In this document: in pieces, positions 1 through 64,000 of the stretch
Numbering within the stretch: position 1 is the stretch's first letter
Layout of the letters: each line of letters begins with the position of its first letter
Source: Escherichia phage LAMP
Reading direction: 5' to 3' (one strand)
DNA length: 64,000 nucleotides
Sequence record: MG673519.1
Program-made: the position numbers and the translations under genes
Notes under the pieces: generated by a model
Database searches by the model: none
What the model was told of the DNA's origin: nothing
Seen by the model: the letters and a program-made list of their open reading frames with translations, nothing else

Positions 1-1
1 T

Positions 2-1135
2 AACTATGGTCGATACAAAGCACTCGTTGGTGCATACGATCGTCGCTCTCTGCTTGATAATCGTCCCGGTGGAGTGGTTGAAATGGAACGTCAGGACGCT
101 ATTGACCTGTTCCCATACCATAACCTACCTCAAGGTATTGATGGCCTATTAGGTATGTCTGAGGAGCTTAAAGAGACACGTACTGGTGTAACTAAACTTG
201 GCATGGGTATCAACCCTGACGTGTTTAAGAATGATAACGCTTATGCAACTGTAGGCTTGATGATGAATGCTGCACAGAACCGCCTCCGTATGGTATGTCG
301 TAATATTGCTCACAACGGCATGGTTGAATTGATGCGTGGTATTTACAACCTTGTCAGAGAAAACGGTGAAGTTCCTATTGAGGTACAAACCCCTCGCGGT
401 ATGGTTCAGGTAAATCCGAAACAATTACCAGCTCGTCACAATCTTCAAGTTGTGGTAGCTATCTCTCCTAATGAGAAAGCAGAACGTGCACAGAAATTAA
501 TTAGCTTGAAACAGCTGATTGCAGCAGATGCACAGTTAGCACCTCTCTTTGGTTTGGAGCAAGACCGTTACATGACTGCACAGATCTTTGAGTTGATGGG
601 TATTAAGGACACTCATAAGTACTTACTGCCTCTGGAACAGTATCAGCCTCCTGAGCCGTCTCCGATGGAAATCCTCCAGCTCGAGATGACTAAAGCACAG
701 GTTGAGAATGTACAGGCTTCCTCTCAGAAAATGATTGCTGATGCATTCGACCAACGTGAACGTACTACATTTGAACAGCAGAGAGCTGCGGATGAGTTAA
801 GTCTGCGTCAGGAAGAGTTGCAGTTCAAGCAAGAAAATGCAGCAGATGCTATGACTCTGGAAAACCGTAAAGAAGATAACAATGCAACTCTGGAACAAGC
901 TAAGCACAAGTTAGCTCTTATGCAACAGCAGGTCCGTCAGTATGAGTCTGTACTGAAAGAATTGCAGATGGTTATGGAGCATCAGGTAGACCAAGAGAAG
1001 ATTGTTCAGCAATTTCGTGTTCAGGATAAAACTTTGGAACTCCAAAAGAAAGAAGCTAATGTAACTAAGAAAGAGCAACAAGCCTCTCTCAAAGATTCAC
1101 GGATTCCAGGCAAACGTCTTGGAAGTAAAAAGTAA
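2..1135 (+). CDS. portal protein, C-terminal part (5' end lies outside window; frame open from nt 2)
   Basis: Frame open from window start; sits immediately upstream of scaffold and capsid genes; coiled-coil-rich C-terminus. Confidence 0.5.
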   Translation, partial: NYGRYKALVGAYDRRSLLDNRPGGVVEMERQDAIDLFPYHNLPQGIDGLLGMSEELKETRTGVTKLGMGINPDVFKNDNAYATVGLMMNAAQNRLRMVCRNIAHNGMVELMRGIYNLVRENGEVPIEVQTPRGMVQVNPKQLPARHNLQVVVAISPNEKAERAQKLISLKQLIAADAQLAPLFGLEQDRYMTAQIFELMGIKDTHKYLLPLEQYQPPEPSPMEILQLEMTKAQVENVQASSQKMIADAFDQRERTTFEQQRAADELSLRQEELQFKQENAADAMTLENRKEDNNATLEQAKHKLALMQQQVRQYESVLKELQMVMEHQVDQEKIVQQFRVQDKTLELQKKEANVTKKEQQASLKDSRIPGKRLGSKK

Positions 1136-1144
1136 GGACGTCGA

Positions 1145-1381
1145 ATGAACATTAGGCATCAATTCAATAAAGAGCACGCCGCCGCTTTGGCGGCTCTCAA
1201 CCTTAACGGCAGTCTTGACGCAGCATTAGAGGCATTGAAAGAGAGACTCATGACAGAAATAGTTCAAACTGAACCTCATGAGAATAAGAAACGCGAAGAT
1301 TGTTATCAAAAGTATAAAATGGTGGGTAGCTTAAAAGAGGTCATAAAAGCTGCTATCAATAGTGCAGGAGATGTTTCATAA
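1145..1381 (+). CDS. hypothetical protein
   Basis: 78-aa ORF between portal and scaffold; stop overlaps next start. Confidence 0.4.
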   Translation: MNIRHQFNKEHAAALAALNLNGSLDAALEALKERLMTEIVQTEPHENKKREDCYQKYKMVGSLKEVIKAAINSAGDVS

Positions 1382-2466
1382 TGCCACAAGATAATTATAT
1401 TGACCCGAACGATTTTAAATCTTTCCTCCAACTGGATGACCTGAAGGGTTCTTTCAAAGAAGAACTTGGTCGATTAGAATCTGAACAAGAACCAGAAGTG
1501 GACATTGACGATGAGTTCCCGGAAAAAGACGGTGACGATTTCGACTTTGATACCGACCTTCTCGGTGAAAGCAATGAGCTTAAGTTCGAAGATGAAGATG
1601 GTTGGGAAGATCGTGATGAGGAAGGCGAAGTCGAAGAAGATGGGGACAACTCTGACGAAGGTGATGAAAACGCTGAAGTAGAAGAGGAAGACTCAAGCGA
1701 TGCAGGATATGAAGATGATTCTGCTGACGGTGAAGGTGAAGTCTTTGATGTAGACTATGAAACCGTTATCACCCTTCCTGATGGACGTGAGATGACTATT
1801 GAAGAACTCTCCAATGGCTATCTTACTGGTGCTGATATGGCTGAACGTGAGACTACTCTTCAGCGTCACATGGAAGCATTTGAGGAACGTGTAGTAGGTT
1901 TGAAGGATGTATTAGAATTAGCGTCTTTAGAAGCAGACCGAGTAATTGAAGATTACAACGGTTTTGATTGGGACAAGCTTGCAGTAGAAGATCCTCAAGC
2001 ATATGTTGAAAACAAACGTTTCCTAGAGAAGTATACAGCTCGTCGTAACCAGCTTGAACAGGCTCAGATCCGTATTAAGCAGGAAGCAGCAGCTAAAGAG
2101 CAGGAAGCTTTCCAAGCCAAGAGCATTGAATGTGTTAATATTCTGAAACGTGAGATTCCAAATTGGGATGAAAACTTATATCAAAACTTAATGCAATACG
2201 CAATTGACTTAGGTGCTACTGAAGAAGAAGTATTGAAGGAAAACCGTCCGTCTATTTTCCTAGCCCTTCACAAAGCATACCAATTTGATAAAGGTAAGCA
2301 GCAGGTGATGGCTAAGATTAAACGTCCCGGTGCTCCACGCAAGGTTGTGAAGTCTGATGCTGCAAAGTCTCGCACTTCCAATAAGCCAGACAACGCTAAG
2401 GTTGCCAAGGCATTCGCAGAGGGTCGCGTTAGTCACGAAGACGCATTCAAATTCCTCGTAGATTAA
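1381..2466 (+). CDS. putative scaffolding protein with highly acidic N-terminal region
   Basis: Position directly upstream of capsid gene; long D/E-rich tract followed by helical region. Confidence 0.5.
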   Translation: MPQDNYIDPNDFKSFLQLDDLKGSFKEELGRLESEQEPEVDIDDEFPEKDGDDFDFDTDLLGESNELKFEDEDGWEDRDEEGEVEEDGDNSDEGDENAEVEEEDSSDAGYEDDSADGEGEVFDVDYETVITLPDGREMTIEELSNGYLTGADMAERETTLQRHMEAFEERVVGLKDVLELASLEADRVIEDYNGFDWDKLAVEDPQAYVENKRFLEKYTARRNQLEQAQIRIKQEAAAKEQEAFQAKSIECVNILKREIPNWDENLYQNLMQYAIDLGATEEEVLKENRPSIFLALHKAYQFDKGKQQVMAKIKRPGAPRKVVKSDAAKSRTSNKPDNAKVAKAFAEGRVSHEDAFKFLVD

Positions 2467-2507
2467 TCGACAAATTAATTATTTAATAGTATAGGAGCTA
2501 ACATAAC

Positions 2508-3569
2508 ATGGCTAATCCAACTTTATTTGTATCGTATGACCAGAATGGTAAAAAACTTTCTTTTGCTAACTGGATTTCTGTTCTGTCCCCTCAGGATACC
2601 CCGTTCGTATCTATGACCGGTAAAGAGTCTATCAACCAGACTATCTTTAGCTGGCAGACCGATGCATTGGCAAGCGTTGACGCTAATAACGCACACGTTG
2701 AAGGTTCTCGTGCGGTTGATGGTGAAATGCAACCTACCGTAATTAAATCCAACGTTACTCAGATTCTGCGTAAGGTTGTTAAAGTTTCTGATACCGCTAA
2801 CACCACCGCTAACTACGGTCGTGGTCGTGAACTGATGTATCAGCTGGAGAAGAAAGGTAAAGAGATCAAGCGTGACCTCGAGAAAATCCTTCTGTCCGGT
2901 CAAGCTCGTACCGATGTTCTGGCTGACCAATACCTGACTAACTCCGCAACTGATCCTGCAGCTGTTGGTCTGAACGACACCCACGCAGCTCGTAAGACTG
3001 GTGCTTTCCAGTTCCTGTGTGCACACAACGGTGTTTCTGCTGGTGTTGTTAAGAAAGAAAATGGCCCTGCTGATCCGGATACTGGTGCAGTAACTGTTAA
3101 AGTTGCACAGAATGCTTCTAACCCGACCACTAACGTTGGTTTTGATGAAGCTGATATCTTTGATATGACTCTGCAACTGTACACTGCTGGTTCTGAAGCA
3201 GATATCATCATGATCAACCCTGCTCATGCTAAGATCTTCGCTGGTCTGCAAGAAAACACTCAGGGTTCACGTAAGCGTATCTTTGAGAACACCAAGCAGT
3301 TCATCTACGAAGTTAACAGCATCACTGACCCGCTGGGCCAGAACTACAAAATCATCGTTAACCGTTGGATGCCTACCGATGCAGTTTACTTCTTCCGTAG
3401 CGCTGACTGGACTCAGATGGTCCTGCGTGCTCCGAAACGTACTGAACTGGCAAAAGATGGTTCTTATGAGAAGTGGATGATTGAAATGGAAGTTGGTCTG
3501 CGTCACCGCAACCCTTATGCTTCCGGAGTTCTGTTCACTGCTGCGGGAAAGTTGGATCCGCAACAGTAG
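2508..3569 (+). CDS. major capsid protein
   Basis: 353-aa ORF with strong RBS (aggag) after scaffold gene, followed by a strong terminator; position and composition typical of an HK97-fold capsid. Confidence 0.8.
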   Translation: MANPTLFVSYDQNGKKLSFANWISVLSPQDTPFVSMTGKESINQTIFSWQTDALASVDANNAHVEGSRAVDGEMQPTVIKSNVTQILRKVVKVSDTANTTANYGRGRELMYQLEKKGKEIKRDLEKILLSGQARTDVLADQYLTNSATDPAAVGLNDTHAARKTGAFQFLCAHNGVSAGVVKKENGPADPDTGAVTVKVAQNASNPTTNVGFDEADIFDMTLQLYTAGSEADIIMINPAHAKIFAGLQENTQGSRKRIFENTKQFIYEVNSITDPLGQNYKIIVNRWMPTDAVYFFRSADWTQMVLRAPKRTELAKDGSYEKWMIEMEVGLRHRNPYASGVLFTAAGKLDPQQ

Positions 3570-4087
3570 ACAGTGTGACTGTTAGCCCTGCGTCTGTAGA
3601 AAGTCTAGAGACAGGGGCTACTCAGCAGTTTACTGCAAGCGCTGAGAAGAGTGACGGTTCTACCGAAACAACTGGCTTTACTTGGTCAGTAACAGGAGGC
3701 GGTTCTATCACTCAGTCTGGTTTGTATACTGCTCCGAGTGCGGCTCAATCCACTGATGTATCCATTACTGCGACTTTAGAGGGTGTTTCTGGTACAGCAA
3801 CCATTTCTGAAATTGTTGATCCTACCCCTACTATTGTAGCTAAGGGTCCAATTACAGGTAAAACTGGTGGTTCTTCCACTAACTTCACTACCATGTTTAC
3901 TGTAACTAATTCTACTGCTGCGGATTACACGTTTGTTGTAACCCCTGCAGAAGCTGGTACAGTAAGCGCTGCTGGTGCGTTAACCTTAGATGATGCTGCA
4001 AGTGGCGAAGTTACTGTTCAAGCAAGTTTGACAGCTGACCCGTCCATCAATGCAACATGCACTTTTACTGGTGTAACACCTGCTTAA
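2508..4087 (+). CDS. C-terminally extended capsid protein made by programmed -1 frameshift, carrying an Ig-like (BIG2-type) domain
   Basis: -1 frame is open from 3485 to 4087 with no RBS or ATG; slippery heptamer G_GGA_AAG at 3545-3551 in the capsid frame; extension begins TVSPASVESLETGATQQFTASAEKSDGS. Confidence 0.6.
3545..3551 (+). other. candidate -1 ribosomal frameshift slippery site (G GGA AAG)
   Basis: X_XXY_YYZ heptamer 19 nt upstream of the capsid stop codon, with the -1 frame open on both sides. Confidence 0.55.
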
Positions 4088-4094
4088 AACTAGA

Positions 4095-4118
4095 CCCTGC
4101 CTTCGGGCGGGGTTTTTT
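4095..4118 (+). terminator. rho-independent terminator after capsid gene
   Basis: Hairpin ccctgcc-ttcg-ggcgggg followed by TTTTTT. Confidence 0.75.
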
Positions 4119-4146
4119 CGTTTTAAGACCTATACAAGCCAGTGTG

Positions 4147-4155
4147 TAATGTATA
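4147..4155 (+). promoter_or_regulatory. TAATGTATA motif, candidate phage-specific promoter element
   Basis: Exact 9-mer 34 nt upstream of the 4189 start; same 9-mer recurs upstream of other genes on both strands. Confidence 0.45.
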
Positions 4156-4188
4156 TTCTTTGTCTACATATAACAAGGAGGACAACCT

Positions 4189-4941
4189 ATGGCAATGCCA
4201 GATGTTCAATACCCCATCAATACCTATGGGTGGCTAAAGAAGGCCGTGGCCCTCTGGGCAGATAGGGACGATGACGAATTTGTTAATCAAATTCCAAACT
4301 TTATTAACTTTGCAGAGAAAGAGATTTATCGTAACTTACGCATCCCTCCTCTGGAAAAAGAAGTGTATTTAGATATTAAAGATGGAGTAGCTTACATTCC
4401 TCCTGATTACTTAGAAGCTCAATGGATGATGAGAGCCAAAGATGGTACAATCTTCCAAGTAACATCTCCTGAAGAGATTAGCTATCGTAGACAGCATGGA
4501 ACAATTAATCCATCTCATTGGAATAACCAACCTGTTAACTTTGCTCGTTTCGGCAGTCGTTTCATTTTCTACCCTAGCATCGAAGCAGACACTCCGTACT
4601 ATCCTGATGATGGAAGTCCTTTGATTCCAGCAGAAAACTCAGTGATTCTTAGTTATTATGCAGACCCACCGGAGTTTCATGAAGATACAGACACTAGTGC
4701 TATTCTTACTATCGCACCAGAGCTTCTTCTGTATTTCACCCTACGTCATGCTTGTCTGTTTGTTCAAGATGATAACGGTGTTCAGAAATGGTCAGCATTA
4801 GGAAAAGCTATCCTTGATGAAATGGTAGAACAGAATAAGAAACAAGAGTACTCAGGTTCACCTATCGCAATTCCGAATAACATGACTCGACTTCAGAGCA
4901 GCTTGCCTGATATTTATGGTATTCGTACTTCTCGTGTATAA
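4189..4941 (+). CDS. virion structural protein (putative adaptor or tail protein)
   Basis: 250-aa ORF with strong RBS, between capsid and tail fiber genes. Confidence 0.4.
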   Translation: MAMPDVQYPINTYGWLKKAVALWADRDDDEFVNQIPNFINFAEKEIYRNLRIPPLEKEVYLDIKDGVAYIPPDYLEAQWMMRAKDGTIFQVTSPEEISYRRQHGTINPSHWNNQPVNFARFGSRFIFYPSIEADTPYYPDDGSPLIPAENSVILSYYADPPEFHEDTDTSAILTIAPELLLYFTLRHACLFVQDDNGVQKWSALGKAILDEMVEQNKKQEYSGSPIAIPNNMTRLQSSLPDIYGIRTSRV

Positions 4942-4950
4942 GGAGATAAT

Positions 4951-7900
4951 ATGATCGTTTATAATAACCAAGCACCTGATGCAGTGAATAACGTTGGGCA
5001 GTTTGGTGCTACTGAAGGCTCTATTGGAGCTTATAAGCAAGCAGCAGAGTATGCAGCTGACTCTAAATATTGGGCACTGTTAGCAGAATCTAAGTTTGGT
5101 ACAATTGATGACTTGATCGCTGAAGTAGAGCGTTTGTATCAGCAAGGTGTTCTGATGAAGCAGGATATCGAAGATCTTAAGCAGGACTTTAGAGATCAAG
5201 ATGCTCGTCTGATGAGTTTGATTGCTCAAACTAACGCAGCAGTCTCTGATGCTAACAATGCTGTTGCTTTAATCAATCAGAAACTTATTGAGGTTCAGAA
5301 TCAGCTTGACGTTCTGTTAGGAATGTCCGTTGATGTAACCACACTCCCTCCGGGAACTCCGGCTACTGGCTCTTTTAATCCTAACACTGGTGCAATATCT
5401 CTGGGTATCCCAGAAGGTGATCCCGGAAAGGATGGTTCTGTTAAGGATTTGGATACAGCACCAACTGGTGTTCCTGTTCTTGGTGATGTAGGCTTCTATG
5501 TTGATAAAGATGATAACACCGTTCACAAAACATCTTTAGAGAATATTGCAAACCTTATCCCATCCGTTCGTTCTATCTCTGTAAACGGCGGTCCTTCTGA
5601 GAGTGGTGAAGTTGCTCTAACTCTTGACAAAAGCACTGTTGGGCTAAGTAATGTAGAGAACGTGGCTTCTTATAGTAAAGAAGTTGTTGATAACAAAGTT
5701 GATGGTTTTATTAAAACATACAGCTCTAAAGCTGAAGCGGATGCGGATGCCGTTAATCGTGAGGCTGGAGAAACTGTTCTTGTTTGGGAAGACACTCAGT
5801 ATGTATTCTATAAAGTAGCTGCTGATAAGATTTTAGATTTGGATAAAACTGAACCTCGTGTCATCACTGTTAACTCCCGCATTCCAGATTCCAGCGGTAA
5901 CATCGACATTACCATCCCTACAGGAAACCCCTCTCTGTATCTTGGTGAATTGCTCATGTTCCCATATGACCCATCTCGTCCTATCTCTTATCCGGGGATT
6001 TTACCTGCTGACGGTCGTTTGGTCTCTAAAGACTTAGCTAGTGATTTGGGTGCTTCTTTGGTAAGCGGTCAACTTCCTGTTGTATCAGAGACAGAGTGGC
6101 AGGCAGGTGCTAAGCAATATTATTCTTGGGGTAAATTAGCTGATGGCTTGACCGATGCAGATTCTACCAACTATATTAACATACGTCTTCCTGATTGGAC
6201 TGGTGGTGAAGCTATTAGATCTCCTAGCTTAACTGGAGATACTTCTTATGACGGTAAACCAATAGATCAGAAACCTTATATTGTTACTATTAACGGAATC
6301 TCCCCTAATGATATCACAGGAAACGTCAACATAACAGCTGCAAACATAGGAGCTTTGGCTAAGTCTGGTGGTATCATGGATGGAAACTTGGTCCTTAACA
6401 AAGCCGTAGCTTTACGCAGAATAAAGGACAATGACACTCAAGTTAACATGGTATCAAGGAGTGATTCTGATGATTCTGTGCTTGGTGACCATTTAGCTAA
6501 AACTGTTATTGCCTCCTCAGAGACTCCTATCTTCTCTAAACCGGATGGGGATTATAAATTTTATACAGAGGATAATAAACCTACGAACGTTGATGTTGGT
6601 GCTGCTGGTATTGATGTTAATGGGGTTAACTCCGACATTAAAACTTTTACACAGAAAGTAACATTCCAGCAACCGGTTACAGTAGCAGATGCAGTTGGGG
6701 ATTATGATGCAGTTACCTTACGTCAGCTGAGAAACCAAGGCGGTGGCGGTGGTGGTCCTACGATGAACGGTATCTCCAACTTTAACATTGGTGATTTCCG
6801 TCTTGTTGATAGCCGTGCCTTTATTCAAGCAAATGATGTAGTGTCTGACGGTCAGTTACTGAATCGGGCAGATTGGCCTGAACTTTGGGCTTATGCTCAG
6901 ATGTTGTCTCCGATAACTGATTCCGAGTGGCTGGCGACACCTTCCAAACGTGGTCGGTATTCACTAGGTGATGGGGCTACGACTTTCCGTGTGCCAGACA
7001 GGAACGGCGTTCAGGCAGGCTCTATTAACGAATTATTTGGACGCGGTGATGGTGGGGTATCCTCTGCTGCGGGTGATGTATTCGAAAACGGCGCGCCGAA
7101 TATCACAGGGTCGTTCAGAGGATATACATACGTCAACAACAATCCAAATGGCGCATTTACGTTTGCAGCCACCAGCACAAACGTTGTTAACACGACAAGT
7201 GGAACAGACACAAACACACAATATGGAGTATTCAATTTCGGCGCTGACAAATCAAATGCCGCTTACGGACGCTCGTCAAAGGTGCGGCCAGATTGCTTTG
7301 TCGGTGTTTGGGTGATTCGTGCATCTGGCGGCTTCGTGGCGGCGAATACGCAATGGTCTGTTATTAATAGCGATGACATAAGACCGTCGGACGGTACAAC
7401 CGTTACAGGTGGCAACTTGATATCCGATTATAGGGTTGGCACAGAGTCAGAAGGCTCAGCTGAATTCAAAATGCAAGGCACTGTTGGTGGTTCATACTCT
7501 GCAAGAATTGGAGTTTATAACAAAACTTCTTCAAACGGTACAACTTTTGATTTCACTGAAGCTGGGAATATAGAGACTCCTAGGGGTCGTGTTTTGGTGA
7601 AGGGTGATTATGGTGTTGGTGTTCAGGGTGGTACAGTGCTACCTGCTTCTAACTATAACCAGTTCATAACAGACTCAGATGGTAATTCGCCGTGGGCAGC
7701 TGCAAATGGGGGAGGTTTCCAAACTTCTTATGCCGTAAACAGAATCTGCCAGTTTTGGATAAGCTTGAATGGTTCGGCTTATGTTAGAACTAACACCATA
7801 AACAACAATCCAAAAGAACTCAAAACCAACCTTCCGTGGACAACTCTTCAGAATGCTGGAACCTCTGACGCGAATGTTAAAGATATTGGTGATGATTTGG

Positions 7901-8157
7901 ATTTAAATGTCGCTCTAAGTAATATTAAAGCTCTTGAGTTTAAGAATTTTACATACAAGAGTGATAAGAATAAATCTCCACGTCGAGGAGTTATTGCACA
8001 ACAGGCAGAACAGGTTGACCCTCAGTATGTTCACAGTGCAGAAAAAAGTGGAGTTATGACTCTCGACACTAACCCACTTTTATTAGATGCTCTTGCTGCT
8101 ATCAAGCTTTTGTCTGCAAAAGTGGAGGAGTTAGAAAAACAACTGGCTGCTAAGTAA
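4951..8157 (+). CDS. tail fiber protein 1 with tail-collar-like module and C-terminal intramolecular chaperone (peptidase S74-like) domain
   Basis: 1068 aa; TTFRVPDRNGVQAGS collar-like motif; poly-Gly linker; C-terminal segment typical of the self-cleaving fiber chaperone. Confidence 0.75.
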   Translation: MIVYNNQAPDAVNNVGQFGATEGSIGAYKQAAEYAADSKYWALLAESKFGTIDDLIAEVERLYQQGVLMKQDIEDLKQDFRDQDARLMSLIAQTNAAVSDANNAVALINQKLIEVQNQLDVLLGMSVDVTTLPPGTPATGSFNPNTGAISLGIPEGDPGKDGSVKDLDTAPTGVPVLGDVGFYVDKDDNTVHKTSLENIANLIPSVRSISVNGGPSESGEVALTLDKSTVGLSNVENVASYSKEVVDNKVDGFIKTYSSKAEADADAVNREAGETVLVWEDTQYVFYKVAADKILDLDKTEPRVITVNSRIPDSSGNIDITIPTGNPSLYLGELLMFPYDPSRPISYPGILPADGRLVSKDLASDLGASLVSGQLPVVSETEWQAGAKQYYSWGKLADGLTDADSTNYINIRLPDWTGGEAIRSPSLTGDTSYDGKPIDQKPYIVTINGISPNDITGNVNITAANIGALAKSGGIMDGNLVLNKAVALRRIKDNDTQVNMVSRSDSDDSVLGDHLAKTVIASSETPIFSKPDGDYKFYTEDNKPTNVDVGAAGIDVNGVNSDIKTFTQKVTFQQPVTVADAVGDYDAVTLRQLRNQGGGGGGPTMNGISNFNIGDFRLVDSRAFIQANDVVSDGQLLNRADWPELWAYAQMLSPITDSEWLATPSKRGRYSLGDGATTFRVPDRNGVQAGSINELFGRGDGGVSSAAGDVFENGAPNITGSFRGYTYVNNNPNGAFTFAATSTNVVNTTSGTDTNTQYGVFNFGADKSNAAYGRSSKVRPDCFVGVWVIRASGGFVAANTQWSVINSDDIRPSDGTTVTGGNLISDYRVGTESEGSAEFKMQGTVGGSYSARIGVYNKTSSNGTTFDFTEAGNIETPRGRVLVKGDYGVGVQGGTVLPASNYNQFITDSDGNSPWAAANGGGFQTSYAVNRICQFWISLNGSAYVRTNTINNNPKELKTNLPWTTLQNAGTSDANVKDIGDDLDLNVALSNIKALEFKNFTYKSDKNKSPRRGVIAQQAEQVDPQYVHSAEKSGVMTLDTNPLLLDALAAIKLLSAKVEELEKQLAAK

Positions 8158-8165
8158 TTAACAAC

Positions 8166-8184
8166 GCTCCCTTCGGGGAGCTTT
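8166..8184 (+). terminator. weak terminator or attenuator hairpin between fiber genes
   Basis: gctccc-ttcg-gggagc hairpin followed by only TTT. Confidence 0.35.
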
Positions 8185-8196
8185 AAGGAGAATTTA

Positions 8197-10332
8197 ATGT
8201 CTAGAGAATTAATGCCTAAATCCGGTATAATGATGCCACATGTAGTGGTTAACCGAGATGCTGCGGTAGTAGGTGTCTCCACTGTAGACGGAGTGGCTGG
8301 TGCAATTGATCTTACTGGTAAGTATCTACAGAAAACAGATGCGTCAGCTACCTATCAAACAAAAACTGAAGGTGCTTCTAAGACTTATGTTTTAGATTCT
8401 ATTCAACCTATCATGGAAGGTGCTTTATTTAAAGCTGACCCTTTCGTAGATAACAACGTCCCTTTCCGTTCCGCTGGGGCTAATGGTGTAGAGTCTGTGG
8501 ATATGATGAAAGTCACCACTGATAACTCAATCAAGATTGGTAGTTATGCTTCCTCAGTTCAAGGAGTAGAGATTCATTCTGCTGGTCGTGTTCAGGTTGT
8601 TGACCAGAATGACGGTGGTGTAGAAACTAAATATCCTATCTATTCTAAGCGTTTCCGTCCTGAGATTGAAGATTTACCTTTTGCTGCAATCGGTTCTTAT
8701 GTTAAGGATTCTCAAGGTCGTACCATTGGAGTAAATCGAACTGGTATCAACTCTGATATCAAACAGTTTACTCAGAAAGTAACTTTCTCTGAACCAGTTA
8801 CTGTTCCTGATGCTGTTGGTGATTATGATGCTGTTACACTAAGACAGCTTCGTAACAGTGGTGGAGGTTCTGGTGGTCCTACCATGAGCGGTATCTCCAA
8901 CTTTGGTATTGGTGATTTCCATCTTCGTGATAGTCGTGCTTTTATCCCAGCTTTTGAAGTAACCTCTGATGGACAGCTTCTCAGTCGTTCAGAGTATCCA
9001 GACCTTTGGGCTTATGCTCAACTGTTGACACCTATCTCGGATGCTGATTGGTTGGCTGATCCTCAGAAACGTGGTAAATACTCAACAGGTGATGGTTCTA
9101 CTACTTTCCGTGTCCCTGACCGAAATGGTGTCCAATCAGGTTCAATTAAAGAGTTGTTTGGGAGAGGGGACGGAGGATCTTCCTCTACCGCAGGTACCAT
9201 ATATGAAGCAGCAGCGCCAGACATTGGAGGGGCAGCAGCTGGCGTATCTCAAGGTACTTATGCGCAAATTTTTGGTACAGCAGTAAGAGGTGCGTTTTTC
9301 ACAGATAACGGACTGTATCCTCAAGGAGCTGGTGAAACAATACCGGGTGGTACTGGTGCAACTGAAGGTCGTCAGAATACTCTGAATTTCCTAGCAAGTA
9401 GATCTAATGCTACTTATGGGAGATACGGTGTTTCAGATAACATCCTCCCTCGTAACTTCATCGGTGTTTGGACCATCCGTGCTCATGGTGGGTTCGTAGC
9501 TGCTAATACTTCTTGGTCTGTTATTAACGGCGACACGTCAATGCCACCTTCCGGAGTTTCAGTAGACGGTGGTTACATACGTAGTGTGTACAATGTGGCC
9601 GGTTCTCCGGTAGCAGAGTTCGCTGTCCGAGCGGTTGCAAACTCTAACGGTTATTATGCCAGAGCGTACACGAGAAACCATACTGACAACACGTCGGGGT
9701 ACTTTGATTTCCATGAGAATGGAGAGTTCGCTGCGGCTGAGTTCCGTGGTCAAAGAATTACCTTGAATGATAATAACTGGCCGGGAGTGGTGATGAAGCC
9801 TTTTTCGGCTAACCCATCTGCTCTCGGTGGTGTCACTCTTATCGAATCCAACATTGGAGCCGCTGCTAGTGATGTCTCCCGTGTGAGTCTGATTAGACGG
9901 AGGGTTGACGGTGTTACAGGTTCGATTACCGTTGGTTTTCCGCAGACAGCAGGTACTCTGGCTCTCCAAGGTACTTCTGGCATCAATTTTAAGAAGGATA
10001 TTGTTGATGCTGATGCTAATGAAGCACTCGATAGAATCACCAACCAGCGTTTGGTCAACTTTGTCTATAAAGATGATGAGCAAGAACGTGTTCGATTCGG
10101 TGTTATTGCTGAAGAAGCAGAGTTAATTGCACCGCAATACATCAAACACAATCAGGAATCTTACGAGGACATTCTTGACGAAGAAGGGAATAAGATTGGC
10201 GAGAAGACAAGGGACAGACCTTCCGTCGACGTCAACCCAATCGTCATGGATTTGATGGGGTGTGTTCAGGCGCTGACTAAAAGGATTGAGGCGATGGAAG
10301 CCGAGATTGCTGAACTCAAATCTAACAAGTGA
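8197..10332 (+). CDS. tail fiber protein 2 (paralog of fiber 1) with tail-collar-like module and C-terminal chaperone domain
   Basis: 711 aa; shares a long central module and the C-terminal chaperone-like domain with the 4951-8157 product. Confidence 0.75.
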   Translation: MSRELMPKSGIMMPHVVVNRDAAVVGVSTVDGVAGAIDLTGKYLQKTDASATYQTKTEGASKTYVLDSIQPIMEGALFKADPFVDNNVPFRSAGANGVESVDMMKVTTDNSIKIGSYASSVQGVEIHSAGRVQVVDQNDGGVETKYPIYSKRFRPEIEDLPFAAIGSYVKDSQGRTIGVNRTGINSDIKQFTQKVTFSEPVTVPDAVGDYDAVTLRQLRNSGGGSGGPTMSGISNFGIGDFHLRDSRAFIPAFEVTSDGQLLSRSEYPDLWAYAQLLTPISDADWLADPQKRGKYSTGDGSTTFRVPDRNGVQSGSIKELFGRGDGGSSSTAGTIYEAAAPDIGGAAAGVSQGTYAQIFGTAVRGAFFTDNGLYPQGAGETIPGGTGATEGRQNTLNFLASRSNATYGRYGVSDNILPRNFIGVWTIRAHGGFVAANTSWSVINGDTSMPPSGVSVDGGYIRSVYNVAGSPVAEFAVRAVANSNGYYARAYTRNHTDNTSGYFDFHENGEFAAAEFRGQRITLNDNNWPGVVMKPFSANPSALGGVTLIESNIGAAASDVSRVSLIRRRVDGVTGSITVGFPQTAGTLALQGTSGINFKKDIVDADANEALDRITNQRLVNFVYKDDEQERVRFGVIAEEAELIAPQYIKHNQESYEDILDEEGNKIGEKTRDRPSVDVNPIVMDLMGCVQALTKRIEAMEAEIAELKSNK

Positions 10333-10336
10333 GATA

Positions 10337-10354
10337 AGCCCCTTCGGGGGCTTT
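10337..10354 (+). terminator. weak terminator hairpin
   Basis: agcccc-ttcg-ggggct followed by TTT. Confidence 0.35.
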
Positions 10355-10424
10355 AGTAGTAAGTACCCTTAGTAAGTAATGAAACTAATATATCCCAAGA
10401 GGTTAATATATAGGAGACACTCAA

Positions 10425-10643
10425 ATGAAAATGATGAAACAAGCTGCATATGGTTTAATCTGTTTAGGTGCAGGTGTTGTGGTGTCAACCGCAGTTCCTG
10501 TAGGCGCAGTTCTTCCATTAGTAACTGTCCCTGCTCCAGTAGAGAAACTTAGTTCTCAATGTAAGCAGCGAACCATTCAAAATAATCTAGTTGTTATTTG
10601 TCCTGATGCTGAATCTAACGCTCTGAGAAAGATACTACCTTAA
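10425..10643 (+). CDS. small membrane protein (possible holin)
   Basis: 72 aa with hydrophobic N-terminal segment; immediately upstream of lysozyme gene. Confidence 0.35.
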   Translation: MKMMKQAAYGLICLGAGVVVSTAVPVGAVLPLVTVPAPVEKLSSQCKQRTIQNNLVVICPDAESNALRKILP

Positions 10644-10672
10644 TTTAAAGGGACCACAAAAGGAGGTTAGAA

Positions 10673-11164
10673 ATGGATAACGCCGCATTGCCACCTGTAC
10701 AACTAAACTTAAGCCCAGCTGGAATGGAATTCATCATGAAGCATGAGGGTATGAGAACCAAGGCTTATAAAGATTCCGCAGGTATCTGGACGATATGTGT
10801 AGGGGCTACGCGCGATATGAATGGTTATCCGGTTAGGCAAGGATTAACATATTCTATAGAGGATTGTCTAGCTCTGCTAGATAGAGACACACAAGACTCT
10901 GTTCGTGCTACTCAGAAGAACATAAAGGTTCCTTTACTAGTTCATGAGTTTGATGCACTCGCTTCTTTCAGCTTCAATGTTGGCAGTGGTGCTTTGAGCA
11001 CATCTAAGTTAAGGAAGGTTATCAATGGAGAGGTCAAAGGTGATGTATACTCAGAGTTTCTTCGTTGGGATAAAATTACGGTGAATGGAGAGAAGCATAG
11101 GAGTCAGGGTCTTCATAACAGAAGGGTTGCAGAAGCTGATCTTTATACCGAAGGTAAATATTAA
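10673..11164 (+). CDS. lysozyme, glycoside hydrolase family 24 (T4 lysozyme-like)
   Basis: N-terminal MKHEGMRTKAYKDSAGIWTICVGAT pattern typical of GH24 muramidases. Confidence 0.8.
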   Translation: MDNAALPPVQLNLSPAGMEFIMKHEGMRTKAYKDSAGIWTICVGATRDMNGYPVRQGLTYSIEDCLALLDRDTQDSVRATQKNIKVPLLVHEFDALASFSFNVGSGALSTSKLRKVINGEVKGDVYSEFLRWDKITVNGEKHRSQGLHNRRVAEADLYTEGKY

Positions 11165-11176
11165 TGGAGGTGCCTT

Positions 11177-11980
11177 TTGGCTATCGAAACTAATGCGGTA
11201 GTAGTTACCGACTTGAATCCACTCTATCCTAGAGACAGGGATTATATCTACGAAGGGGCGGCTCAAATCCGCCTCATTAAACAAACACTACAAAACACAT
11301 TCCCCAATGTTACAGAACCAGTTCAGTTGGACTCAGATTCTCTCAATATTCTGGCTAGCAAAGTTACCTTTACTGGTGACTCTATGGATGTTGGTGGGTT
11401 GATGATCAAGAATGCCACTCCGGGTACAGGTGATAGCGATGTTGTCACTAAAGGCCAGATGGAAGCTTTCATGCAGAACTGGATGGCTAATAAACTTTAC
11501 AGGATTGGCTCTTACTATATCACTGAAGAAGATATTAACCCCGGTGATAGTTCTTCTCTTGGTTTTGGCTCTTGGGCTAAAGTGACTGGTGTTATTATGG
11601 GTACTGGTGTAGTAAACCCTGATGGCTCTGTTCCTAATGCTCAGAGGGTTGAATTCCAAGCAGGTGGTACTGGTGGTCGTGTATTCAATACCATTCGAAC
11701 AGAGAACGTACCTTTGATGACAGTTAATGGCTCCAGCTTCTCCTTATCCAGTAACACCCACAGCCACAATATGGTATTTGGTCGTGGAGATGCTAGTGGT
11801 CATAACAGCTCACCAAACTGGTATAGTCCAGGTGGTGGTTACAGTCAGAGAACGGAGAATGACACTCACACTCATACAATCTCTGGTAGTGTAAGTCTTG
11901 GTCGTGATGATATCTCTCGTCAACCTATTAACACTTTGCCACCATTCAGAGCAGCTCACATTTGGAGACGTATTAGCTAA
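11177..11980 (+). CDS. tail protein (TTG start)
   Basis: 267-aa ORF with ggagg RBS; Gly/Ser/Thr-rich, in tail gene block. Confidence 0.4.
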   Translation: MAIETNAVVVTDLNPLYPRDRDYIYEGAAQIRLIKQTLQNTFPNVTEPVQLDSDSLNILASKVTFTGDSMDVGGLMIKNATPGTGDSDVVTKGQMEAFMQNWMANKLYRIGSYYITEEDINPGDSSSLGFGSWAKVTGVIMGTGVVNPDGSVPNAQRVEFQAGGTGGRVFNTIRTENVPLMTVNGSSFSLSSNTHSHNMVFGRGDASGHNSSPNWYSPGGGYSQRTENDTHTHTISGSVSLGRDDISRQPINTLPPFRAAHIWRRIS

Positions 11981-11989
11981 GGAGGAATT

Positions 11990-14900
11990 ATGGCGCTGTA
12001 TCCAATAAAGTCACTAGGTGCTGTAGGCGTTATCGCTGATCAGGCTCCGACAGACTTAGCTCCTAATGCTTTCACTAATGCTATAAATGCTCGATTTGTT
12101 GAGCAGAGAGTGTTTAAGACGGGGGGCAATGCCCCTCTTTCTTATGTAGATGAAGATAAGGATTTAACCCCTCTGTCTTTCGTGTCTATGCCTTTCGATT
12201 ATTATAGCGCAGGTAATAGCTTTCTTGTTGTAGGTACGAATAAGAAGTTATATAAACTGACAGATGAAAGCTTGACTGACATTAGCCGTAAGGTTGCTAC
12301 AGTCACTAAGAAGGCTTCTGCCTCAATTAAGATCTATCCAGTTGTTTCTCAAATCGTTCCTAAAGAATCAACTATTTCAATGAACTTCAATCAGACTAAG
12401 AATCTAGAAGTTTCTCTTCTTCCTGCTGATGCTAACAATACCGACCTTGTTTGGGAGGTTAGTAATTCAACCTATGGAAGTATTGCAGTAGACCCTAATG
12501 ATTCTAAACTTGCTACCCTAACATCTTTTGAGAGAGAGGGGAATCTTGTAGTAACCATCTCTACTGCTGATGATTCTGTAGTGGCTCAGATTGCTGTGAA
12601 CATTATAGATGGTGATTCGGGAATCTTCTTGAGTCAGGACACTGTTACTATCCGTAAAGGAGGAACTACCACTCTTACGGCTGTTACTGGTAAAACCCCT
12701 GTTACTTGGTCTAGCAGTAATGCTTCTATTGTATCCGTAACCCCTAACGCTAATTCTCTAACTGCTGTTATTACTGCTAATGGTGAGGGCAACGTAACAA
12801 TCACTGCCGATAATGGAACGAAGACTGCTTCTTGTGAGGTTGTTTCTATACCTCAGATTGATAGCATCTCTTTAAGCCAGTCGGATGTTATTGTAAGCAG
12901 AGGTTCTCAGTACATCTTAACTGCTACCCTTTCTCCTGCTGATGCCCCTAATCAAAACATTACTTGGACCTCTTCTAATCCAAATATTGCAACAGTATCA
13001 GGGACTAGTACACAAGGGACGATCAATGCCTTACTTGCTGGATTTACTGAGATTACGGCTACCACTGAAGAAGGTAACAGAGTTGCTGTCTGTACTGTAC
13101 GAGTAGATTTAGCTGGAAGGGCGATGAGAACAAGTGCTATGGCATTTGCTGCACCTGCATCAGAACCAATTGAATCACAAGAGGAAGAAGTAGTAACTTC
13201 TCCTGAAAGTGAAGAGACGGTTTATTTTGCTGATCCTGTGTCTGGTATCGATACGTCAGGGATGTATGAAGGTAATAACTTCTACGACTACTCTAACGTG
13301 AACGACATTGAAGGTTTTGCAAGAGCTTCTTTACTAGAAACCCCTTTGTCATCCGTAACCTTGGATGTTGTCAGTGCTTCTCTTGATGTTGGTGAGGAAA
13401 TAGTTATTACAGCTACAGCTTCTCCAGAAGGTGAGTATTCCTATCAGTGGTCTGTCGATAAGACTGGTTATGTTTCTACAACTTCAGTTACTGGTAAATC
13501 TATCAAACTGGTTGCTCTTCGTAAAGGGGAGGTTAACGTAACATGTACTGTTAGTCAGATGACTCAGAAAGATTACGATGCTTTTGATGACTACCCTTGG
13601 TATCACGCTGTTATCTCTAACTGTGCAGTTGCTACAACTCACTATGAAACTCCTCAGGTAAAAGAGTTCGAATCAGAATACTTTGTAGACCTTCCGGGGT
13701 GGGGTGAGCAAACAGTTGTTGACAGTGATGGAAACCCTTCAGTCAAAAAGTTTAACTGGAAATGTGAGAGAGTAAGATCTTTTAACAACCGTCTTTTTGC
13801 TCTGAATATGAGAGAGGCTAATGCTTCTGGTGTTACCACTAACTACCCTCTTCGTCTTCGTTGGTCTAATTTTGCCAACGAGAACAAAGCTCCTACTTTA
13901 TGGGATGACTTTGCCTATGATCGAGTTGTGTCTTCGGACTTGGCTTCTAACATCGTAGGACAGACTCAGGCTTTAGAAAATGGATATGCTGGTTACATCG
14001 ACTTAGCTGACTCTAACGGCAGCTTGATTGATATCCTACCTCTTAAAGATTACTTGTTCGTTTATACAGAGTTTGAAACGTATATTGGTTCTCCAACTAA
14101 TAACACGTACCAACCTCTGATGTTCAAGAAACTCTTTAACGATTCCGGTATCCTTGCTCCTGAGTGTGCGGTTGAAGTAGAAGGTAGTCACTTCGTAGTT
14201 ACTCAGAACGATGTAATCTTACACAATGGTGCAACCAAGAAGTCAATCGCTTCTAACCGTGTTAAGAATATGCTAATTAATGAGATATGTCTGGTTAACC
14301 CTTTAGCTACTCGAGTACATTTGCATCAGGATAAGAAAGAAGTTTGGATTCTGTACGTAGGTCCGGGAGAACCAAAAGAAAGCTTCGCTTGTACTAAAGC
14401 TGCTGTATGGAACTACGAGTTTGATACTTGGTCTTTCCGTACTATCCCATATGCTCAATGTATTGGTCTGGTTGATCCTCCTGTTCTTGAAAGAGGTCCG
14501 ATCTGGGCTGACTTCCAAGAGATCACTTGGGATGACCCTTCAATCAAAGAGCTTGTTTGGAGAAAAGATGCAACTAACTTCCGTCAGAGGGTTACGATAG
14601 TAGGTTCATTCTTACGAGGTTTCTATCAAGTGGATGTTGGTGCTTTGGATTACTTCTATGATAGGCTTAATGATAAGGTTATAGAAAAACCACTGGAGAT
14701 GAGGTTAGAAAGAACTGGTATTGATTTTGATAACGTCACTAACGAATGGAATCAGAAACATATCAACAGGTTCAGACCTCAGACGACAGGTTCTGGTACG
14801 TATACTTTTGAAGCAGGTGGTAGTCAATTCTCTAATGAGTATGGTCATCCACACACATCTAAGACGTATACGATTGGTGTTGATAGGCATGTCTCGGTGA

Positions 14901-15007
14901 GACTGAACCATCCATACCTTTTCTATAATGTTATAGATAATGATGTTAACAGTAATGCTGCTATCAATGGATTAACGATAGAGTTTGCTGTTGGCGGGCG
15001 GAGATAA
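11990..15007 (+). CDS. large tail protein with tandem Ig-like (BIG2-type) domains
   Basis: 1005 aa; repeated segments of the form SVTP..A.....VTA..EG; strong RBS. Confidence 0.5.
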   Translation: MALYPIKSLGAVGVIADQAPTDLAPNAFTNAINARFVEQRVFKTGGNAPLSYVDEDKDLTPLSFVSMPFDYYSAGNSFLVVGTNKKLYKLTDESLTDISRKVATVTKKASASIKIYPVVSQIVPKESTISMNFNQTKNLEVSLLPADANNTDLVWEVSNSTYGSIAVDPNDSKLATLTSFEREGNLVVTISTADDSVVAQIAVNIIDGDSGIFLSQDTVTIRKGGTTTLTAVTGKTPVTWSSSNASIVSVTPNANSLTAVITANGEGNVTITADNGTKTASCEVVSIPQIDSISLSQSDVIVSRGSQYILTATLSPADAPNQNITWTSSNPNIATVSGTSTQGTINALLAGFTEITATTEEGNRVAVCTVRVDLAGRAMRTSAMAFAAPASEPIESQEEEVVTSPESEETVYFADPVSGIDTSGMYEGNNFYDYSNVNDIEGFARASLLETPLSSVTLDVVSASLDVGEEIVITATASPEGEYSYQWSVDKTGYVSTTSVTGKSIKLVALRKGEVNVTCTVSQMTQKDYDAFDDYPWYHAVISNCAVATTHYETPQVKEFESEYFVDLPGWGEQTVVDSDGNPSVKKFNWKCERVRSFNNRLFALNMREANASGVTTNYPLRLRWSNFANENKAPTLWDDFAYDRVVSSDLASNIVGQTQALENGYAGYIDLADSNGSLIDILPLKDYLFVYTEFETYIGSPTNNTYQPLMFKKLFNDSGILAPECAVEVEGSHFVVTQNDVILHNGATKKSIASNRVKNMLINEICLVNPLATRVHLHQDKKEVWILYVGPGEPKESFACTKAAVWNYEFDTWSFRTIPYAQCIGLVDPPVLERGPIWADFQEITWDDPSIKELVWRKDATNFRQRVTIVGSFLRGFYQVDVGALDYFYDRLNDKVIEKPLEMRLERTGIDFDNVTNEWNQKHINRFRPQTTGSGTYTFEAGGSQFSNEYGHPHTSKTYTIGVDRHVSVRLNHPYLFYNVIDNDVNSNAAINGLTIEFAVGGRR

Positions 15008-15011
15008 CAAC

Positions 15012-15040
15012 AAGGGGCTTCGTGCCCCTTTTATTGTTTT
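15012..15040 (+). terminator. rho-independent terminator
   Basis: aaggggc-ttcgt-gcccctt hairpin followed by T-rich tract. Confidence 0.6.
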
Positions 15041-15050
15041 GGAGGAACTT

Positions 15051-16064
15051 ATGGGTGCAGGTGGTTTTCGTAAGAACACTGGTCGCAATAACACCACACT
15101 CCCGTACAACGTTGGGTTTCTCAATAATGTACAGGACACAGAAACTTATAACGTAGCCGTGTATGATGAGTTACAGAAAGTCAGTACAGCTACTAACCAA
15201 ATGTTCCAAGCTATTGATGAGATTCACGATGAGATTGATGTTCGTATCAAAGCTCTTAATGCGATGAACTTACAATTTGATGAGCTTGAGAACAGAATTA
15301 CTACAGAGATAGAAACAGCTATTGCAGATATTCAAACACAGATGGGGAACCTCTCCACTGACGATATTTGGGATAACTCAGTACAACCTCCGGTTAAACT
15401 AGAAAGCTCTATCTCTGGTATTAAAACAAGTATTGAAGGTAATGATCTTAAGATACAAACTGTTCAAGGTATTGTTAACCAGCAGGGAGAAGAGATTGCA
15501 TTAGTCCAGACAGAACTCACTTCTCAAGGACAGCAAATTACTGATGTTGATGGGAAGGTCACTACCGTGCAGAACTCCCTTTCTCAGTATATGAAATTAA
15601 CTTCGTATGAAGCAACTTGGGGTGTTAACTCTTCTGTTAATGGTCAGTATGCTGGGGTTAAATTAACCAACAACGGAACGAACAGTCAATTCCAAGTAAC
15701 AGCTAACAAGTTCATCGTTGGTAATGGCACGACAGGTAATACTCCTTTTGTGTTTGAGAACGGAAGAGCTAGAATGGAATTCGCTGATATAAAGAACGTC
15801 AACATTACAACTGCTATGATTGCTAATGCTAGGATTCAGTGGGCACAGATTGATAATGTTAGCATAACAAATGCACAAATAACGAGTTTATCCGCTGATA
15901 AAATTACAGCTGGGGCTATGAGTGGTTCAAACTGGAGACTTACTGTTGGTGGTGATTTCCAATTAGGTTCTGGTTCTGGTGGTAACCGGTTGTGGATGAA
16001 TGGTAGTCGTATCGACTTCTATGACGGAAGTGGCACGCTTCGTATTAGAATAGGGACTTGGTAA
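15051..16064 (+). CDS. tail fiber or tail-associated protein (coiled-coil N-terminus, beta-rich C-terminus)
   Basis: ATG at 15051 preceded by ggagg and located after the terminator; the track's earlier start at 14985 overlaps the upstream gene. Confidence 0.45.
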   Translation: MGAGGFRKNTGRNNTTLPYNVGFLNNVQDTETYNVAVYDELQKVSTATNQMFQAIDEIHDEIDVRIKALNAMNLQFDELENRITTEIETAIADIQTQMGNLSTDDIWDNSVQPPVKLESSISGIKTSIEGNDLKIQTVQGIVNQQGEEIALVQTELTSQGQQITDVDGKVTTVQNSLSQYMKLTSYEATWGVNSSVNGQYAGVKLTNNGTNSQFQVTANKFIVGNGTTGNTPFVFENGRARMEFADIKNVNITTAMIANARIQWAQIDNVSITNAQITSLSADKITAGAMSGSNWRLTVGGDFQLGSGSGGNRLWMNGSRIDFYDGSGTLRIRIGTW

Positions 16065-16065
16065 T

Positions 16066-17100
16066 ATGGCATATGGAATATGGACAACACCAGTCGGACC
16101 GGGACCAGCTTCTCCGGCTGAACTTTTTATCGACAGCAACACAACTTTCCCACAACTTAAGAATAGAGTCAGTGGCAATTTTGCATTTAACGGCAAAACT
16201 TGTGATCTCCCAATAAATGGGTGGGACGGAAGTGGTCAAATAGTTATTGTACCAACAGGGTCTGTTGTGTGGGAGAGATATATACCACCTAACGTAACTT
16301 CGGATGTATATTGGATAGATAATATCTCAGTTATCAATAACTCCACTTTCAGAGTTACTATGGACTATAATGTTAATGGGTGGATATTTGACATGGCTTT
16401 TAATGTGTATCAAATATGGCCTAGAGCTAATAGAAACTACGGGATTACTTTTTCTAACACAGCTGATTACTTCTCTATCTCTGACTCAGGTACTGTCGGT
16501 CAGTGCATTTGGGCTTGGGAGGGTACTATAAATAGCTCTATGCAGATACCTGCTATTAGTGGATTTGATATGAGTAGGGCCACTGTATTTGCGAACTGGA
16601 GTAATGGGAGTGCTGGATTGCTTTATAACCCCTCCAACAGAACTGTGTATGTGTATCAGAATAGGTCTCACAATAATGGAAACACAAACCAGACAGGCTC
16701 TATTAGTGGTGTTAGGATTGCGGTATTTTGTGATGGGTCTAGTGTCCCTACTCATAATGGGGGTTTAAATATTTACTCTCCTAATGGGTCTCAGTGTGTA
16801 TTCTCTACTTACAGAACCCCGTTTATGGTAGATCGTTTTATGCCTATGAGTGGTGGGAATACATCTCTGACGTATCCAATGATACCTCTTTCTTATGGAG
16901 CTGGTGCTATACGGGGGAGCGCTAGTGGTTGGTATTTTCAGCACACAAGATCTCACACAATGAACGGGTCTTCTTTTGGAACAGGATATGGAAGAATGAT
17001 ATATTCGTGGTCTAATCAGTACGATCTCGGTGGTGGGGGTTCTCTAGGGTTAAGTATTCCGGTATTAGACGCCAAGAAGATTTTTAGAAGCATACAATAA
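16066..17100 (+). CDS. virion structural protein
   Basis: 344-aa ORF coupled to upstream gene; Asn/Ser/Thr/Gly-rich. Confidence 0.4.
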   Translation: MAYGIWTTPVGPGPASPAELFIDSNTTFPQLKNRVSGNFAFNGKTCDLPINGWDGSGQIVIVPTGSVVWERYIPPNVTSDVYWIDNISVINNSTFRVTMDYNVNGWIFDMAFNVYQIWPRANRNYGITFSNTADYFSISDSGTVGQCIWAWEGTINSSMQIPAISGFDMSRATVFANWSNGSAGLLYNPSNRTVYVYQNRSHNNGNTNQTGSISGVRIAVFCDGSSVPTHNGGLNIYSPNGSQCVFSTYRTPFMVDRFMPMSGGNTSLTYPMIPLSYGAGAIRGSASGWYFQHTRSHTMNGSSFGTGYGRMIYSWSNQYDLGGGGSLGLSIPVLDAKKIFRSIQ

Positions 17101-17109
17101 GGAGAGCTT

Positions 17110-17892
17110 ATGGCAATTAGAATGGGTATAGAAGAGCTAGACCCGATGGTTCAACAGGCTTCAAAGAAGTATGGAATACCAGCTGCTTTGATTCATGCTG
17201 TAATCCAAAGGGAGTCTAGTGGTCGTCCTAAGGTGGCTTCCGGAACTGGTCCTGTTGGTTTAATGCAGATCAGTAAAGGGTTAGCCAAAGATTATGGTTA
17301 CAAACTAGAAGACAGACTTGACCCAGCAAAGAATATTGATATGGGTGCTCGTTACATCAGAGACAATCTGAAAGCTTTCAACGGTGATGTTAAGAAAGCA
17401 ATGGTTGGTTACTCAGAAGGAACTGGTGGTGCTAAACAAATGTTCGCTGGTAAGAAAGGGTTTACTCCTCAGGCTCTTGATTCAATGAACAACAAACACT
17501 TTCTCCCTTTTTATGGTGATGCAGCTTCTCAGATAGCTAACCCAATTGGAGCTTTGCAAGCTGTTCAACCAGTCAACCAGTTTAATCCAGACTTGTTAGA
17601 CAGAGAGAAGGCTGCACAAGCTCCCACTCAGGCAGATATTGCTGCTTCTAAGACAGGTGCTTTAGGTGGTAATCCGGTAGAGTTTTACTCTGACGAAGTG
17701 CAGGAAGGTGAAGACCAGAAGCCCCAACAGAACTTTGGTAATGCAGTATTAGGGGTGGCTGCTATGCTTGCTGGTAAACCTCCTACCTCTCAAACAGTTC
17801 AGAGGGCAAGTGCACCTCATGCAGCAGGTTCTCAGTACAGCCCACAAACACAAGCAGTGCTTAGACGTCTGGCTAGCATTGGTGTTAAGTAA
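17110..17892 (+). CDS. internal virion protein with lytic transglycosylase (SLT) domain
   Basis: QRESSGRP and GLMQI motifs characteristic of SLT domains. Confidence 0.75.
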   Translation: MAIRMGIEELDPMVQQASKKYGIPAALIHAVIQRESSGRPKVASGTGPVGLMQISKGLAKDYGYKLEDRLDPAKNIDMGARYIRDNLKAFNGDVKKAMVGYSEGTGGAKQMFAGKKGFTPQALDSMNNKHFLPFYGDAASQIANPIGALQAVQPVNQFNPDLLDREKAAQAPTQADIAASKTGALGGNPVEFYSDEVQEGEDQKPQQNFGNAVLGVAAMLAGKPPTSQTVQRASAPHAAGSQYSPQTQAVLRRLASIGVK

Positions 17893-17911
17893 TAATCGTT
17901 AAGGAGGACTT

Positions 17912-18964
17912 ATGTCTTTATTTGGAAAATCAGCTTCTAGCAAAACCACAGTGGCTCCTTCCTCTCAGGTTGATGCCCTGCTGAAGCAGATTGTTGCTAA
18001 TGCTCAGAATATGCAGAACAACGATCAGGGATTCATTTCCCAACAGCTGGCTGGGTTTAATGGCAACCAACAAGGTGCTCTGAACAACTTAGCAGCTTCT
18101 ACTACTCAAAAGCAATTGGCTGATATGTACACACCTCGTACACAGCAAGGGCTAGACCAACTGAATTCTCTTGCCCAGCAGTATCAGAATATTGTTAATG
18201 GTGGTGGCCTGACTGCTGACGGTGTTAATAACTTTAGTAGAGGTTTAAACAACTCAGCTCTTGCTCAAGCTACCAGTAAAGCAGCTTCCAATGTATCTCT
18301 TGGAAATGGTTCTGACTCAGGCTCTCTTCGTAGAGCTGCTGCTCAGGGTGCTGCTCTTAATGGTGCTAATACAAACCTCTCTCGTACCATCAATGGTAAG
18401 AACATGGGAATTAGTGCTCTTCAACAAGATCAAAACTTCCAGAGGGGTTTGCTTGGTGCTCAGTCTGGTTTAGCTGGACAGAACCTTAACCTTGGTGCGC
18501 AAGGTGTTCAGGCAACTCAACAGGCTATCCAGAATCAGCTCATGGCTGGTAATCTACAACAGCAACAAGCTCAAGCTCAAGCGGATATCAATTGGCAGAA
18601 TGCTATTGGTTCTCAGCAGTATGGATGGAATCAGCTTAACAACCAACTTAATGTATTAAACAGTGTAAGCCCTATGGCTGGATATACAATTAAGAATGCC
18701 GCTCCGGGTGTTAATACAGGACAACAGATTCTTGGTGCTGGTATTACTGGTTTAGGTATTGCGGGTCGTATGGGTGCTTTCTCTCCTAACCAACAGACTC
18801 AGAATGCTTGGAGTTCCTACAACAACTCAGGTGGGCAATCTGGAATGGCTGGTCCTATGATTGGAGGTTCTAATCTTTCTCAACAGAAAGGTCAGTCTAA
18901 CTGGTTATCCACAATGGGTAATAATATCTTAGGTGGTGTCTTAGGGGCATTCGGAGCAAACTAA
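17912..18964 (+). CDS. internal virion protein, Gln/Asn/Gly-rich
   Basis: 350-aa ORF with strong RBS in a coupled series. Confidence 0.4.
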   Translation: MSLFGKSASSKTTVAPSSQVDALLKQIVANAQNMQNNDQGFISQQLAGFNGNQQGALNNLAASTTQKQLADMYTPRTQQGLDQLNSLAQQYQNIVNGGGLTADGVNNFSRGLNNSALAQATSKAASNVSLGNGSDSGSLRRAAAQGAALNGANTNLSRTINGKNMGISALQQDQNFQRGLLGAQSGLAGQNLNLGAQGVQATQQAIQNQLMAGNLQQQQAQAQADINWQNAIGSQQYGWNQLNNQLNVLNSVSPMAGYTIKNAAPGVNTGQQILGAGITGLGIAGRMGAFSPNQQTQNAWSSYNNSGGQSGMAGPMIGGSNLSQQKGQSNWLSTMGNNILGGVLGAFGAN

Positions 18965-18976
18965 AGGAGATTTAAT

Positions 18977-19945
18977 ATGGCACTTTTCGGAGGCGGGGGT
19001 AGTAAAACTACTTCCCAAATGATTCGCCCTGAATATATTCAACAGTATATTGACCAGCTTAACCAGCAGATTGGTAATACTAGTTCAGGGGATTATGTCT
19101 ATCGTGACAACGTAGGATTTAATAACAACCAGACAGAGGCACTTAATAACTTAGCTCAATCTGGTGCTCTAGGGACTCTCTCACAACAATATATGGATGC
19201 AGCAGGTCAGGGATTGGGTTATCTCGATAACGCCTATAAAGGTTATCAGAGCCTCTCTGGACAAGGCGGGATTACTGGAGAGCAGATTGGTGCTCTTGCT
19301 GGTCAACTGTATGACGACGATGCTGTTCAGGCAGCTATTACAGCTAATAATGAGCAGGTTCAACAGAACTTGGCACGTAACGCTCTTCCTCAGTTAGCTC
19401 AACAGTTTGCTGGTCAACAAGGTTCAGGTGCTCGTATGGCTAAATCTTTTGCTCAAGGCGATGCTCTGAATCAGATGCAAGGACAAGCAACAGATATTAC
19501 CAACAGTGCCTATAATTCGGCTATCAGTCAAGCTGAAAGCATTCTCTCTGGTAATAGACAGAATCAGGCAGCTGCTCTCTCAGGTCTTTCCAATATTGGT
19601 TCTAACCTTTCTAACTTAGGTCAGCAAGGTGCTAATTTGTCTCAACAGCAAATGTTGAATCAATGGAATGCAGGGTTGCAGCAACAACAGCAACAACAGA
19701 ATGAATATGATAATGCCTACCAGAATGCCCAGAATGCAGCTAACTGGGGATGGCAGGATATCAATAACCAACTCGGTGCAGCAGGTGTACTTAACGGCGC
19801 TCTTGGACAAACTACAACTACCAAAACATCTGGTGGTGGCGGTGGCTTCTTAGGTGGAGCTATGAGTGGTGCAGCGGCAGGTTCTTCCTTTGGACCTTGG
19901 GGTGCATTGGCAGGGGGCGTAATCGGTGGGTTGGCTAGTAATTAA
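18977..19945 (+). CDS. internal virion protein, Gln/Asn/Gly-rich
   Basis: 322-aa ORF with strong RBS; compositionally similar to preceding gene. Confidence 0.4.
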   Translation: MALFGGGGSKTTSQMIRPEYIQQYIDQLNQQIGNTSSGDYVYRDNVGFNNNQTEALNNLAQSGALGTLSQQYMDAAGQGLGYLDNAYKGYQSLSGQGGITGEQIGALAGQLYDDDAVQAAITANNEQVQQNLARNALPQLAQQFAGQQGSGARMAKSFAQGDALNQMQGQATDITNSAYNSAISQAESILSGNRQNQAAALSGLSNIGSNLSNLGQQGANLSQQQMLNQWNAGLQQQQQQQNEYDNAYQNAQNAANWGWQDINNQLGAAGVLNGALGQTTTTKTSGGGGGFLGGAMSGAAAGSSFGPWGALAGGVIGGLASN

Positions 19946-19958
19946 TTAGGAGACAAAT

Positions 19959-21614
19959 ATGCAACAGACAACTTACGCTCAGGTCAGAAGTCGTGACCCG
20001 AGAAATACTTTCTATGGTGTTAATCCGGGAGCGGCTTCGGCCTCTCCTTATATGGCTAGACCTATTCAGACAGCAGATGTTTCTATGTACCGACGTCCTT
20101 CTGTACCTCCATCTCTCGCAGGTCTTATCTCTCAGGCAGAAGAAGATCAGAATGCTATGGTGAATCCGGGATTCCAGCAACGTCTTATGGAACAACAGAA
20201 TCGAGGAACCCCAACAAGTCTTCAGGGTATTGATATTGGAGCACCAGCCCCTGTAGCAGCTAATCCTGATTTATCCACTGATCAGGGTTTACAAGACGCT
20301 GGACTTATGCCTAGCGACCCTCTTCCGGTAACGCCTCCTACTAAACCGCTAGAAGATGGCCCTATGGAGTTTACTCCTTCTCAAGTGGAACAGGCACAAG
20401 GTGTTGTTACTACTCTTGCTCAAGGTCAGGACACTGGAGACGGAATGGCTGGGGCTACTCGTATTAAAGATCAGGAACGTGTTAATAATGATATCATGCA
20501 AATTGCTAAAGCTAAAGACCCTTCCGAAGCTTGGAATAAACTACAGAAAGAACCTTTCTATCAGAACTCCAGTTTCTATACAGGTTTGATGGGTGTAGGT
20601 CTTTCTATCATGTCAGGTAAATCTCCTATCGAAGCATTCCAAATTGGTCAGGGAATGGCTAATCAAGATGAGACTAAGAAGCAACTAGAAGCTAACCGTG
20701 ATGCTCTGATTGAACAAGGTTTCTCTCAAGATTCAATTGCAGCTGCTATTGCTAACGGAGATCCATCTCTTCTGAAGATGAAAACTATAGACCCTGCTCA
20801 AAAAGAAGCATGGTATGAGGAGCGTGAAAGACGTCAGAATGCGGAGTGGGATAGACGTCAACAGATTCAAGAGAAATCTATGCGTGAGCGTGCTGAGGAA
20901 ACTCGTCGTGCTGCTGAAGAGAGGACTAACATGAACCTTGAACGTCAGAAAAAGTTGATTGACTATCGTGATAAGGTTAAGGCTGAACGTGCCGAACAAG
21001 CTGCTCAGAGTTTTAACTTCTCCCCTAAAGAGACTCGTAACGCTCAGAATACAGCTGAAGGTAAAGTTGCCACTCAGTGGGCAGAGAAAGGTGGCCTGTT
21101 TAACCAATCCAATAAAGACTTGGACTTGGCTGATAAAGCTATTAAGGACAAGGATTACCAGACGGCCCGTTCTGCTTACATGCAGGCTATCATGAACTCC
21201 GCAAGGGCTGAAATCGGTTCTACTCGTTCTCTTACTGAAGAAGACTTGGGACATTTTGCAGAAGATCCATCAATCTTCATCCGTGTAGGTAACAAGTTCG
21301 CTCTGAAGTCGGGATGGCGTCCTACTGATTCTGCTCTTGCTTATGCTCGTAAACAAGCGAACGTCGGTTACACCTCTGCTATGAAGGGTGTTGCTGATGC
21401 TAAGAAAGCTGTTATCGAAGCGTACATCGGCTCTAAGATGGATAAGAAGAGAGCTACTGCATTGGTTAACCGTGCAATCCCTTCTGGCGGTTTCTATGAT
21501 CCTCTCGGTGTTTTCTCTGAGGAAGCAGAAGAGGCAGTTGGTGGTGCAGCAACCAATCCTAAACTGAATGGTGCTTTATCTGGTTCTTCAGATACTAGCT
21601 GGTTCACTGAGTAA
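19959..21614 (+). CDS. internal virion protein with a hydrophobic segment
   Basis: 551-aa ORF with strong RBS; putative membrane-spanning stretch FYTGLMGVGLSIMSG. Confidence 0.4.
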   Translation: MQQTTYAQVRSRDPRNTFYGVNPGAASASPYMARPIQTADVSMYRRPSVPPSLAGLISQAEEDQNAMVNPGFQQRLMEQQNRGTPTSLQGIDIGAPAPVAANPDLSTDQGLQDAGLMPSDPLPVTPPTKPLEDGPMEFTPSQVEQAQGVVTTLAQGQDTGDGMAGATRIKDQERVNNDIMQIAKAKDPSEAWNKLQKEPFYQNSSFYTGLMGVGLSIMSGKSPIEAFQIGQGMANQDETKKQLEANRDALIEQGFSQDSIAAAIANGDPSLLKMKTIDPAQKEAWYEERERRQNAEWDRRQQIQEKSMRERAEETRRAAEERTNMNLERQKKLIDYRDKVKAERAEQAAQSFNFSPKETRNAQNTAEGKVATQWAEKGGLFNQSNKDLDLADKAIKDKDYQTARSAYMQAIMNSARAEIGSTRSLTEEDLGHFAEDPSIFIRVGNKFALKSGWRPTDSALAYARKQANVGYTSAMKGVADAKKAVIEAYIGSKMDKKRATALVNRAIPSGGFYDPLGVFSEEAEEAVGGAATNPKLNGALSGSSDTSWFTE

Positions 21615-21635
21615 GACCTAAGTCCTGCCTTCCAT

Positions 21636-21644
21636 AATGTATAT
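21636..21644 (+). promoter_or_regulatory. TAATGTATA motif, candidate phage-specific promoter element
   Basis: Exact 9-mer 38 nt upstream of the ATG at 21682. Confidence 0.45.
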
Positions 21645-21681
21645 AGGAGGTAGGACATTTTTATTTATAAAAGGAGACGTT

Positions 21682-24600
21682 ATGGCTAACATTAAACCGT
21701 GGGAAGAAGCTTCCAAAGCTCCTGCGTATCTGAATGCCTCTCCGGAGCAACAGGCTCAAATGAGAGAACAATATAAGGCAGCAGGTGGCTTTATTCCTGA
21801 GGAACAACCAGTAGCACAACCACAACAAGAAGAACGTGGTGTTATAGGTGAGTTTGCTCAAGGTGTGTCAAATGCTCTTCAATCTGGTGGTGCAAACATT
21901 GCAGCTAGTGCTGCTAAAGGTATTGGTGGTTTAGTTGAGATTGGTGAAGATCTAATTGGAGCACAAACTAGTTATGGTAAGCGTATCCAAGAGAACTCTC
22001 AGAACCTTCTGAAAGAACGTATGGATAAGATTGAGGATGGGATTGGTAAAACTGCTGGTCAGTATGCTGGCGTTGTTGGTGATATTGGTTTGACAGTTAC
22101 TAACCCGTTAGCTGCCGCTGCTATCATCGCAGGTCGTGAGACAGGTCGTGCATATGCAGACCAAACCCCTAAAGAGGGAGAAGACAAGTCTGTTCTGGAT
22201 GCAGCCTTAGTTGGTGGTGCTAACTATGCAGCTCAGAGAATCCTTCCGGGTGCTGTTGGTACAGCTGAATCTACACTTGGTCGTATCGGTCAGAACATTG
22301 CTAGTAACGCAGTGGCTGGTGCTAAAGGTGGTGCTCTTGTAGGTGCTGCTGAAGCTCAGAACAAACATGGTGATGACACAACCTTTGCTAATGTCTTAGA
22401 AGGCGCTATTGAAGAAGGTGCTATTGGTGCTGCATTCGGTGGTGCAGTTGGTGGCGTTCATGGCTTAATTAGCCGTCCAGATTCTGCTGTCTTCAAGAAT
22501 ACTCCAGAATATGCAAAGACTGACATTGCTGCTGACGATGAGCTGATTCGTAGTGCTAAGACTGTTGATGAACTGAAAGAAGCCTACTCTAAAGCTGAAA
22601 CTGCTAACGCCGCTTCCGCTCTTAATCTTCTGGATGAGAATGGATTCCGTATTACTGATGCTGTTGCTTTAGATTCTCCTGCTGCTCAGCGTATTCTTAA
22701 TACAGACCAAGCCAGTGCTGAGAAAGCTGCTTCTGCTCAGAAAGAGCATTCTAACATTCCGGGCCTCAATCCTTTGGCTCCTCCTGCTAAGACTCGTGGT
22801 AAAGCATTCGCTGATAACGAGCACAACCAGAAGAAAGCTGTCGCTATGAAAGATGCAATGGCTGACTACACCAAGGATAACACGAAAGCTCTTACAGATG
22901 TTCTAGATAACCTAGACCGTGAATTAACTGCTTACCGAGCTGCTGATGATTTTACTGGCAATCCACTTGATGTCAAGAATCGCACACAAGCTGACCGTGA
23001 CTTCGTTGATGCTTATAAGACTTTCTATAATGAAGCAAATCGATTCAAAGCTCGTGATGGTGAAGACTTTAACAACTTTGTAGAGAAAGCTACTGAGCTA
23101 CGGAAGATGGCTGATAACGTTTCTCCAGAGATGAAGAAAGCTATTAGTGGGTTGAAGAAACTGAAAGGTATGCCTGAAGGTTTTAACCCTATTCAAGATG
23201 CTTATACTCTGAACAATGCAGCTAAGTTCATGAGCAACCAAGACCGTGGTTGGACTTCCCTGACCGATGATGGATTCCGTGAGGCTTCTTCTCCTAGTCT
23301 GGTTATGAACACACTCGGTGCTGCTAAGTATGCTCTGAATCGCTTCTCTTCTCAGCGTGCTCGCTCTCAACGTGTTAAGCAACAAGAAGCTAACAGCGAA
23401 GCTATCCGCTCTCTGGCTCGTGGTGATTTGGAAGTTGCTCGTGCTAAATCTACTGCTGATGAAGCTCGTGCTAAAATGGAAGAAGAACCAGTTGTTGATG
23501 ACATTAAATTTAAGACGCAAAATGACGTGGAAACCGAACCGGTTCGGGAGCCTTCTTCTAGTACTGTGACGGAAGAAAATCTTCCTTCTTCCACTCCTCA
23601 AGAAGCCCCTCTTACAGCTCGCGATTTAGTTGCTCAAAGACGTGCAGTTAAGCAGGCAGAACAGCGTCGTGCTCAAGAAGAGGCCGCACAGGCTCCAGAA
23701 CCCACTGTAGAGGAACCAACAGTCAAAGCCGAGCCATTACCTGCCCGTGCTCCTAAAGCTCCTAAGGAGTCTATACAGGACGTTAAACCGGCAAGTGGTG
23801 TAGAACGTTTAGCTGCCATGTCTAGTGCTGCTCGTCAGGCTACTATAGATCGTGCAGAACGTTTTGCTCGTTCTCTGTACTCTCAGACTGCTAAGGCTAA
23901 GGCCACTGCTGAAAACTTCTTGGCTTACAAGGGAAGTTATAGGGAGTTGATGCGTCGGATTCGTCAGGAAGATAATGCTATCAACACTGAGCGTCATGAA
24001 GAGATGGCTCGTAATCAGCTAGCTTCTCAGCAAGGTATTGCTACTGCTAAGAACAACACTGTACGAACTAACTTTGCTGAATGGGTTAAGGAACGTGGTC
24101 TGCCAGAAGACATTGCTACTAAGGCATTACGTGCTGAAGAGAAGGGTTTAGGTGGGAACGTGACTAACTTAGATAGTCTGAAACGTCGTGCTGAAAGGTT
24201 GTATCAGAAGCAGCGTGAGGACGAGTTTGACAGACTGTATCAACAGGCTCTGGAAGAGAATAAAGCTTTTGATAAGAAGAATGCTCCTAAACTGGCTGAC
24301 CAGAAGAAAGAGCTTCAATCTGAGATTGACACTTTGATTGATTCAGAACCTTTACGTCCTGCTCAGAAAGATGCTATGCGTAAACTGATGAATGACTTTG
24401 TAGATGAGAAGTTTAAATCTTCAGAGAAGGCTGGTAGGGAAGAAGCTTTGGAAGTAGGTCAGATGAAGGATATTTGGGATGGGTTTATTAACACCTATAA
24501 CAGAGAAGTGAATGCCTTCAACAAAGCTAACAAGAACTCTCAGTATGAGGCTGCTGCTAAACACTTGCAGGCTCGTGAGGAGCGTCTTATCTCTTTACGT

Positions 24601-25989
24601 AACAGAGCAGAAGCTCGTGCTCAAGCGAAAGCTACAGCAGAAGCTGAACGTAAGTTACTCGAAGCTATTGCTGGTCAGAAGACTGAGATAGAGAAGATGT
24701 TTGATGAGTTACCTAAACCTGTCCGCGAGGCTCAGGAAAGCCGTACTCTGAAACAGCTTGCAGCTCACCATGATAAGAACTCCCCTGTTCCTCCAGAACG
24801 TTTCCGTAGTATTATCGAACGTATCCACAACGCCGAGTCAGATTACCTTGATCGTCAGCGTCGTTTAACTGATGCAGAAGAAGATGCTCGTCAGGCTAAG
24901 TGGAACAAAATGTATGAGCAAGCGGAAGAGATGGACCGTAAGTTTGAGATAGACAAAAGGGTTAAGCGCAGTGAAGAGCTTAAAGCGGCTCAGAAGCGTG
25001 AGAATGACCTTATGGCGGTACAACGTCAACGTGACGACATCCATCGTCGCCTGATGCATACTTTGGAGGATAGGGGCATATCTAAAGAGGATGCTGAAGC
25101 ATTTGCTGGTTCCTACATGGATAACCGTTATGCACTTCTTGATAAGCCTATGACTCCTACTGAACATCAGAATGCTCGTTCTCGTATTGAGGCTGATGTT
25201 GAGAAGTTTGCTAAGAAGTACGAATCAATGACTCCTATTGAGAAAGAGATTGTTAAGGTTACTGGAGATACTGAAGGTAAGCTTGATAACTTGGATTCGG
25301 ATACTAGGAAGGCTATTGAGGAGGCTCGGAAGGTAGACTCTGATATTAAGAAACTGCAAGAGGAAGAGATGGAGATGGAGAAGATTCGTTCTGCTCTGCC
25401 TGATGATGAAAGATCTCAAGCAAATTCTGATATCTTGGAAAGCATTAAACAGCAGGAAGAAGCCTTTGCTGATAAAGCAGAGAAAGCTTTCTTGAATGGG
25501 AAGAGCTTGGATGAGTTGGCTAGTGTGGCTGAAGTTTTAGACAGGGTTCATGGTGCAGACAAGGCTGGTAACAACCGTCGCTTTGTACGTGCATTGCAGA
25601 CTGCTGCTGAAAACAAGAAGAAGTATGGTGATAATCCGGTAGCTTGGTTTAGTGCTGATGATTATTCTGCTATTGCTAAACTTGGTGCTTCTTCCGCAGG
25701 TGGTAACAAATCTAGAGCACTGGAGAAAATCTTTGGTTCTACAGCTGAACAAGCTAAGAGTAAGTTGCTTGGCAGGGATGATGTAGCGAAGATGAGACGT
25801 GTAATTGAAGAGAACCCTGATATTAAGATTCCTTCTTACAAGACAACGAATCGTACTGAGTACTTGCAGTTCTTGGAGAAGTTTAATGACGAAGGGAAGC
25901 CGAAGATTAAACGTGGCTCATTGTCAGAGAAGCTTGAACGCAGTAAGCGTCAATCGAGACTCCGTGTAAGAGTTCGATCTAAGGAGTGA
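21682..25989 (+). CDS. large internal virion (ejection-type) protein
   Basis: About 1435 aa from the ATG at 21682 preceded by aaggag; Ala/Glu/Lys-rich with long helical regions; last gene of the structural block. Confidence 0.5.
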   Translation: MANIKPWEEASKAPAYLNASPEQQAQMREQYKAAGGFIPEEQPVAQPQQEERGVIGEFAQGVSNALQSGGANIAASAAKGIGGLVEIGEDLIGAQTSYGKRIQENSQNLLKERMDKIEDGIGKTAGQYAGVVGDIGLTVTNPLAAAAIIAGRETGRAYADQTPKEGEDKSVLDAALVGGANYAAQRILPGAVGTAESTLGRIGQNIASNAVAGAKGGALVGAAEAQNKHGDDTTFANVLEGAIEEGAIGAAFGGAVGGVHGLISRPDSAVFKNTPEYAKTDIAADDELIRSAKTVDELKEAYSKAETANAASALNLLDENGFRITDAVALDSPAAQRILNTDQASAEKAASAQKEHSNIPGLNPLAPPAKTRGKAFADNEHNQKKAVAMKDAMADYTKDNTKALTDVLDNLDRELTAYRAADDFTGNPLDVKNRTQADRDFVDAYKTFYNEANRFKARDGEDFNNFVEKATELRKMADNVSPEMKKAISGLKKLKGMPEGFNPIQDAYTLNNAAKFMSNQDRGWTSLTDDGFREASSPSLVMNTLGAAKYALNRFSSQRARSQRVKQQEANSEAIRSLARGDLEVARAKSTADEARAKMEEEPVVDDIKFKTQNDVETEPVREPSSSTVTEENLPSSTPQEAPLTARDLVAQRRAVKQAEQRRAQEEAAQAPEPTVEEPTVKAEPLPARAPKAPKESIQDVKPASGVERLAAMSSAARQATIDRAERFARSLYSQTAKAKATAENFLAYKGSYRELMRRIRQEDNAINTERHEEMARNQLASQQGIATAKNNTVRTNFAEWVKERGLPEDIATKALRAEEKGLGGNVTNLDSLKRRAERLYQKQREDEFDRLYQQALEENKAFDKKNAPKLADQKKELQSEIDTLIDSEPLRPAQKDAMRKLMNDFVDEKFKSSEKAGREEALEVGQMKDIWDGFINTYNREVNAFNKANKNSQYEAAAKHLQAREERLISLRNRAEARAQAKATAEAERKLLEAIAGQKTEIEKMFDELPKPVREAQESRTLKQLAAHHDKNSPVPPERFRSIIERIHNAESDYLDRQRRLTDAEEDARQAKWNKMYEQAEEMDRKFEIDKRVKRSEELKAAQKRENDLMAVQRQRDDIHRRLMHTLEDRGISKEDAEAFAGSYMDNRYALLDKPMTPTEHQNARSRIEADVEKFAKKYESMTPIEKEIVKVTGDTEGKLDNLDSDTRKAIEEARKVDSDIKKLQEEEMEMEKIRSALPDDERSQANSDILESIKQQEEAFADKAEKAFLNGKSLDELASVAEVLDRVHGADKAGNNRRFVRALQTAAENKKKYGDNPVAWFSADDYSAIAKLGASSAGGNKSRALEKIFGSTAEQAKSKLLGRDDVAKMRRVIEENPDIKIPSYKTTNRTEYLQFLEKFNDEGKPKIKRGSLSEKLERSKRQSRLRVRVRSKE

Positions 25990-25996
25990 TAAAAGA

Positions 25997-26036
25997 AAAG
26001 CCCTCAAGGAGAAAATCTCTTTGAGGGCTTTATTTG
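25997..26036. terminator. bidirectional terminator between convergent transcription units
   Basis: agccctcaa / ttgagggct inverted repeat flanked by A-run on one side and T-run on the other. Confidence 0.7.
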
Positions 26037-26209
26037 TTTCTAGAGGTTATTGATGAAATTAATCAGACGTTCTTCACTATCATCAAAAGCTTTTCCAGCT
26101 GCTTCCATGTCCCAAGTATTGGCATTGTCAATAAAGCTCTGAGCTTCTAATAGATCGTGGATTAAGTCGAAGAGTTTATTTTTATCTGATTGTGTGATCA
26201 TGTAAGTTC

Positions 26210-26470
26210 CTAGATTAAATCGTAATATTGAATAATGTCAGAGAGTTTGAACTCTCGAATCTCGTCTTTCTCTACATCTATCGCTGTCATAATCCAACAA
26301 GGTTTGCCACCGTTATGAAAACGGGAGCTAGCAACGGAGGTTCGGAGTGGAATAACGGACCGGTCAGCAACCTCGCCTCTCCAATTGCGATAGCGAAAGC
26401 GAAGCACTTGTTGCGTAGATTTTTGATCATCGCTCATTTCCTTTTTTGAATTGTTTTCTTGCATCATTCT
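26210..26470 (-). CDS. hypothetical protein
   Basis: Distal part of ORF 26210-26578; likely start at internal Met so as not to overlap the HNH gene extensively. Confidence 0.35.
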   Translation of the reverse strand, partial: RMMQENNSKKEMSDDQKSTQQVLRFRYRNWRGEVADRSVIPLRTSVASSRFHNGGKPCWIMTAIDVEKDEIREFKLSDIIQYYDLI

Positions 26471-26831
26471 CTTCTTTTGTTTTAATCTTATGACAAGGAT
26501 CTTTACACAGAACCTGAAAACCTTCTTTCTCACACAGAGCACGAGAGATGATTTCATCCCAAGTAGCTTCATGGTCAAGAGGTACTATAGGCTCTATGTG
26601 GTCAATAGCCATATCCTTTACAGGGTGGTCAGAACCACACATGGCACACTTAAAGTGCATTGCCAGTCTACCTGTCTTTGGATTAATCTTCTGTTCTGTC
26701 TTGGCTTCTGCTAGTGCATCGAACATGGGCTTCCACTTTCTAGTCAGAGAACGAATCCCTGACTTGATGAAAGAGTTGTAACGAGCTTCAGTCCAAGTTC
26801 CACTACATCGTGTCTTCTCAGACTTCGCCAT
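26427..26831 (-). CDS. HNH endonuclease
   Basis: CxxC pair, AIDHIEPI and a downstream Cys/His pair. Confidence 0.65.
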   Translation of the reverse strand: MAKSEKTRCSGTWTEARYNSFIKSGIRSLTRKWKPMFDALAEAKTEQKINPKTGRLAMHFKCAMCGSDHPVKDMAIDHIEPIVPLDHEATWDEIISRALCEKEGFQVLCKDPCHKIKTKEENDARKQFKKGNER

Positions 26832-27010
26832 AATCAGCTTCTTCCCAAACTCGTTTGTTTACACGATGACTCACTTTGCCCTCACGAGGAATACGACCTG
26901 TCCGCTGATCAAACAGTTGATGTTTAATCTTTTGATCTTTACGAGATTCACGATTGGAGGAGTTTTCATCATATGAACGATAATCAAATTTACCCATTAT
27001 AATATCCTTA

Positions 27011-27829
27011 TTACCAAGATTTATCTAACCATGTCCAGTCGAACAGGTCTTCCGGAGCCTGACCAACAAAGAGAAGCCGAGCATTCTCAAGCATTTTCTC
27101 TTCATCTTCAGTATCGAACTTCTTATAATATTCCATTCGTACTATATGATACATGGTCCACTTATCTGTAACCCCAGCCAACAACTTAGCTGCTGCTTTC
27201 TTCCCTATTCCTTGACGTCGAAGCTGAAGCTTACCGCCCCACATAACTTCTTTACGTTCTCCACATCCGGGGATATTATCTGTACCATCTCCAATCAACA
27301 TCTGATAGAAGAAGTTTTGCCATGAAACTAAATCAGATACATAGTGAGGAGGAACTTCTTTCTGTCTTTCTCCACAAGCCCAACGGTAGTGCCATCCGGG
27401 AGTTATCAACAAATCCTTGTCTCTAGTACAGATGATAGTGTTTTTATCCCTACGTTGCCTTTCAGCTAGTGCATCATCAGCCTCTCTCCCAAATACATCT
27501 ATGTATTCATATTTACCTTTAATGTAATCACCGACATTTTGCCAGTGAAAAGGTCTTTCTCCGGGAGGTCTATTTGCTTTGTAGTCTTGCTGCTTAGCAA
27601 CATCGAAACGGAAGTTACCGCCTTCGCTGAAGTAGAACACAACCTTACTGCAACCTGAGCGAGCAATGATAGTATCTATCTTGTACTGAAGTCGTTCAAT
27701 CATGAAATTATAATCAACTGGAACACGTCCTGTGTCAAGAAAGGGATGCTCCTGAGTAAGAGCACCCACTTCATATCGAAGAACGTCAGCATCCACTATA
27801 GCTACTTCAGGGAGCTTAACGTCTTCCAT
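27011..27829 (-). CDS. 5'-3' exonuclease (T7 gp6-like, FEN family)
   Basis: YKANRP, ICTRDKDLLITP and LIGDGTDNIPGCG motifs parallel those of T7 gene 6 exonuclease. Confidence 0.8.
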   Translation of the reverse strand: MEDVKLPEVAIVDADVLRYEVGALTQEHPFLDTGRVPVDYNFMIERLQYKIDTIIARSGCSKVVFYFSEGGNFRFDVAKQQDYKANRPPGERPFHWQNVGDYIKGKYEYIDVFGREADDALAERQRRDKNTIICTRDKDLLITPGWHYRWACGERQKEVPPHYVSDLVSWQNFFYQMLIGDGTDNIPGCGERKEVMWGGKLQLRRQGIGKKAAAKLLAGVTDKWTMYHIVRMEYYKKFDTEDEEKMLENARLLFVGQAPEDLFDWTWLDKSW

Positions 27830-27830
27830 A

Positions 27831-29001
<1,171 letters not shown>

Positions 29002-29248
29002 AATGCATCTCTTTATAAATAGTTTCCGTGTTCTTCTTCCAGTTAGATAAACCGGTAAGAACCCTCTGAGCAACTTCATCAGCTGCCTTGCTTCTTTCAA
29101 TCTCTAACTCTTGTTGATGCTTTTCTTTATCCAGATTGTTACTATCTGTTCTGTACTCATTAAACTTCATTCCGCCAAAGAACACCAGAGCAGAGAAGAT
29201 AACAAATCCTAGATTATCACTTAAAGTGCTTTGCATATTGACCCCAAC

Positions 29249-29273
29249 GAAAAAAGCCACCCGAAGGTGGCTA
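29249..29273 (-). terminator. rho-independent terminator after SSB-like gene
   Basis: agccacc-ttcg-ggtggct hairpin followed by TTTTTT on the minus strand. Confidence 0.7.
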
Positions 29274-29293
29274 AGCTATAACAAGGAGAGTTA

Positions 29294-30040
29294 TCAGAAA
29301 GGCGAATCGTTATCGTCTTCATAAGTAGAAGCAGGTTCTTTATCAATCGTAGGGATCGAAGGGGTAGCTTCTTTCTGTTCTGTTTCAGAAGCACGAGTAA
29401 TTTCACGACCAGCCAGAGGTATGTTCTTAGCGTCATTAGCTTGAGTAAGCAGGTTGCGCTGGAACGGGAACATCAGTTGATAAGATGCTACGTTCTCATC
29501 GGTTTCGGCATACGGTTCGAAGAATACCAGAGGACTACGAGCTTCACCAACTGCTGCACGATATTTGGTTGGGATTGGAGAAATGGTTTTGATGGAGTTT
29601 TTAACTTCACCAGCTTTGTTAGTGTAGGAGTTAACCAGAATGTTAACAGGCTGACCTAACAGCACATCCTTAAACCAAGACAGATCACCTTTCAGTGCTT
29701 GAATGCTTGGGTCAATCATCTTGCAAAGATCAAGGATACCAGAGTTCTTAGCTCGTGGGTTTACATCATAACTCTTGAACTGGCAAGCAGGACGTGGTTC
29801 TAATGCCTTACCATCGGAATCTTTACCCGTAGCATCAACACCAATCAGCTCGAAAGCCAAATCCATACGGAAAGCTGGATTCTTAGGAGTTACTGCTTTG
29901 GTCTTCGGGTCAATCCAAGGGTCACGATTGTGAACACCCAAACCTACTACACGAACAATACGTGCTTCGTATTCACCATCAGGGATTACATCGTAGTTGG
30001 ATTTACGAGAAGAAGTTGCGATAGTTGGAATCATAGACAT
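29294..30040 (-). CDS. putative single-stranded DNA-binding protein
   Basis: First gene after a promoter-containing intergenic region; acidic C-terminal tail YEDDNDSPF resembling the SSB C-terminal D-D-D-I-P-F tail. Confidence 0.5.
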   Translation of the reverse strand: MSMIPTIATSSRKSNYDVIPDGEYEARIVRVVGLGVHNRDPWIDPKTKAVTPKNPAFRMDLAFELIGVDATGKDSDGKALEPRPACQFKSYDVNPRAKNSGILDLCKMIDPSIQALKGDLSWFKDVLLGQPVNILVNSYTNKAGEVKNSIKTISPIPTKYRAAVGEARSPLVFFEPYAETDENVASYQLMFPFQRNLLTQANDAKNIPLAGREITRASETEQKEATPSIPTIDKEPASTYEDDNDSPF

Positions 30041-30099
30041 ATTTTAATTTCCTTATTTAATTTGAAAGATTGTTGCTCTCTTTGAGCGGTTATGTATAG

Positions 30100-30108
30100 T
30101 ATACATTA
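30100..30108 (-). promoter_or_regulatory. TAATGTATA motif (minus strand), candidate promoter
   Basis: Reverse complement of 9-mer, about 60 nt upstream of the SSB-like gene start. Confidence 0.45.
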
Positions 30109-30171
30109 CGCTTATACCGATAAGAGTACTATATAATATAAGTATCTTTGGTAGTAGATATAACACACTAG

Positions 30172-30180
30172 TAATGTATA
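30172..30180 (+). promoter_or_regulatory. TAATGTATA motif on plus strand within a minus-strand gene block
   Basis: Exact 9-mer; no plus-strand gene downstream. Confidence 0.3.
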
Positions 30181-30461
30181 TATTGTATAGCTAATAAAGT
30201 TATTGCAGGCTTGTACATTGGGCAATTCATAGAATCCCTTGCAAGTACCGAAGGGCAGGAGCCACCTGCGAGATAAAAATAGAGAATTAAGGAATCCTTG
30301 ATTTAGGTTGTAGGGACTCCTAGGGACTTTGATTCTCTATTTAAAAGAATAAATAATTACTATATCTAATACTAAACAGACTGAAACAAAGATAAGAAAC
30401 TTCTTATAAATACTCATTACTTATCATCTAAATAGTTAACTAATCTCTGATATAAAGAAGT

Positions 30462-30650
30462 TTAAATCAAGCATCCATCACAAACATAGTCTCCACTAAG
30501 AGACTCTTGTAACAAACGATTTTGTTCCTCTGAATATAGAGAATTTACTAATTCTTTTAACTCTGAAAGAGTGATGAAATCAATAGTATTTCCATTATCT
30601 AAAATAGAAGAGTTAAGTAAATATTCATTGTCTTTAATTTTATTAATCAT
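30462..30650 (-). CDS. hypothetical protein
   Basis: 62-aa ORF, start overlaps stop of an upstream 45-aa ORF. Confidence 0.35.
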   Translation of the reverse strand: MINKIKDNEYLLNSSILDNGNTIDFITLSELKELVNSLYSEEQNRLLQESLSGDYVCDGCLI

Positions 30651-30947
30651 TCTTCATTTCCTTTTACTTCAGCGTAGACTTTGATAACGCCCTTAAGAAC
30701 TTCCTTAGAAGCAATAGCACTTTCTTCAGAGGTGTGAATAGTAGAAAACTCTTTCTTTCCAATCTTGTAAGTGTGAACCCAAATCATACTTATTCCTCGT
30801 ATTCCCAATTTCTTTCATAATATCCAGAGTTATAATTTAGAGCGCATCTCTCAGCCTCTTCTATGTCATCAGTGTTTAGGATATTTACCCACCCACCAAC
30901 TTCATCAAAACCTTCTTCTACTTCATTAAACCATACACTATACTTTT

Positions 30948-31340
30948 TCATCGAATCACCAAAGGCTCTTCAGAGTACACAGGAGCGGCTATTTCTACAG
31001 GAGGTGCTGCCCTAAGGTCATTAAGTCTTACTCCCTTCAGCATCCCATCTAGGTGGTCCTTTTTGGGTATTCCAACAGGGAAGTCGTCAATCCAGATATC
31101 TACAAAGAAACCTAACTGGCGACATACGTCATCTTTCTGAACACCATTGCAAAAGATGATAGGAATCTGCAAACGCTCTGCATCAATCTTAATGTCATGA
31201 TTATCATACCCATTAGGCTCTGCAAAGCGGTAAGTTACAAAACGTACATCATAACCTTTGGCTTGCATTAATGCCACCACAGATCGCCACAGCTCTTTAT
31301 CTGAGGTGTAAGTATCATCGTAATCTAAACCAATATTCAT
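30948..31340 (-). CDS. HAD-like hydrolase (possible nucleotidase or phosphatase)
   Basis: N-terminal LDYDDTYT resembling HAD motif I DxDxT and later IWIDD. Confidence 0.4.
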   Translation of the reverse strand: MNIGLDYDDTYTSDKELWRSVVALMQAKGYDVRFVTYRFAEPNGYDNHDIKIDAERLQIPIIFCNGVQKDDVCRQLGFFVDIWIDDFPVGIPKKDHLDGMLKGVRLNDLRAAPPVEIAAPVYSEEPLVIR

Positions 31341-31361
31341 GTTGAATCCTTTTAGACAAGA

Positions 31362-31390
31362 AAAGCCGCCCTAAGGCAGCTTCTTATTTA
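31362..31390 (-). terminator. candidate terminator
   Basis: Imperfect hairpin aagccgcc/ggcagctt followed by T-rich tract on the minus strand. Confidence 0.4.
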
Positions 31391-31578
31391 ACTATTCACT
31401 TTAGCTTCAAGTGTTTCATTTTCAATACTCAAGTCAATCACTACGCCAGTAAGCTCAACGACTGCTTGGCGAAGGGCGTCTTTACCCATAGAATGTACTT
31501 GAGATAAGAAGAAAGCTTTACCTTCTTCTGTGGATAGGGTTTCTTTTAATTCAGAAGCAGTCATTGATGTTCCTTATT

Positions 31579-31746
31579 TTACATTGTATAAATTCGCATG
31601 ATTGTACCACCATCAGCTTCAATAGCAGAAACAACTTCATCTCGTTCTTCATCCGTGTACACTAGTACGCTTTTAAACGAGCCAGTCACATCTGTGTACA
31701 AAATGTTGTACTTGGGAGGTGGTTTACGGTAAATACCTTCCATCAT
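31579..31746 (-). CDS. hypothetical protein
   Basis: Start moved to MMEGIYRK Met preceded by gaggag. Confidence 0.35.
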   Translation of the reverse strand: MMEGIYRKPPPKYNILYTDVTGSFKSVLVYTDEERDEVVSAIEADGGTIMRIYTM

Positions 31747-31940
31747 TCTTTCTCCTCTCGTTCTTTCCACAGTTCAGCAAGCTCTAGGTAGAACTCAGCT
31801 TCATCAGGACGTCCTTGTTCATTACAGATGGCGCTTTGACGATAACACCAATCTGATGGCATCTCTTCCACTTCAATCTCCTTATTATGAACTAATCAAT
31901 AAGACTAGTTCATTTGTATTTCAATCTTTCAGTTCTGAAT

Positions 31941-32422
31941 TTAGTGTGTATGCATCCAGTTTAACCCAATCTGACAATCAGAAGCCAGAGGACATTCCAT
32001 GTTCAAGTACTCACCAGCCTTCTTAACACAAAGCTCGGTGTACTCTTTGAGTTTCTGTACATCATTACGGTTCACTGAGAACTGGCCCTCATCGTGCATA
32101 TCAATTACCTTAGCACAACGAACTCCATCTTTCTCAATCCACTTGTTAAGGAACATCATAGCATATTTCATAACAACAGCACCAGCACATTGTAGGAGTG
32201 TGTTAAGGGCTTTATGAACCATAACCTTACCAGTGGCATCCCGTCTCATTGTAATCTTACGACCATCAACGCCAATCAAATACCCTTGAGCAGCTTTCTC
32301 TGTCATACGATCAATGAGGATTGCAATACAAGGATTCTCTGCCAAGAAGCGTGCTCGCATCACTGAACCTTCGTCAGCTCCACCACCTACGATTGAACCA
32401 AGCTTAGCATCACCTGCCCCAT
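31941..32422 (-). CDS. DNA polymerase (family A, T7 gp5-like), exon 2
   Basis: Frame open upstream of the annotated Met and encodes GAGDAKLG (motif B continuation); contains motif C VIDMHDE. Confidence 0.8.
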
Positions 32423-32726
32423 CAATAGTTCAAGCAAAGGCGCTACTCTTTGCTCCGTTCTCTTATGAACTGCTTACAGTTTCCTGTAAGATCGGACTAT
32501 ATCTTCATCTCCACCTTTACGTGCTGAGAGACAGGCGCTTCCGTAACACTTGTTACGTACTCCCTTCCGGGATAGTCTCTGAACTTTCCGTGACACAAAC
32601 TTTTCTACATAGATCATTGATGTTTATGTCACGGCTTAGCTGCTGATTGGCATATCTTTCGACTTAGCTTTCCAGCAATTCACCTGTTTTGCTTCTGCAC
32701 ATTTCTATGCAGTGAACCAATTATTT
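32423..32726 (-). mobile_element. group I intron (about 304 nt, no ORF) interrupting the DNA polymerase gene
   Basis: Exon 1 stops one codon after TFIYAFN; joining 32727 to 32422 restores NYGAGDAKLG; 5' exon ends in U, intron ends in G, GGUU near intron 5' end can pair with exon AACU. Confidence 0.7.
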
Positions 32727-34089
32727 AGTTAAAGGCATATATAAACGTCTTCGCATTATCACGAGTAGGAAGACCAGCAAGTTTCTGGTTGTGGGAGTGG
32801 ATATCACCTTCAAGAAGGATATCACGATACATAATAGCAGAAGCTAAACCACGTTCTGCCAGAGCTTTCTTAGCTGGATTATTCTCTTCGATTGCTTCAG
32901 CAAGCATATCCCTACACTCTTTAATGAGGTAGTGAGCGAGCATACGAAGTTCAAGTCCAGAACCATCATACCCTAAGAATACTTCTTTACCAGCGGGTAT
33001 GTAATATTTGTAAGCACCTACAGGCTTATCTTTCTTCCCCGGCTTACCTTTCTCGTAAATTACGTTAGTACCTTTTCGTATATAACAACCATCAGGAACA
33101 ACGTTAGTAATAACGAAAGGACGAGAGTGATCACTGTCTGAATTATAGTCAGACTCAAACAAACTGCGACACTCATGACCAAACAAACCACGGGAGGGAA
33201 TATTAACCACGATACGATGTTTGAATCGAAAAGTTGGCGTAGCGCAGCTGTTAGCTTCTGCCGAAAGTTTACCATCTTCGCGTTCCTTTGCTATGAGTCC
33301 ACTGATAAGACCTAGCCTGTGAGCCGCTACAACGCGCCTCTTAAGCAAACTTCCAACACTCCCTAGCTCGCCCCCTAACCCTTCTTCAAGAGTCTCCTCG
33401 AGGTTTGTAGGAGCTGTAGGCCACTTGTTTGAGGTAGCTAGTGCTATCTTAATCTCATCAAACGTGATAGGTCTACGTCGGTTAGGGTTTAAACCTAAAC
33501 CAAACACATAAGCCTTCATATAGTTCTTAGTCTTAAACCTAAAATGCTTCTCTAAGAACCTCCTAATATCTGCGTCAACCATCTCGGCTGTCTGCTTCTG
33601 TTTAGCATTACCTCGCATCCAAGCTGAATACCACGCTTGGTATGTTCCATACTTTCGTATATCTTTCTTGATTTCAAAAGTATTCCAAGGTTTCTTTGAT
33701 ACGTTAAACTCTGGAGGAAGAAAACCCTCATCCATAAGGGCTTCTTTAACTCGTGCATCTTTCGATGGGTCAAAGTCCACGTATTCAACACAGGTGAATG
33801 CTCCACCAATGTCTTCTCTCTTAAGGCCAACTCTATCACAATAGGCTTGAGGCCACTTCTGTAAAGCTCCAGACTTCTTAAATGGCTTCATATAAGTAGA
33901 GCCATCTAGTCTCATCTTAGGTAAGAGAGGGATCAGTTCTTTGTCGATATTAACAATAATCTCTTTAAGGAGGTGAACATACCACCGAGCATTTCTTCGG
34001 TTGAAACTCACTCCGTGCTTCGCTTGCTTAGAGATTATATCAGCGACAGTCATCTCTGTCAAAAATGGGAGAGCGTCCGGGTTGCTCAC
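32727..34089 (-). CDS. DNA polymerase (family A, T7 gp5-like), exon 1 (polymerase domain)
   Basis: Motif A GYDGSGLELRMLAH and motif B RDNAKTFIYAFN; colinear with T7 DNA polymerase from the end of its exonuclease domain. Confidence 0.85.
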
Positions 34090-34105
34090 TTTATACTCCT
34101 TTAAA

Positions 34106-34528
34106 TTATTGGTAAAGTAAATCTGTAAATGCTTGGTTGTCTTCTACTACATCTAGCAAGGTTGCTTCGTTACTATAAGACCTAACTGTCCCGTTGACAA
34201 CTGTCCGAGTAGGAGAGGGAGGTGGTGTATGGTTAGCTCTAGCTTCACGAGGTTGCTCTCGTACTAAATGAGCCATAGCCATTTGGTTAGCGACTTCTTC
34301 TCTTTCTCGAATAGCTCTCTGAATATAAGCTAGCTTCATGCCCCAAGCTTCTTCAAATTCTTGAGGATGTTTGTCACTGATAACCACATATTGACGTTCA
34401 GGGATACCAGAGCGAATCTCTGATAAGAGTTCACAGAACAAATCCAGTTCGTGTTCAGTGAGATTCATTTCGATATCATCCCACTTGAGAACTAGGAAAC
34501 GGTTTTGATATCTAGTCGGTAATGGCAT
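34106..34528 (-). CDS. hypothetical protein
   Basis: 140-aa ORF. Confidence 0.35.
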   Translation of the reverse strand: MPLPTRYQNRFLVLKWDDIEMNLTEHELDLFCELLSEIRSGIPERQYVVISDKHPQEFEEAWGMKLAYIQRAIREREEVANQMAMAHLVREQPREARANHTPPPSPTRTVVNGTVRSYSNEATLLDVVEDNQAFTDLLYQ

Positions 34529-34531
34529 AGC

Positions 34532-34786
34532 TTAACCTTTAGGGAATGGGATGAGGTTTTCTACTGCAACACGGAATTCTTTCTCTACATCTTTATTCTT
34601 ATAAGAAATAAATTTCCCATCAGCACCACGGAGGATTACGTTAGTACGAGCTGTTTTTGGGTTATGACTGATTTGGTTTGCAATGAGACTAATGTTGAGT
34701 TTAGTGTTGTGGTTATTGGTGAATTTCCACTTAGCCAGACGGTTAGTCATTACATCAATGATAGTTACAGTTTTTACAATAGACAT
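34532..34786 (-). CDS. hypothetical protein
   Basis: 84-aa ORF. Confidence 0.35.
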   Translation of the reverse strand: MSIVKTVTIIDVMTNRLAKWKFTNNHNTKLNISLIANQISHNPKTARTNVILRGADGKFISYKNKDVEKEFRVAVENLIPFPKG

Positions 34787-34854
34787 AGTTATTCCCTAAG
34801 AAGTTTAGTTTGGTTTATATAAAAGAAAAGGCCACCCATTTGGGTAGCCTTATA

Positions 34855-35172
34855 TTACGATGAGCTTAAAGCTCCTTTGCGTGCTCCAGCTGCTTTTCCA
34901 GCTCGATCACCACTTTTGCCGCCGTTTGAACGGTTTGAGCTGACTGATTCAACACGTAAGTTGCTTGACGCATTAGAGCCTCCAGACTTGACAGCTCGTT
35001 TGTGTCCAACGTCTTTACCTCTGACAGCAGCTTTTCCATCGCGCTTTTCAACGATGCGACGTGCACGGTGGCGCTGAGCATCTCCGCTCTTGCTCCCAAT
35101 GCCTGTCTCACCACGGGCAATTGCGGTACGTCTTTCTTGTGCATAATCTCTCTTTCCTACATGGTCTGCCAT
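34855..35172 (-). CDS. highly basic Arg/Lys/Gly-rich protein
   Basis: ATG preceded by AAGGAG and by a TAATGTATA motif; a second long ORF (34866-35144) overlaps it in another frame. Confidence 0.4.
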   Translation of the reverse strand: MADHVGKRDYAQERRTAIARGETGIGSKSGDAQRHRARRIVEKRDGKAAVRGKDVGHKRAVKSGGSNASSNLRVESVSSNRSNGGKSGDRAGKAAGARKGALSSS

Positions 35173-35208
35173 TTAGAACTCCTTAATATATCAGTGTACA
35201 CTAAGGAG

Positions 35209-35217
35209 TATACATTA
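35209..35217 (-). promoter_or_regulatory. TAATGTATA motif (minus strand), candidate promoter
   Basis: Reverse complement of 9-mer 37 nt upstream of the 35172 start. Confidence 0.45.
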
Positions 35218-35583
35218 TGAATGATGTTAAAACTCTGCTAAGTATTTAATATCAGAGGCATATACCTCATCAAAGGAAATAACTTCTCCATTGTAAAGAA
35301 GTTCTATCTTCAATATACCAGAGCATTTGGTGTCTTTAGAATCAACCCTGATAGAGAGTTTATCAATTATCTGAGCTTTAATCTCTTCTATCATTAACTC
35401 TTGAGTGTTATTCACTCCACCCTCCCGGTGGTACAAAATCATCAGGAACGTCAATGATAGTAGGTTCTCCATTATTCATGCAGGTGTCTTCATTGAACTC
35501 TTCACACTCAAAGCATGCTCGTTCGATATTTTTGTAGAAGTCGATGATTGCTGAACCATCACCACAATCTCGGATAACTAGAG

Positions 35584-36333
35584 CTACTTGCACTTCTCTT
35601 GTCCTTTTTCCATTGCTTTAACAATAGCTTTACAGAAACCAGAACGAACAATGTCATCTGATTCACCATCTACAATCTCAGCGAACTCATACAGATCATG
35701 TTCATCAATAAAGTTAGTAGCCCAAGTAAGACCACTCTCACGACCACGCATGTCATGCTGGTTAGTATCACCCATGCAGAACAGTTGAGAGGTTTCTCCC
35801 AATCGAGTCATGATTGAGAAGGCTTCATCTTTAGTGGTGTTCTGGAATTCATCAACAATAACAACAGCATCATTGAAAGAACGACCACGGAGATATTCCA
35901 GAGGTACGAACTCAATATTACTGTTACCAAGCTGGCATTCATAGAACCCCTTACCATATCGCTGAGTAATAACATCGATGATAGGCATCAGGTATGGTTC
36001 AAACTTCTCACGCATCCCTCCCGGAAGTAACCCAAGAGAGTTGCCCATACCAACTGAAGGACGGCTAAGAATGATCTTCTGAATCTTACCACTCTTCAGA
36101 GCATCGATAACTGTAGAAGTGATTACATAGGTCTTACCACAGCCCGCAGGAGCGTCTGTGAACACAACTTGCTTAGTCTTAATGGCATTTAGCAGCTCAG
36201 ACTGAAACTGGTTCTGAGGGACTACAGGCTTTGCTAAAACCACCTCTTCATACTCTCGTTTACCCTTACGAGTGACAAGTGCTTCCCGACGAAGGTCTTT
36301 CCGTGATTCTTTCCGTGATTGACGACGACTCAT
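35584..36333 (-). CDS. phoH: PhoH-like ATPase
   Basis: Walker A APAGCGKTY, ILSRPSVGMGNSLGLLPG, PLEYLRGRSF, DEFQNTT. Confidence 0.8.
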   Translation of the reverse strand: MSRRQSRKESRKDLRREALVTRKGKREYEEVVLAKPVVPQNQFQSELLNAIKTKQVVFTDAPAGCGKTYVITSTVIDALKSGKIQKIILSRPSVGMGNSLGLLPGGMREKFEPYLMPIIDVITQRYGKGFYECQLGNSNIEFVPLEYLRGRSFNDAVVIVDEFQNTTKDEAFSIMTRLGETSQLFCMGDTNQHDMRGRESGLTWATNFIDEHDLYEFAEIVDGESDDIVRSGFCKAIVKAMEKGQEKCK

Positions 36334-36515
36334 TTACGCTCTCCAATTTCTTCGTAATGACACTCAGTGGTTAAACAATCTTTACAGATTGCTGTATAAA
36401 CCCTGACGTTAGTAAATCGTTTGTTCTTCCCTTTGGTTGGAGAGCCTTTAGCAAGCTCTCTGATAACCTTGTTACTTAAGTGAAGGTTTGTGCCTTCGCA
36501 TTTAGAGCACTTCAC
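36330..36515 (-). CDS. small zinc-ribbon protein
   Basis: CxxC near N-terminus and CxxC(L)xxxC near C-terminus. Confidence 0.35.
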   Translation of the reverse strand: MKCSKCEGTNLHLSNKVIRELAKGSPTKGKNKRFTNVRVYTAICKDCLTTECHYEEIGERK

Positions 36516-36736
36516 TCAGGCTCACCAACAGTAACTTCCCATACAACTTGAGAGATGATATTGTTGATCTGTTTGATTTGCTCGTAAGTCAGTTGCATAC
36601 CTTTCATCTTCCGAGAGGCATTGCTTCGTGCTCTTCGCTGACGGTAGAAGTTATTCTTTTTAGTAGAGTGTAATCTACTCATTTCACAATCTCCACTTCT
36701 TCAATACTGTACCCTTCAAAATACTCACCATCTTGA

Positions 36737-37093
36737 TCACACTGGTTGATTGCTCTTGTTAGTGCCCACACTTTCATTATTCTTCTCTTTATGAAGTCTA
36801 TAAACAGCTGTCGCCATGCAAGCAACAGCTTCATTGTGTGGGAGATGCATCCCTGTAGAACCATCCCAATCTTTGAACTCATTGTCAAAGACTCCAGTAG
36901 GTTCTGGATATAGAGCTTGCAACTCAACCAAATCATTAGCAACTTGTTGCCATTTATCATCAGACCAGATAGGGTCATCCAACCAGTAATACAAATAGGA
37001 ATGGATGATCAATTGCCTTCTGTGCCGATTAATTACTTCAGCGGGACTTATCTCACTTCCATTTGAAGTCCTAAATGTATTACTGTCAATCAT
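36737..37093 (-). CDS. small protein resembling NAD-dependent DNA ligase domain Ia
   Basis: RHRRQLIIHSYLYYWLDDPIWSDDKWQQVANDLVELQALYPE parallels the LigA N-terminal [31 protein letters not shown] segment. Confidence 0.35.
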   Translation of the reverse strand: MIDSNTFRTSNGSEISPAEVINRHRRQLIIHSYLYYWLDDPIWSDDKWQQVANDLVELQALYPEPTGVFDNEFKDWDGSTGMHLPHNEAVACMATAVYRLHKEKNNESVGTNKSNQPV

Positions 37094-37095
37094 GA

Positions 37096-37752
37096 TTAAT
37101 TATTCCAAGTAGTTGATAAGGCTTTCCAAGAGATAGGATAAAGTTTCTTCATTTCTTCATCAATAGTTTGTGCAAACAGTCGGACCTCATACTGAGCGTG
37201 CTCTGACAGACGTTGACGGCACACATCTGACCAGCCATATAGAGAGCCAGTCCACACCCACTCAGTGATCATCCCCTGAGGAAGAACAAATCGAGCTTGC
37301 TCTGGTGCAACAAATTCAATCAACTTATCATATGCTGCTAGAGAGGATTCATATGCATCGTTAATCAGCATTAATGCTTCAGCTCGTTCTCCATCGATGA
37401 GTTGAATCCCTGAACCTGCATGGAGGTCCGAAGGTCTCGCAAAAATCTCTTTAGGGATGAAGACTTCAACTGCTCCATCTTTATACCGACGGGACATTTC
37501 GTTCCACGAGAATCCAACCTGATGCTTGCCCAGCTGTCTCGCAATTGCGATAGGTGCTTTGCATCGGAAACTAACTTGTGGATGTCGGAATGGAGTAACA
37601 TGCTTTTCTCTTGCGAGGAAGTTGATGAGACGTTCATCACGTTCATTTAAATCACCTTCACGGGTTACGCCAAAGGAAACTCGAGCTGCGTTTACTACGC
37701 TACGATCACTTCCCATAGCTTCGATTAATGTTGCTTGTAGTTGTTCATTCAT
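37096..37752 (-). CDS. thyX: flavin-dependent thymidylate synthase
   Basis: AARVSFG, TPFRH, KAPIAIARQ and SWNEMSRRY match ThyX signature regions. Confidence 0.8.
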   Translation of the reverse strand: MNEQLQATLIEAMGSDRSVVNAARVSFGVTREGDLNERDERLINFLAREKHVTPFRHPQVSFRCKAPIAIARQLGKHQVGFSWNEMSRRYKDGAVEVFIPKEIFARPSDLHAGSGIQLIDGERAEALMLINDAYESSLAAYDKLIEFVAPEQARFVLPQGMITEWVWTGSLYGWSDVCRQRLSEHAQYEVRLFAQTIDEEMKKLYPISWKALSTTWNN

Positions 37753-37767
37753 CCGTGAATTTCCTTA

Positions 37768-38043
37768 TTACTTATTATTTAGGGCTGTGTCCAAAAATGC
37801 TTTCAGGTTTGCTTCAGTCTGCATACCAGAGAGGCTGTAATGTGCGCCACTATTACGATCAGGTACAACGAAAGCAGGAATGCTTCGTACACCATACTTA
37901 ACAGCTTGTTCACGACCATCACCTTCAAGGATGTTAATCTCTTCCACTTCTACATCAAACTCCTTAACAACCTTCTCAAAGGTAGGAGCCATTGCTTTAC
38001 ATGGAGCACACTGATCACTATAAAACTTAATTACTTTAGACAT
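37768..38043 (-). CDS. thioredoxin/glutaredoxin-like protein
   Basis: CAPC redox motif near N-terminus, about 90 aa. Confidence 0.6.
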   Translation of the reverse strand: MSKVIKFYSDQCAPCKAMAPTFEKVVKEFDVEVEEINILEGDGREQAVKYGVRSIPAFVVPDRNSGAHYSLSGMQTEANLKAFLDTALNNK

Positions 38044-38051
38044 GTAAATCC

Positions 38052-38231
38052 TTATGCAGTCAGGAGGTGAAGCAGGAATGGGATAACAACAGCTGCGATA
38101 ACCATGATAGTTGATGCTGTTTGAATCTCACCTTTCTGATCAGGAGTTTCTTCAATAAGCTTACCAGAAGCCCAATAAATACCACCACCAATAAAGATAG
38201 CCCAAATACCCCATACGATTGCTGATAACAT
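38052..38231 (-). CDS. small two-TM membrane protein (59 aa, below ORF-track cutoff)
   Basis: Hand translation MLSAIVWGIWAIFIGGGIYWASGK...TIMVIAAVVIPFLLHLLTA. Confidence 0.35.
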   Translation of the reverse strand: MLSAIVWGIWAIFIGGGIYWASGKLIEETPDQKGEIQTASTIMVIAAVVIPFLLHLLTA

Positions 38232-38289
38232 ATATTCATATCCTTATAAAGAGAAAACCCCGTCTATTCCTAGACAGGGCTTGAGTTTT

Positions 38290-38853
38290 TTAGTAAGACA
38301 CATCACCACTTGAGTGGGACATGTTGCTCTTGACGAAGTAGCAATACTTGCCAAGACCTTCATTGATTTCTTGAAGCATACTTTGATCGACTGGATAAGT
38401 GGCTAAATCGCCATCAAACTCATCCATCTTCTCAATAATACACATCAAGGTCATGCACATATCAGAGAGCATACCGTCCATGTCTAGATCAGCGTTACCC
38501 TCTGAGAACCAAGCATGAGAGAGGTAGTTAGCTGCTGTAGCATCCACTTTAACACAGTGGTAACGCATACGTTCAGCAATACGATCTCCTACTTGTCGTG
38601 CGTAATCTTCCAGCTCGTCAAACATACCATGAACACCCTGAAATCCTGCACCAGAGACGTTCCAGTGGTAGTTTTTAGCTTTGATGTGCAAGAGTTCCAT
38701 ATTAGCTTGTAAGCAGCTCAGGATGTGTTCTAGGCTGTTTCCGCTAATCATGCCTTGCATTGTTTCAAGGCGAGAGATTGAAAGCTCAGACCGGTCTAAC
38801 ATGCTGTAGCTGTCACGACCAATCTCAGGTAAATCAAAGACATTCTTATGCAT
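38290..38853 (-). CDS. Dps-like ferritin-fold protein
   Basis: NYHWNVSGAGFQGVHGMFDEL...DRIAERM and C-terminal YFVKSN resemble Dps family. Confidence 0.6.
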   Translation of the reverse strand: MHKNVFDLPEIGRDSYSMLDRSELSISRLETMQGMISGNSLEHILSCLQANMELLHIKAKNYHWNVSGAGFQGVHGMFDELEDYARQVGDRIAERMRYHCVKVDATAANYLSHAWFSEGNADLDMDGMLSDMCMTLMCIIEKMDEFDGDLATYPVDQSMLQEINEGLGKYCYFVKSNMSHSSGDVSY

Positions 38854-39175
38854 TTGGGTTTTCTCCATCAAGTTCAACTGAGTTAGCAACGTTACGTGCA
38901 ATATTGTCCATTACCTGCTGGGTAATTACGATGCAGTTCTGTGGGTCTACTGACTTAGAACGCCCCATTTCTGGGTCATACACCTTAACACGCTTAGCAG
39001 TTGAACCTGTAACCTGAAGAACCTTCAACAGATATCCCTGATTACCGATAGACCAAGCAACAACATCACGATTCTTGATAAAGCGACCAAGCATATCACG
39101 ATGATAAAACTGTTGCATCACCTTGGATTTTGTAATCTCTTCAGTGGGCGGGGCCACTTTACTCAAATCTAACAT
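38846..39175 (-). CDS. hypothetical protein
   Basis: 109-aa ORF; TATACATTT promoter-like motif 40 nt upstream. Confidence 0.4.
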   Translation of the reverse strand: MLDLSKVAPPTEEITKSKVMQQFYHRDMLGRFIKNRDVVAWSIGNQGYLLKVLQVTGSTAKRVKVYDPEMGRSKSVDPQNCIVITQQVMDNIARNVANSVELDGENPNA

Positions 39176-39215
39176 AACTCTCTCCTGTAAAATACAAATT
39201 CTTATTGTACTCTAT

Positions 39216-39224
39216 ATACATTTG
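39216..39224 (-). promoter_or_regulatory. AAATGTATA variant of the TAATGTATA motif
   Basis: One mismatch from the 9-mer, about 40 nt upstream of the 39175 start. Confidence 0.3.
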
Positions 39225-39247
39225 AGAGTTACCATATCTACTACCAA

Positions 39248-39457
39248 TCAGTAGTGAACTTTTCCACTAATATAAACACGACCAGAGGAATACTCTCTGG
39301 CCTTATGAATACTGATACTCTTAGTTAAATCTGTATTGAACATAGACTTTTTAAAATCTCGAGCCTGTTGACGAGTAGGAAGTGCAGTCATGGTCATACC
39401 ACCTGATGCCCACTTAATCTTTGCTAACCAAAACTGTCTCATAATGATTGGCCTCAT
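39248..39457 (-). CDS. hypothetical protein
   Basis: 69-aa ORF coupled to dcd-like gene. Confidence 0.3.
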   Translation of the reverse strand: MRPIIMRQFWLAKIKWASGGMTMTALPTRQQARDFKKSMFNTDLTKSISIHKAREYSSGRVYISGKVHY

Positions 39458-39991
39458 TTACACACCTTTAGATGCAACTACACCTTCAGAATTATTATAA
39501 CGACCTTTCACTGCATAGGAATGCTCCCCTGCATGAGAGTGCTCAAACATGACCATCTGACCAACACGCATACCAGCACGAACTCGTAAGCTGTGATGTT
39601 TGGTCACATTATGGAATTCAAACGTCAACTTACTGTTATTAAACCCGCCGTCTGCCCACCCGGCGTGAAGATGGTTCAAACCACAACGAGCCATAGATGA
39701 ACGCAGGACAAACAGGCTTGAAATGTTATCTGGAAGGTTAAACTCCTCCATAGAGTGAGCCAAGAAGAACTGACCCGGAGTGATAACCAAACCCTCTTCA
39801 GGAATTTTTACTTCCTTCCACTGAAGATTCTCTTTCGCATCAATATCAACGATGCCATCAGCCTGTTCTTCAACAAGGATAGTATCACCAATACGGATAT
39901 CCACACTAGCAGCGTTAACATACTTATGCTCCGCATCCAGATAGCCATTGTCAATTACATCATGCAGTTCAATACTTCCTAGTAAACTCAT
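39458..39991 (-). CDS. dcd: dCTP deaminase family protein
   Basis: VDIRIGD, LRSSMARCGL, AGWADGGF, RAGMRVGQMVMFE match the Dcd/dUTPase-fold family. Confidence 0.75.
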   Translation of the reverse strand: MSLLGSIELHDVIDNGYLDAEHKYVNAASVDIRIGDTILVEEQADGIVDIDAKENLQWKEVKIPEEGLVITPGQFFLAHSMEEFNLPDNISSLFVLRSSMARCGLNHLHAGWADGGFNNSKLTFEFHNVTKHHSLRVRAGMRVGQMVMFEHSHAGEHSYAVKGRYNNSEGVVASKGV

Positions 39992-40000
39992 TCTTATTCC

Positions 40001-50181: not shown

Positions 50182-50795
50182 AACGAATCCACCAACGTAA
50201 TATTATAATTGCTAAGATTTTCAGAGATGTGATGAAAATATTCCAGAAGTCGCATCGGTTGCTGACCATAAGAGTCACGAGATGCTTCCAGATCTACTTG
50301 TCCTACCAGTGCACCTTTATAATGCACTTTACCATCTGTAGGGTTGATGTAAATGTAACGAGTGACCAATCCATCAAACTCTGGATTGAACAAACTGTAA
50401 ACCATCTCCCCAGAGATAGAACGACCAATCCCAGGAGCATTTCGAATCTTATTACCCATTAAACCCTTTGCTCTCTGACGAACAGGGTTAATATGAGTCC
50501 AGCTCACAGTGTTACCGTTATGGAACAGATAACCAACATCAGGTGATTCAAGAATCAAGGTTGGGTCGAACACTGGAATATTCATCACAATGTTTCGAAG
50601 ATTCCCATGCTCGTTCTTGTACCACTGCTCTACAACAAAATACAGAGCCTGCTCTGCTTCGTGAGAGAAGTCATCGCTGCGGAAGTTACCGCTCTGCTCA
50701 ACACCAATCACAAAACATGGAAGGTTGATATTACCTGCTCGTTTAGCAATCCATGTACCGTTATAGTAATGAGAAAAATCAGATACTAAGCTCAC
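50178..50795 (-). CDS. hypothetical protein
   Basis: 205-aa ORF, start and stop overlap neighbours. Confidence 0.4.
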   Translation of the reverse strand: MSLVSDFSHYYNGTWIAKRAGNINLPCFVIGVEQSGNFRSDDFSHEAEQALYFVVEQWYKNEHGNLRNIVMNIPVFDPTLILESPDVGYLFHNGNTVSWTHINPVRQRAKGLMGNKIRNAPGIGRSISGEMVYSLFNPEFDGLVTRYIYINPTDGKVHYKGALVGQVDLEASRDSYGQQPMRLLEYFHHISENLSNYNITLVDSL

Positions 50796-50804
50796 GATAA
50801 CCTC

Positions 50805-51611
50805 TTATGCTACCTGAAGGCGTTTAATCTGCTGGTCCGCTTCTTTAACGTTATTACCGTTAATGATTTCATGAAGCTTCTCAATCGGAAGGCGAGAGTG
50901 CAATGCCATCAGAGTGGACATGTCACACTGCTGAACAACCTTGTCAACCTGATCATAAACAAACTTACGGTTTTCACGATCACTAATCCAGAAGTTAGAC
51001 AGGGAACGATATTCAATACCATAGTCCTTGTAGCGGATTGCAGATGCTTTACCGTAGAGTTCTTTACGGCGAGTGTCTTTATCCATAATAACTGCTGGGA
51101 GGGATAGGAAGTAGTCACACAGCACACCCAGCATCATCTGAGTTTGCAGGGTGATATCCAAAGCACCAACTACGCCAAGATGTACGTGACCACCGGCAGT
51201 ACGAAGCCCCTTATTTTGAGAAGTCGGGGATGGGTTCTTCTGACCAGTGAAAGCGTTGAAATCAGGAGTACATCCAAAGATGAACGCTGATTCATTGAAA
51301 GTCTTCATCTCTTCTTCAGTGAAGATGTGAGAGCTAACACCCGGAGCTGTTTCCATGTCCAGTTTGTTCAGGACATTATTGGTGAGATCGATACCACGTT
51401 GCATGTTGTCATTAAACGCTTCAAAACCGCTCTGTGGGTCAATATCAAACTCAGCCAGTACGTTGTCCTCTTGAAGACGAACATCCTTAGCCAGAGCGAT
51501 CTTATCGTCCTTAGAACAACCTAACAGACCAGCTACAGAGGTGATGATTCCTTTGCTGGTACGAACGAACATTTCCGGATCCGATCCTATTAAGAATTTG
51601 CGCTTAGTCAT
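50805..51611 (-). CDS. hypothetical protein, possibly second amidoligase-like enzyme
   Basis: GSDPEMFV and GGHVHLG motifs loosely parallel the neighbouring amidoligase. Confidence 0.35.
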   Translation of the reverse strand: MTKRKFLIGSDPEMFVRTSKGIITSVAGLLGCSKDDKIALAKDVRLQEDNVLAEFDIDPQSGFEAFNDNMQRGIDLTNNVLNKLDMETAPGVSSHIFTEEEMKTFNESAFIFGCTPDFNAFTGQKNPSPTSQNKGLRTAGGHVHLGVVGALDITLQTQMMLGVLCDYFLSLPAVIMDKDTRRKELYGKASAIRYKDYGIEYRSLSNFWISDRENRKFVYDQVDKVVQQCDMSTLMALHSRLPIEKLHEIINGNNVKEADQQIKRLQVA

Positions 51612-52575
51612 TGTAATACTCCACTAGTTCAGAAAAGAGAGATGAGATTGTGTTACCGATTTCTTCAGGATTAAGACCAGAATCGATTCCAGTACGCTGA
51701 ATTATTCGTGCTGTAAAGTTTTGTACTGTAATGTTTTCCAACTTATTGTCTATTGCTTCACGTTTGTGACCATAACAGTTGGACCAGAGTTTTAACCACT
51801 CTGACATTGTTTCATACTCATCCGGATCTTGATCTTTAGCACGAGCAAATCTTCGTAAGACATCTGTGTTGTGGTTACGAACATAACCATTCTCGTTGTC
51901 ACCAACACCGAAGGGGTTTTGAACCCATACTTGCTTCGTGTATTCATCAGAGTCAACAACCAAAGGAAGGAATGCTGCTGCTGACATATTGTTGTCAATA
52001 ACAACAGACGTGCTTTCACTACTCCCATTGGAAGCTCCTCGTTGAGACCACCTACCAAAGAAGTCACGACCCAACCCAGCTAACAATAGAGCGATGCCAA
52101 TGCGTTTACGCTTCAGCCACTCTTCCCTGTCTTCAATTCCTTCTGCTAGGAAATCCATTCCACGATACTGCCCTTCCAAAATGCTACGGAAGAGCATAAG
52201 TCCTGTGAAGATTTGATCTGCTGGATGCTCACGGAGGTTGACAGCTACGCTATTCGCTGAAGTGATTGTGAATACATCGCGATAGCAAGACATGGAGTTC
52301 ATAATATCTGCTGTTTCAACCAAGTTCTTTTCAATATAAGATGCATCATGACCGTGAAAAGAGTGAGTCCAGTAATTCAGCATCTCCAGTTGCAAGTTGA
52401 TATCACGGTTGAAGCGTCTATAACGCCCCTCTTCCATGATAACTTCGCCATTAATATCGCTTACACATTGGCCTTGCATGTAGTTGTGAATACCGAAGCA
52501 CCCACGACCTAAGAACTTCTGTTCCCCTAAATCTTGTTGAAGATTCAGAGGTACGATCGTTGTGGAGATTGACAT
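51604..52575 (-). CDS. hypothetical protein
   Basis: 323-aa ORF in coupled operon. Confidence 0.4.
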   Translation of the reverse strand: MSISTTIVPLNLQQDLGEQKFLGRGCFGIHNYMQGQCVSDINGEVIMEEGRYRRFNRDINLQLEMLNYWTHSFHGHDASYIEKNLVETADIMNSMSCYRDVFTITSANSVAVNLREHPADQIFTGLMLFRSILEGQYRGMDFLAEGIEDREEWLKRKRIGIALLLAGLGRDFFGRWSQRGASNGSSESTSVVIDNNMSAAAFLPLVVDSDEYTKQVWVQNPFGVGDNENGYVRNHNTDVLRRFARAKDQDPDEYETMSEWLKLWSNCYGHKREAIDNKLENITVQNFTARIIQRTGIDSGLNPEEIGNTISSLFSELVEYYND

Positions 52576-52585
52576 AACTAACCTT

Positions 52586-53785
52586 TTATTTTCCTAAAAA
52601 TAATCCGCTCATAATACCATCCCACTCAGAGGATGGAATCACTGAATACTCCGAACTTTGGTCCAGAGTTCCACTACTAAATCGCTGAACAATGTTATAG
52701 ATGTTGAACAGGTCTTTAGCCTCAGTACGGATACCGTAGACTAATTTATCAAATGTTCTTTCATCTTTAGATACCCGACGAGCAAAATTAACCAGAAGGT
52801 TGTCACATTTAAGCGTTTCTGACCCACTCTCTACCAAATCAGGGTGCATCACAGGCAAGAACATCGAGTTGTTAACTCGCAATTCTGCTGTTTCATCATT
52901 CTCATAATGAATCCACTTAAAATCTTCATCACGAAAGTGACCGCATCCATCTCTGTATGACTGTTGACGCCAAGGCACTTGAAATGCTTCAGCGTATTTA
53001 TCAGCCATGCCGACTGTAAACAGCGACGCTGGGAAGATACAAGCATCCCAATCATTACCGACCAGAGTTGCTTTCGTTTCACCCAAGAGGTTAGTATAAG
53101 TGCTAACCATTCGGGAATAAATATAAGCCTGAAGGATTGTCCAACCTTCAATCAACCATTTATGAAGGAAGGTTTCAACTTGACTCTCTTCGTCTTCGCA
53201 ATAGAAGGTTCGGTCTAGCATTAAATAGAACAGACAACGATCAGCAGGGATGTTCTCAGTTGCTACACCCATAAAACCTTTCTCGTGCCAGCGTAAACAG
53301 GAGGGACGATCTTTGTCCACAAATGCTTCCATAGCTTCCAGTACAGCACGAGGTGAGGTTTGGTATTCAGGGTTTTTACTATTCCAACGATCAATGTTGT
53401 TCTTAGGAGGTGTGTCTTCATCTTCATACGAACACCAACTTAAAGCTTCAGATACGTGCTTTTCATCACACCAATGCCTAAAACCTAACATCTTCATGTG
53501 AGTTCCGGAGTTCCAGATATGCTTGATTTTACACATATCCATCTCTCGGCTTAACAGGAACTCTTCCCCATCAGCACTACGAACGTTAGCTTCTTCATTC
53601 CACACTCGAACGTGCATATTCCACCCATAAGTTGCCTCATACGTGTTAGGGTCGAAGTAGTCGTCGTATTCGTCATCATCTTCATCAACGCCACCGTTAT
53701 AGTTTCGGAGCTGAAGGAATCCATAGCAAGGAGGATAGACCGTTAAAACTCTACCTTCAATATCTTCTAATGTTACTGGAAACAT
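52586..53785 (-). CDS. hypothetical protein (Trp/Cys/His-rich)
   Basis: 399-aa ORF in coupled operon. Confidence 0.4.
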   Translation of the reverse strand: MFPVTLEDIEGRVLTVYPPCYGFLQLRNYNGGVDEDDDEYDDYFDPNTYEATYGWNMHVRVWNEEANVRSADGEEFLLSREMDMCKIKHIWNSGTHMKMLGFRHWCDEKHVSEALSWCSYEDEDTPPKNNIDRWNSKNPEYQTSPRAVLEAMEAFVDKDRPSCLRWHEKGFMGVATENIPADRCLFYLMLDRTFYCEDEESQVETFLHKWLIEGWTILQAYIYSRMVSTYTNLLGETKATLVGNDWDACIFPASLFTVGMADKYAEAFQVPWRQQSYRDGCGHFRDEDFKWIHYENDETAELRVNNSMFLPVMHPDLVESGSETLKCDNLLVNFARRVSKDERTFDKLVYGIRTEAKDLFNIYNIVQRFSSGTLDQSSEYSVIPSSEWDGIMSGLFLGK

Positions 53786-53796
53786 TATACCAACCT

Positions 53797-54159
53797 CTAT
53801 TGGTTTTTAATCAACTCAATAGACTTACGGATATAAAGAATATCTCGGAAGTTTCTGTAGTTGTTCATAAATTGATGCTTCTGGAACTCAGCTTCTTCCA
53901 GAGCTTTCTTTGCGTCTGCGTAGTTTTTACGGGCAAGATATACAACCCGCTCTGGTAACATGTTTGCACGATGGATTAGATACTTGTGAGCTTTCATATT
54001 GCTTTGCTCACGAGCAATCTTACCTTTAGCAACTTTGATACCATTTGCAATCCAAGCAAGTTCTTGCTCAAGCTCATCGTTGGACATTCCACCGAGGTTT
54101 GATGCAACCTTGTTCAGAGTTTCAATATTAACGTTGCCCTTGATGGGACGTGTATTCAT
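53797..54159 (-). CDS. hypothetical protein
   Basis: 120-aa ORF. Confidence 0.4.
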   Translation of the reverse strand: MNTRPIKGNVNIETLNKVASNLGGMSNDELEQELAWIANGIKVAKGKIAREQSNMKAHKYLIHRANMLPERVVYLARKNYADAKKALEEAEFQKHQFMNNYRNFRDILYIRKSIELIKNQ

Positions 54160-54161
54160 AC

Positions 54162-54314
54162 TTACTCCTGTTGTTTACACTCGTCAATAACCCACTGATA
54201 AGTGGATTGCCCAGAAAAGAAACACTGAATAAATCCAGACGTTCTCTGCGTTACCAGTGCTAGTGCACAAATCACTACCGCTGCTGCTAGCAGTTTTAAA
54301 TCTAATTTAGACAT
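54162..54314 (-). CDS. small secreted or membrane protein
   Basis: ATG at 54314 preceded by gagagga; signal-peptide-like LLAAAVVICALALV. Confidence 0.35.
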   Translation of the reverse strand: MSKLDLKLLAAAVVICALALVTQRTSGFIQCFFSGQSTYQWVIDECKQQE

Positions 54315-54544
54315 ATTTCCTCTCATTGAATTTAAAAAAGGACTCTCCGAAAAGAGCCAAGCTTTAAATCCAAAAAAGATATTACCCAATATCTGTGGAT
54401 AACCTGCTCTTAAAATATCTATCCGACGGATGTTTGAGGAACACTCCTCGCCCTAGCATCGGCCCCATACGGGAAATAAATTAAGATTAGGTTAGTTGAG
54501 TCAGAATAACTCACATAGCCTTCTCCGGAAGAAGGCTATAGATG

Positions 54545-54778
54545 TTACTCGCCTTTCTTAGCACGATCTTTGGCAGTTTTGCCAGTGCGGATGCGGTGTG
54601 AAACGTTAACCAGAGTGCCACCATCAACTACGGTAACGCTCTTGTTTTTAGCCAGATCAAACACAGCCTTCTCTGTGCCACCCAAGCGAATTTGCTTAGG
54701 TTCACTGAAGGTTTGGGTTGATTTAGATTGGAACTGGAACGGTTGACGGATTGCATCAATTGCACTTACTTTAGACAT
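54545..54778 (-). CDS. hypothetical protein
   Basis: 77-aa ORF followed by a 9-bp-stem hairpin. Confidence 0.35.
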   Translation of the reverse strand: MSKVSAIDAIRQPFQFQSKSTQTFSEPKQIRLGGTEKAVFDLAKNKSVTVVDGGTLVNVSHRIRTGKTAKDRAKKGE

Positions 54779-55008
54779 AGGGGAAATTCCTTAAAAATCA
54801 TGGCTGCGTAGAGGGAATTCCCTACGCAAATTAGGCCGCCTAAAAAGAGGCGTCATAGTACTAAAAGGAGGAGAGAAGAGGACTTATTTAGCTACCTTTT
54901 TCTGTCCGTTTACGAACCAGATAATTGAACCATCAGACTGTCGTTGACCGAAGCCTTTCTGGTTGATCATATCGTCATAAGAATATGCTTTAGGTCTCAT
55001 TTGTTTTC

Positions 55009-55257
55009 CTACGGAGTTAAGATAATTTCAGCCTTACTAAACTTCTCACCAACAACCGTGTCACCAGATACGACACGAACTTCGCCCGTACCTAGATTAA
55101 CAGCTACAGCAGGTTGACAACCACTGCTCTTAGCTGTCAGCATATAAATCTTTTGATTCTGGCACTCTTGGAGTGTGAACACGTCCGTCACATTTAGATC
55201 TCTTACTCGGAGGATTTTTTCCTCTTTGCCTTTAACTTTAATGTTAATAATGCTCAT
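55009..55257 (-). CDS. hypothetical small protein (paralog of 55260-55502)
   Basis: Shares VNL(G/M)TG(E/V) and basic N-terminus with neighbour. Confidence 0.35.
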   Translation of the reverse strand: MSIINIKVKGKEEKILRVRDLNVTDVFTLQECQNQKIYMLTAKSSGCQPAVAVNLGTGEVRVVSGDTVVGEKFSKAEIILTP

Positions 55258-55259
55258 GA

Positions 55260-55502
55260 TTACTCCTGAACCACTGACATACGAATCATTTCAACCTGAG
55301 TATCACTCTTCATAACACCCAAAACACCAGTCATAAGATTAACTGTAGTAATCCAGTCTTTTTCTACAGAGATTTTGCTGGATACATTGGCAACACGCAT
55401 ATAATACTGAGGTGCTGAACCTTGTTGGATTACGAAAGGATTTCCGGGAATAATTGTAGCCAGTGAAACAGTGTTATCCTTTTTCTTTGGGATGATCTTC
55501 AT
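55260..55502 (-). CDS. hypothetical small protein (paralog of 55009-55257)
   Basis: Tandem arrangement with similar length and motifs. Confidence 0.35.
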   Translation of the reverse strand: MKIIPKKKDNTVSLATIIPGNPFVIQQGSAPQYYMRVANVSSKISVEKDWITTVNLMTGVLGVMKSDTQVEMIRMSVVQE

Positions 55503-55510
55503 ATTGATTC

Positions 55511-55822
55511 CTATTTAAGTTTGAGGCTAATATTAAGGTGCATACATGCCCTGTTCTGTACAGCAGCATAACTTCTACCGAGCATTTCAGCCATTCTCTG
55601 AATAGGCATAAACCCAGCATTACGGATAAGGAACTGATCTTCTTCTTTAGACCACTTAACTCGGAGTACAGCTCTTGATATACCGAACTTAGTGCAGGCT
55701 GTATTAACTGCATTCTCCGTTACATTCATAATCTGAGCAACCTCTTGAACCGAGTACTCTTTGATTAGTCTCCGAAGATTTTCAATCTGCATCGGAGTCC
55801 ATATAGTTCTTCGTGCTTTCAT
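55511..55822 (-). CDS. DNA-binding protein with two Myb/SANT-like helix-turn-helix repeats
   Basis: Two repeats starting W(T/S)...; HTH-like segments VQEVAQIMNVTENAV and IQRMAEMLGRSYAAVQNR. Confidence 0.4.
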   Translation of the reverse strand: MKARRTIWTPMQIENLRRLIKEYSVQEVAQIMNVTENAVNTACTKFGISRAVLRVKWSKEEDQFLIRNAGFMPIQRMAEMLGRSYAAVQNRACMHLNISLKLK

Positions 55823-55887
55823 ATACCCTCCAATTAAACATTTATATAAGACTTGCTTAGATAAAGATTCAATAAAATAGGGGGAGG

Positions 55888-55923
55888 GGACGAATCCTCC
55901 CTTATCCTATTAATTAGTATTGC
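55888..55923 (-). terminator. terminator-like imperfect hairpin
   Basis: aatagggggagg...cctcccttatcctatt with T-rich tract on minus strand. Confidence 0.45.
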
Positions 55924-56118
55924 ATGTAAGATCTAACAATCGGTTTCCTTTGTAGGAATAAGCGTTATGCTCATCCAGCACTAAACTCCCGCCCCCTTAG
56001 TGGGCTGGGTTATTAAAGGGTAACGCCCTTATGGGCTAGTTACGTGAATGTTAGTTTGATAGGAGATCTGAAGTCCTATCTCAAAGGACTCTCGTAAGAA
56101 TCCTTCACGATAAGCTCT

Positions 56119-56340
56119 TTAGTAAACTAAGCCTACAACCTTTGCATCAGGCTGAGGCACTACTTGTGCATTAGGGCGATAACCGTCTACCGAACCATTC
56201 CAAAGATTGACGCAGGTGATATACCCGTCATTTAAGAAATCTGTTTTAATCCAGAAATGTTTATCATGCCCAAAAACATCCCCGTTAGAGAGGGAGGAGA
56301 GCTCAACAGTTTTAAGTGACTGCTTAGAGTCTAGTTTCAT
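56119..56340 (-). CDS. hypothetical protein
   Basis: 73-aa ORF. Confidence 0.35.
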   Translation of the reverse strand: MKLDSKQSLKTVELSSLSNGDVFGHDKHFWIKTDFLNDGYITCVNLWNGSVDGYRPNAQVVPQPDAKVVGLVY

Positions 56341-56349
56341 ATAAGTTCC

Positions 56350-56547
56350 TTAATATACCAAACCCTGTAAGAGAAACACCCTCTTTGTAAGCTCTGCTTT
56401 AGCTCTGTAATAAGCCTTAGAACCTAACAAGCGGTCCTTAACAAAGAACTTAATGTCATTGCTAACATCTTGTATTAAACGCTCCTGCACAGCTTCTGAG
56501 GAGTTATTAATCGAATCAATTAACACCTTTGTAGATGTGTAATTCAT
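56350..56547 (-). CDS. hypothetical protein
   Basis: 65-aa ORF. Confidence 0.3.
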   Translation of the reverse strand: MNYTSTKVLIDSINNSSEAVQERLIQDVSNDIKFFVKDRLLGSKAYYRAKAELTKRVFLLQGLVY

Positions 56548-56548
56548 A

Positions 56549-56830
56549 CTACCACTCCTTACCAGACGTTGTTACAGAACCGCTACACCACTGTGCATTC
56601 GACAGTGTTTTAGTTTCTTCATCAACAGCTGCACCATTAAGGCAAGAGATCCCATTATAGCGCATATCAATCTCACCAGAAGGAACCTTGTTCCCTGAAT
56701 GCCAGCGAGATACGCACACACCTTCAACAGCTACTGCACACCATCCATCAGGACGGCTCTGTACGCAGCCTGTAAGGGCCACACAGACAATGAAGATACA
56801 GATTAAGGATATTACACCACCCCAACTCAT
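56549..56830 (-). CDS. lipoprotein with Cys-rich mature domain
   Basis: Signal peptide with lipobox LTGC (LICIFIVCVALTGC). Confidence 0.5.
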   Translation of the reverse strand: MSWGGVISLICIFIVCVALTGCVQSRPDGWCAVAVEGVCVSRWHSGNKVPSGEIDMRYNGISCLNGAAVDEETKTLSNAQWCSGSVTTSGKEW

Positions 56831-56849
56831 AACTATCTCCTAATTAATT

Positions 56850-56925
56850 TGGTGCGCCCTACAGGATTTGAACCTGTAACCAATAGCTTAGAAGGCTACT
56901 GCTCTATCCATTGAGCTAAGAGCGC
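56850..56925 (-). tRNA. tRNA-Arg(UCU): tRNA-Arg, anticodon UCU, CCA encoded
   Basis: Hand-folded cloverleaf: 7-bp acceptor stem, D-arm GCTC/GAGC, anticodon loop CTTCTAA, 5-nt variable loop, T-arm ACAGG-TTCAAAT-CCTGT, discriminator A, CCA. Confidence 0.9.
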
Positions 56926-56988
56926 TTAATTTATTTAGATCATATCTCGCTTGGTGATAGGACCACACACTTTACATTCATACCAACC

Positions 56989-57240
56989 TCAAGCACATGC
57001 AGGGAGTGTGATGATTTCAGGTTTACCTTCGAACTCTTCAAACAAACCCAAGAATGTAGGACTGTAAGTACCAGTACAAACAAACTCATCAAACAGTTCG
57101 TTATAGCTAGGCTTAATCTTCCAAGCCCATACATAACCCATCTTGTCAATTGCAATGTAACGAGTGTTTAGAGGAACAGTCATCATCACACCATCAACTT
57201 CGACCACTTTAGTGATTGGTGCAGCTTGGAAGTTTTTCAT
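56989..57240 (-). CDS. hypothetical protein
   Basis: 83-aa ORF. Confidence 0.35.
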   Translation of the reverse strand: MKNFQAAPITKVVEVDGVMMTVPLNTRYIAIDKMGYVWAWKIKPSYNELFDEFVCTGTYSPTFLGLFEEFEGKPEIITLPACA

Positions 57241-57292
57241 ACTTTACCTTTAATTAAAACAACAAAGGCCACCCAATCGGGCAGCCTTTCTT

Positions 57293-57544
57293 TTATTGAC
57301 TCACACCACGAATCAAATGATTCTGTAGCATTTCATCTTCTGCATTATAAAGGAATGCGAACATCAATTCCTTAGCCACATCTCTTGAGCAGTTAAGACA
57401 CTTAGAGATTTGAGCTAGTTGCATATTACGTTCGGTGTGCTCCACTAAGGCAATGCGAATGATCTCTCGCATACCTATTACATGGGCTGTTTTAACCGGC
57501 ATAGGTCCAATTACCTTGCTTGTCACGGATAGTGGACATTGCAT
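57293..57544 (-). CDS. hypothetical protein
   Basis: 83-aa ORF; an alternative 46-aa ORF upstream in another frame makes the start uncertain. Confidence 0.3.
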   Translation of the reverse strand: MQCPLSVTSKVIGPMPVKTAHVIGMREIIRIALVEHTERNMQLAQISKCLNCSRDVAKELMFAFLYNAEDEMLQNHLIRGVSQ

Positions 57545-57932
57545 GAAGCCAGAATCCTTCCAGTTTCAGAGCACCATTAGTTACTGCATCCATACGTTCA
57601 GGGCGGTTCATACGTTTGGTTGATACTTTCATACCTATCTCTCTTTGTTAGTGGAGGCATTATTGCCAGTTGATATAGCAGATAGCCCTATTAAAAAGGA
57701 CTACCGACTATCTAAACTGGTGAAGACTCCCTACCCCTAGGAAGTCTCCTGAATCCCAAACCAATATGTACCCCTACATATCAGAAAGTCTACCGAAAAT
57801 TAACAGGTTTTAGTCTAACACCGGATGTTCGAGCAAGCTCTCCCTAGCGGTGTGGCATATGCCTGATTTAATAAGTTAATGAGGAACACCCTCACATAGC
57901 CCTCTGATAAGCACAAGGGCTATAAGTCGGTG

Positions 57933-58229
57933 TTACTTGTCGGCTTCAATCTCTTGATGCTTAGCTATAGCTACTCGCAAGTCCTCATTAGCACGAGTAA
58001 GGCGTAATACTTCATGGTTGAGATTCTTAAGACGCTTGTTTCTATCTTCAACTTGCGTAATAAGATCATTAAGAGTTGCTTTAACTTTCTCATTATACAT
58101 CTCATCCACTCGGACTAGAGATTTGTACATTCTCTCCCAGCTTGCTGCTTTGTTCCTAAGGATAATAAATCCTATAACGCTGATAGTTAAACAGCTTACA
58201 AAAAGGAATTTATATATCTCTAAAGTCAT
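57933..58229 (-). CDS. membrane-anchored coiled-coil protein (holin- or spanin-like)
   Basis: N-terminal TM FLFVSCLTISVIGFIIL followed by charged helical region. Confidence 0.4.
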   Translation of the reverse strand: MTLEIYKFLFVSCLTISVIGFIILRNKAASWERMYKSLVRVDEMYNEKVKATLNDLITQVEDRNKRLKNLNHEVLRLTRANEDLRVAIAKHQEIEADK

Positions 58230-58428
58230 ATTATTTACCCTTTATCAGAGATTAAAAGTAATATTATTTAAGTAAGTTATATTTAGTAAACTTATTTTCT
58301 AAGAAATTTTCAAAGGGTCTATATACAGAGCATTACCCATAGTCCCAGAACACTACCATCTTTTTCAATAAATTTACTAAGTGGTTGGTTTATAAAGGAA
58401 TTTAGTTTGTCAAATCTGGCACTAGTGA

Positions 58429-58818
58429 TTATTCCCTAGAGCTATTATCGAACACTAAATCACCACAATACATAGGATTGGCATACCATTTTGGCACCCC
58501 TTCGCTCTTACTTTGAAAGTAAGTCCCACTGTACAGCGGAACATAATTCTTCTTAAGGGCACGTTTAGCAAGTCGCTCGCTTTCTCCAATGGCTTGCTTA
58601 GTCATCGGATTTTTATCACGAATCAGCTTTACATAACGTTTATAAGGTTTCTCCTGTTTTAATAGTACCGGAATCCACTCAAACTGGTTATTTTGTCTTA
58701 TCACCTGTTCAGCGGTCAGTTTTCGTTGAGCCATTCTGTTTATTACGGTATCCGCAACCATAGCTTTACATGCGGTTGGCTGATTCCCTGCCTCATAATA
58801 AATAGTCAATGTCAACAT
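58429..58818 (-). CDS. cell wall hydrolase (SleB / Hydrolase_2-like)
   Basis: N-terminal IYYEAGNQP...VADTVINRM resembles the EARGE...V.NR motif of SleB-type hydrolases. Confidence 0.5.
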   Translation of the reverse strand: MLTLTIYYEAGNQPTACKAMVADTVINRMAQRKLTAEQVIRQNNQFEWIPVLLKQEKPYKRYVKLIRDKNPMTKQAIGESERLAKRALKKNYVPLYSGTYFQSKSEGVPKWYANPMYCGDLVFDNSSRE

Positions 58819-58866
58819 TAGCTGGGCCGTTGTTATCAGAACTTGCTACCTCCTGTTTTACGGGCA

Positions 58867-58893
58867 TAAAAAAGCCCCAGCCGTAGCCGGGGC
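58867..58893 (-). terminator. rho-independent terminator
   Basis: gcccc...ggggc hairpin followed by TTTTTT on the minus strand. Confidence 0.6.
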
Positions 58894-58954
58894 AAACCTG
58901 AAAGCAACGCATGACCGTTGCTATAAATACACTCGCAAATGCACTTACAGCAAC

Positions 58955-58978
58955 GCAAAAAGCCGCTCAAAGGCGGCT
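58955..58978 (-). terminator. rho-independent terminator
   Basis: agccgc-ctttga-gcggct hairpin followed by TTTTTG on the minus strand. Confidence 0.6.
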
Positions 58979-59028
58979 ATGCGGAAGCTTCAAATGGGGA
59001 GGGCACGACGCTACAGAAAGAGCGTCAT

Positions 59029-59206
59029 AGTACTAAAAAGAGAGGCTATTGGAGAGGTTACTTATTGCCTTCTTTAATGCCTTGTTTTCTTGTTTAACCA
59101 ATTCGTTTTCTTCTTGCAAGGATGCTACCAGATGGACCAGAACATCAACTACTGAATCACCTTGCCGCATCTCTCTGACTTTATTTAGAATCTCTGAATA
59201 AATCAT
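59029..59206 (-). CDS. small coiled-coil protein (59 aa, below ORF-track cutoff)
   Basis: ATGA start/stop overlap with upstream gene; hand translation MIYSEILNKVREMRQGDSVVDV... Confidence 0.3.
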
Positions 59207-59646
59207 TTTACCCTCGCTTCTTTGATGGGGTCAATGTATTTTTCAACTCCCCACTTGCGTTTACTGTCTGCGTAGAAAACATCAGGTGCGCACTGGCTAG
59301 TCTTAGGGAATGCTTGCGGGTCTTTCGTGCTACCTTTAAACTTCTGTTTACCACGGGTCCGACCATTACAGAAGATCTCTAGCTTCTTCTCCTCTTCTGT
59401 TTTAGCTCCACCGCTACGTAATAAAGAGCGTTTATGATCGGCTAACAATAACGCATCAGCACGATGGACACGATGGCCTAAACGTTTTGCCACACTGGAA
59501 GGAATATGAGATTCAGCCTCAGCCCTTGCAGCACGACGCTTTAAACTACGCTTGCTAACGTGATTAGTTGCCTTTGGTTTCTCTTTCTCCAATTCAGAAA
59601 TAGAAAAACAACGCCCGCCCTTCATGCTGATTTTAGATTTAGCCAC
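59203..59646 (-). CDS. basic early protein
   Basis: 147-aa Lys/Arg-rich ORF. Confidence 0.4.
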   Translation of the reverse strand: MAKSKISMKGGRCFSISELEKEKPKATNHVSKRSLKRRAARAEAESHIPSSVAKRLGHRVHRADALLLADHKRSLLRSGGAKTEEEKKLEIFCNGRTRGKQKFKGSTKDPQAFPKTSQCAPDVFYADSKRKWGVEKYIDPIKEARVK

Positions 59647-59715
59647 TATCTTATTCCTTTCAGTGATAAGTTATATCGGGCAAGCCCATCAAGGCGATAG
59701 GCTTGAACAAATAAT

Positions 59716-59925
59716 TCAATCAAGTAAACCAAATGATTTCCAACTACGCAGTAAGATCGTACCATCATCCATAGTTACGCATAATTTTAGTAGTCGCTTA
59801 CTGGTACTGCTCACCGTTGTGATTCGTCCGGTTGTGCATTTACCTTTATTGCTATAAAGATATATAACACGATGGCCTAACAAACGAGATGGCGCTTTCT
59901 TAAATTCTGAAATGTTAGTGATCAT
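59716..59925 (-). CDS. hypothetical protein
   Basis: 69-aa ORF. Confidence 0.3.
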   Translation of the reverse strand: MITNISEFKKAPSRLLGHRVIYLYSNKGKCTTGRITTVSSTSKRLLKLCVTMDDGTILLRSWKSFGLLD

Positions 59926-60143
59926 TATCCATATACCTTAACATGATTGATTCGACGTGAATGATGATAAGAAGACTCAACAGCCATTGCCTTTAATTCT
60001 TCTTTTCGTTGGTTAGTGTGTACAATATCCCAATGATTATGATCGTGTTGGCGCTGTAATATCTTACTACATTTGCGATGGTTTCCCGTGCTGCGACGTT
60101 TCTCACAAATAGGACACTTGCCAAAATTATTACTGAATATCAT
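59925..60143 (-). CDS. small Cys/His-rich protein
   Basis: CPICEK...C...HDHNH pattern. Confidence 0.3.
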   Translation of the reverse strand: MIFSNNFGKCPICEKRRSTGNHRKCSKILQRQHDHNHWDIVHTNQRKEELKAMAVESSYHHSRRINHVKVYG

Positions 60144-60367
60144 TTTCTCAATCCTAACTTTCTTAAGACACGGCCTAACGTTGTTTCTTGAGTAATAATA
60201 TATCTGACCGCTTCACGTTCCAACGTTTCAATCTTCATTGGCGACGGATACCATTCACCGGTAAGCATACACCTATACTCAACGCCATACTTTTTAGATA
60301 GGCGGTAATGTTGACCGTTGACAAGGTTCCTATAAATCGTGGTATGCGTCGTTAACATAATCGTCAC
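60140..60367 (-). CDS. hypothetical protein
   Basis: 75-aa ORF. Confidence 0.3.
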   Translation of the reverse strand: MTIMLTTHTTIYRNLVNGQHYRLSKKYGVEYRCMLTGEWYPSPMKIETLEREAVRYIITQETTLGRVLRKLGLRK

Positions 60368-60410
60368 CTTTGATTAGATTCTTTGATTAGTCCACTGAAT
60401 CAATGCACTG

Positions 60411-60446
60411 ATAAAAGAAAAGGCGCTACCCGTTAAGATAGCGCCT
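60411..60446 (-). terminator. rho-independent terminator after first early gene
   Basis: Perfect 8-bp inverted repeat aggcgcta/tagcgcct followed by TTTCTTTTAT on the minus strand. Confidence 0.7.
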
Positions 60447-60469
60447 TATGTTTATTTAGATTGTCTTAC

Positions 60470-61378
60470 TTATGCCGCCTGACGTGCCGCCATAATTTCA
60501 GCCGCTTTGCGCAATACTTCTTCCTCTTCTGCTTTCGCCGCTTGTTCGGTACGGGTAGCAACCGTTGAAGAGATACGACCGCGCAGACTTTCTAACTTCT
60601 CCTGCATAGCTGCAATAGTCTTTTCCATTTCATCAGCGTATGAATCCAGTGACTCAAGTTCCTTGCTTGATGCGTTCATCAGATAATCATCCGAGATCGC
60701 TACCGTCGAGGCCGTGACTTTCTTAATGAGTGAATCAAAGGATTTTTTAACTTTGCCGACTTCCTCGCTTAAGGCAATGGTGTTATCACTAGTAGCGCCG
60801 TTACGTTCATCGGCCAACAATTTTGCTTCAATACGGATTGCATTCAAGCGTTCAACTAAAGCGTAAATATCCTGATTAAAATCTTCCTTGTTTTTCGCCG
60901 GTATTTGAAGGTGTGCCGCTACGTTGTCATTGCAGCCTTTGAAGAAGTTAGGATTATCTACTTCAATTGCACGACCTAAAGCAAAATTCTCGAAAGCATT
61001 CGACCAGCGAGCGCGGTTTTGTTCCATTTTGGCCTTAATCTGCGCTTCTTTCGCGTCTTCTTTCGCTTTCGCCTCACCTTCCAGATTAATCCACTTTTTA
61101 CGACCGTTTGCCGCCTCGGTGTTAAACTTGATTGGAGTTAAGAAAGTAATTGCAGTGGCAATAACATCCATATCGCGGAAACGTTCAGTTAACAGAAAAT
61201 CGACCGCCGCTTGCAATACATCTAACTTCTTCCCGTTGCTACGGAAATGCTGCAAATGCCCTAAAAGGAAGTTAGAAACATCTTGTTTAATCGCCGCGTT
61301 ATTTTTGCGGATGTTGTTTGCCAGCGCGTTAAAACCGGATTCTTTTACCAGATTAAAAACTTTAGCCATGATATTCAC
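60470..61378 (-). CDS. early protein of unknown function (Ala/Lys/Glu-rich, helical)
   Basis: First sizeable ORF downstream of the sigma70-type promoter array; visibly higher GC than neighbours; isolated by its own terminator. Confidence 0.5.
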   Translation of the reverse strand: MNIMAKVFNLVKESGFNALANNIRKNNAAIKQDVSNFLLGHLQHFRSNGKKLDVLQAAVDFLLTERFRDMDVIATAITFLTPIKFNTEAANGRKKWINLEGEAKAKEDAKEAQIKAKMEQNRARWSNAFENFALGRAIEVDNPNFFKGCNDNVAAHLQIPAKNKEDFNQDIYALVERLNAIRIEAKLLADERNGATSDNTIALSEEVGKVKKSFDSLIKKVTASTVAISDDYLMNASSKELESLDSYADEMEKTIAAMQEKLESLRGRISSTVATRTEQAAKAEEEEVLRKAAEIMAARQAA

Positions 61379-62322
61379 CTTTCAATTGTAAGGGCACTAT
61401 TGCCCCGCTCGCTATGAGCTTTTTAAGTCACTATTAACTTAACTATAAACGCTCACTGTAAACGCTTATAGGTAAGCGGAGCGGTCTTATCAGGAGTTAA
61501 CCTTGCCGCTCCCTTATCCGTGGTCTTTCATCTGGTATCTTCAACTAGTCGCTATAAAGAAAGCCGACCTGATAGCGATGATCAATCACCACAATAAGGC
61601 TAGTGTGTCCGACTCTAATTAGTTACTTTTATAGTAACCGTCGGCAATATCGCTCCCGTCGCTTTCGCTCCAGCTTACTTTCATTGATCAACTCTTTTCC
61701 TCCAATATCGCCCACTACGGGAATTGGCACTTTTAATCTTGCGTGTTTAATATTTCATTTTCACAAATGTAATACTTCAAAGAAAAAGTCATATAATCAA
61801 CTATTTTCGGCTAGTTTACTACATAAACCGGCTATGTACTTTCATCTTATGACGAATATCAAGCCGTTCACGCCGTAAACGTTCACACTAAAACCTTATT
61901 GTTAAATAGCAATTTGCCACTTTTTAACCATACCCCGCCGCCCTCAATTGAGCGTTAATTCGTCGGACTTGCCTACCCTGATCAACTTCTTTCACCGTAG
62001 CGCCTTTTTAGCTAGGCCGCCGCTACCCATTAACCGTGGGCGATTAGTTTTAGCCTTGCGTGCACTCGATGGATCCATTTTATCAGTGGTGACGTTTCCA
62101 GTTAAGGGATTGTAAAGCTGTTTACCCTGATAATTTAGGGAGCTTTACGCCGTTTTATCTGGTATGTTTTCCGATGGTCATTATCGTCCAACATATTCAA
62201 CCGATATAGAAGTATGTTTAAATTATTAAAGAGCGGTAAATCTATCAGTGTGCTTTCTCACACTATGCAACTGTTAGCCGTTGTGTCGCTTTCCTTAAGC
62301 GGTGATTTGCTTAAGTGTGCTC

Positions 62323-62351
62323 ATTATGAATCATTTTGCTTCCGCCGTCAA
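62323..62351 (-). promoter_or_regulatory. sigma70-type promoter (TTGACG-N17-CATAAT)
   Basis: Read on the minus strand; lies within a repeated unit. Confidence 0.6.
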
Positions 62352-62628
62352 TCACTTTTTTAATCTTTTTTCATCGTTCCCGTTATTGGGAAGATATATC
62401 AATCAGCTATATTTGATTGAAGATTAAGCGATCAGGCTTGAACTTATGATTCATATTTTTAAAGAGCGGTGAAGCATTTACAGCTTAACACATCGTGTTA
62501 GCTTGTCAATCTCTTTTTTATCATCTTCTTTCATTCCGTTCCCTTATCTCGCGTGAATCTATGCGAAAGGGCAAGATGATAAATTTTTAAAGAGCAGGAT
62601 ATTTTGATTCATCGCTGAATATGTGCTC

Positions 62629-62657
62629 ATTATGCATCAGGCTTTTTCCGGTGTCAA
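62629..62657 (-). promoter_or_regulatory. sigma70-type promoter (TTGACA-N17-CATAAT)
   Basis: Read on the minus strand; A-tract-rich upstream region. Confidence 0.65.
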
Positions 62658-62849
62658 TACTCTTTTTAAGAATATTTTCACTTTCTAGCCTGATTTTTAA
62701 AGAGCGTTTAAAGTTGTATGGCTCCCATAACACCATTTGATAATCAGCTAACCCGCGATTATTTGGGGGCATAGTATCCGCTTGCCTACGTCTGACTTGC
62801 TTCACTCACTAGGGAGTTACTTGAGCGGTCAACTTGTCTTTCTAAGCTC

Positions 62850-62877
62850 ATTATAGGTTAGGCTTTTCAGTTGTCAA
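62850..62877 (-). promoter_or_regulatory. sigma70-type promoter (TTGACA-N16-TATAAT)
   Basis: Consensus hexamers on the minus strand with A-tract UP-like element upstream. Confidence 0.7.
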
Positions 62878-63156
62878 ATACTTTTTCAAGTATTTTTCAC
62901 TTTCTAGCCTACTTTTTAAAGAGCGGGGCAATTTCTTGCCTTGTATGTTTTACATCGTACCCGATGGAAATGAGTATACGCGAGCCTTCAGAAAGTGCAA
63001 TAGGGGAAAGCAAATTATTTTAAACTTTTTCACTATAGGGAAGATAGAAGAGCGAGCGAACGTGATACACCATAGAAAACGGCTTGTAAAGCGATAAGAA
63101 ACGGCCTAAAACGCGCTACAGCGAGCTAAAAGGGGATAAGGTATACAATCACCTTA

Positions 63157-63186
63157 GAAAAGAAAAAAGCGCCTTTATTGGCGCTT
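63157..63186 (-). terminator. rho-independent terminator
   Basis: aagcgcc-tttatt-ggcgctt hairpin followed by TTTTTTCTTTT on the minus strand. Confidence 0.65.
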
Positions 63187-63207
63187 ATAGGGATGATTTA
63201 AAGTTTT

Positions 63208-63459
63208 TCACCATTTAGGCAAATCTGCATCAAGTAGGCCAGCAAGTGACAATTCACCGTTAACATATATCGATCTAAAGTCTTCTCGATTGATATCGAT
63301 GCGCACCATTTGCAGCCATTTTTTGGCCTCGTTAAAGCTCATTGAGCAAAAAGAAACCGTGGGTAAAATGACGTCACCATTTTGCAAGCTGAACGCTATA
63401 AAAGTATCGCACACGCAGCAAGAAAGACCGTTCGACAATTTAATCACTTTGATACTCAT
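63208..63459 (-). CDS. hypothetical Cys-containing protein
   Basis: 83-aa ORF with GGGAG RBS, followed by a terminator. Confidence 0.4.
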   Translation of the reverse strand: MSIKVIKLSNGLSCCVCDTFIAFSLQNGDVILPTVSFCSMSFNEAKKWLQMVRIDINREDFRSIYVNGELSLAGLLDADLPKW

Positions 63460-64000
63460 GTTTTTACACTCCCAAAGATAGGTTATTTATTTGCTGAATT
63501 TAGCGCCATAAAACTTACTAATCTTGTTTTTCGGGCTTAACTTACTATCAGTGAATGACTCGATCACTTCACAAACGATCAGAACAAGTAAAGGAAAGAC
63601 TACAGCCAGAAACATCATTACCAGAACTATCATTTCTATTACTCCAATCACTCAATTCATAGGCTTCAATTTACTACTACTTAATAAGGAAAGCAATCAC
63701 CACGGGCAAAATACTACCCGCAGAACAGACCACGGGAAACATCGCCAGATAATGCGGTATTAATATTCCACTAAACCAGATCATCAACTCATAAAAGAAA
63801 AAGACCAACAGAACGCTGAAAAAAGAAAGGAATAAACATCAATTATTAAAAGAAATATAATCATCCACTTGATTAATGCATATATCATTATTGCACTCAT
63901 AATCATTACTATTGAAACTATTTACATTCAAACTACGGGGCGGTGCGATAGTTGCTATCCGGTATTAATAGCCTCGATATAATCAAGCATTAACAGCGCT

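Follow-up and report, generated by a model that had tools for sequence, protein, structure and literature searches.

Genes of the Dps family have already been described in the phages related to phiEco32. In RefSeq the product gp67 of phiEco32 (phi32_67, YP_001671812.1) is named 'DNA binding protein' and described in a note as 'member of the Dps family', an annotation reportedly present since the publication of the genome in 2008. In phage SU10 the corresponding gene, CDS67, is a middle gene that 'contains a DPS domain' and is one of just eight CDSs common to all five C3-morphotype podophages then sequenced (PMC4281155). Dps homologues are also reported as known in Kuravirus phages in the paper on Proteus phage Privateer, with their function unverified (PMC7881722). 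Our literature search found no paper that addresses the function of such a Dps in the phiEco32-like group. Outside this group, it has been suggested for DPS-like genes of gut phages ('Gratiaviridae' and Lactobacillus phages) that they limit the oxidative damage suffered during infection (PMC8008677).

The gene reported here lies in a 64,000-nucleotide stretch of Escherichia phage LAMP (MG673519.1), referred to as the window. The DNA of the region is 98.3% identical to that of Escherichia phage JacquesWildberger_Bas92 and about 94% identical to those of phiEco32 and SU10, and on this identity the window belongs to a Kuravirus, that is, a phiEco32-like prolate podophage. Bas92_0051 (XPK41599.1) has exactly the same protein sequence (100% identity), and the identity is 99.5% to phiEco32 gp67 and 97.3% to the SU10 orthologue. 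Both phiEco32 gp67 and Bas92_0051 agree with the gene in the window in length (187 aa), in the overlap with gp68 and in their neighbours, although the block upstream is shorter in the window and in Bas92, where one small ORF stands for phi32_69-71 of phiEco32. The initial annotation, made from the sequence alone, had identified the product as a Dps-like ferritin-fold protein. This is correct, and since the gene is orthologous to the annotated phiEco32 gp67 and Bas92_0051 it was already known. What is added here is the correction of the 'DNA binding' and 'integrase' labels attached to these genes, the definition of a phage-specific clade and the recognition of a conserved gp68-like partner. It is rare for a ferritin-family gene to be, as here, a core gene of a strictly lytic phage group and to be locked into the module for dNTP synthesis and replication.

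The ORF encodes a protein of 21.2 kDa and runs on the minus strand from the ATG at 38853-38851 to the TAA at 38292-38290 (ORF list and reading of the sequence); no strand had been named in the initial annotation. The features of the locus are collected in Table 1. The TAA stop of the gp68-like ORF and the ATG of the Dps gene share an overlap of 8 nt (ATGCATAA). A TTG at 38901, which would give a protein of 203 aa, was considered as the start and rejected, as it falls within the gp68-like ORF. Moreover, it is the ATG at 38853 that is preceded by a GGAG, the MH(N/K)N start is kept in all the homologues of the long clade, and the 21.2 kDa of the SU10 product agrees with 187 aa.

Table 1. Features of the Dps locus of phage LAMP (positions in the window, all on the minus strand)
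Feature	Position	Strand	Basis
Dps-family mini-ferritin CDS, 187 aa	38290..38853	-	ORF list, PF00210, PHROG 3636, PDB Dps matches, identity to Bas92_0051/phiEco32 gp67
N-terminal extension, ~45 aa, Kuravirus-type clade only	38719..38853	-	Alignment, AlphaFold, charge counts
Helix A/B segment NYHWNVSGAGFQGVHGMFDELEDYARQVGDRIAERM, aa 61-96	38566..38673	-	BLASTP alignment to E. coli Dps; codons read from sequence
Ferroxidase codon H63	38665-38667	-	Read from sequence
Ferroxidase codon W64	38662-38664	-	Read from sequence
Ferroxidase codon H75	38629-38631	-	Read from sequence
Ferroxidase codon D79	38617-38619	-	Read from sequence
Ferroxidase codon D90	38584-38586	-	Read from sequence
Ferroxidase codon E94	38572-38574	-	Read from sequence
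Shine-Dalgarno-like GGAG	38863..38866	-	Sequence reading; 9 nt 5' of Dps ATG, within the end of the gp68-like ORF
gp68-like ORF, 109 aa, phrog_10984	38846..39175	-	ORF list; directly 5' of Dps
12-bp hairpin and U-rich tract	38255..38282	-	Terminator scan, RNA fold; begins 8 nt past the Dps stop
Thioredoxin, 91 aa	37768..38043	-	Pfam PF00085, 2.1e-13
ThyX, flavin-dependent thymidylate synthase	37096..37752	-	Pfam PF02511, 8.9e-44
dCTP deaminase	39458..39991	-	Pfam PF22769, 8.7e-34

The hairpin that follows the gene has a centroid energy of -17.8 kcal/mol, with an MFE of -18.4 kcal/mol for 64 nt and a z score of -3.0 (RNA fold), and is probably either an intrinsic terminator or a 3' stabiliser of the mRNA. 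A scan for sigma-70-type promoters around the Dps gene gave 6 matches, compared with 9.9 in shuffled sequence, and none of them was directly 5' of the Dps or the gp68-like gene; on the coding strand the nearest matches lie some 2.4 kb upstream, at about 41,250-41,400. The late-promoter motif of SU10, TAATGTAT, occurs 6 times in the window against 3 expected, with no occurrence on the minus strand upstream of the Dps gene. Neither scan thus gave a convincing promoter close to the gene. In phiEco32 and in the metagenomic locus L007, G+C-rich complementary segments of other stem sequence are found in the same place as the hairpin when the alignment is read by eye.

The family assignment is carried by several searches. 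The match to the Pfam Ferritin-like family PF00210 covers only aa 55-108 and has an E value of 2.5e-7; its 31.1 bits exceed the gathering score of 24.5. PHROG 3636 is matched with an E value of 2.6e-55 from aa 35 to 180 (profile positions 2-149 of 149). In the PDB, phmmer found 59 sequences at E<=1, which were almost exclusively Dps proteins. Dps2 of Mycobacterium smegmatis ranked first (2.6e-9), and MrgA of Bacillus subtilis and Dlp-2 of Bacillus anthracis were also among the best. At the level of sequence the similarity to Dps is far beyond chance, and thousands of Dps proteins are found with a profile built from the phage clade. The predicted structure is in agreement with these matches. 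An AlphaFold2 monomer model built on an alignment of 109 sequences has a mean pLDDT of 89.1, with helices at 41-65, 71-98, 125-146 and 154-176 and a short helix at 107-112 in the BC loop. A short helix in this loop separates Dps from other ferritins. When the model was compared with the PDB by Foldseek, Dps chains made up 48 of the 50 top matches, with target-normalised TM-scores of 0.8-0.9 and rmsd values of 1.1-2.2 Å. The product, as judged from its sequence and its modelled fold, is a genuine Dps-type mini-ferritin subunit of a phiEco32-like E. coli phage, with a putative activity. The HMM search and the alignment of ferroxidase ligands that had been proposed as checks of the first identification both bear it out.

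The ligands themselves are found where they would be expected in a Dps protein. By BLASTP, H63, W64, H75, D79, D90 and E94 align with H51, W52, H63, D67, D78 and E82 of E. coli Dps; the numbering of the E. coli sequence used reproduces the positions of the literature. In the alignment of the 109 homologues (38 of the phage clade and 71 cellular Dps) five of these residues, H63, W64, H75, D90 and E94, are invariant (109/109), and position 79 is Asp throughout the phage clade and Glu or Asp in the cellular proteins. The pattern predicts a ferroxidase site between subunits, in which H63 and H75 would come from one subunit and D90 and E94 from its two-fold partner, together with D79 and W64. The initial annotation had assigned both the central segment NYHWNVSGAGFQGVHGMFDELEDYARQVGDRIAERM and the C-terminal YFVKSN to the region of the di-iron site. 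For the central segment this was right, as all the iron ligands are in it; YFVKSN (residues 172-177, corresponding to WFIESN in E. coli Dps) is instead the end of helix D, outside the site, and is a signature of the Dps family.

Around this conserved site the phage proteins show differences of their own. The Trp of helix D (W144 in Listeria) is replaced by Tyr172, with Tyr in 38/38 proteins of the phage clade, whereas all 71 of the 71 cellular Dps have the Trp. One aromatic residue is thus exchanged conservatively for another, at a position that does not define catalysis. With D121, D126 and D130 of Listeria Dps as the reference for the three-fold pore through which iron enters, two of the three residues are replaced in the phage clade as read from the alignment: D126 by P154 (Pro in 32/38 of the clade) and D130 by S158 (Asn or Ser in 38/38). 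The Listeria sequence used was checked solely by the agreement of its numbering with the literature. Other acidic residues of the phage protein, D156, D147 and D149, are near the positions of P154 and S158 and may contribute to the pore. Together with the Tyr of helix D these replacements suggest that the kinetics of iron uptake or the handling of radicals may differ in the phage protein. The protein also has 5 Cys and 15 Met. In the clade with the long N-terminus the means per protein are 5.5 Cys and 12.7 Met, compared with 0.3 and 6.3, respectively, in cellular Dps, and the positions of the Cys are individually conserved in part.

A copy of Dps in a phage had been called unusual in the initial annotation. 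This holds for phages at large, as a homologue was found by tblastn in just 136 of 50,697 phage records, but not within its own lineage, where it is a core gene. A few weak matches, in records that match Dps but not the gp68-like protein discussed below, include two Streptomyces and two Synechococcus phages. The DPS-like genes of gut phages mentioned above belong to other lineages and hosts, and they were absent from the tblastn matches obtained at 1e-5 with the window protein. Proteins of the Lactobacillus phages LP65 and Semele were among the fold matches in BFVD, which also holds several further phage-encoded entries with the Dps fold.

A recent capture of the gene from the E. coli host was considered and rejected because of the distant scores and of the separate phage clade. 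E. coli Dps and the phage protein match in phmmer with an E value of only about 0.1-0.2, BLASTP aligns just 41 residues of them, and the protein fails the NCBIfam equivalog model of enterobacterial Dps, NF006975 (34.5 bits, cutoff 114). These comparisons of sequence mark the window protein as a divergent member of the Dps family and not as an orthologue of the host Dps. There is a gap in the profile scores between the proteins in phage context (125-340 bits) and cellular Dps (86 bits or less), and the first protein below the gap, P0050, is found among bacterial housekeeping genes. In a neighbour-joining tree of 38 phage and 71 cellular sequences, the latter being the nearest neighbours only, the phage clade was monophyletic with a bootstrap of 50/50. 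Every ligand is kept in the 38 sequences of this clade, which suggests purifying selection in phages. Among the profile matches, a protein of 1156 aa with 20 weak matches (P0124) was discarded as a translation artefact of a tandem repeat. Other long proteins that contain Dps (P0185, P0224, P0175 and others) carry no Pfam domain other than Ferritin, with the one exception of a DUF6321 in P0224, and these and similar long proteins fall outside the phage clade.

The gene had been placed in a block of nucleotide metabolism, and the neighbours ThyX, thioredoxin, dCTP deaminase and PhoH confirm this setting. In the direction of transcription the block on the minus strand consists of the genes for a primase/helicase, a DNA polymerase exonuclease subunit, a nucleotidyltransferase, dCTP deaminase, the gp68-like protein and Dps, followed by a 59-aa ORF (phrog_9296) and the genes for thioredoxin, ThyX, a stand-alone protein with a ligase Ia domain and PhoH. 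A module with the order dCTP deaminase, thioredoxin, gp68-like, Dps and ThyX/ATP-cone/NrdD recurs in distant phages, namely Salmonella phage 7-11, Cronobacter phage GAP52, Proteus phage P59, Aeromonas phage LAh_9 and three metagenomic contigs (L007-L009), the Dps proteins of the distant relatives being only 31-47% identical to that of the window. Thioredoxin adjoins the gp68-like gene in GAP52, P59, 7-11, L008 and L009, and the ThyX gene immediately precedes Dps in 7-11 and L009 and comes after it in L007. Genes of the anaerobic ribonucleotide reductase (RNR), or ATP-cone fragments, are beside Dps or within about 2.6 kb of it in GAP52, P59, LAh_9, L007 and L008.

The most constant companion of the Dps gene is the gp68-like gene. 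It is immediately 5' of Dps, abutting or overlapping it, in the Kuravirus phages, GAP52, P59, LAh_9, L007 and L008, and in 7-11 and L009 it stands farther upstream of Dps, by 1.3-2 kb, and comes after thioredoxin. Its product is 31-37% identical to that of the window in five of the six distant loci and 72% identical in L007. By tblastn a gp68-like gene was found in 130 of the 50,697 phage records, with a genus profile almost that of Dps (136 records), a co-occurrence that is confounded by shared ancestry. A functional link is argued rather by the fact that adjacency and translational coupling are kept at 31-37% identity, and the gp68-like gene is a probable partner gene of Dps. The protein had no match in Pfam or NCBIfam. 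Its model (pLDDT 68.5) is a small β-barrel of five strands with flanking helices, for which Foldseek gave no significant match in the PDB, the best of the generic small β-barrels having an E value of 0.014. The conserved, coupled gene is a concrete lead to how the phage Dps differs in its action from the bacterial Dps.

Taking the ligands, the fold and the setting together, we consider it fairly probable that the gp67 orthologue acts with the gp68-like protein as a dodecameric sink for Fe2+ and H2O2 during phage DNA synthesis and protects by chemical means. As in the characterised members of the family, twelve subunits would form a hollow cage, the two-fold interfaces of which would carry the di-iron ferroxidase centres. 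There Fe2+ would be oxidised, preferentially with H2O2, and the Fe3+ would be stored inside the cage, so that both Fenton reagents would be removed. The two roles named in the initial annotation, protection of replicating DNA from oxidative damage and sequestration of iron, are accordingly putative. As the cage would be made alongside the enzymes of phage replication and dNTP synthesis, it could shield the nascent phage DNA as well as the redox-sensitive enzymes, that is, thioredoxin-dependent steps and ThyX and, in the relatives, the oxygen-sensitive NrdD/NrdG. The gp68-like small β-barrel would probably co-operate with the cage. Some points speak against such a sink. Among them are the replacements in helix D and at two pore positions described above. 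The need for it in a lytic phage with a short latent period is not obvious, and the link to NrdD would hold by analogy only, as no RNR gene was found in the window phage.

The same evidence of ligands and fold, together with the persistent adjacency to NrdD/NrdG/ATP-cone genes in GAP52, P59, LAh_9, L007 and L008, could also be explained if the protein took over the iron of the cell. It would then deprive iron enzymes or defences of the host, or feed Fe-dependent enzymes of dNTP synthesis (host NrdB or the Fe-S protein NrdG), and the prevention of Fenton damage would be secondary. The lack of an own RNR in the window phage weighs against such a takeover. It rests moreover on the same chemistry as the detoxification of peroxide and iron, and as an explanation in its own right we regard it as very unlikely. 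As a core gene within the replication module, the gene lends itself to the question of whether phage DNA synthesis is limited by the chemistry of iron and peroxide.

The label 'DNA binding protein' is used for these proteins by PHROG 3636 and in GenBank records. 'Integrase' is found as the gene name in many GenBank records and is a propagated error; such a label could falsely flag phages that are candidates for therapy as temperate. A cage that binds or condenses DNA, on the phage genome or on the host nucleoid and perhaps with the gp68-like protein as its adaptor, would agree with the first label. It would also agree with the closest solved relative, MsDps2, which is a nucleoid-forming DNA binder (PMC2779847), and with the N-tails of the short-tailed phage clade (7-11, GAP52 and P59), which have a net charge of 0 to +3. 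The gp68-like protein is in addition slightly basic, and its barrel resembles SH3, Tudor and KOW folds, which are often nucleic-acid-binding, but these matches are not significant. The label is inherited from the family name, with no assay behind it. To bind DNA, a Dps needs a tail that is both mobile and positively charged, or else a surface of positive charge; the Dps of Listeria, Dlp-1 and Dlp-2 of B. anthracis and the Dps of Agrobacterium tumefaciens have neither and do not bind DNA (PMC1874666). The window protein falls outside the DNA-binding subset defined in this way: it has a pI of 4.72 and a net charge of -15, its N-tail (aa 1-45) has a charge of -3 and no Lys cluster, and its C-tail (178-187) has no K or R at all. 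In the 24 homologues with a long N-terminus the charge of the N-tail averages -1.4, and no tail is net positive. For an acidic protein that lacks a Lys-rich tail the label is unsupported by the sequence, and a cage acting on DNA directly seems unlikely to us. The strong acidity and the lack of a tail rich in Lys or Arg make chemical protection rather than the coating of DNA probable, and what can be read from the residues favours an iron and peroxide sink over a physical coat.

The N-terminal extension begins with a conserved MH(N/K)NxFDLP in the phage alignment, and an extra helix is predicted in it at aa 19-37, a stretch with a pLDDT of 59-74. The Dps homologue of Privateer was found by mass spectrometry in virions purified on CsCl (PMC7881722), which is a real hint of an association with the virion, and as such a hint of a location other than that expected of a sink acting during DNA synthesis. 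The protein might thus be carried in or on the prolate capsid, where it would guard the packaged DNA from iron or from where it would enter the next host. The presence of the gene in all the C3-morphotype podophages compared (PMC4281155) and the conserved extension of 45 aa in the Kuravirus-type proteins are consistent with this, as are the Dps-fold domains that BFVD holds inside 'Prohead protease' proteins of uncultured phages, which would fit a targeting to capsids elsewhere; no paper on a link between prohead protease and Dps was found in our literature search. The extension cannot be a general packaging signal, as the Privateer homologue does not have the long N-terminus.

The gene is moreover part of the middle (replication) cluster and outside the late structural genes. 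[quoted passage not shown] With such a sample the result speaks for expression of the orthologue and not for its incorporation in the virion. As for Privateer, a simple alternative is that a stable, iron-cored cage of 250 kDa could co-band with the phage in CsCl; spectral counts for Dps were not found in the supplements of that paper. A virion-associated Dps seems on balance unlikely. A more elaborate form, in which a phage-adapted nanocage associated with the capsid has the gp68-like protein as its obligate partner and accompanies the virion or is directed to the capsid, comparable to the ferritin-like cargo of encapsulins, we hold to be decidedly improbable. It would draw on the acidic extension of 45 aa, a possibly remodelled three-fold pore, the change from Trp to Tyr in helix D and the enrichment in Cys and Met. 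If true, it would explain both the detection of Dps in the CsCl-purified virions of Privateer and the Dps-fold domains of the 'prohead protease' proteins.

The preferred reading of the protein as an iron and peroxide sink can be set against the Dps systems that are known. The best matches in sequence and structure are M. smegmatis Dps2 (PDB 2z90 and 4m35) and B. anthracis Dlp-2 (1jig), which superpose on the model over 134-143 residues with rmsd values of 1.1-2.2 Å. They have the subunit fold and the pattern of ferroxidase ligands in common with the phage protein at an identity of only 23-26%, and the phage protein differs from them in an additional N-terminal segment of ~45 aa, which is acidic and in which a helix is predicted, in the Tyr of helix D and in its 5 Cys and 15 Met. 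With E. coli Dps (1dps) the ferroxidase residues match, and the C-terminal helix reads KFLWFIESN in the host protein and KYCYFVKSN in that of the phage. E. coli Dps binds DNA through an N-tail rich in Lys (K5, K8 and K10), whereas the tail of the phage protein is acidic. The Dps of Listeria innocua (Fri) keeps the ferroxidase ligands and has no basic tail, like the phage protein, and for these two reasons it is the best functional analogue, a detoxifier of iron and peroxide that does not bind DNA. By analogy, the likeness in function would thus be greatest to the Dps proteins that do not bind DNA, such as Listeria Fri and the Dlp proteins of B. anthracis.

The gene encoding the Dps-family mini-ferritin carries the name 'integrase' in many Kuravirus genomes deposited in GenBank, examples being those of phages IME267 (MZ398243), DE5 (MW741821), EK5 (PQ805429), ES17 (MN508615) and KM01 (PV018827). 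Since Ferritin-like is the sole Pfam domain of this protein, the label is, judged by sequence, an annotation error that has been propagated. It could falsely mark as temperate the lytic Kuravirus phages that are candidates for therapy.

The Kuravirus-type Dps clade contains on average 5.5 cysteines and 12.7 methionines per protein, whereas the corresponding means are 0.3 and 6.3 for the 71 cellular Dps proteins of the same alignment. A D-M-C-M stretch (aa 131-134) is also conserved in helix C of the Kuravirus-type proteins. A thioredoxin gene is found near the gene encoding this Cys- and Met-rich Dps.

The features found in the vicinity of the Dps gene, in phage LAMP and in related phages, are listed in the table.

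Features of the Dps region in phage LAMP and ATP-cone genes of related loci
Feature	Location	Strand	Remarks
ORF with ligase Ia domain	LAMP 36737-37093	(-)	118 aa; 'DNA ligase' in phiEco32 and Bas92 annotation
Hairpin	LAMP 38255-38282	(-)	12 bp and U-rich tail; directly 3' of Dps stop
Dps gene	LAMP 38290-38853	(-)	'integrase' in many deposited genomes
gp68-like ORF	LAMP 38846-39175	(-)	109 aa; phrog_10984
'Nucleotidyltransferase'	LAMP 40001-41365	(-)	454 aa; so named in phiEco32 and Bas92 annotation
ATP-cone gene	L004 (Proteus phage P59) 3859-4194		downstream of Dps
ATP-cone gene	L005 (Aeromonas phage LAh_9) 3929-4201		downstream of Dps
ATP-cone gene	L008 (metagenomic contig) 4469-4765		downstream of Dps

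The hairpin (centroid -17.8 kcal/mol; MFE over 64 nt -18.4 kcal/mol; z -3.0) is likely a terminator or an mRNA 3' stabiliser within the middle operon. By eye, the alignment places G+C-rich complementary segments of differing sequence at the equivalent position in phiEco32 and in a distant metagenomic relative.

The gp68-like protein, predicted from modelling to be a small SH3/Tudor/KOW-like β-barrel, is better conserved than Dps (72% versus 47% identity to metagenomic locus L007). Its gene is confined to the phage groups that also carry Dps, invariably with the Dps and thioredoxin genes nearby. Directly downstream of Dps, several related phages encode a stand-alone ATP-cone protein of approximately 90-110 aa. 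The P59 annotation calls it an anaerobic RNR fragment, a hint that allosteric dNTP sensing could be tied to the Dps module.

The product annotated as a DNA ligase consists of the N-terminal Ia domain of NAD+-dependent ligases alone (PF22745, 2.5e-35) and, being too short, is by its length not a ligase; it could instead regulate host LigA or serve as its adaptor. The Pfam scan gave no match at E<=0.01 for the 'nucleotidyltransferase', the SU10 counterpart of which is described as a class II CCA-adding-enzyme-like nucleotidyltransferase domain (PMC4281155).

Three predicted structures in BFVD from uncultured Caudovirales (A0A6J7XDU5, A0A6J7WPK9 and A0A6J7WIS1; 333-763 aa), all annotated 'Prohead protease', have one domain that can be superposed on the Dps model, with E 3e-5 to 7e-4 and, in the two best cases, rmsd 1.7-2.8 Å. 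The presence of a Dps-fold domain in proteins so annotated suggests that other phages may target Dps domains to the capsid. The literature search yielded no paper that connects prohead protease with Dps. Capsid-targeted Dps domains of this kind would recall the ferritin-like cargo of encapsulins.

Follow-up and report, generated by a model that had tools for sequence, protein, structure and literature searches.

The repeated 17-mer and its surroundings

The window, by which we mean the whole 64-kb stretch of DNA analysed, belongs to a phiEco32-like coliphage (Kuravirus group). It contains exactly two exact copies of the 17-mer GCGTCATAGTACTAAAA (plus strand), which reads TTTTAGTACTATGACGC on the minus, early-transcribed strand, and no further copies at up to two mismatches. 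Chance would yield 0.02 matches, and two or more were found in 0 of 100 dinucleotide-preserving shuffles. The repeat was noted in the original prediction, and the search confirms it; the positions given there (54851-54867 and 59013-59029) are off by 1 for the first copy and by 9 for the second.

Site 1 lies in the intergenic gap between a gp94-like ORF (54884-55000; 38 aa, TAA at 54884-54886) and a gp93-like ORF (54545-54778). Site 2 includes a TAG (59033-59035), the stop codon of a 57-aa ORF (59033-59206). The description of both copies as following a stop codon within a few nucleotides is only roughly right, copy 1 beginning 17 nt past the TAA and copy 2 including its TAG. The hairpins expected 3' of both copies are present; of the expected terminators, canonical ones follow copy 2 and only a weak hairpin-plus-T site (54804-54829) follows copy 1. 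The motif-adjacent hairpins have no U-tract, and the true terminators lie further downstream. A third copy of the shorter motif (site 3) is located within a late ORF on the opposite strand. All three sites display an upstream CT-rich tract, a short downstream hairpin, and a sense-strand position, and a similar tract also precedes the Suseptimavirus sites.

Table 1. Positions of the motif copies, their accessory features, and the candidate enzyme in the window
Feature	Position	Strand	Basis or remark
Site 1, 17-mer TTTTAGTACTATGACGC	54850-54866	minus	exact match
Site 1, conserved core AGTACTATGACG	54851-54862	minus	fits tf nick consensus plus extra G
Site 1, predicted nick	between T54857 and A54856		by analogy with tf TACT/ATGAC
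Site 1, CT-rich tract GTCCTCTTCTCTCCTCC	54867-54883	minus	between TAA stop and site 1; read directly
Site 1, hairpin CGCCT-CTTTTT-AGGCG	54837-54852	minus	folding; 5' arm is the 3' end of the motif
Site 2, 17-mer TTTTAGTACTATGACGC	59022-59038	minus	exact match
Site 2, core AGTACTATGACG	59023-59034	minus	conserved in 11 phages
Site 2, predicted nick	between T59029 and A59028		
Site 2, hairpin GACGCT-CTTTCTGT-AGCGTC	59007-59026	minus	folding; 5' arm is the 3' end of the motif
Canonical intrinsic terminators after site 2	58961-58978, 58874-58893	minus	terminator scan; context, outside motif
Long near-perfect hairpin between the two terminators	58905-58956	minus	folding, z = -4.5
Site 3, AGTACTGTGACG	23560-23571	plus	inside 1450-aa late ORF 21637-25989 (phi32_26 homologue)
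Site 3, predicted nick	between T23565 and G23566		
Site 3, CT-rich tract	23549-23559	plus	upstream of site 3
Site 3, hairpin GGAAGA-AAA-TCTTCC	23571-23585	plus	downstream of site 3
105-aa protein, PHROG 4590	34855-35172	minus	probable minimal HNH (beta-beta-alpha-Me) nuclease; sub-threshold assignment

Conservation of the core

In phiEco32, both copies occupy orthologous intergenic positions, copy 2 with one A-to-G change, and orthologous placement of both holds in every relative examined (12 phages at site 1 and 11 at site 2, from the genera Kuravirus, Suseptimavirus, and Nieuwekanaalvirus). Placement across three genera bears out the view that the 17-mer marks a functional conserved element rather than a chance repeat. 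The only part invariant at sites 1 and 2 is TACT[A/G]TGACG, and the flanking intergenic DNA, unlike both motif copies, drifts or is replaced. The site 1 hairpin is found in 12/12 relatives in at least three stem versions, and the site 2 hairpin in 9/11; KBNP1711 and 4E8 lack the latter yet keep the core, so it is the core and not the hairpin that is under constraint. The constrained part is the 10- to 12-nt core AGTACTRTGACG rather than the 17-mer or the hairpin. The CT tract, the hairpin, and the identity of the 17-mers beyond the 12-mer are best explained as local accessory features, which could stem from exchange of sequence between the two sites.

At site 3, an alignment of the coding stretch from four phages of three genera (only ~72 to 75% identity) has no invariant run longer than TACTGTGACGGAAGA, and the site is conserved at synonymous positions of the late gene across the three genera. 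Position -1 is G at the three Kuravirus sites, whereas the other genera and Salmonella phage 7-11 have C; a concerted change of this kind across sites would be as expected for one trans-acting reader. Within 16 kb, a metagenomic phiEco32-type contig has two copies of AAGTACTGTGACG, both on the sense strand.

The published nick motif, its distribution, and a candidate enzyme

The virion DNA of Pseudomonas phage tf is nicked at 5'-TACT/RTGMC-3', with 14 mapped sites (Glukhov et al. 2012, PMC3517423), and 13 sites with the motif WACTRTGAC were mapped in another Pseudomonas phage, Rembedalsseter, by nanopore strand coverage (Dougherty et al. 2025, PMC11780129). In both phages, the strand of packaged DNA that bears the motif has a ligatable single-strand nick separating TACT from RTG (PMC3517423, PMC11780129). 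The conserved core matches this nick motif: it fits TACT/RTGMC plus an extra G, which 12 of the 14 tf sites also add, four of them reading ...GACGC as in this phage, and its single variable base is the R position of the consensus. Over 9 to 11 nt the motif is identical to that of the LUZ24/tf-like phages, down to the degenerate R and the G or GC that often follows 3', and in both groups most sites are on the sense strand of early genes, often at gene boundaries. These phages and the window also share ~16 collinear proteins (among them head, scaffold, tail, DNA polymerase, both exonucleases, primase/helicase, and the amidoligase cluster). The primase/helicases of tf and the window are 47% identical, and the closest homologs are those of 7-11 and LAh_9-type phages, followed by LUZ24-likes.

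This coliphage differs from the LUZ24/tf-like phages in having three conserved sites per genome rather than 8 to 14, with no numerical enrichment, in its host (E. coli rather than Pseudomonas), and in that its nicks are predicted from sequence. The conserved sites are also split over both DNA strands (two minus, one plus), whereas all 14 tf sites are on one strand, and all three carry an extra CT tract and downstream hairpin beyond a simple recognition-site model; both observations count against nicking here. No report of nicks in phiEco32-like phages, 7-11, or LAh_9 was found in the searchable literature.

Site- and strand-specific ligatable nicks in packaged DNA, as predicted here, are likewise made in T5 at 5'-R/GCGCRGG-3' and in phiKMV-like phages at CGACNNNNNCCTA/CTCCGG; those of T5 are dispensable, and those of phiKF77 are repaired early and re-made late (summarised in PMC3517423). 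Their motifs, and the phages themselves, are unrelated to those described here, and T5 differs further in tolerating degenerate "minor" sites. The HUH rolling-circle initiator RepB of pMV158 nicks at 5'-TACTACG/AC-3'. The similarity to TACTAYGAC, the LAh_9 variant TACTACGGTGAC, and the adjacent hairpin offer a lead only; tf is cut at TACT/R and not at G/A, and no HUH/Rep protein was found in this phage.

Among relatives, 7-11 contains 13 copies of TACTRTGMC where 1.4 to 2.4 are expected (P = 1e-6 to 3e-9), split 12:1 between the strands and flanked by A(-2) in 12/13, C(-1) in 13/13, and G(+10) in 12/13. Its copies (13 to 17) are mostly inside genes or ORFs, and the CT tract and hairpin are absent at the 7-11 sites. 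An unbiased 9-mer scan ranks the motif first among over-represented words in both 7-11 and tf; in Aeromonas phage LAh_9 (Lahexavirus), the top word is the one-base variant ACTACGGTG(ACG), split 10:2. Over four lineages, 41 of 44 sites are on the sense strand; tf sites sci13 and sci14 are antisense to local genes. The window itself has 3 to 4 matches in 64 kb against ~1 to 1.9 expected (P = 0.02 to 0.12), which is no clear enrichment. The case for nicking rests on conservation and on the relatives.

A candidate site-specific nicking enzyme is the 105-aa protein in Table 1. It is 58 to 63% identical in tf, 7-11, and LAh_9, where it is the best-conserved shared protein, and each of the four lineages has a conserved HNH-like protein. 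In the PHROG 4590 family, H and N are invariant and D, GG, and NL are near-invariant. Weak Pfam HNH matches were obtained for 21 of 33 family members (HNH_3 in 14 of 33), and a Pfam search with the window's own protein gave no match. Its AF2 model contains a beta-beta-alpha unit, and the top Foldseek hits are mostly HNH nucleases, all at E>1. The HNH gene of one metagenomic relative adjoins the terminase, which suggests a role in packaging and counts against the candidacy.

Alternative readings and mosaic junctions

The original prediction interpreted the 17-mer as an RNA processing, termination, or regulatory element; the core, the U-less hairpins, site 3, and the nick motif point elsewhere, although the CT tract and hairpins may act at the RNA level. 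Copies at unrelated positions, which it regarded as adverse, come close to what was found, site 3 lying mid-ORF and the 7-11 copies being mostly intragenic. A related reading, that the motif is recognised during transcription, either as RNA or in the non-template DNA strand, seems to us unlikely. On this view, an element made up of the CT-rich tract, AGUACURUGACG, and the hairpin would act in pausing, antitermination loading, processing, or RNA stability, and at site 2 it would help early transcription handle the two intrinsic terminators directly downstream. All three sites are sense to their own transcription unit, including opposite-strand site 3, and the sense placement across lineages is as compatible with transcription-coupled reading as with nicking; the pyrimidine tract and hairpin at all three sites, and a site 2 hairpin loop (CGCUCUUUC) that may resemble a boxA element, also agree with it. 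For 7-11, a still undefined antitermination strategy is likely (PMC8948821). Such a reading is opposed by the demonstration that the motif is a DNA nick site in tf, by the antisense sci13 and sci14, by 7-11 sites that lack the hairpin and CT tract and fall mostly within ORFs, by the hairpin-free site 2 motifs of KBNP1711 and 4E8, and by the absence of an Rfam match for the element and of U-tracts in its hairpins, and there is no obvious logic for processing gene 26 mRNA in its middle.

That a conserved sequence-specific protein binds the motif here without cutting, for example at relics of an ancestral nick system re-used in regulation or replication, or that TACTAT is a -10-like promoter for an unknown holoenzyme, we regard as very improbable. 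Each genome here has only three sites, compared with 9 to 17 in relatives, and TACTAT has the key -10 positions T-12, A-11, and T-7 followed by a GC-rich stretch; however, none of the copies has a -35 or a TG extension, the motif of the phage sigma factor gp36 (tAATGTAtA) differs and occurs at other places in the window, the TACTGT variants and the copy in a late ORF are unlike a promoter, and binding without cutting has no positive support.

Several junctions coincide with the motif. Homology begins exactly at the 17-mer in myPSH2311 (site 1) and in WFI101126, Ptacy1532, Bas93, and 172-1 (site 2), and in the Suseptimavirus group it stops just past the site 1 hairpin. Gene content upstream of site 2 varies among relatives, with joins at or near the motif, and the extra 57-aa ORF directly upstream is present or absent depending on the relative. 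The KBNP1711 site 1 flank resembles the Suseptimavirus site 2 flank, and flanks appear to have been swapped between the two sites in different lineages. T4-type PeSLs and lambdoid boundary sequences are short conserved intergenic stem-loop elements that flank small early ORFs at mosaic joints. The three traits of stem-loop, small early ORFs, and mosaic joints recur here, and the cassettes (stop codon, CT tract, motif, and hairpin) could by themselves be homology patches that shuffle early-gene modules, without any enzyme recognising the motif. This we consider improbable: PeSLs include an early promoter, are not known to occur in coding regions, and involve no nick motif, whereas the element described here has no promoter (no -35 and no extended -10), has a third conserved copy in a coding region, and is identical to an experimentally defined nick motif that 7-11 carries in 13 to 17 copies without cassette structure. 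The linker role would make more sense as a result of nicking than as a rival to it.

We consider it reasonably probable that the 17-mers are two of three copies of a nick motif and are recognised by a site-specific nicking system, with the 105-aa protein as candidate enzyme; by analogy with tf, this coliphage probably has three nick sites. The motif 5'-(A)(G/C)TACT/RTGACG-3', in three conserved copies here, is common to a clade of related podophages comprising LUZ24/tf-like Pseudomonas phages, 7-11, the phiEco32-like Gordonclarkvirinae, and, with one base changed, LAh_9. A phage-encoded sequence-specific enzyme, putatively the small HNH-like protein, would recognise it late in infection and leave sense-strand nicks at the gp94/gp93 gap, upstream of the early-operon terminators, and inside late gene 26. 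Motif-bounded homology is compatible with nick-stimulated recombination, and we infer that nicks would be made in this phage and would promote recombination at the site 1 and site 2 junctions.

Two copies of a 17-mer in the early-gene region

The window holds exactly two copies of the 17-mer GCGTCATAGTACTAAAA, which on the minus strand, the transcribed strand of this region, reads TTTTAGTACTATGACGC. Scanning the whole window with up to two mismatches returned no further copies (shuffle expectation, 0.02). The coordinates given for the two copies in the original prediction were off by 1 and by 9. Both copies (sites 1 and 2) belong to the early-gene region and correspond to the gp94/gp93 and gp120/gp119 gaps of phiEco32. 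The window is a phiEco32-like coliphage, with 96% identity to ManiMatter_Bas94 and about 91% to phiEco32; the latter has the 17-mer at both places, with a single A-to-G change in the second. In an exact scan of IMG/VR, matches to the 17-mer were limited to phiEco32-like contigs, with 1 to 2 copies per contig. The coordinates of all features are listed in the table.

Positions of the 17-mer copies, motif matches and other features in the window
Feature	Position	Strand	Description
Site 1	54850-54866	minus	17-mer copy 1
Hairpin after copy 1	54837-54852	minus	5′ arm is the GACGC end of the 17-mer
38-aa ORF	54884-55000		TAA stop before copy 1
77-aa ORF	54545-54778		downstream of copy 1
Site 2	59022-59038	minus	17-mer copy 2
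Hairpin after copy 2	59007-59026	minus	5′ arm is the GACGC end of the 17-mer
57-aa ORF	59033-59206		stop codon TAG at 59033-59035, inside copy 2
Intrinsic terminators	58961-58978, 58874-58893		canonical, downstream of copy 2
Long hairpin	58905-58956	minus	GUUGCUGUAAGUGCAUUU-GCGA-GUGUAUUUAUAGCAAC, about 18 bp, near-perfect, bracketed by terminators
Site 3	23560-23571	plus	AGTACTGTGACG, inside 1450-aa late ORF
Fourth match	62768-62776	minus	TACTATGCC, inside ORF 62587-62805
HNH-like candidate	34855-35172	minus	105 aa, PHROG 4590, 58-63% identity to tf, 7-11 and LAh_9
gp36 elements	4147, 21635, 30172	plus	TAATGTATA
gp36 elements	30108, 35217, 39222	minus	TAATGTATA
Family-A DNA polymerase	32725-34089, 31941-32363	minus	two ORFs, about 360 nt apart
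9-mer AAGGCGCTA	60420-60447, 62006, 32437, 22400		5 copies, two of them in 60420-60447
tRNA-Arg	56853-56925		passes Rfam threshold

Each copy is preceded by a CT-rich tract and followed by a hairpin. A stop codon had been predicted within a few nucleotides of each copy; copy 1 in fact begins 17 nt past the TAA, and copy 2 overlaps its stop codon. The hairpins were correctly foreseen at both copies, but canonical terminators follow copy 2 only; downstream of copy 1 there is a weak hairpin-plus-T site. Between the two terminators lies the long hairpin, possibly a target of RNase III or a small RNA. The 126-nt region holding it folds with z = -4.5, its Rfam matches are all sub-threshold (MicX and others), and it is retained by Kuraviruses and 4E8, with other sequence taking its place in KBNP1711 and Suseptimavirus.

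Conservation was compared in 11-12 phages of three genera (Kuravirus, Suseptimavirus, and Nieuwekanaalvirus). The invariant part common to sites 1 and 2 is TACT[A/G]TGACG only, in which the degenerate purine is the sole varying base. The 8-bp palindrome TAGTACTA and the prefix TTTTAG are Kuravirus specific; the other genera read (A/G)C-TACT. The hairpin was found in 21 of 23 instances, with several versions of the stem, and at site 2 of KBNP1711 and 4E8 it is lost and the motif kept. Position -1 is G at all three Kuravirus sites and C in the other genera and in Salmonella phage 7-11, a concerted change that hints at one trans-acting reader with shifted specificity. In several relatives, homology to the window starts exactly at the element or stops just past the hairpin. 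An extra ORF directly upstream of site 2 is present in some relatives and absent in others, and in KBNP1711 the flank of site 1 resembles that of site 2 in Suseptimavirus. The sites thus fall at mosaic joints, and sequence seems to be exchanged between them.

Correspondence with the nick motif of phage tf

In the virion DNA of Pseudomonas putida phage tf, 14 ligatable single-strand nicks have been mapped; they all fall on the same strand, at 5′-TACT/RTGMC-3′ (PMC3517423). The core TACT[A/G]TGAC of the window is identical to this consensus. In the tf genome, G follows the 9-mer (position +10) in 12 of 14 annotated sites, and 4 of 14 end in GACGC, as in the window, so the match extends to 10-11 nt. 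The consensus, with its frequent following G, is found at sites 1 and 2, which read TACTATGACGC, and at a third site, which reads TACTGTGACGG. Site 3 is also preceded by a CT tract, and a hairpin (GGAAGA-AAA-TCTTCC) begins at its last motif base. In a four-phage, three-genus alignment, TACTGTGACGGAAGA is the longest invariant run of a coding stretch that is only about 72-75% identical, and it takes in four synonymous positions.

Like the tf nick-site class, sites 1-3 are conserved between orthologous positions: sites 1 and 2 vary only at R in the 11-12 phages compared, and site 3 is invariant in its four. Over-representation and confinement to one strand, features of that class, are not seen in the window: it has four consensus matches where 1.0-1.9 would be expected (P = 0.02-0.12), and of the three that are conserved, two lie on the minus strand and one on the plus strand. 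A 9-mer match by itself would be weak evidence; what speaks against coincidence is the relatedness of the phages, the motif in 7-11, tf, LAh_9, and a metagenomic contig, the conservation of site 3, and the concerted change at position -1. The fourth match is absent from the closest relative, ManiMatter_Bas94, and is therefore probably a chance or very recent site. All three conserved sites are on the sense (non-template) strand, as are 41 of 44 sites over four lineages.

The window and tf share about 16 collinear proteins by tblastn, including head, scaffold, and tail proteins. Their gene order is the same for the "phiEco32-like COOH-NH2 ligase," amidoligase, glutamine amidotransferase, ATP-grasp, GGCT, primase/helicase, and separate exonuclease genes. 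The primase/helicase is 45-47% identical to those of LUZ24-like phages, which by this protein come next after 7-11 and phages of the LAh_9 type. The two polymerase ORFs of the window both match a single continuous polymerase gene in tf, and an intron is described in the LUZ24 polymerase gene (PMC3517423); an intron or a split polymerase gene may thus exist in the window.

The motif is strongly enriched in 7-11 (NC_015938), where TACTRTGMC occurs 13 times and only 1.4-2.4 occurrences would be expected (P = 1e-6 to 3e-9). All but one of these are on the same strand (12:1, compared with 14:0 in tf). Their flanks are A at -2 (12/13), C at -1 (13/13), and G at +10 (12/13), giving ACTACTGTGACG; with ACTACTGTG variants included, there are 17 copies, 16 of them on the minus strand. 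The sites cluster toward the early end of the genome, and several overlap start codons, as in tf (for example, those of gp138 [ATG] and gp089 [GTG]). An unbiased 9-mer scan returned the motif as the top over-represented word in both 7-11 and tf. On the basis of its sequence, 7-11 is predicted to carry unreported genome nicks.

Exact TACTRTGMC has zero copies in Aeromonas phage LAh_9 (MK838115). The top over-represented 9-mer there is ACTACGGTG, with 12 copies against 0.4 expected and a strand split of 10:2. It extends to ACTACGGTGACG or TTACTACGGTGACG, and ACTACGGTGACG is the tf/7-11 12-mer with one substitution adjoining the cut position. Of the two copies on the minus strand, one falls within LAh9_136, a large late gene, and like site 3 is sense-oriented. 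In a metagenomic contig of the phiEco32 type, two AAGTACTGTGACG sites, both on the sense strand, occur within 16 kb. Motif enrichment was looked for and not found in metagenomic contig L028, which encodes a divergent homologue of the HNH-like protein described below.

Dougherty et al. (PMC11780129) reported no motif enrichment beyond their Pseudomonas cluster, as would be expected for Kuraviruses, where the net strand difference is one. Our literature search found no reports of nicks in phiEco32-like phages and none tying the nick motif to phiEco32-like, 7-11-like, or Lahexavirus phages. The link between motif and nicks is already known in LUZ24/tf-like Pseudomonas phages.

Candidate nicking enzyme and alternative explanations

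The best-conserved protein common to the window, tf, 7-11, and LAh_9 is the 105-aa HNH-like candidate. Within its family, H57 and N80 never vary, and D56, GG, and N71-L72 almost never do. Among 33 family members, 21 match Pfam HNH and 14 match HNH_3, mostly under curated cut-offs; the window protein has no Pfam match. Its predicted model (pLDDT 68) contains a beta-beta-alpha unit, and its Foldseek list consists mostly of HNH nucleases, including a Geobacter HNH nicking endonuclease, all with E > 1. A profile search of the family against PDB sequences returned nothing. The protein resembles a minimal HNH (beta-beta-alpha-Me) nuclease to which a basic N-terminal extension is added, and as a candidate site-specific nickase it is a lead and not a demonstration. 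A divergent homologue is encoded directly upstream of the terminase gene in L030 (logan:SRR11005199_107598), a 47.7-kb metagenomic contig of an SU10-portal-type phage, which suggests a role in packaging. In L030 the most over-represented 9-mer, ACTACAGTC(A), has 6 copies and may be another variant of the motif family.

On the best-supported reading, a site-specific nicking activity encoded by the phage recognizes sites 1-3, and nicks are predicted in this phage. The original prediction held the element to be conserved and functional rather than a chance repeat, and this part stands. Its assignment to RNA processing or termination is only partly supported, and the element probably acts at the DNA level. 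An element acting in transcription or in RNA would fit the sense-strand rule and the location of site 2 ahead of terminators; it does not fit the antisense nick sites of tf, the intragenic sites, or the hairpin-less variants, and we consider it unlikely. The sense-strand rule is inseparable here from a one-DNA-strand rule, and transcription-coupled reading could still apply. The hairpins following the copies lead into GGCCUAAUUUG and GUGCCCUCCCC rather than a U-tract, and a terminator scan places the true terminators further downstream, so the element was rejected as an intrinsic terminator. Rfam 15 gave no match at either site with E up to 5; the tRNA-Arg gene alone passed. The prophage sRNA svsR, directed against Kuraviruses, works through host LamB and adsorption, without a pairing target, and was set aside. 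A small ORF starting at the motif ATG was likewise rejected, having no Shine-Dalgarno sequence and inconsistent lengths (5 aa and 21 aa).

It is quite improbable that the sites are passive recombination linkers: the mosaic joints found at them are better seen as a result of nicking than as a separate alternative. A non-cutting protein-binding site or an odd promoter has nothing positive in its support and is less probable still. Published work on phiEco32, SU10, and 7-11 describes a gp36 promoter, tAATGTAtA, 6-8 nt before the start, and places sigma-70 early promoters and terminators elsewhere than the element, which is absent from the promoter and terminator tables of the SU10 paper. The 17-mer does not resemble the gp36 promoter. 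Although TACTAT resembles a -10 element, none of the copies carries a -35 hexamer or TG extension, and a promoter scan makes no call there. The palindrome TAGTACTA was rejected as a dimeric protein site, since it is not conserved in Suseptimavirus and Nieuwekanaalvirus, which read CTACTA. GenBank records that start near site 2 were considered as possible signs of physical breaks and then dropped, since their offsets of about 110-350 nt place them off the motif. The enriched 9-mer TGGTCGTGA reflects in-frame Gly-Arg-Asp/Glu codon usage and is no motif.

The gp36 elements of the window occupy the expected late and middle positions, and two of them form a divergent pair at about 30.1 kb. One overlaps the predicted ATG (21637) of the 1450-aa late ORF, the true start of which may therefore be further downstream. 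The 9-mer AAGGCGCTA is also enriched (0.16 copies expected); two copies form both arms of the terminator hairpin AAGGCGCTATCTTAACGGGTAGCGCCTT, and the rest are scattered.

Predicted nicking and its significance

Under the nicking model, the motif-bearing strand of packaged DNA would be nicked at TACT|ATGACG at sites 1 and 2 (minus strand, predicted at 54856/54857 and 59028/59029) and at TACT|GTGACG at site 3 (plus strand, predicted at 23565/23566). Placement on the sense strand could reflect avoidance of template-strand nicks. The identity of the two 17-mers beyond the 12-mer core, the CT tract, and the hairpin fall outside a bare recognition-site model; the hairpin is common to all three Gordonclarkvirinae sites and absent at the 7-11 sites. 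These additions may raise nicking efficiency or serve transcription. They may also come into play once the strand is cut, as its 5′ end would then lie two bases ahead of the hairpin, or may be a product of gene conversion between sites. More tentatively, and as a reading less likely than not, the phiEco32-like, 7-11-like, Lahexavirus, and LUZ24-like phages may form one large clade with an inherited site-specific nicking system. Its recognition sequence would have co-evolved with the small HNH nickase (ACTACTGTGACG, then AGTACTRTGACG, then ACTACGGTGACG). In Kuraviruses the system would have been reduced to three elaborated sites (CT tract, motif, and hairpin), at which recombination would be concentrated and early genes reshuffled, or from which replication or repair would start.

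Phage T5 has been known since the 1960s to carry site-specific nicks in its packaged DNA, and such nicks later became known in phiKMV-like and LUZ24/tf-like phages. The motif in coliphages, in 7-11, and in an Aeromonas phage would extend the system well beyond Pseudomonas phages, to phages of easily manipulated hosts. Nicking offers a mechanistic explanation for the coincidence of early-region mosaic joints with the sites, and the conserved intergenic repeats of Kuraviruses should not be annotated as terminators or promoters. Because there are only three Kuravirus sites, two of them intergenic, all could be mutated. If the shared nicking system proposed above is real, these phages, with just three sites and a specific candidate enzyme, would offer a genetically tractable system in E. 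coli for asking what phage genome nicks are for, a 50-year-old question, including possible roles in packaging, injection, recombination, defence evasion, and transcription.

Follow-up and report, generated by a model that had tools for sequence, protein, structure and literature searches.

Tandem sigma70 promoters, boxA sequences, and a structured leader RNA in a putative early control region of a phiEco32-like coliphage

What is the role of a long noncoding spacer with repeated promoters in the compact genome of a virulent phage? The window under study, a stretch of 64 kb, contains an ORF-free spacer of ∼1.9 kb that raises this question. Its sequence units were compared with those of related phages, with published promoter positions, and with known antitermination systems and RNA families.

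The locus and its promoters

The source phage is a phiEco32-like coliphage of the Gordonclarkvirinae, according to the taxonomy of the matching genomes (which include Kuravirus), and its spacer DNA is 84 to 91% identical to that of phiEco32, SU10, NJ01, and the Bas87-94 phages. An N4-like relationship, which would have implied hairpin promoters for a virion RNA polymerase, was dropped in view of these matches. The spacer lies 5' of a gp124 homologue (60470 to 61369, minus strand, 299 aa), which opens the operon served by the promoter array. This ORF shows strong codon periodicity, and its only match is to a PHROG without an assigned function (phrog_13018). The homologous locus is the spacer between genes 124 and 125 of phiEco32, i.e., genes 120 and 121 of SU10.

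The first-pass annotation had the operon begin with a GTG at 61378. We place the start instead at the ATG at 61369, which is the start annotated in relatives and has a AAAGGTGA ribosome-binding site; the Shine-Dalgarno sequence and the ATG together cover 61367 to 61382 (minus strand) in the alignment. The view that the array sits at the genome end or abuts a terminal repeat, with the gp124 homologue as the first early gene there, had to be abandoned as well. The phiEco32 counterpart is located 2.8 to 4.8 kb from the right end, with genes 125 to 128 in between, and the array is preceded by another early operon with its own terminator. This intrinsic terminator (63186 to 63167, minus strand), found in a terminator scan, closes the operon of the phiEco32 gene 125-128 homologues; it has annotated counterparts at the corresponding site of SU10, 4E8, and SU7 and is kept in the alignment.

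A promoter scan recovered the three sigma70 promoters proposed at first pass at the same coordinates, all on the minus strand, and inspection of the sequence confirmed an A-rich UP-like tract 5' of each -35 hexamer. In the order of transcription, P3 (62877 to 62850, TTGACA-16-TATAAT) has a 12/12 match with a UP-like A-tract and is common to Bas94, NJ01, and 4E8; P2 (62657 to 62629, TTGACA-17-CATAAT) has an 11/12 match; and P1 (62351 to 62323, TTGACG-17-CATAAT), the last promoter, has a 10/12 match, a predicted start at ∼62316, and is kept in 19/19 relatives. Two weaker promoter-like sites, also on the minus strand, complete an alternation of promoters with the boxA sequences described below. 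The putative P0 (63000 to 62973, TTGCAC-16-TATACT), recognized from its sequence and an A-rich tract upstream, is retained at its position in Bas94, NJ01, 4E8, and SU7-type phages (TTGCAA-16-TATATT in SU7). P2b (62510 to 62483, TTGACA-16-TAAGCT) is weaker in the present phage and corresponds to an 11/12 promoter in the SU7, PAS59, TH34, EK010, and Bas94 lineages.

The hexamers of the three main promoters are near TTGACA and TATAAT with spacings inside the range of 16 to 18 nt expected for sigma70, and matches of 10 to 12/12 are retained in 12 relatives. Promoter-like matches of at least 10/12 are not enriched over the whole window (15 observed versus 25 ± 5 in shuffles), and the significance of the promoters therefore lies in their clustering, their shared strand, and their conservation in 12 relatives from three genera, not in a window-wide count.

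The SU10 paper lists three sigma70 promoters in the same spacer, as in phiEco32, which bears out the earlier assignment of the array to early promoters of a virulent phage read by the host RNA polymerase (RNAP). P1 and P2 closely match early promoters in SU10 Table S2 (their homologues are at 73511 and 73996, respectively), and the P2b site is identical to the one listed at 73668. By homology with SU10, P1 and P2 are therefore already-published early promoter positions. The SU10 list does not contain P3, and this 12/12 promoter is an extra one in the present phage. The early genes in this known system are transcribed by the host RNAP holoenzyme and are later shut off by gp79 (PMC12276001).

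boxA sequences downstream of the promoters

The first-pass annotation had described a repeat, CCGCTCTTTAAAAA, as an element upstream of the promoters and associated with the UP-like tracts. The repeat does occur in five copies, all on the minus strand (0.59 expected), and its 9-nt core, GCTCTTTAA, has five copies in the 64-kb window and none outside the array. We prefer another reading of it, however: the repeat is a perfect boxA that lies on the transcript, downstream of each promoter. The gammaproteobacterial boxA consensus is GYTCTTTAANA (PMC5725501), and the five copies are the only perfect matches to it in the 64-kb window, compared with 0.54 expected. In the right 8.8 kb of phiEco32, 4/4 boxA matches fall inside the spacer, and the right-end 12 kb of the more distant phage 7-11 contains none. 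The underlying direct repeats, also noted at first pass, are real but only partial (75% identity over 48 nt and 82% over 45 nt).

All five copies match the consensus and lie on the minus strand. The first to be transcribed, boxA-E (GCTCTTTAAAA, 62924 to 62914), directly follows a hairpin in a boxB-like position (GGCAA-GAAA-TTGCC, 62940 to 62927). boxA-D (GCTCTTTAAAA, 62705 to 62695) is at about +138 from the predicted P3 start, and boxA-C (TGCTCTTTAAAAATTTATCA, 62595 to 62585) is at about +27 from P2. The latter differs from the E. coli rrn leader sequence TGCTCTTTAACAATTTATCA by one base, and only 1 of 20 bases in its region is unlike the rrn leader directly upstream of 16S. boxA-B (GCTCTTTAAAA, 62467 to 62457) is merely ∼10 nt downstream of the predicted P2b start in the present phage, a distance that we count against a boxA function. 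boxA-A (GCTCTTTAATA, 62234 to 62224), at about +82 from P1 and with no promoter after it, is the best-conserved copy: it reads CCGCTCTTTAA[T/C]AATTTA in 19/19 phages, with a single variable position, and the C variant gives a 16-nt match to rrn. Just 5' of it, again in a boxB-like position, is the H3 hairpin (AGTGTG-AGAAAG-CACACT, 62265 to 62246, minus strand), which shows compensatory changes at 3/7 pairs, with up to three pair types.

Overall, the array consists of five tandem modules, each with a sigma70 promoter, a boxA ∼10 to 140 nt downstream, and usually a small hairpin just 5' of the boxA. The boxA copies are on the transcribed strand at +10 to +138 from the predicted starts, toward the 5' end of a long transcript. 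The alternation of promoters and boxA holds for each of the 12 relatives that were mapped (three genera). The array ends with a boxA in 12/12 of them, which defines the unit as promoter, small hairpin, and boxA in this order, and it starts with a promoter that has no boxA upstream in four lineages. A hairpin occurs 0 to 20 nt 5' of every boxA copy, where a boxB would be expected; this is a weak criterion, since boxB is dispensable in rrn. Comparison with the rrn leader gave no clear boxC (GU-rich, TGTGTGGG-like) 3' of any of the five copies.

A folded noncoding leader

As stated at first pass, the transcribed strand has no ORF of at least 60 codons between 62320 and the next gene, leaving an untranslated leader of 947 nt. 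Two suggestions had been made for it, small ORFs and a regulatory RNA, and they fared differently: relatives share no conserved frame and no codon periodicity, whereas a covarying structured noncoding RNA emerged from the alignments. In none of the windows do the variable sites of the leader show a 3-nt periodicity (all P > 0.3); in gp124, by contrast, the periodicity is significant throughout (P of 1e-4 to 1e-12). Variable sites make up 42% of the leader versus 83% of third codon positions.

The predicted fold has 245 pairs, and 98.8% of its cells are paired, compared with 33 to 46% in slid controls. Pairs changed on both sides number 77, versus 8 to 12 in slid controls and 34.8 ± 3.4 in shuffled ones (0/500 reached the observed value). 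The predicted pairs comprise 503 G-U cells versus 16 A-C cells, an imbalance which indicates that the minus-strand RNA is the folding molecule; MFE folding gave z-scores of -6.5 (minus strand) and -3.8 (plus strand). Covariation across the relatives shows the leader to be a structured noncoding RNA made from the minus strand.

Its parts, all on the minus strand, can be followed from 5' to 3'. Alignments and the MFE fold place a terminal hairpin at the 5' end of the P1 transcript (CTTAAGC...GCTTAAG, 62315 to 62294); in PAS59/TH34 the sequence is replaced (TCACTAG...CTAGTGA) and the pairing is retained. RNAalifold and pair counts delimit domain I (∼300 nt, 62222 to 61923), closed by the long-range helix H5, and, together with the alignment, domain II (∼310 nt, 61902 to 61591), whose closing helix, H19, has 16 pairs. 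In the present phage only, the apex of domain II (∼61803 to 61720) is replaced. We considered whether the two domains arose by duplication and rejected this idea, as their similarity does not exceed chance. A series of 3' hairpins follows (61590 to 61391; alignment and covariation). It includes H34 (61512 to 61478), whose stem covaries at 5/7 pairs and whose 21-nt loop, CAAGGUUAACUCCUGAUAAGA (61505 to 61485), is nearly invariant. The sequence just 5' of boxA-A can also pair with the gp124 Shine-Dalgarno sequence in 19/19 phages.

The terminator scan found no strong intrinsic terminator between the array and gp124. The leader contains more G (23.7%) than C (17.6%), so that the C>G bias associated with Rho loading is absent from it; being G-rich and heavily paired, the RNA offers no obvious substrate for Rho loading, which makes a need for antitermination inside the leader less evident.

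We then looked for the leader among known RNAs and in other genomes. An Rfam 15 cmscan of 60000 to 64000 at an E value of ≤1 returned only a spurious SprD hit (E = 0.34, 20.8 bits versus a gathering score of 100), and GOLLD, ROOL, group I/II introns, 6S, and tmRNA were among the families without a match. No tRNAs were found in the region. A host origin of the leader was discarded, because neither 5,426 E. coli genomes nor the plasmids of PLSDB contained a match. Scanning IMG/VR and metagenomes with the invariant loop motif retrieved only phiEco32-like contigs, among them eight true metagenome relatives at 79 to 84% identity; in bacterial genomes the motif gave 16 matches, which is the chance expectation (∼17). 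In the literature that we searched, we found no ncRNA described for phiEco32, and the accounts of the spacer covered there deal with promoters and terminators, without boxA or structured RNA. Likewise, no paper joining boxA and phiEco32 was retrieved by our search, which covered literature other than the primary phiEco32 transcription studies (Pavlova 2012; Savalia 2008). The large folded leader RNA seems to be previously undescribed.

Interpretation and comparison with known systems

We propose that the minus strand of 61370 to 63000 is probably the main early control region, in which antitermination of the rrn type, by boxA and Nus factors, is combined with a structured leader RNA. Host RNAP would start at the array promoters early in infection, as is established for phiEco32 and expected here by homology. 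The nascent boxA RNA would then recruit NusB and NusE (S10) with NusA, NusG, and SuhB, and the Nus-loaded polymerase would become fast and Rho resistant in elongation, like the complexes at work on rRNA genes; for both steps we rely on the boxA sequences themselves. The modified complex would transcribe the 947-nt folded leader and then the early operon, of which the gp124 homologue is the first gene. In addition, the Nus complex may aid the cotranscriptional formation of helices spanning 300 nt, as it does for rRNA.

Could the repeat act as DNA and not as RNA? It might belong to the promoter that follows it, either as an extended UP element or by binding Fis or another activator that boosts initiation. 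We regard this as improbable, although part of the layout speaks for it. The repeat had been thought to precede each promoter, and this holds for P3 and P2, where it is fixed 47 to 48 nt upstream of the -35 hexamer and belongs to a 45-nt repeat running into the A-tract; rrn P1 promoters, moreover, have Fis sites around -71. The nearest copy upstream of P1 is, however, 116 nt away, so that the distances to the next promoter (47, 48, 85, and 116 nt) vary over the array, and the last copy, the best conserved of all, has no next promoter and sits at +82 of the last one. Four lineages have arrays that open with a promoter lacking the element upstream, 5/5 copies match the 11-nt RNA consensus, with up to 16 to 19 nt of rrn leader, and the repeat does not, by eye, fit the G-N13-C pattern of Fis. 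For the copies located ∼47 nt 5' of the next -35 hexamer in two modules, a DNA-level role may exist. Another explanation accepts boxA as RNA and makes its effect negative: the five copies, as high-affinity sites on a highly abundant early RNA, would titrate NusB, S10, and SuhB away from host rrn and so contribute to host shutoff, or they would attenuate early transcription or translation. Several perfect boxA per transcript behind near-consensus promoters would suit such a role, as would the pairing potential of the gp124 Shine-Dalgarno sequence, and repression by Nus and boxA is documented, e.g., at suhB (PMC5725501). We nevertheless consider it unlikely, antitermination being the simplest known role of a boxA before a long untranslated RNA (PMC7665894). 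Titration and antitermination are mutually compatible.

The remaining alternatives concern the leader. As part of a replication origin, it would give rise to a folded primer or activator RNA from the array promoters, as known from ColE1 RNA II or from the primary origin of T7, which lies downstream of promoters. Such a role would fit a long, conserved, ORF-free region that has strong promoters and whose transcript folds, and our literature search found no definition of an origin for phiEco32-like phages. But neither iterons nor DnaA boxes nor an AT-rich unwinding block were seen in the region, selection on RNA pairing (G-U included) spans the whole 900 nt, and transcription runs on into gp124, with its normal ribosome-binding site; we judge an origin very improbable. 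That the leader encodes small proteins below the ORF threshold is hardly credible. The records of 101114BS3 and CHD5UKE1 do annotate many ORFs of 30 to 45 codons here, yet no stop-free frame on the transcribed strand is common to the relatives, codon periodicity occurs nowhere in the leader, the ATG of a 28-codon ORF at 62078 is absent from the other phages, and base pairing accounts for the variation.

Within our preferred reading of the locus as an early control region, we suggest more tentatively that the ∼0.9-kb leader could define a class of large structured phage RNAs not seen before and have its own function, in trans or as a processed species. The phage would make it in the manner of rRNA, from promoters with UP elements and with the help of boxA, and the Nus complex would both protect it from Rho and assist its folding over long distances. 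This idea is possible rather than probable. Such an RNA might act on a host factor or defense system as a decoy or sponge, or it might associate with itself via the nearly invariant GUUAAC-containing loop. With five boxA copies, an abundant early RNA might in addition deplete the host rrn operons of Nus factors.

Bacteria and phages rarely have large structured ncRNAs of >500 nt, and every new example has given rise to further research; the present RNA belongs to a well-studied and genetically tractable model group (phiEco32, SU10, and BASEL phages Bas87-94). If our proposal is true, a virulent nonlambdoid phage uses the antitermination signal of host rRNA, with one copy per early promoter, and early phage transcription is linked to Rho, which is known to act as a barrier against foreign DNA. 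Such a use of boxA bears on the need for antitermination or read-through raised for the related phage 7-11. In practical terms, annotation pipelines leave these 1.9 kb blank or fill them with spurious small ORFs.

One close parallel to the array is E. coli rrn. Both have tandem strong sigma70 promoters (P1 and P2 in rrn) preceded by A-rich tracts (UP elements in rrn), a boxA with a hairpin before it (boxB and then boxA in rrn), a nearly identical boxA and flank (TGCTCTTTAA[C/A]AATTTATCA), and, as the product, a long untranslated RNA that is highly structured and contains long-range helices. The present array differs from rrn in having five boxA instead of one per leader and no recognizable boxC; its RNA is unrelated to rRNA, protein-coding genes follow, and the involvement of Nus factors is predicted from sequence. 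CRISPR arrays also have a boxA ahead of an unusually long untranslated transcript, which it protects from Rho (Stringer et al. 2020, PMC7665894), although there the locus belongs to the host, boxA is present once, and the RNA is made up of repeats and spacers and is not a folded one. GOLLD, ROOL, and similar RNAs resemble the leader in size class (>500 nt), dense covariation, and phage context, whereas the present RNA is a 5' leader following boxA in virulent coliphages and matches no Rfam 15 model.

Lambda nutL and nutR share the boxA core CGCTCTT(T)A with the present phage, boxA-D and boxA-E being the nutL boxA plus one T. In lambda, boxA is followed by the N-binding boxB hairpin (GCCCUGAARAAGGGC), whereas here conserved hairpins precede boxA, and no 5-bp boxB hairpin with a GAAAA or GAAGA loop occurs within ∼10 nt after boxA-A. 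We know of no N homologue in the phiEco32-like group. T7, also a virulent coliphage, offers a close counterpart, with three tandem strong host promoters (A1 to A3) and a perfect boxA (GCTCTTTAACA, 813 to 823) before the first early gene, the order after the promoters being boxA, the RNase III site R0.3, and gene 0.3. The leader of T7 measures ∼175 nt and its boxA is single, whereas the present phage has one boxA per promoter and a covarying RNA of 947 nt. The T7 promoters are 0.5 kb from the entering end; the present array lies behind another operon, at a site 2.8 to 4.8 kb from the right end in phiEco32. The likeness between the two phages extends to the promoters themselves, since the sequence upstream of T7 A1 is identical over 15 nt to that upstream of P2, AAAAAGAGTATTGAC.

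Genomic setting and promoter array

The 2-kb region matched ∼98 phage records at 73 to 91% identity, among them phiEco32, SU10, NJ01, 172-1, ES17, and the BASEL phages Bas87-94; the matching phages are phiEco32-like podoviruses (Gordonclarkvirinae: Kuravirus, Suseptimavirus, Nieuwekanaalvirus). Every annotated relative carries at the homologous locus an ORF-free spacer of 1.8 to 1.9 kb, flanked on one side by a 299/300-aa gene (gp124 in phiEco32) and on the other by the leftward operon that precedes it (genes 125 to 128). The phiEco32 spacer occupies positions 72,787-74,730 of 77,554 bp. At 2.8 kb inside the right end, it does not abut a terminal repeat, an arrangement that the first-pass annotation had raised.

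The three leftward sigma70 promoters of that annotation, P3 (62877-62850), P2 (62657-62629), and P1 (62351-62323), were recovered on the minus strand with matches of 12/12, 11/12, and 10/12, and each -35 element is indeed preceded by an A-rich tract of the UP proximal type (AAAAAAGTG, AAAAAGAG). Promoter-like matches of ≥10/12 are not enriched across the window (15 observed versus 25 ± 5 in shuffles), so the case for the array rests on the clustering of three same-strand matches in 555 bp of ORF-free DNA, on the A-tracts, and on hexamer conservation. The hexamers are kept in 12 relatives of three genera, and their flanks diverge. The promoter array is already known: in phiEco32 and SU10 the same promoters are established as early and sigma70 dependent, and the SU10 paper (Table S2) lists three promoter sequences for the homologous spacer. 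Two correspond to P1 and P2, and the third is identical to TTGACA-16-TAAGCT at 62510-62483 (P2b), overlooked in the first pass. A weak promoter-like site, TTGCAC-16-TATACT (P0, 63000-62973), precedes the first boxA repeat, and its position is kept in several lineages.

Several other features were noted. The sole other 12/12 match in the window, TTGACA-17-TATAAT (34034-34062, minus strand), sits in the 5' part of ORF 32725-34089. AAAAAGAGTATTGAC, upstream of the T7 A1 promoter, is identical to the sequence upstream of P2 (62672-62653). A well-conserved block of ∼90 nt (63071-63162; column majority of 0.87 at its core) with a hairpin TAAGGT...ACCTTA lies directly 3' of the upstream terminator and 5' of the first module. 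The SU7, PAS59, and MLP3 records (L005, 3900-4100; L007, 2902-3102; L021, 2896-3096) annotate a 66-aa ORF in the upstream, variable part of the array, with no counterpart in the window. A tRNA-Arg gene (anticodon TCT), reported for SU10 and SU7 too, lies at 56850-56925 on the minus strand.

The leader is a conserved non-coding RNA

Between the predicted P1 start and the gp124 homologue, a 12-phage alignment of the spacer gave a column majority of mostly 0.85 to 0.95 in the leader (62310-61400) versus 0.4 to 0.65 in the promoter array. The small ORFs suggested in the first pass were not borne out, and the leader is non-coding: none of its 150-nt windows showed three-base periodicity at variable sites (P > 0.3), whereas all windows wholly within gp124 were periodic (P = 3e-4 to 3e-12), and the relatives share no stop-free frame on the transcribed strand. 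Variable sites make up 42% of the leader, compared to 83% of third and 18 to 28% of first and second codon positions. The gene that follows the leader starts at ATG 61369, with the ribosome-binding site AAAGGTGA, and not at the GTG at 61378.

The alternative suggestion, a regulatory RNA, fared better, as the leader is a large RNA with a conserved, strand-specific structure. For 19 distinct leaders (pairwise identity, 70 to 98%), RNAalifold predicted 245 pairs in 39 helices, with standard pairs in 98.8% of cells versus 33 to 46% when partners were slid by 1 to 3 columns. Both sides changed in 77 pairs, versus 8 to 12 after sliding and 34.8 ± 3.4 after shuffling (0/500). G-U cells far outnumbered A-C cells (503 versus 16), identifying the minus-strand RNA, and neither the plus strand nor duplex DNA, as the molecule that folds; minimum free energy z-scores were -6.5 (minus) and -3.8 (plus). 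In this model, the 5' end forms a hairpin at the predicted start of the P1 transcript, and the boxB-like hairpin and boxA come next. Two ∼300-nt domains follow (62222-61923 and 61902-61591), both with a long-range closing helix, and then several hairpins in the 3' part, among them one whose covarying stem carries a nearly invariant 21-nt loop (61505-61485). The ribosome-binding site comes last.

The domain II apex (61720-61803) is replaced and expanded in the window phage only: it lacks the hairpin CGCC...GGCG that all 18 relatives have, even Bas94, the closest of them, and carries a ∼60-nt A/U-rich segment in its place. AUACCAGAU(A/G)AAA occurs twice in junctions (62153-62165 and 61526-61538) and GGUUAA in two hairpin loops (62030-62035 and 61497-61502), both largely invariant across phages; the palindrome GUUAAC within one of these loops could support loop-loop pairing. 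AUUUACC (62235-62241), immediately 5' of the last boxA, is able to base-pair with GGUGAAU (61373-61379) in the Shine-Dalgarno region of the gp124 homologue, ∼860 nt away. This candidate pairing, kept in 19/19 phages with a single consistent change (G-U to A-U) and no true covariation, recalls the rRNA leader-trailer helix. Directly 3' of the gp124 homologue lies a strong intrinsic-terminator-like hairpin (12-bp stem and T-run; 60420-60447, minus strand), where early transcription must therefore stop or read through; terminators are annotated at the homologous place in SU7 and 4E8.

The leader matched no Rfam family and nothing in 5,426 E. coli genomes or in plasmids, and when its motifs were sought in IMG/VR, in metagenomes, and in 185,579 species genomes, phiEco32-like contigs and chance hits alone were returned. 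Neither boxA modules nor a 0.9-kb covarying RNA appeared in the literature searched; of the whole region, the RNA is the likeliest to be truly new.

boxA repeats and their placement

The five repeat copies reported in the first pass are present (0.59 expected). On sequence grounds the repeat, CCGCTCTTTAAAAA, which includes GCTCTTTAA, is a boxA: 5/5 copies match perfectly the gammaproteobacterial consensus GYTCTTTAANA (Baniulyte et al. 2017), and they are the only consensus matches in the 64-kb window, all on the transcribed strand (0.54 expected). We found no link between boxA and phiEco32 in the literature searched.

Promoter and boxA alternate throughout the array in 12 phages, starting with a promoter in phiEco32, SU10, EK010, and EP335. 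The last element is a boxA in 12/12 phages (62234-62224 in the window), ∼82 nt 3' of the predicted P1 start, and no promoter occurs in the following 860 nt. The distance from boxA to the next promoter varies (47, 48, 85, and 116 nt) and the last copy has no next promoter; therefore, as judged from this layout, boxA belongs with the promoter preceding it. A small hairpin, in several cases with a GNRA-type loop, lies 0 to 20 nt 5' of each boxA, and the one before the last boxA covaries.

Possible function and relation to known systems

At rrn operons, boxA RNA serves as a binding site for NusB/NusE and as the nucleus of a Rho-resistant complex. Long untranslated CRISPR transcripts are likewise shielded from Rho by boxA (PMC7665894). 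The promoter-like sites, boxA matches, and their arrangement are direct observations, and the leader's lack of coding capacity and its conserved, strand-specific structure are likewise shown; we propose that a polymerase from any module would gain Nus factors at the next boxA and then, spared termination by Rho, cross the untranslated leader and enter the early operon. The Nus complex may also aid the formation of helices spanning 300 nt. With its heavy pairing and a composition rich in G rather than C, the leader is no obvious Rho substrate. Nus loading at boxA remains the best explanation: a DNA-level activator site fits the repeat less well, as does a boxA that acts negatively or as a decoy, and an origin or primer RNA, or small ORFs given the coding tests, account less well for the leader.

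Upstream of 16S, the rrn leader of E. coli reads ...CAACTGCTCTTTAACAATTTATCAGACAATCTGTGTGGG... (7 copies per genome), and lambda nutL and nutR read CGCTCTTAAAAATTAA and CGCTCTTACACATTCCA, each followed by boxB (all read directly). The third copy, boxA-C (TGCTCTTTAAAAATTTATCA), differs from the rrn leader at one base in 20, and the last boxA of many relatives, GCTCTTTAACAATTTA, is identical to rrn over 16 nt. The hairpin-then-boxA order of the array is that of rrn (boxB then boxA), unlike that of lambda; no boxC was seen after the window copies. T7 (NC_001604) likewise has a perfect boxA, GCTCTTTAACA, at 813-823 (CGCTCTTTAACAAT, 811-824), 3' of the A1, A2, and A3 starts (498, 626, and 750), 63 nt past the A3 start, and 5' of gene 0.3. 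T7 follows the same logic of a boxA after early promoters and offers a sequence-level precedent for the array.
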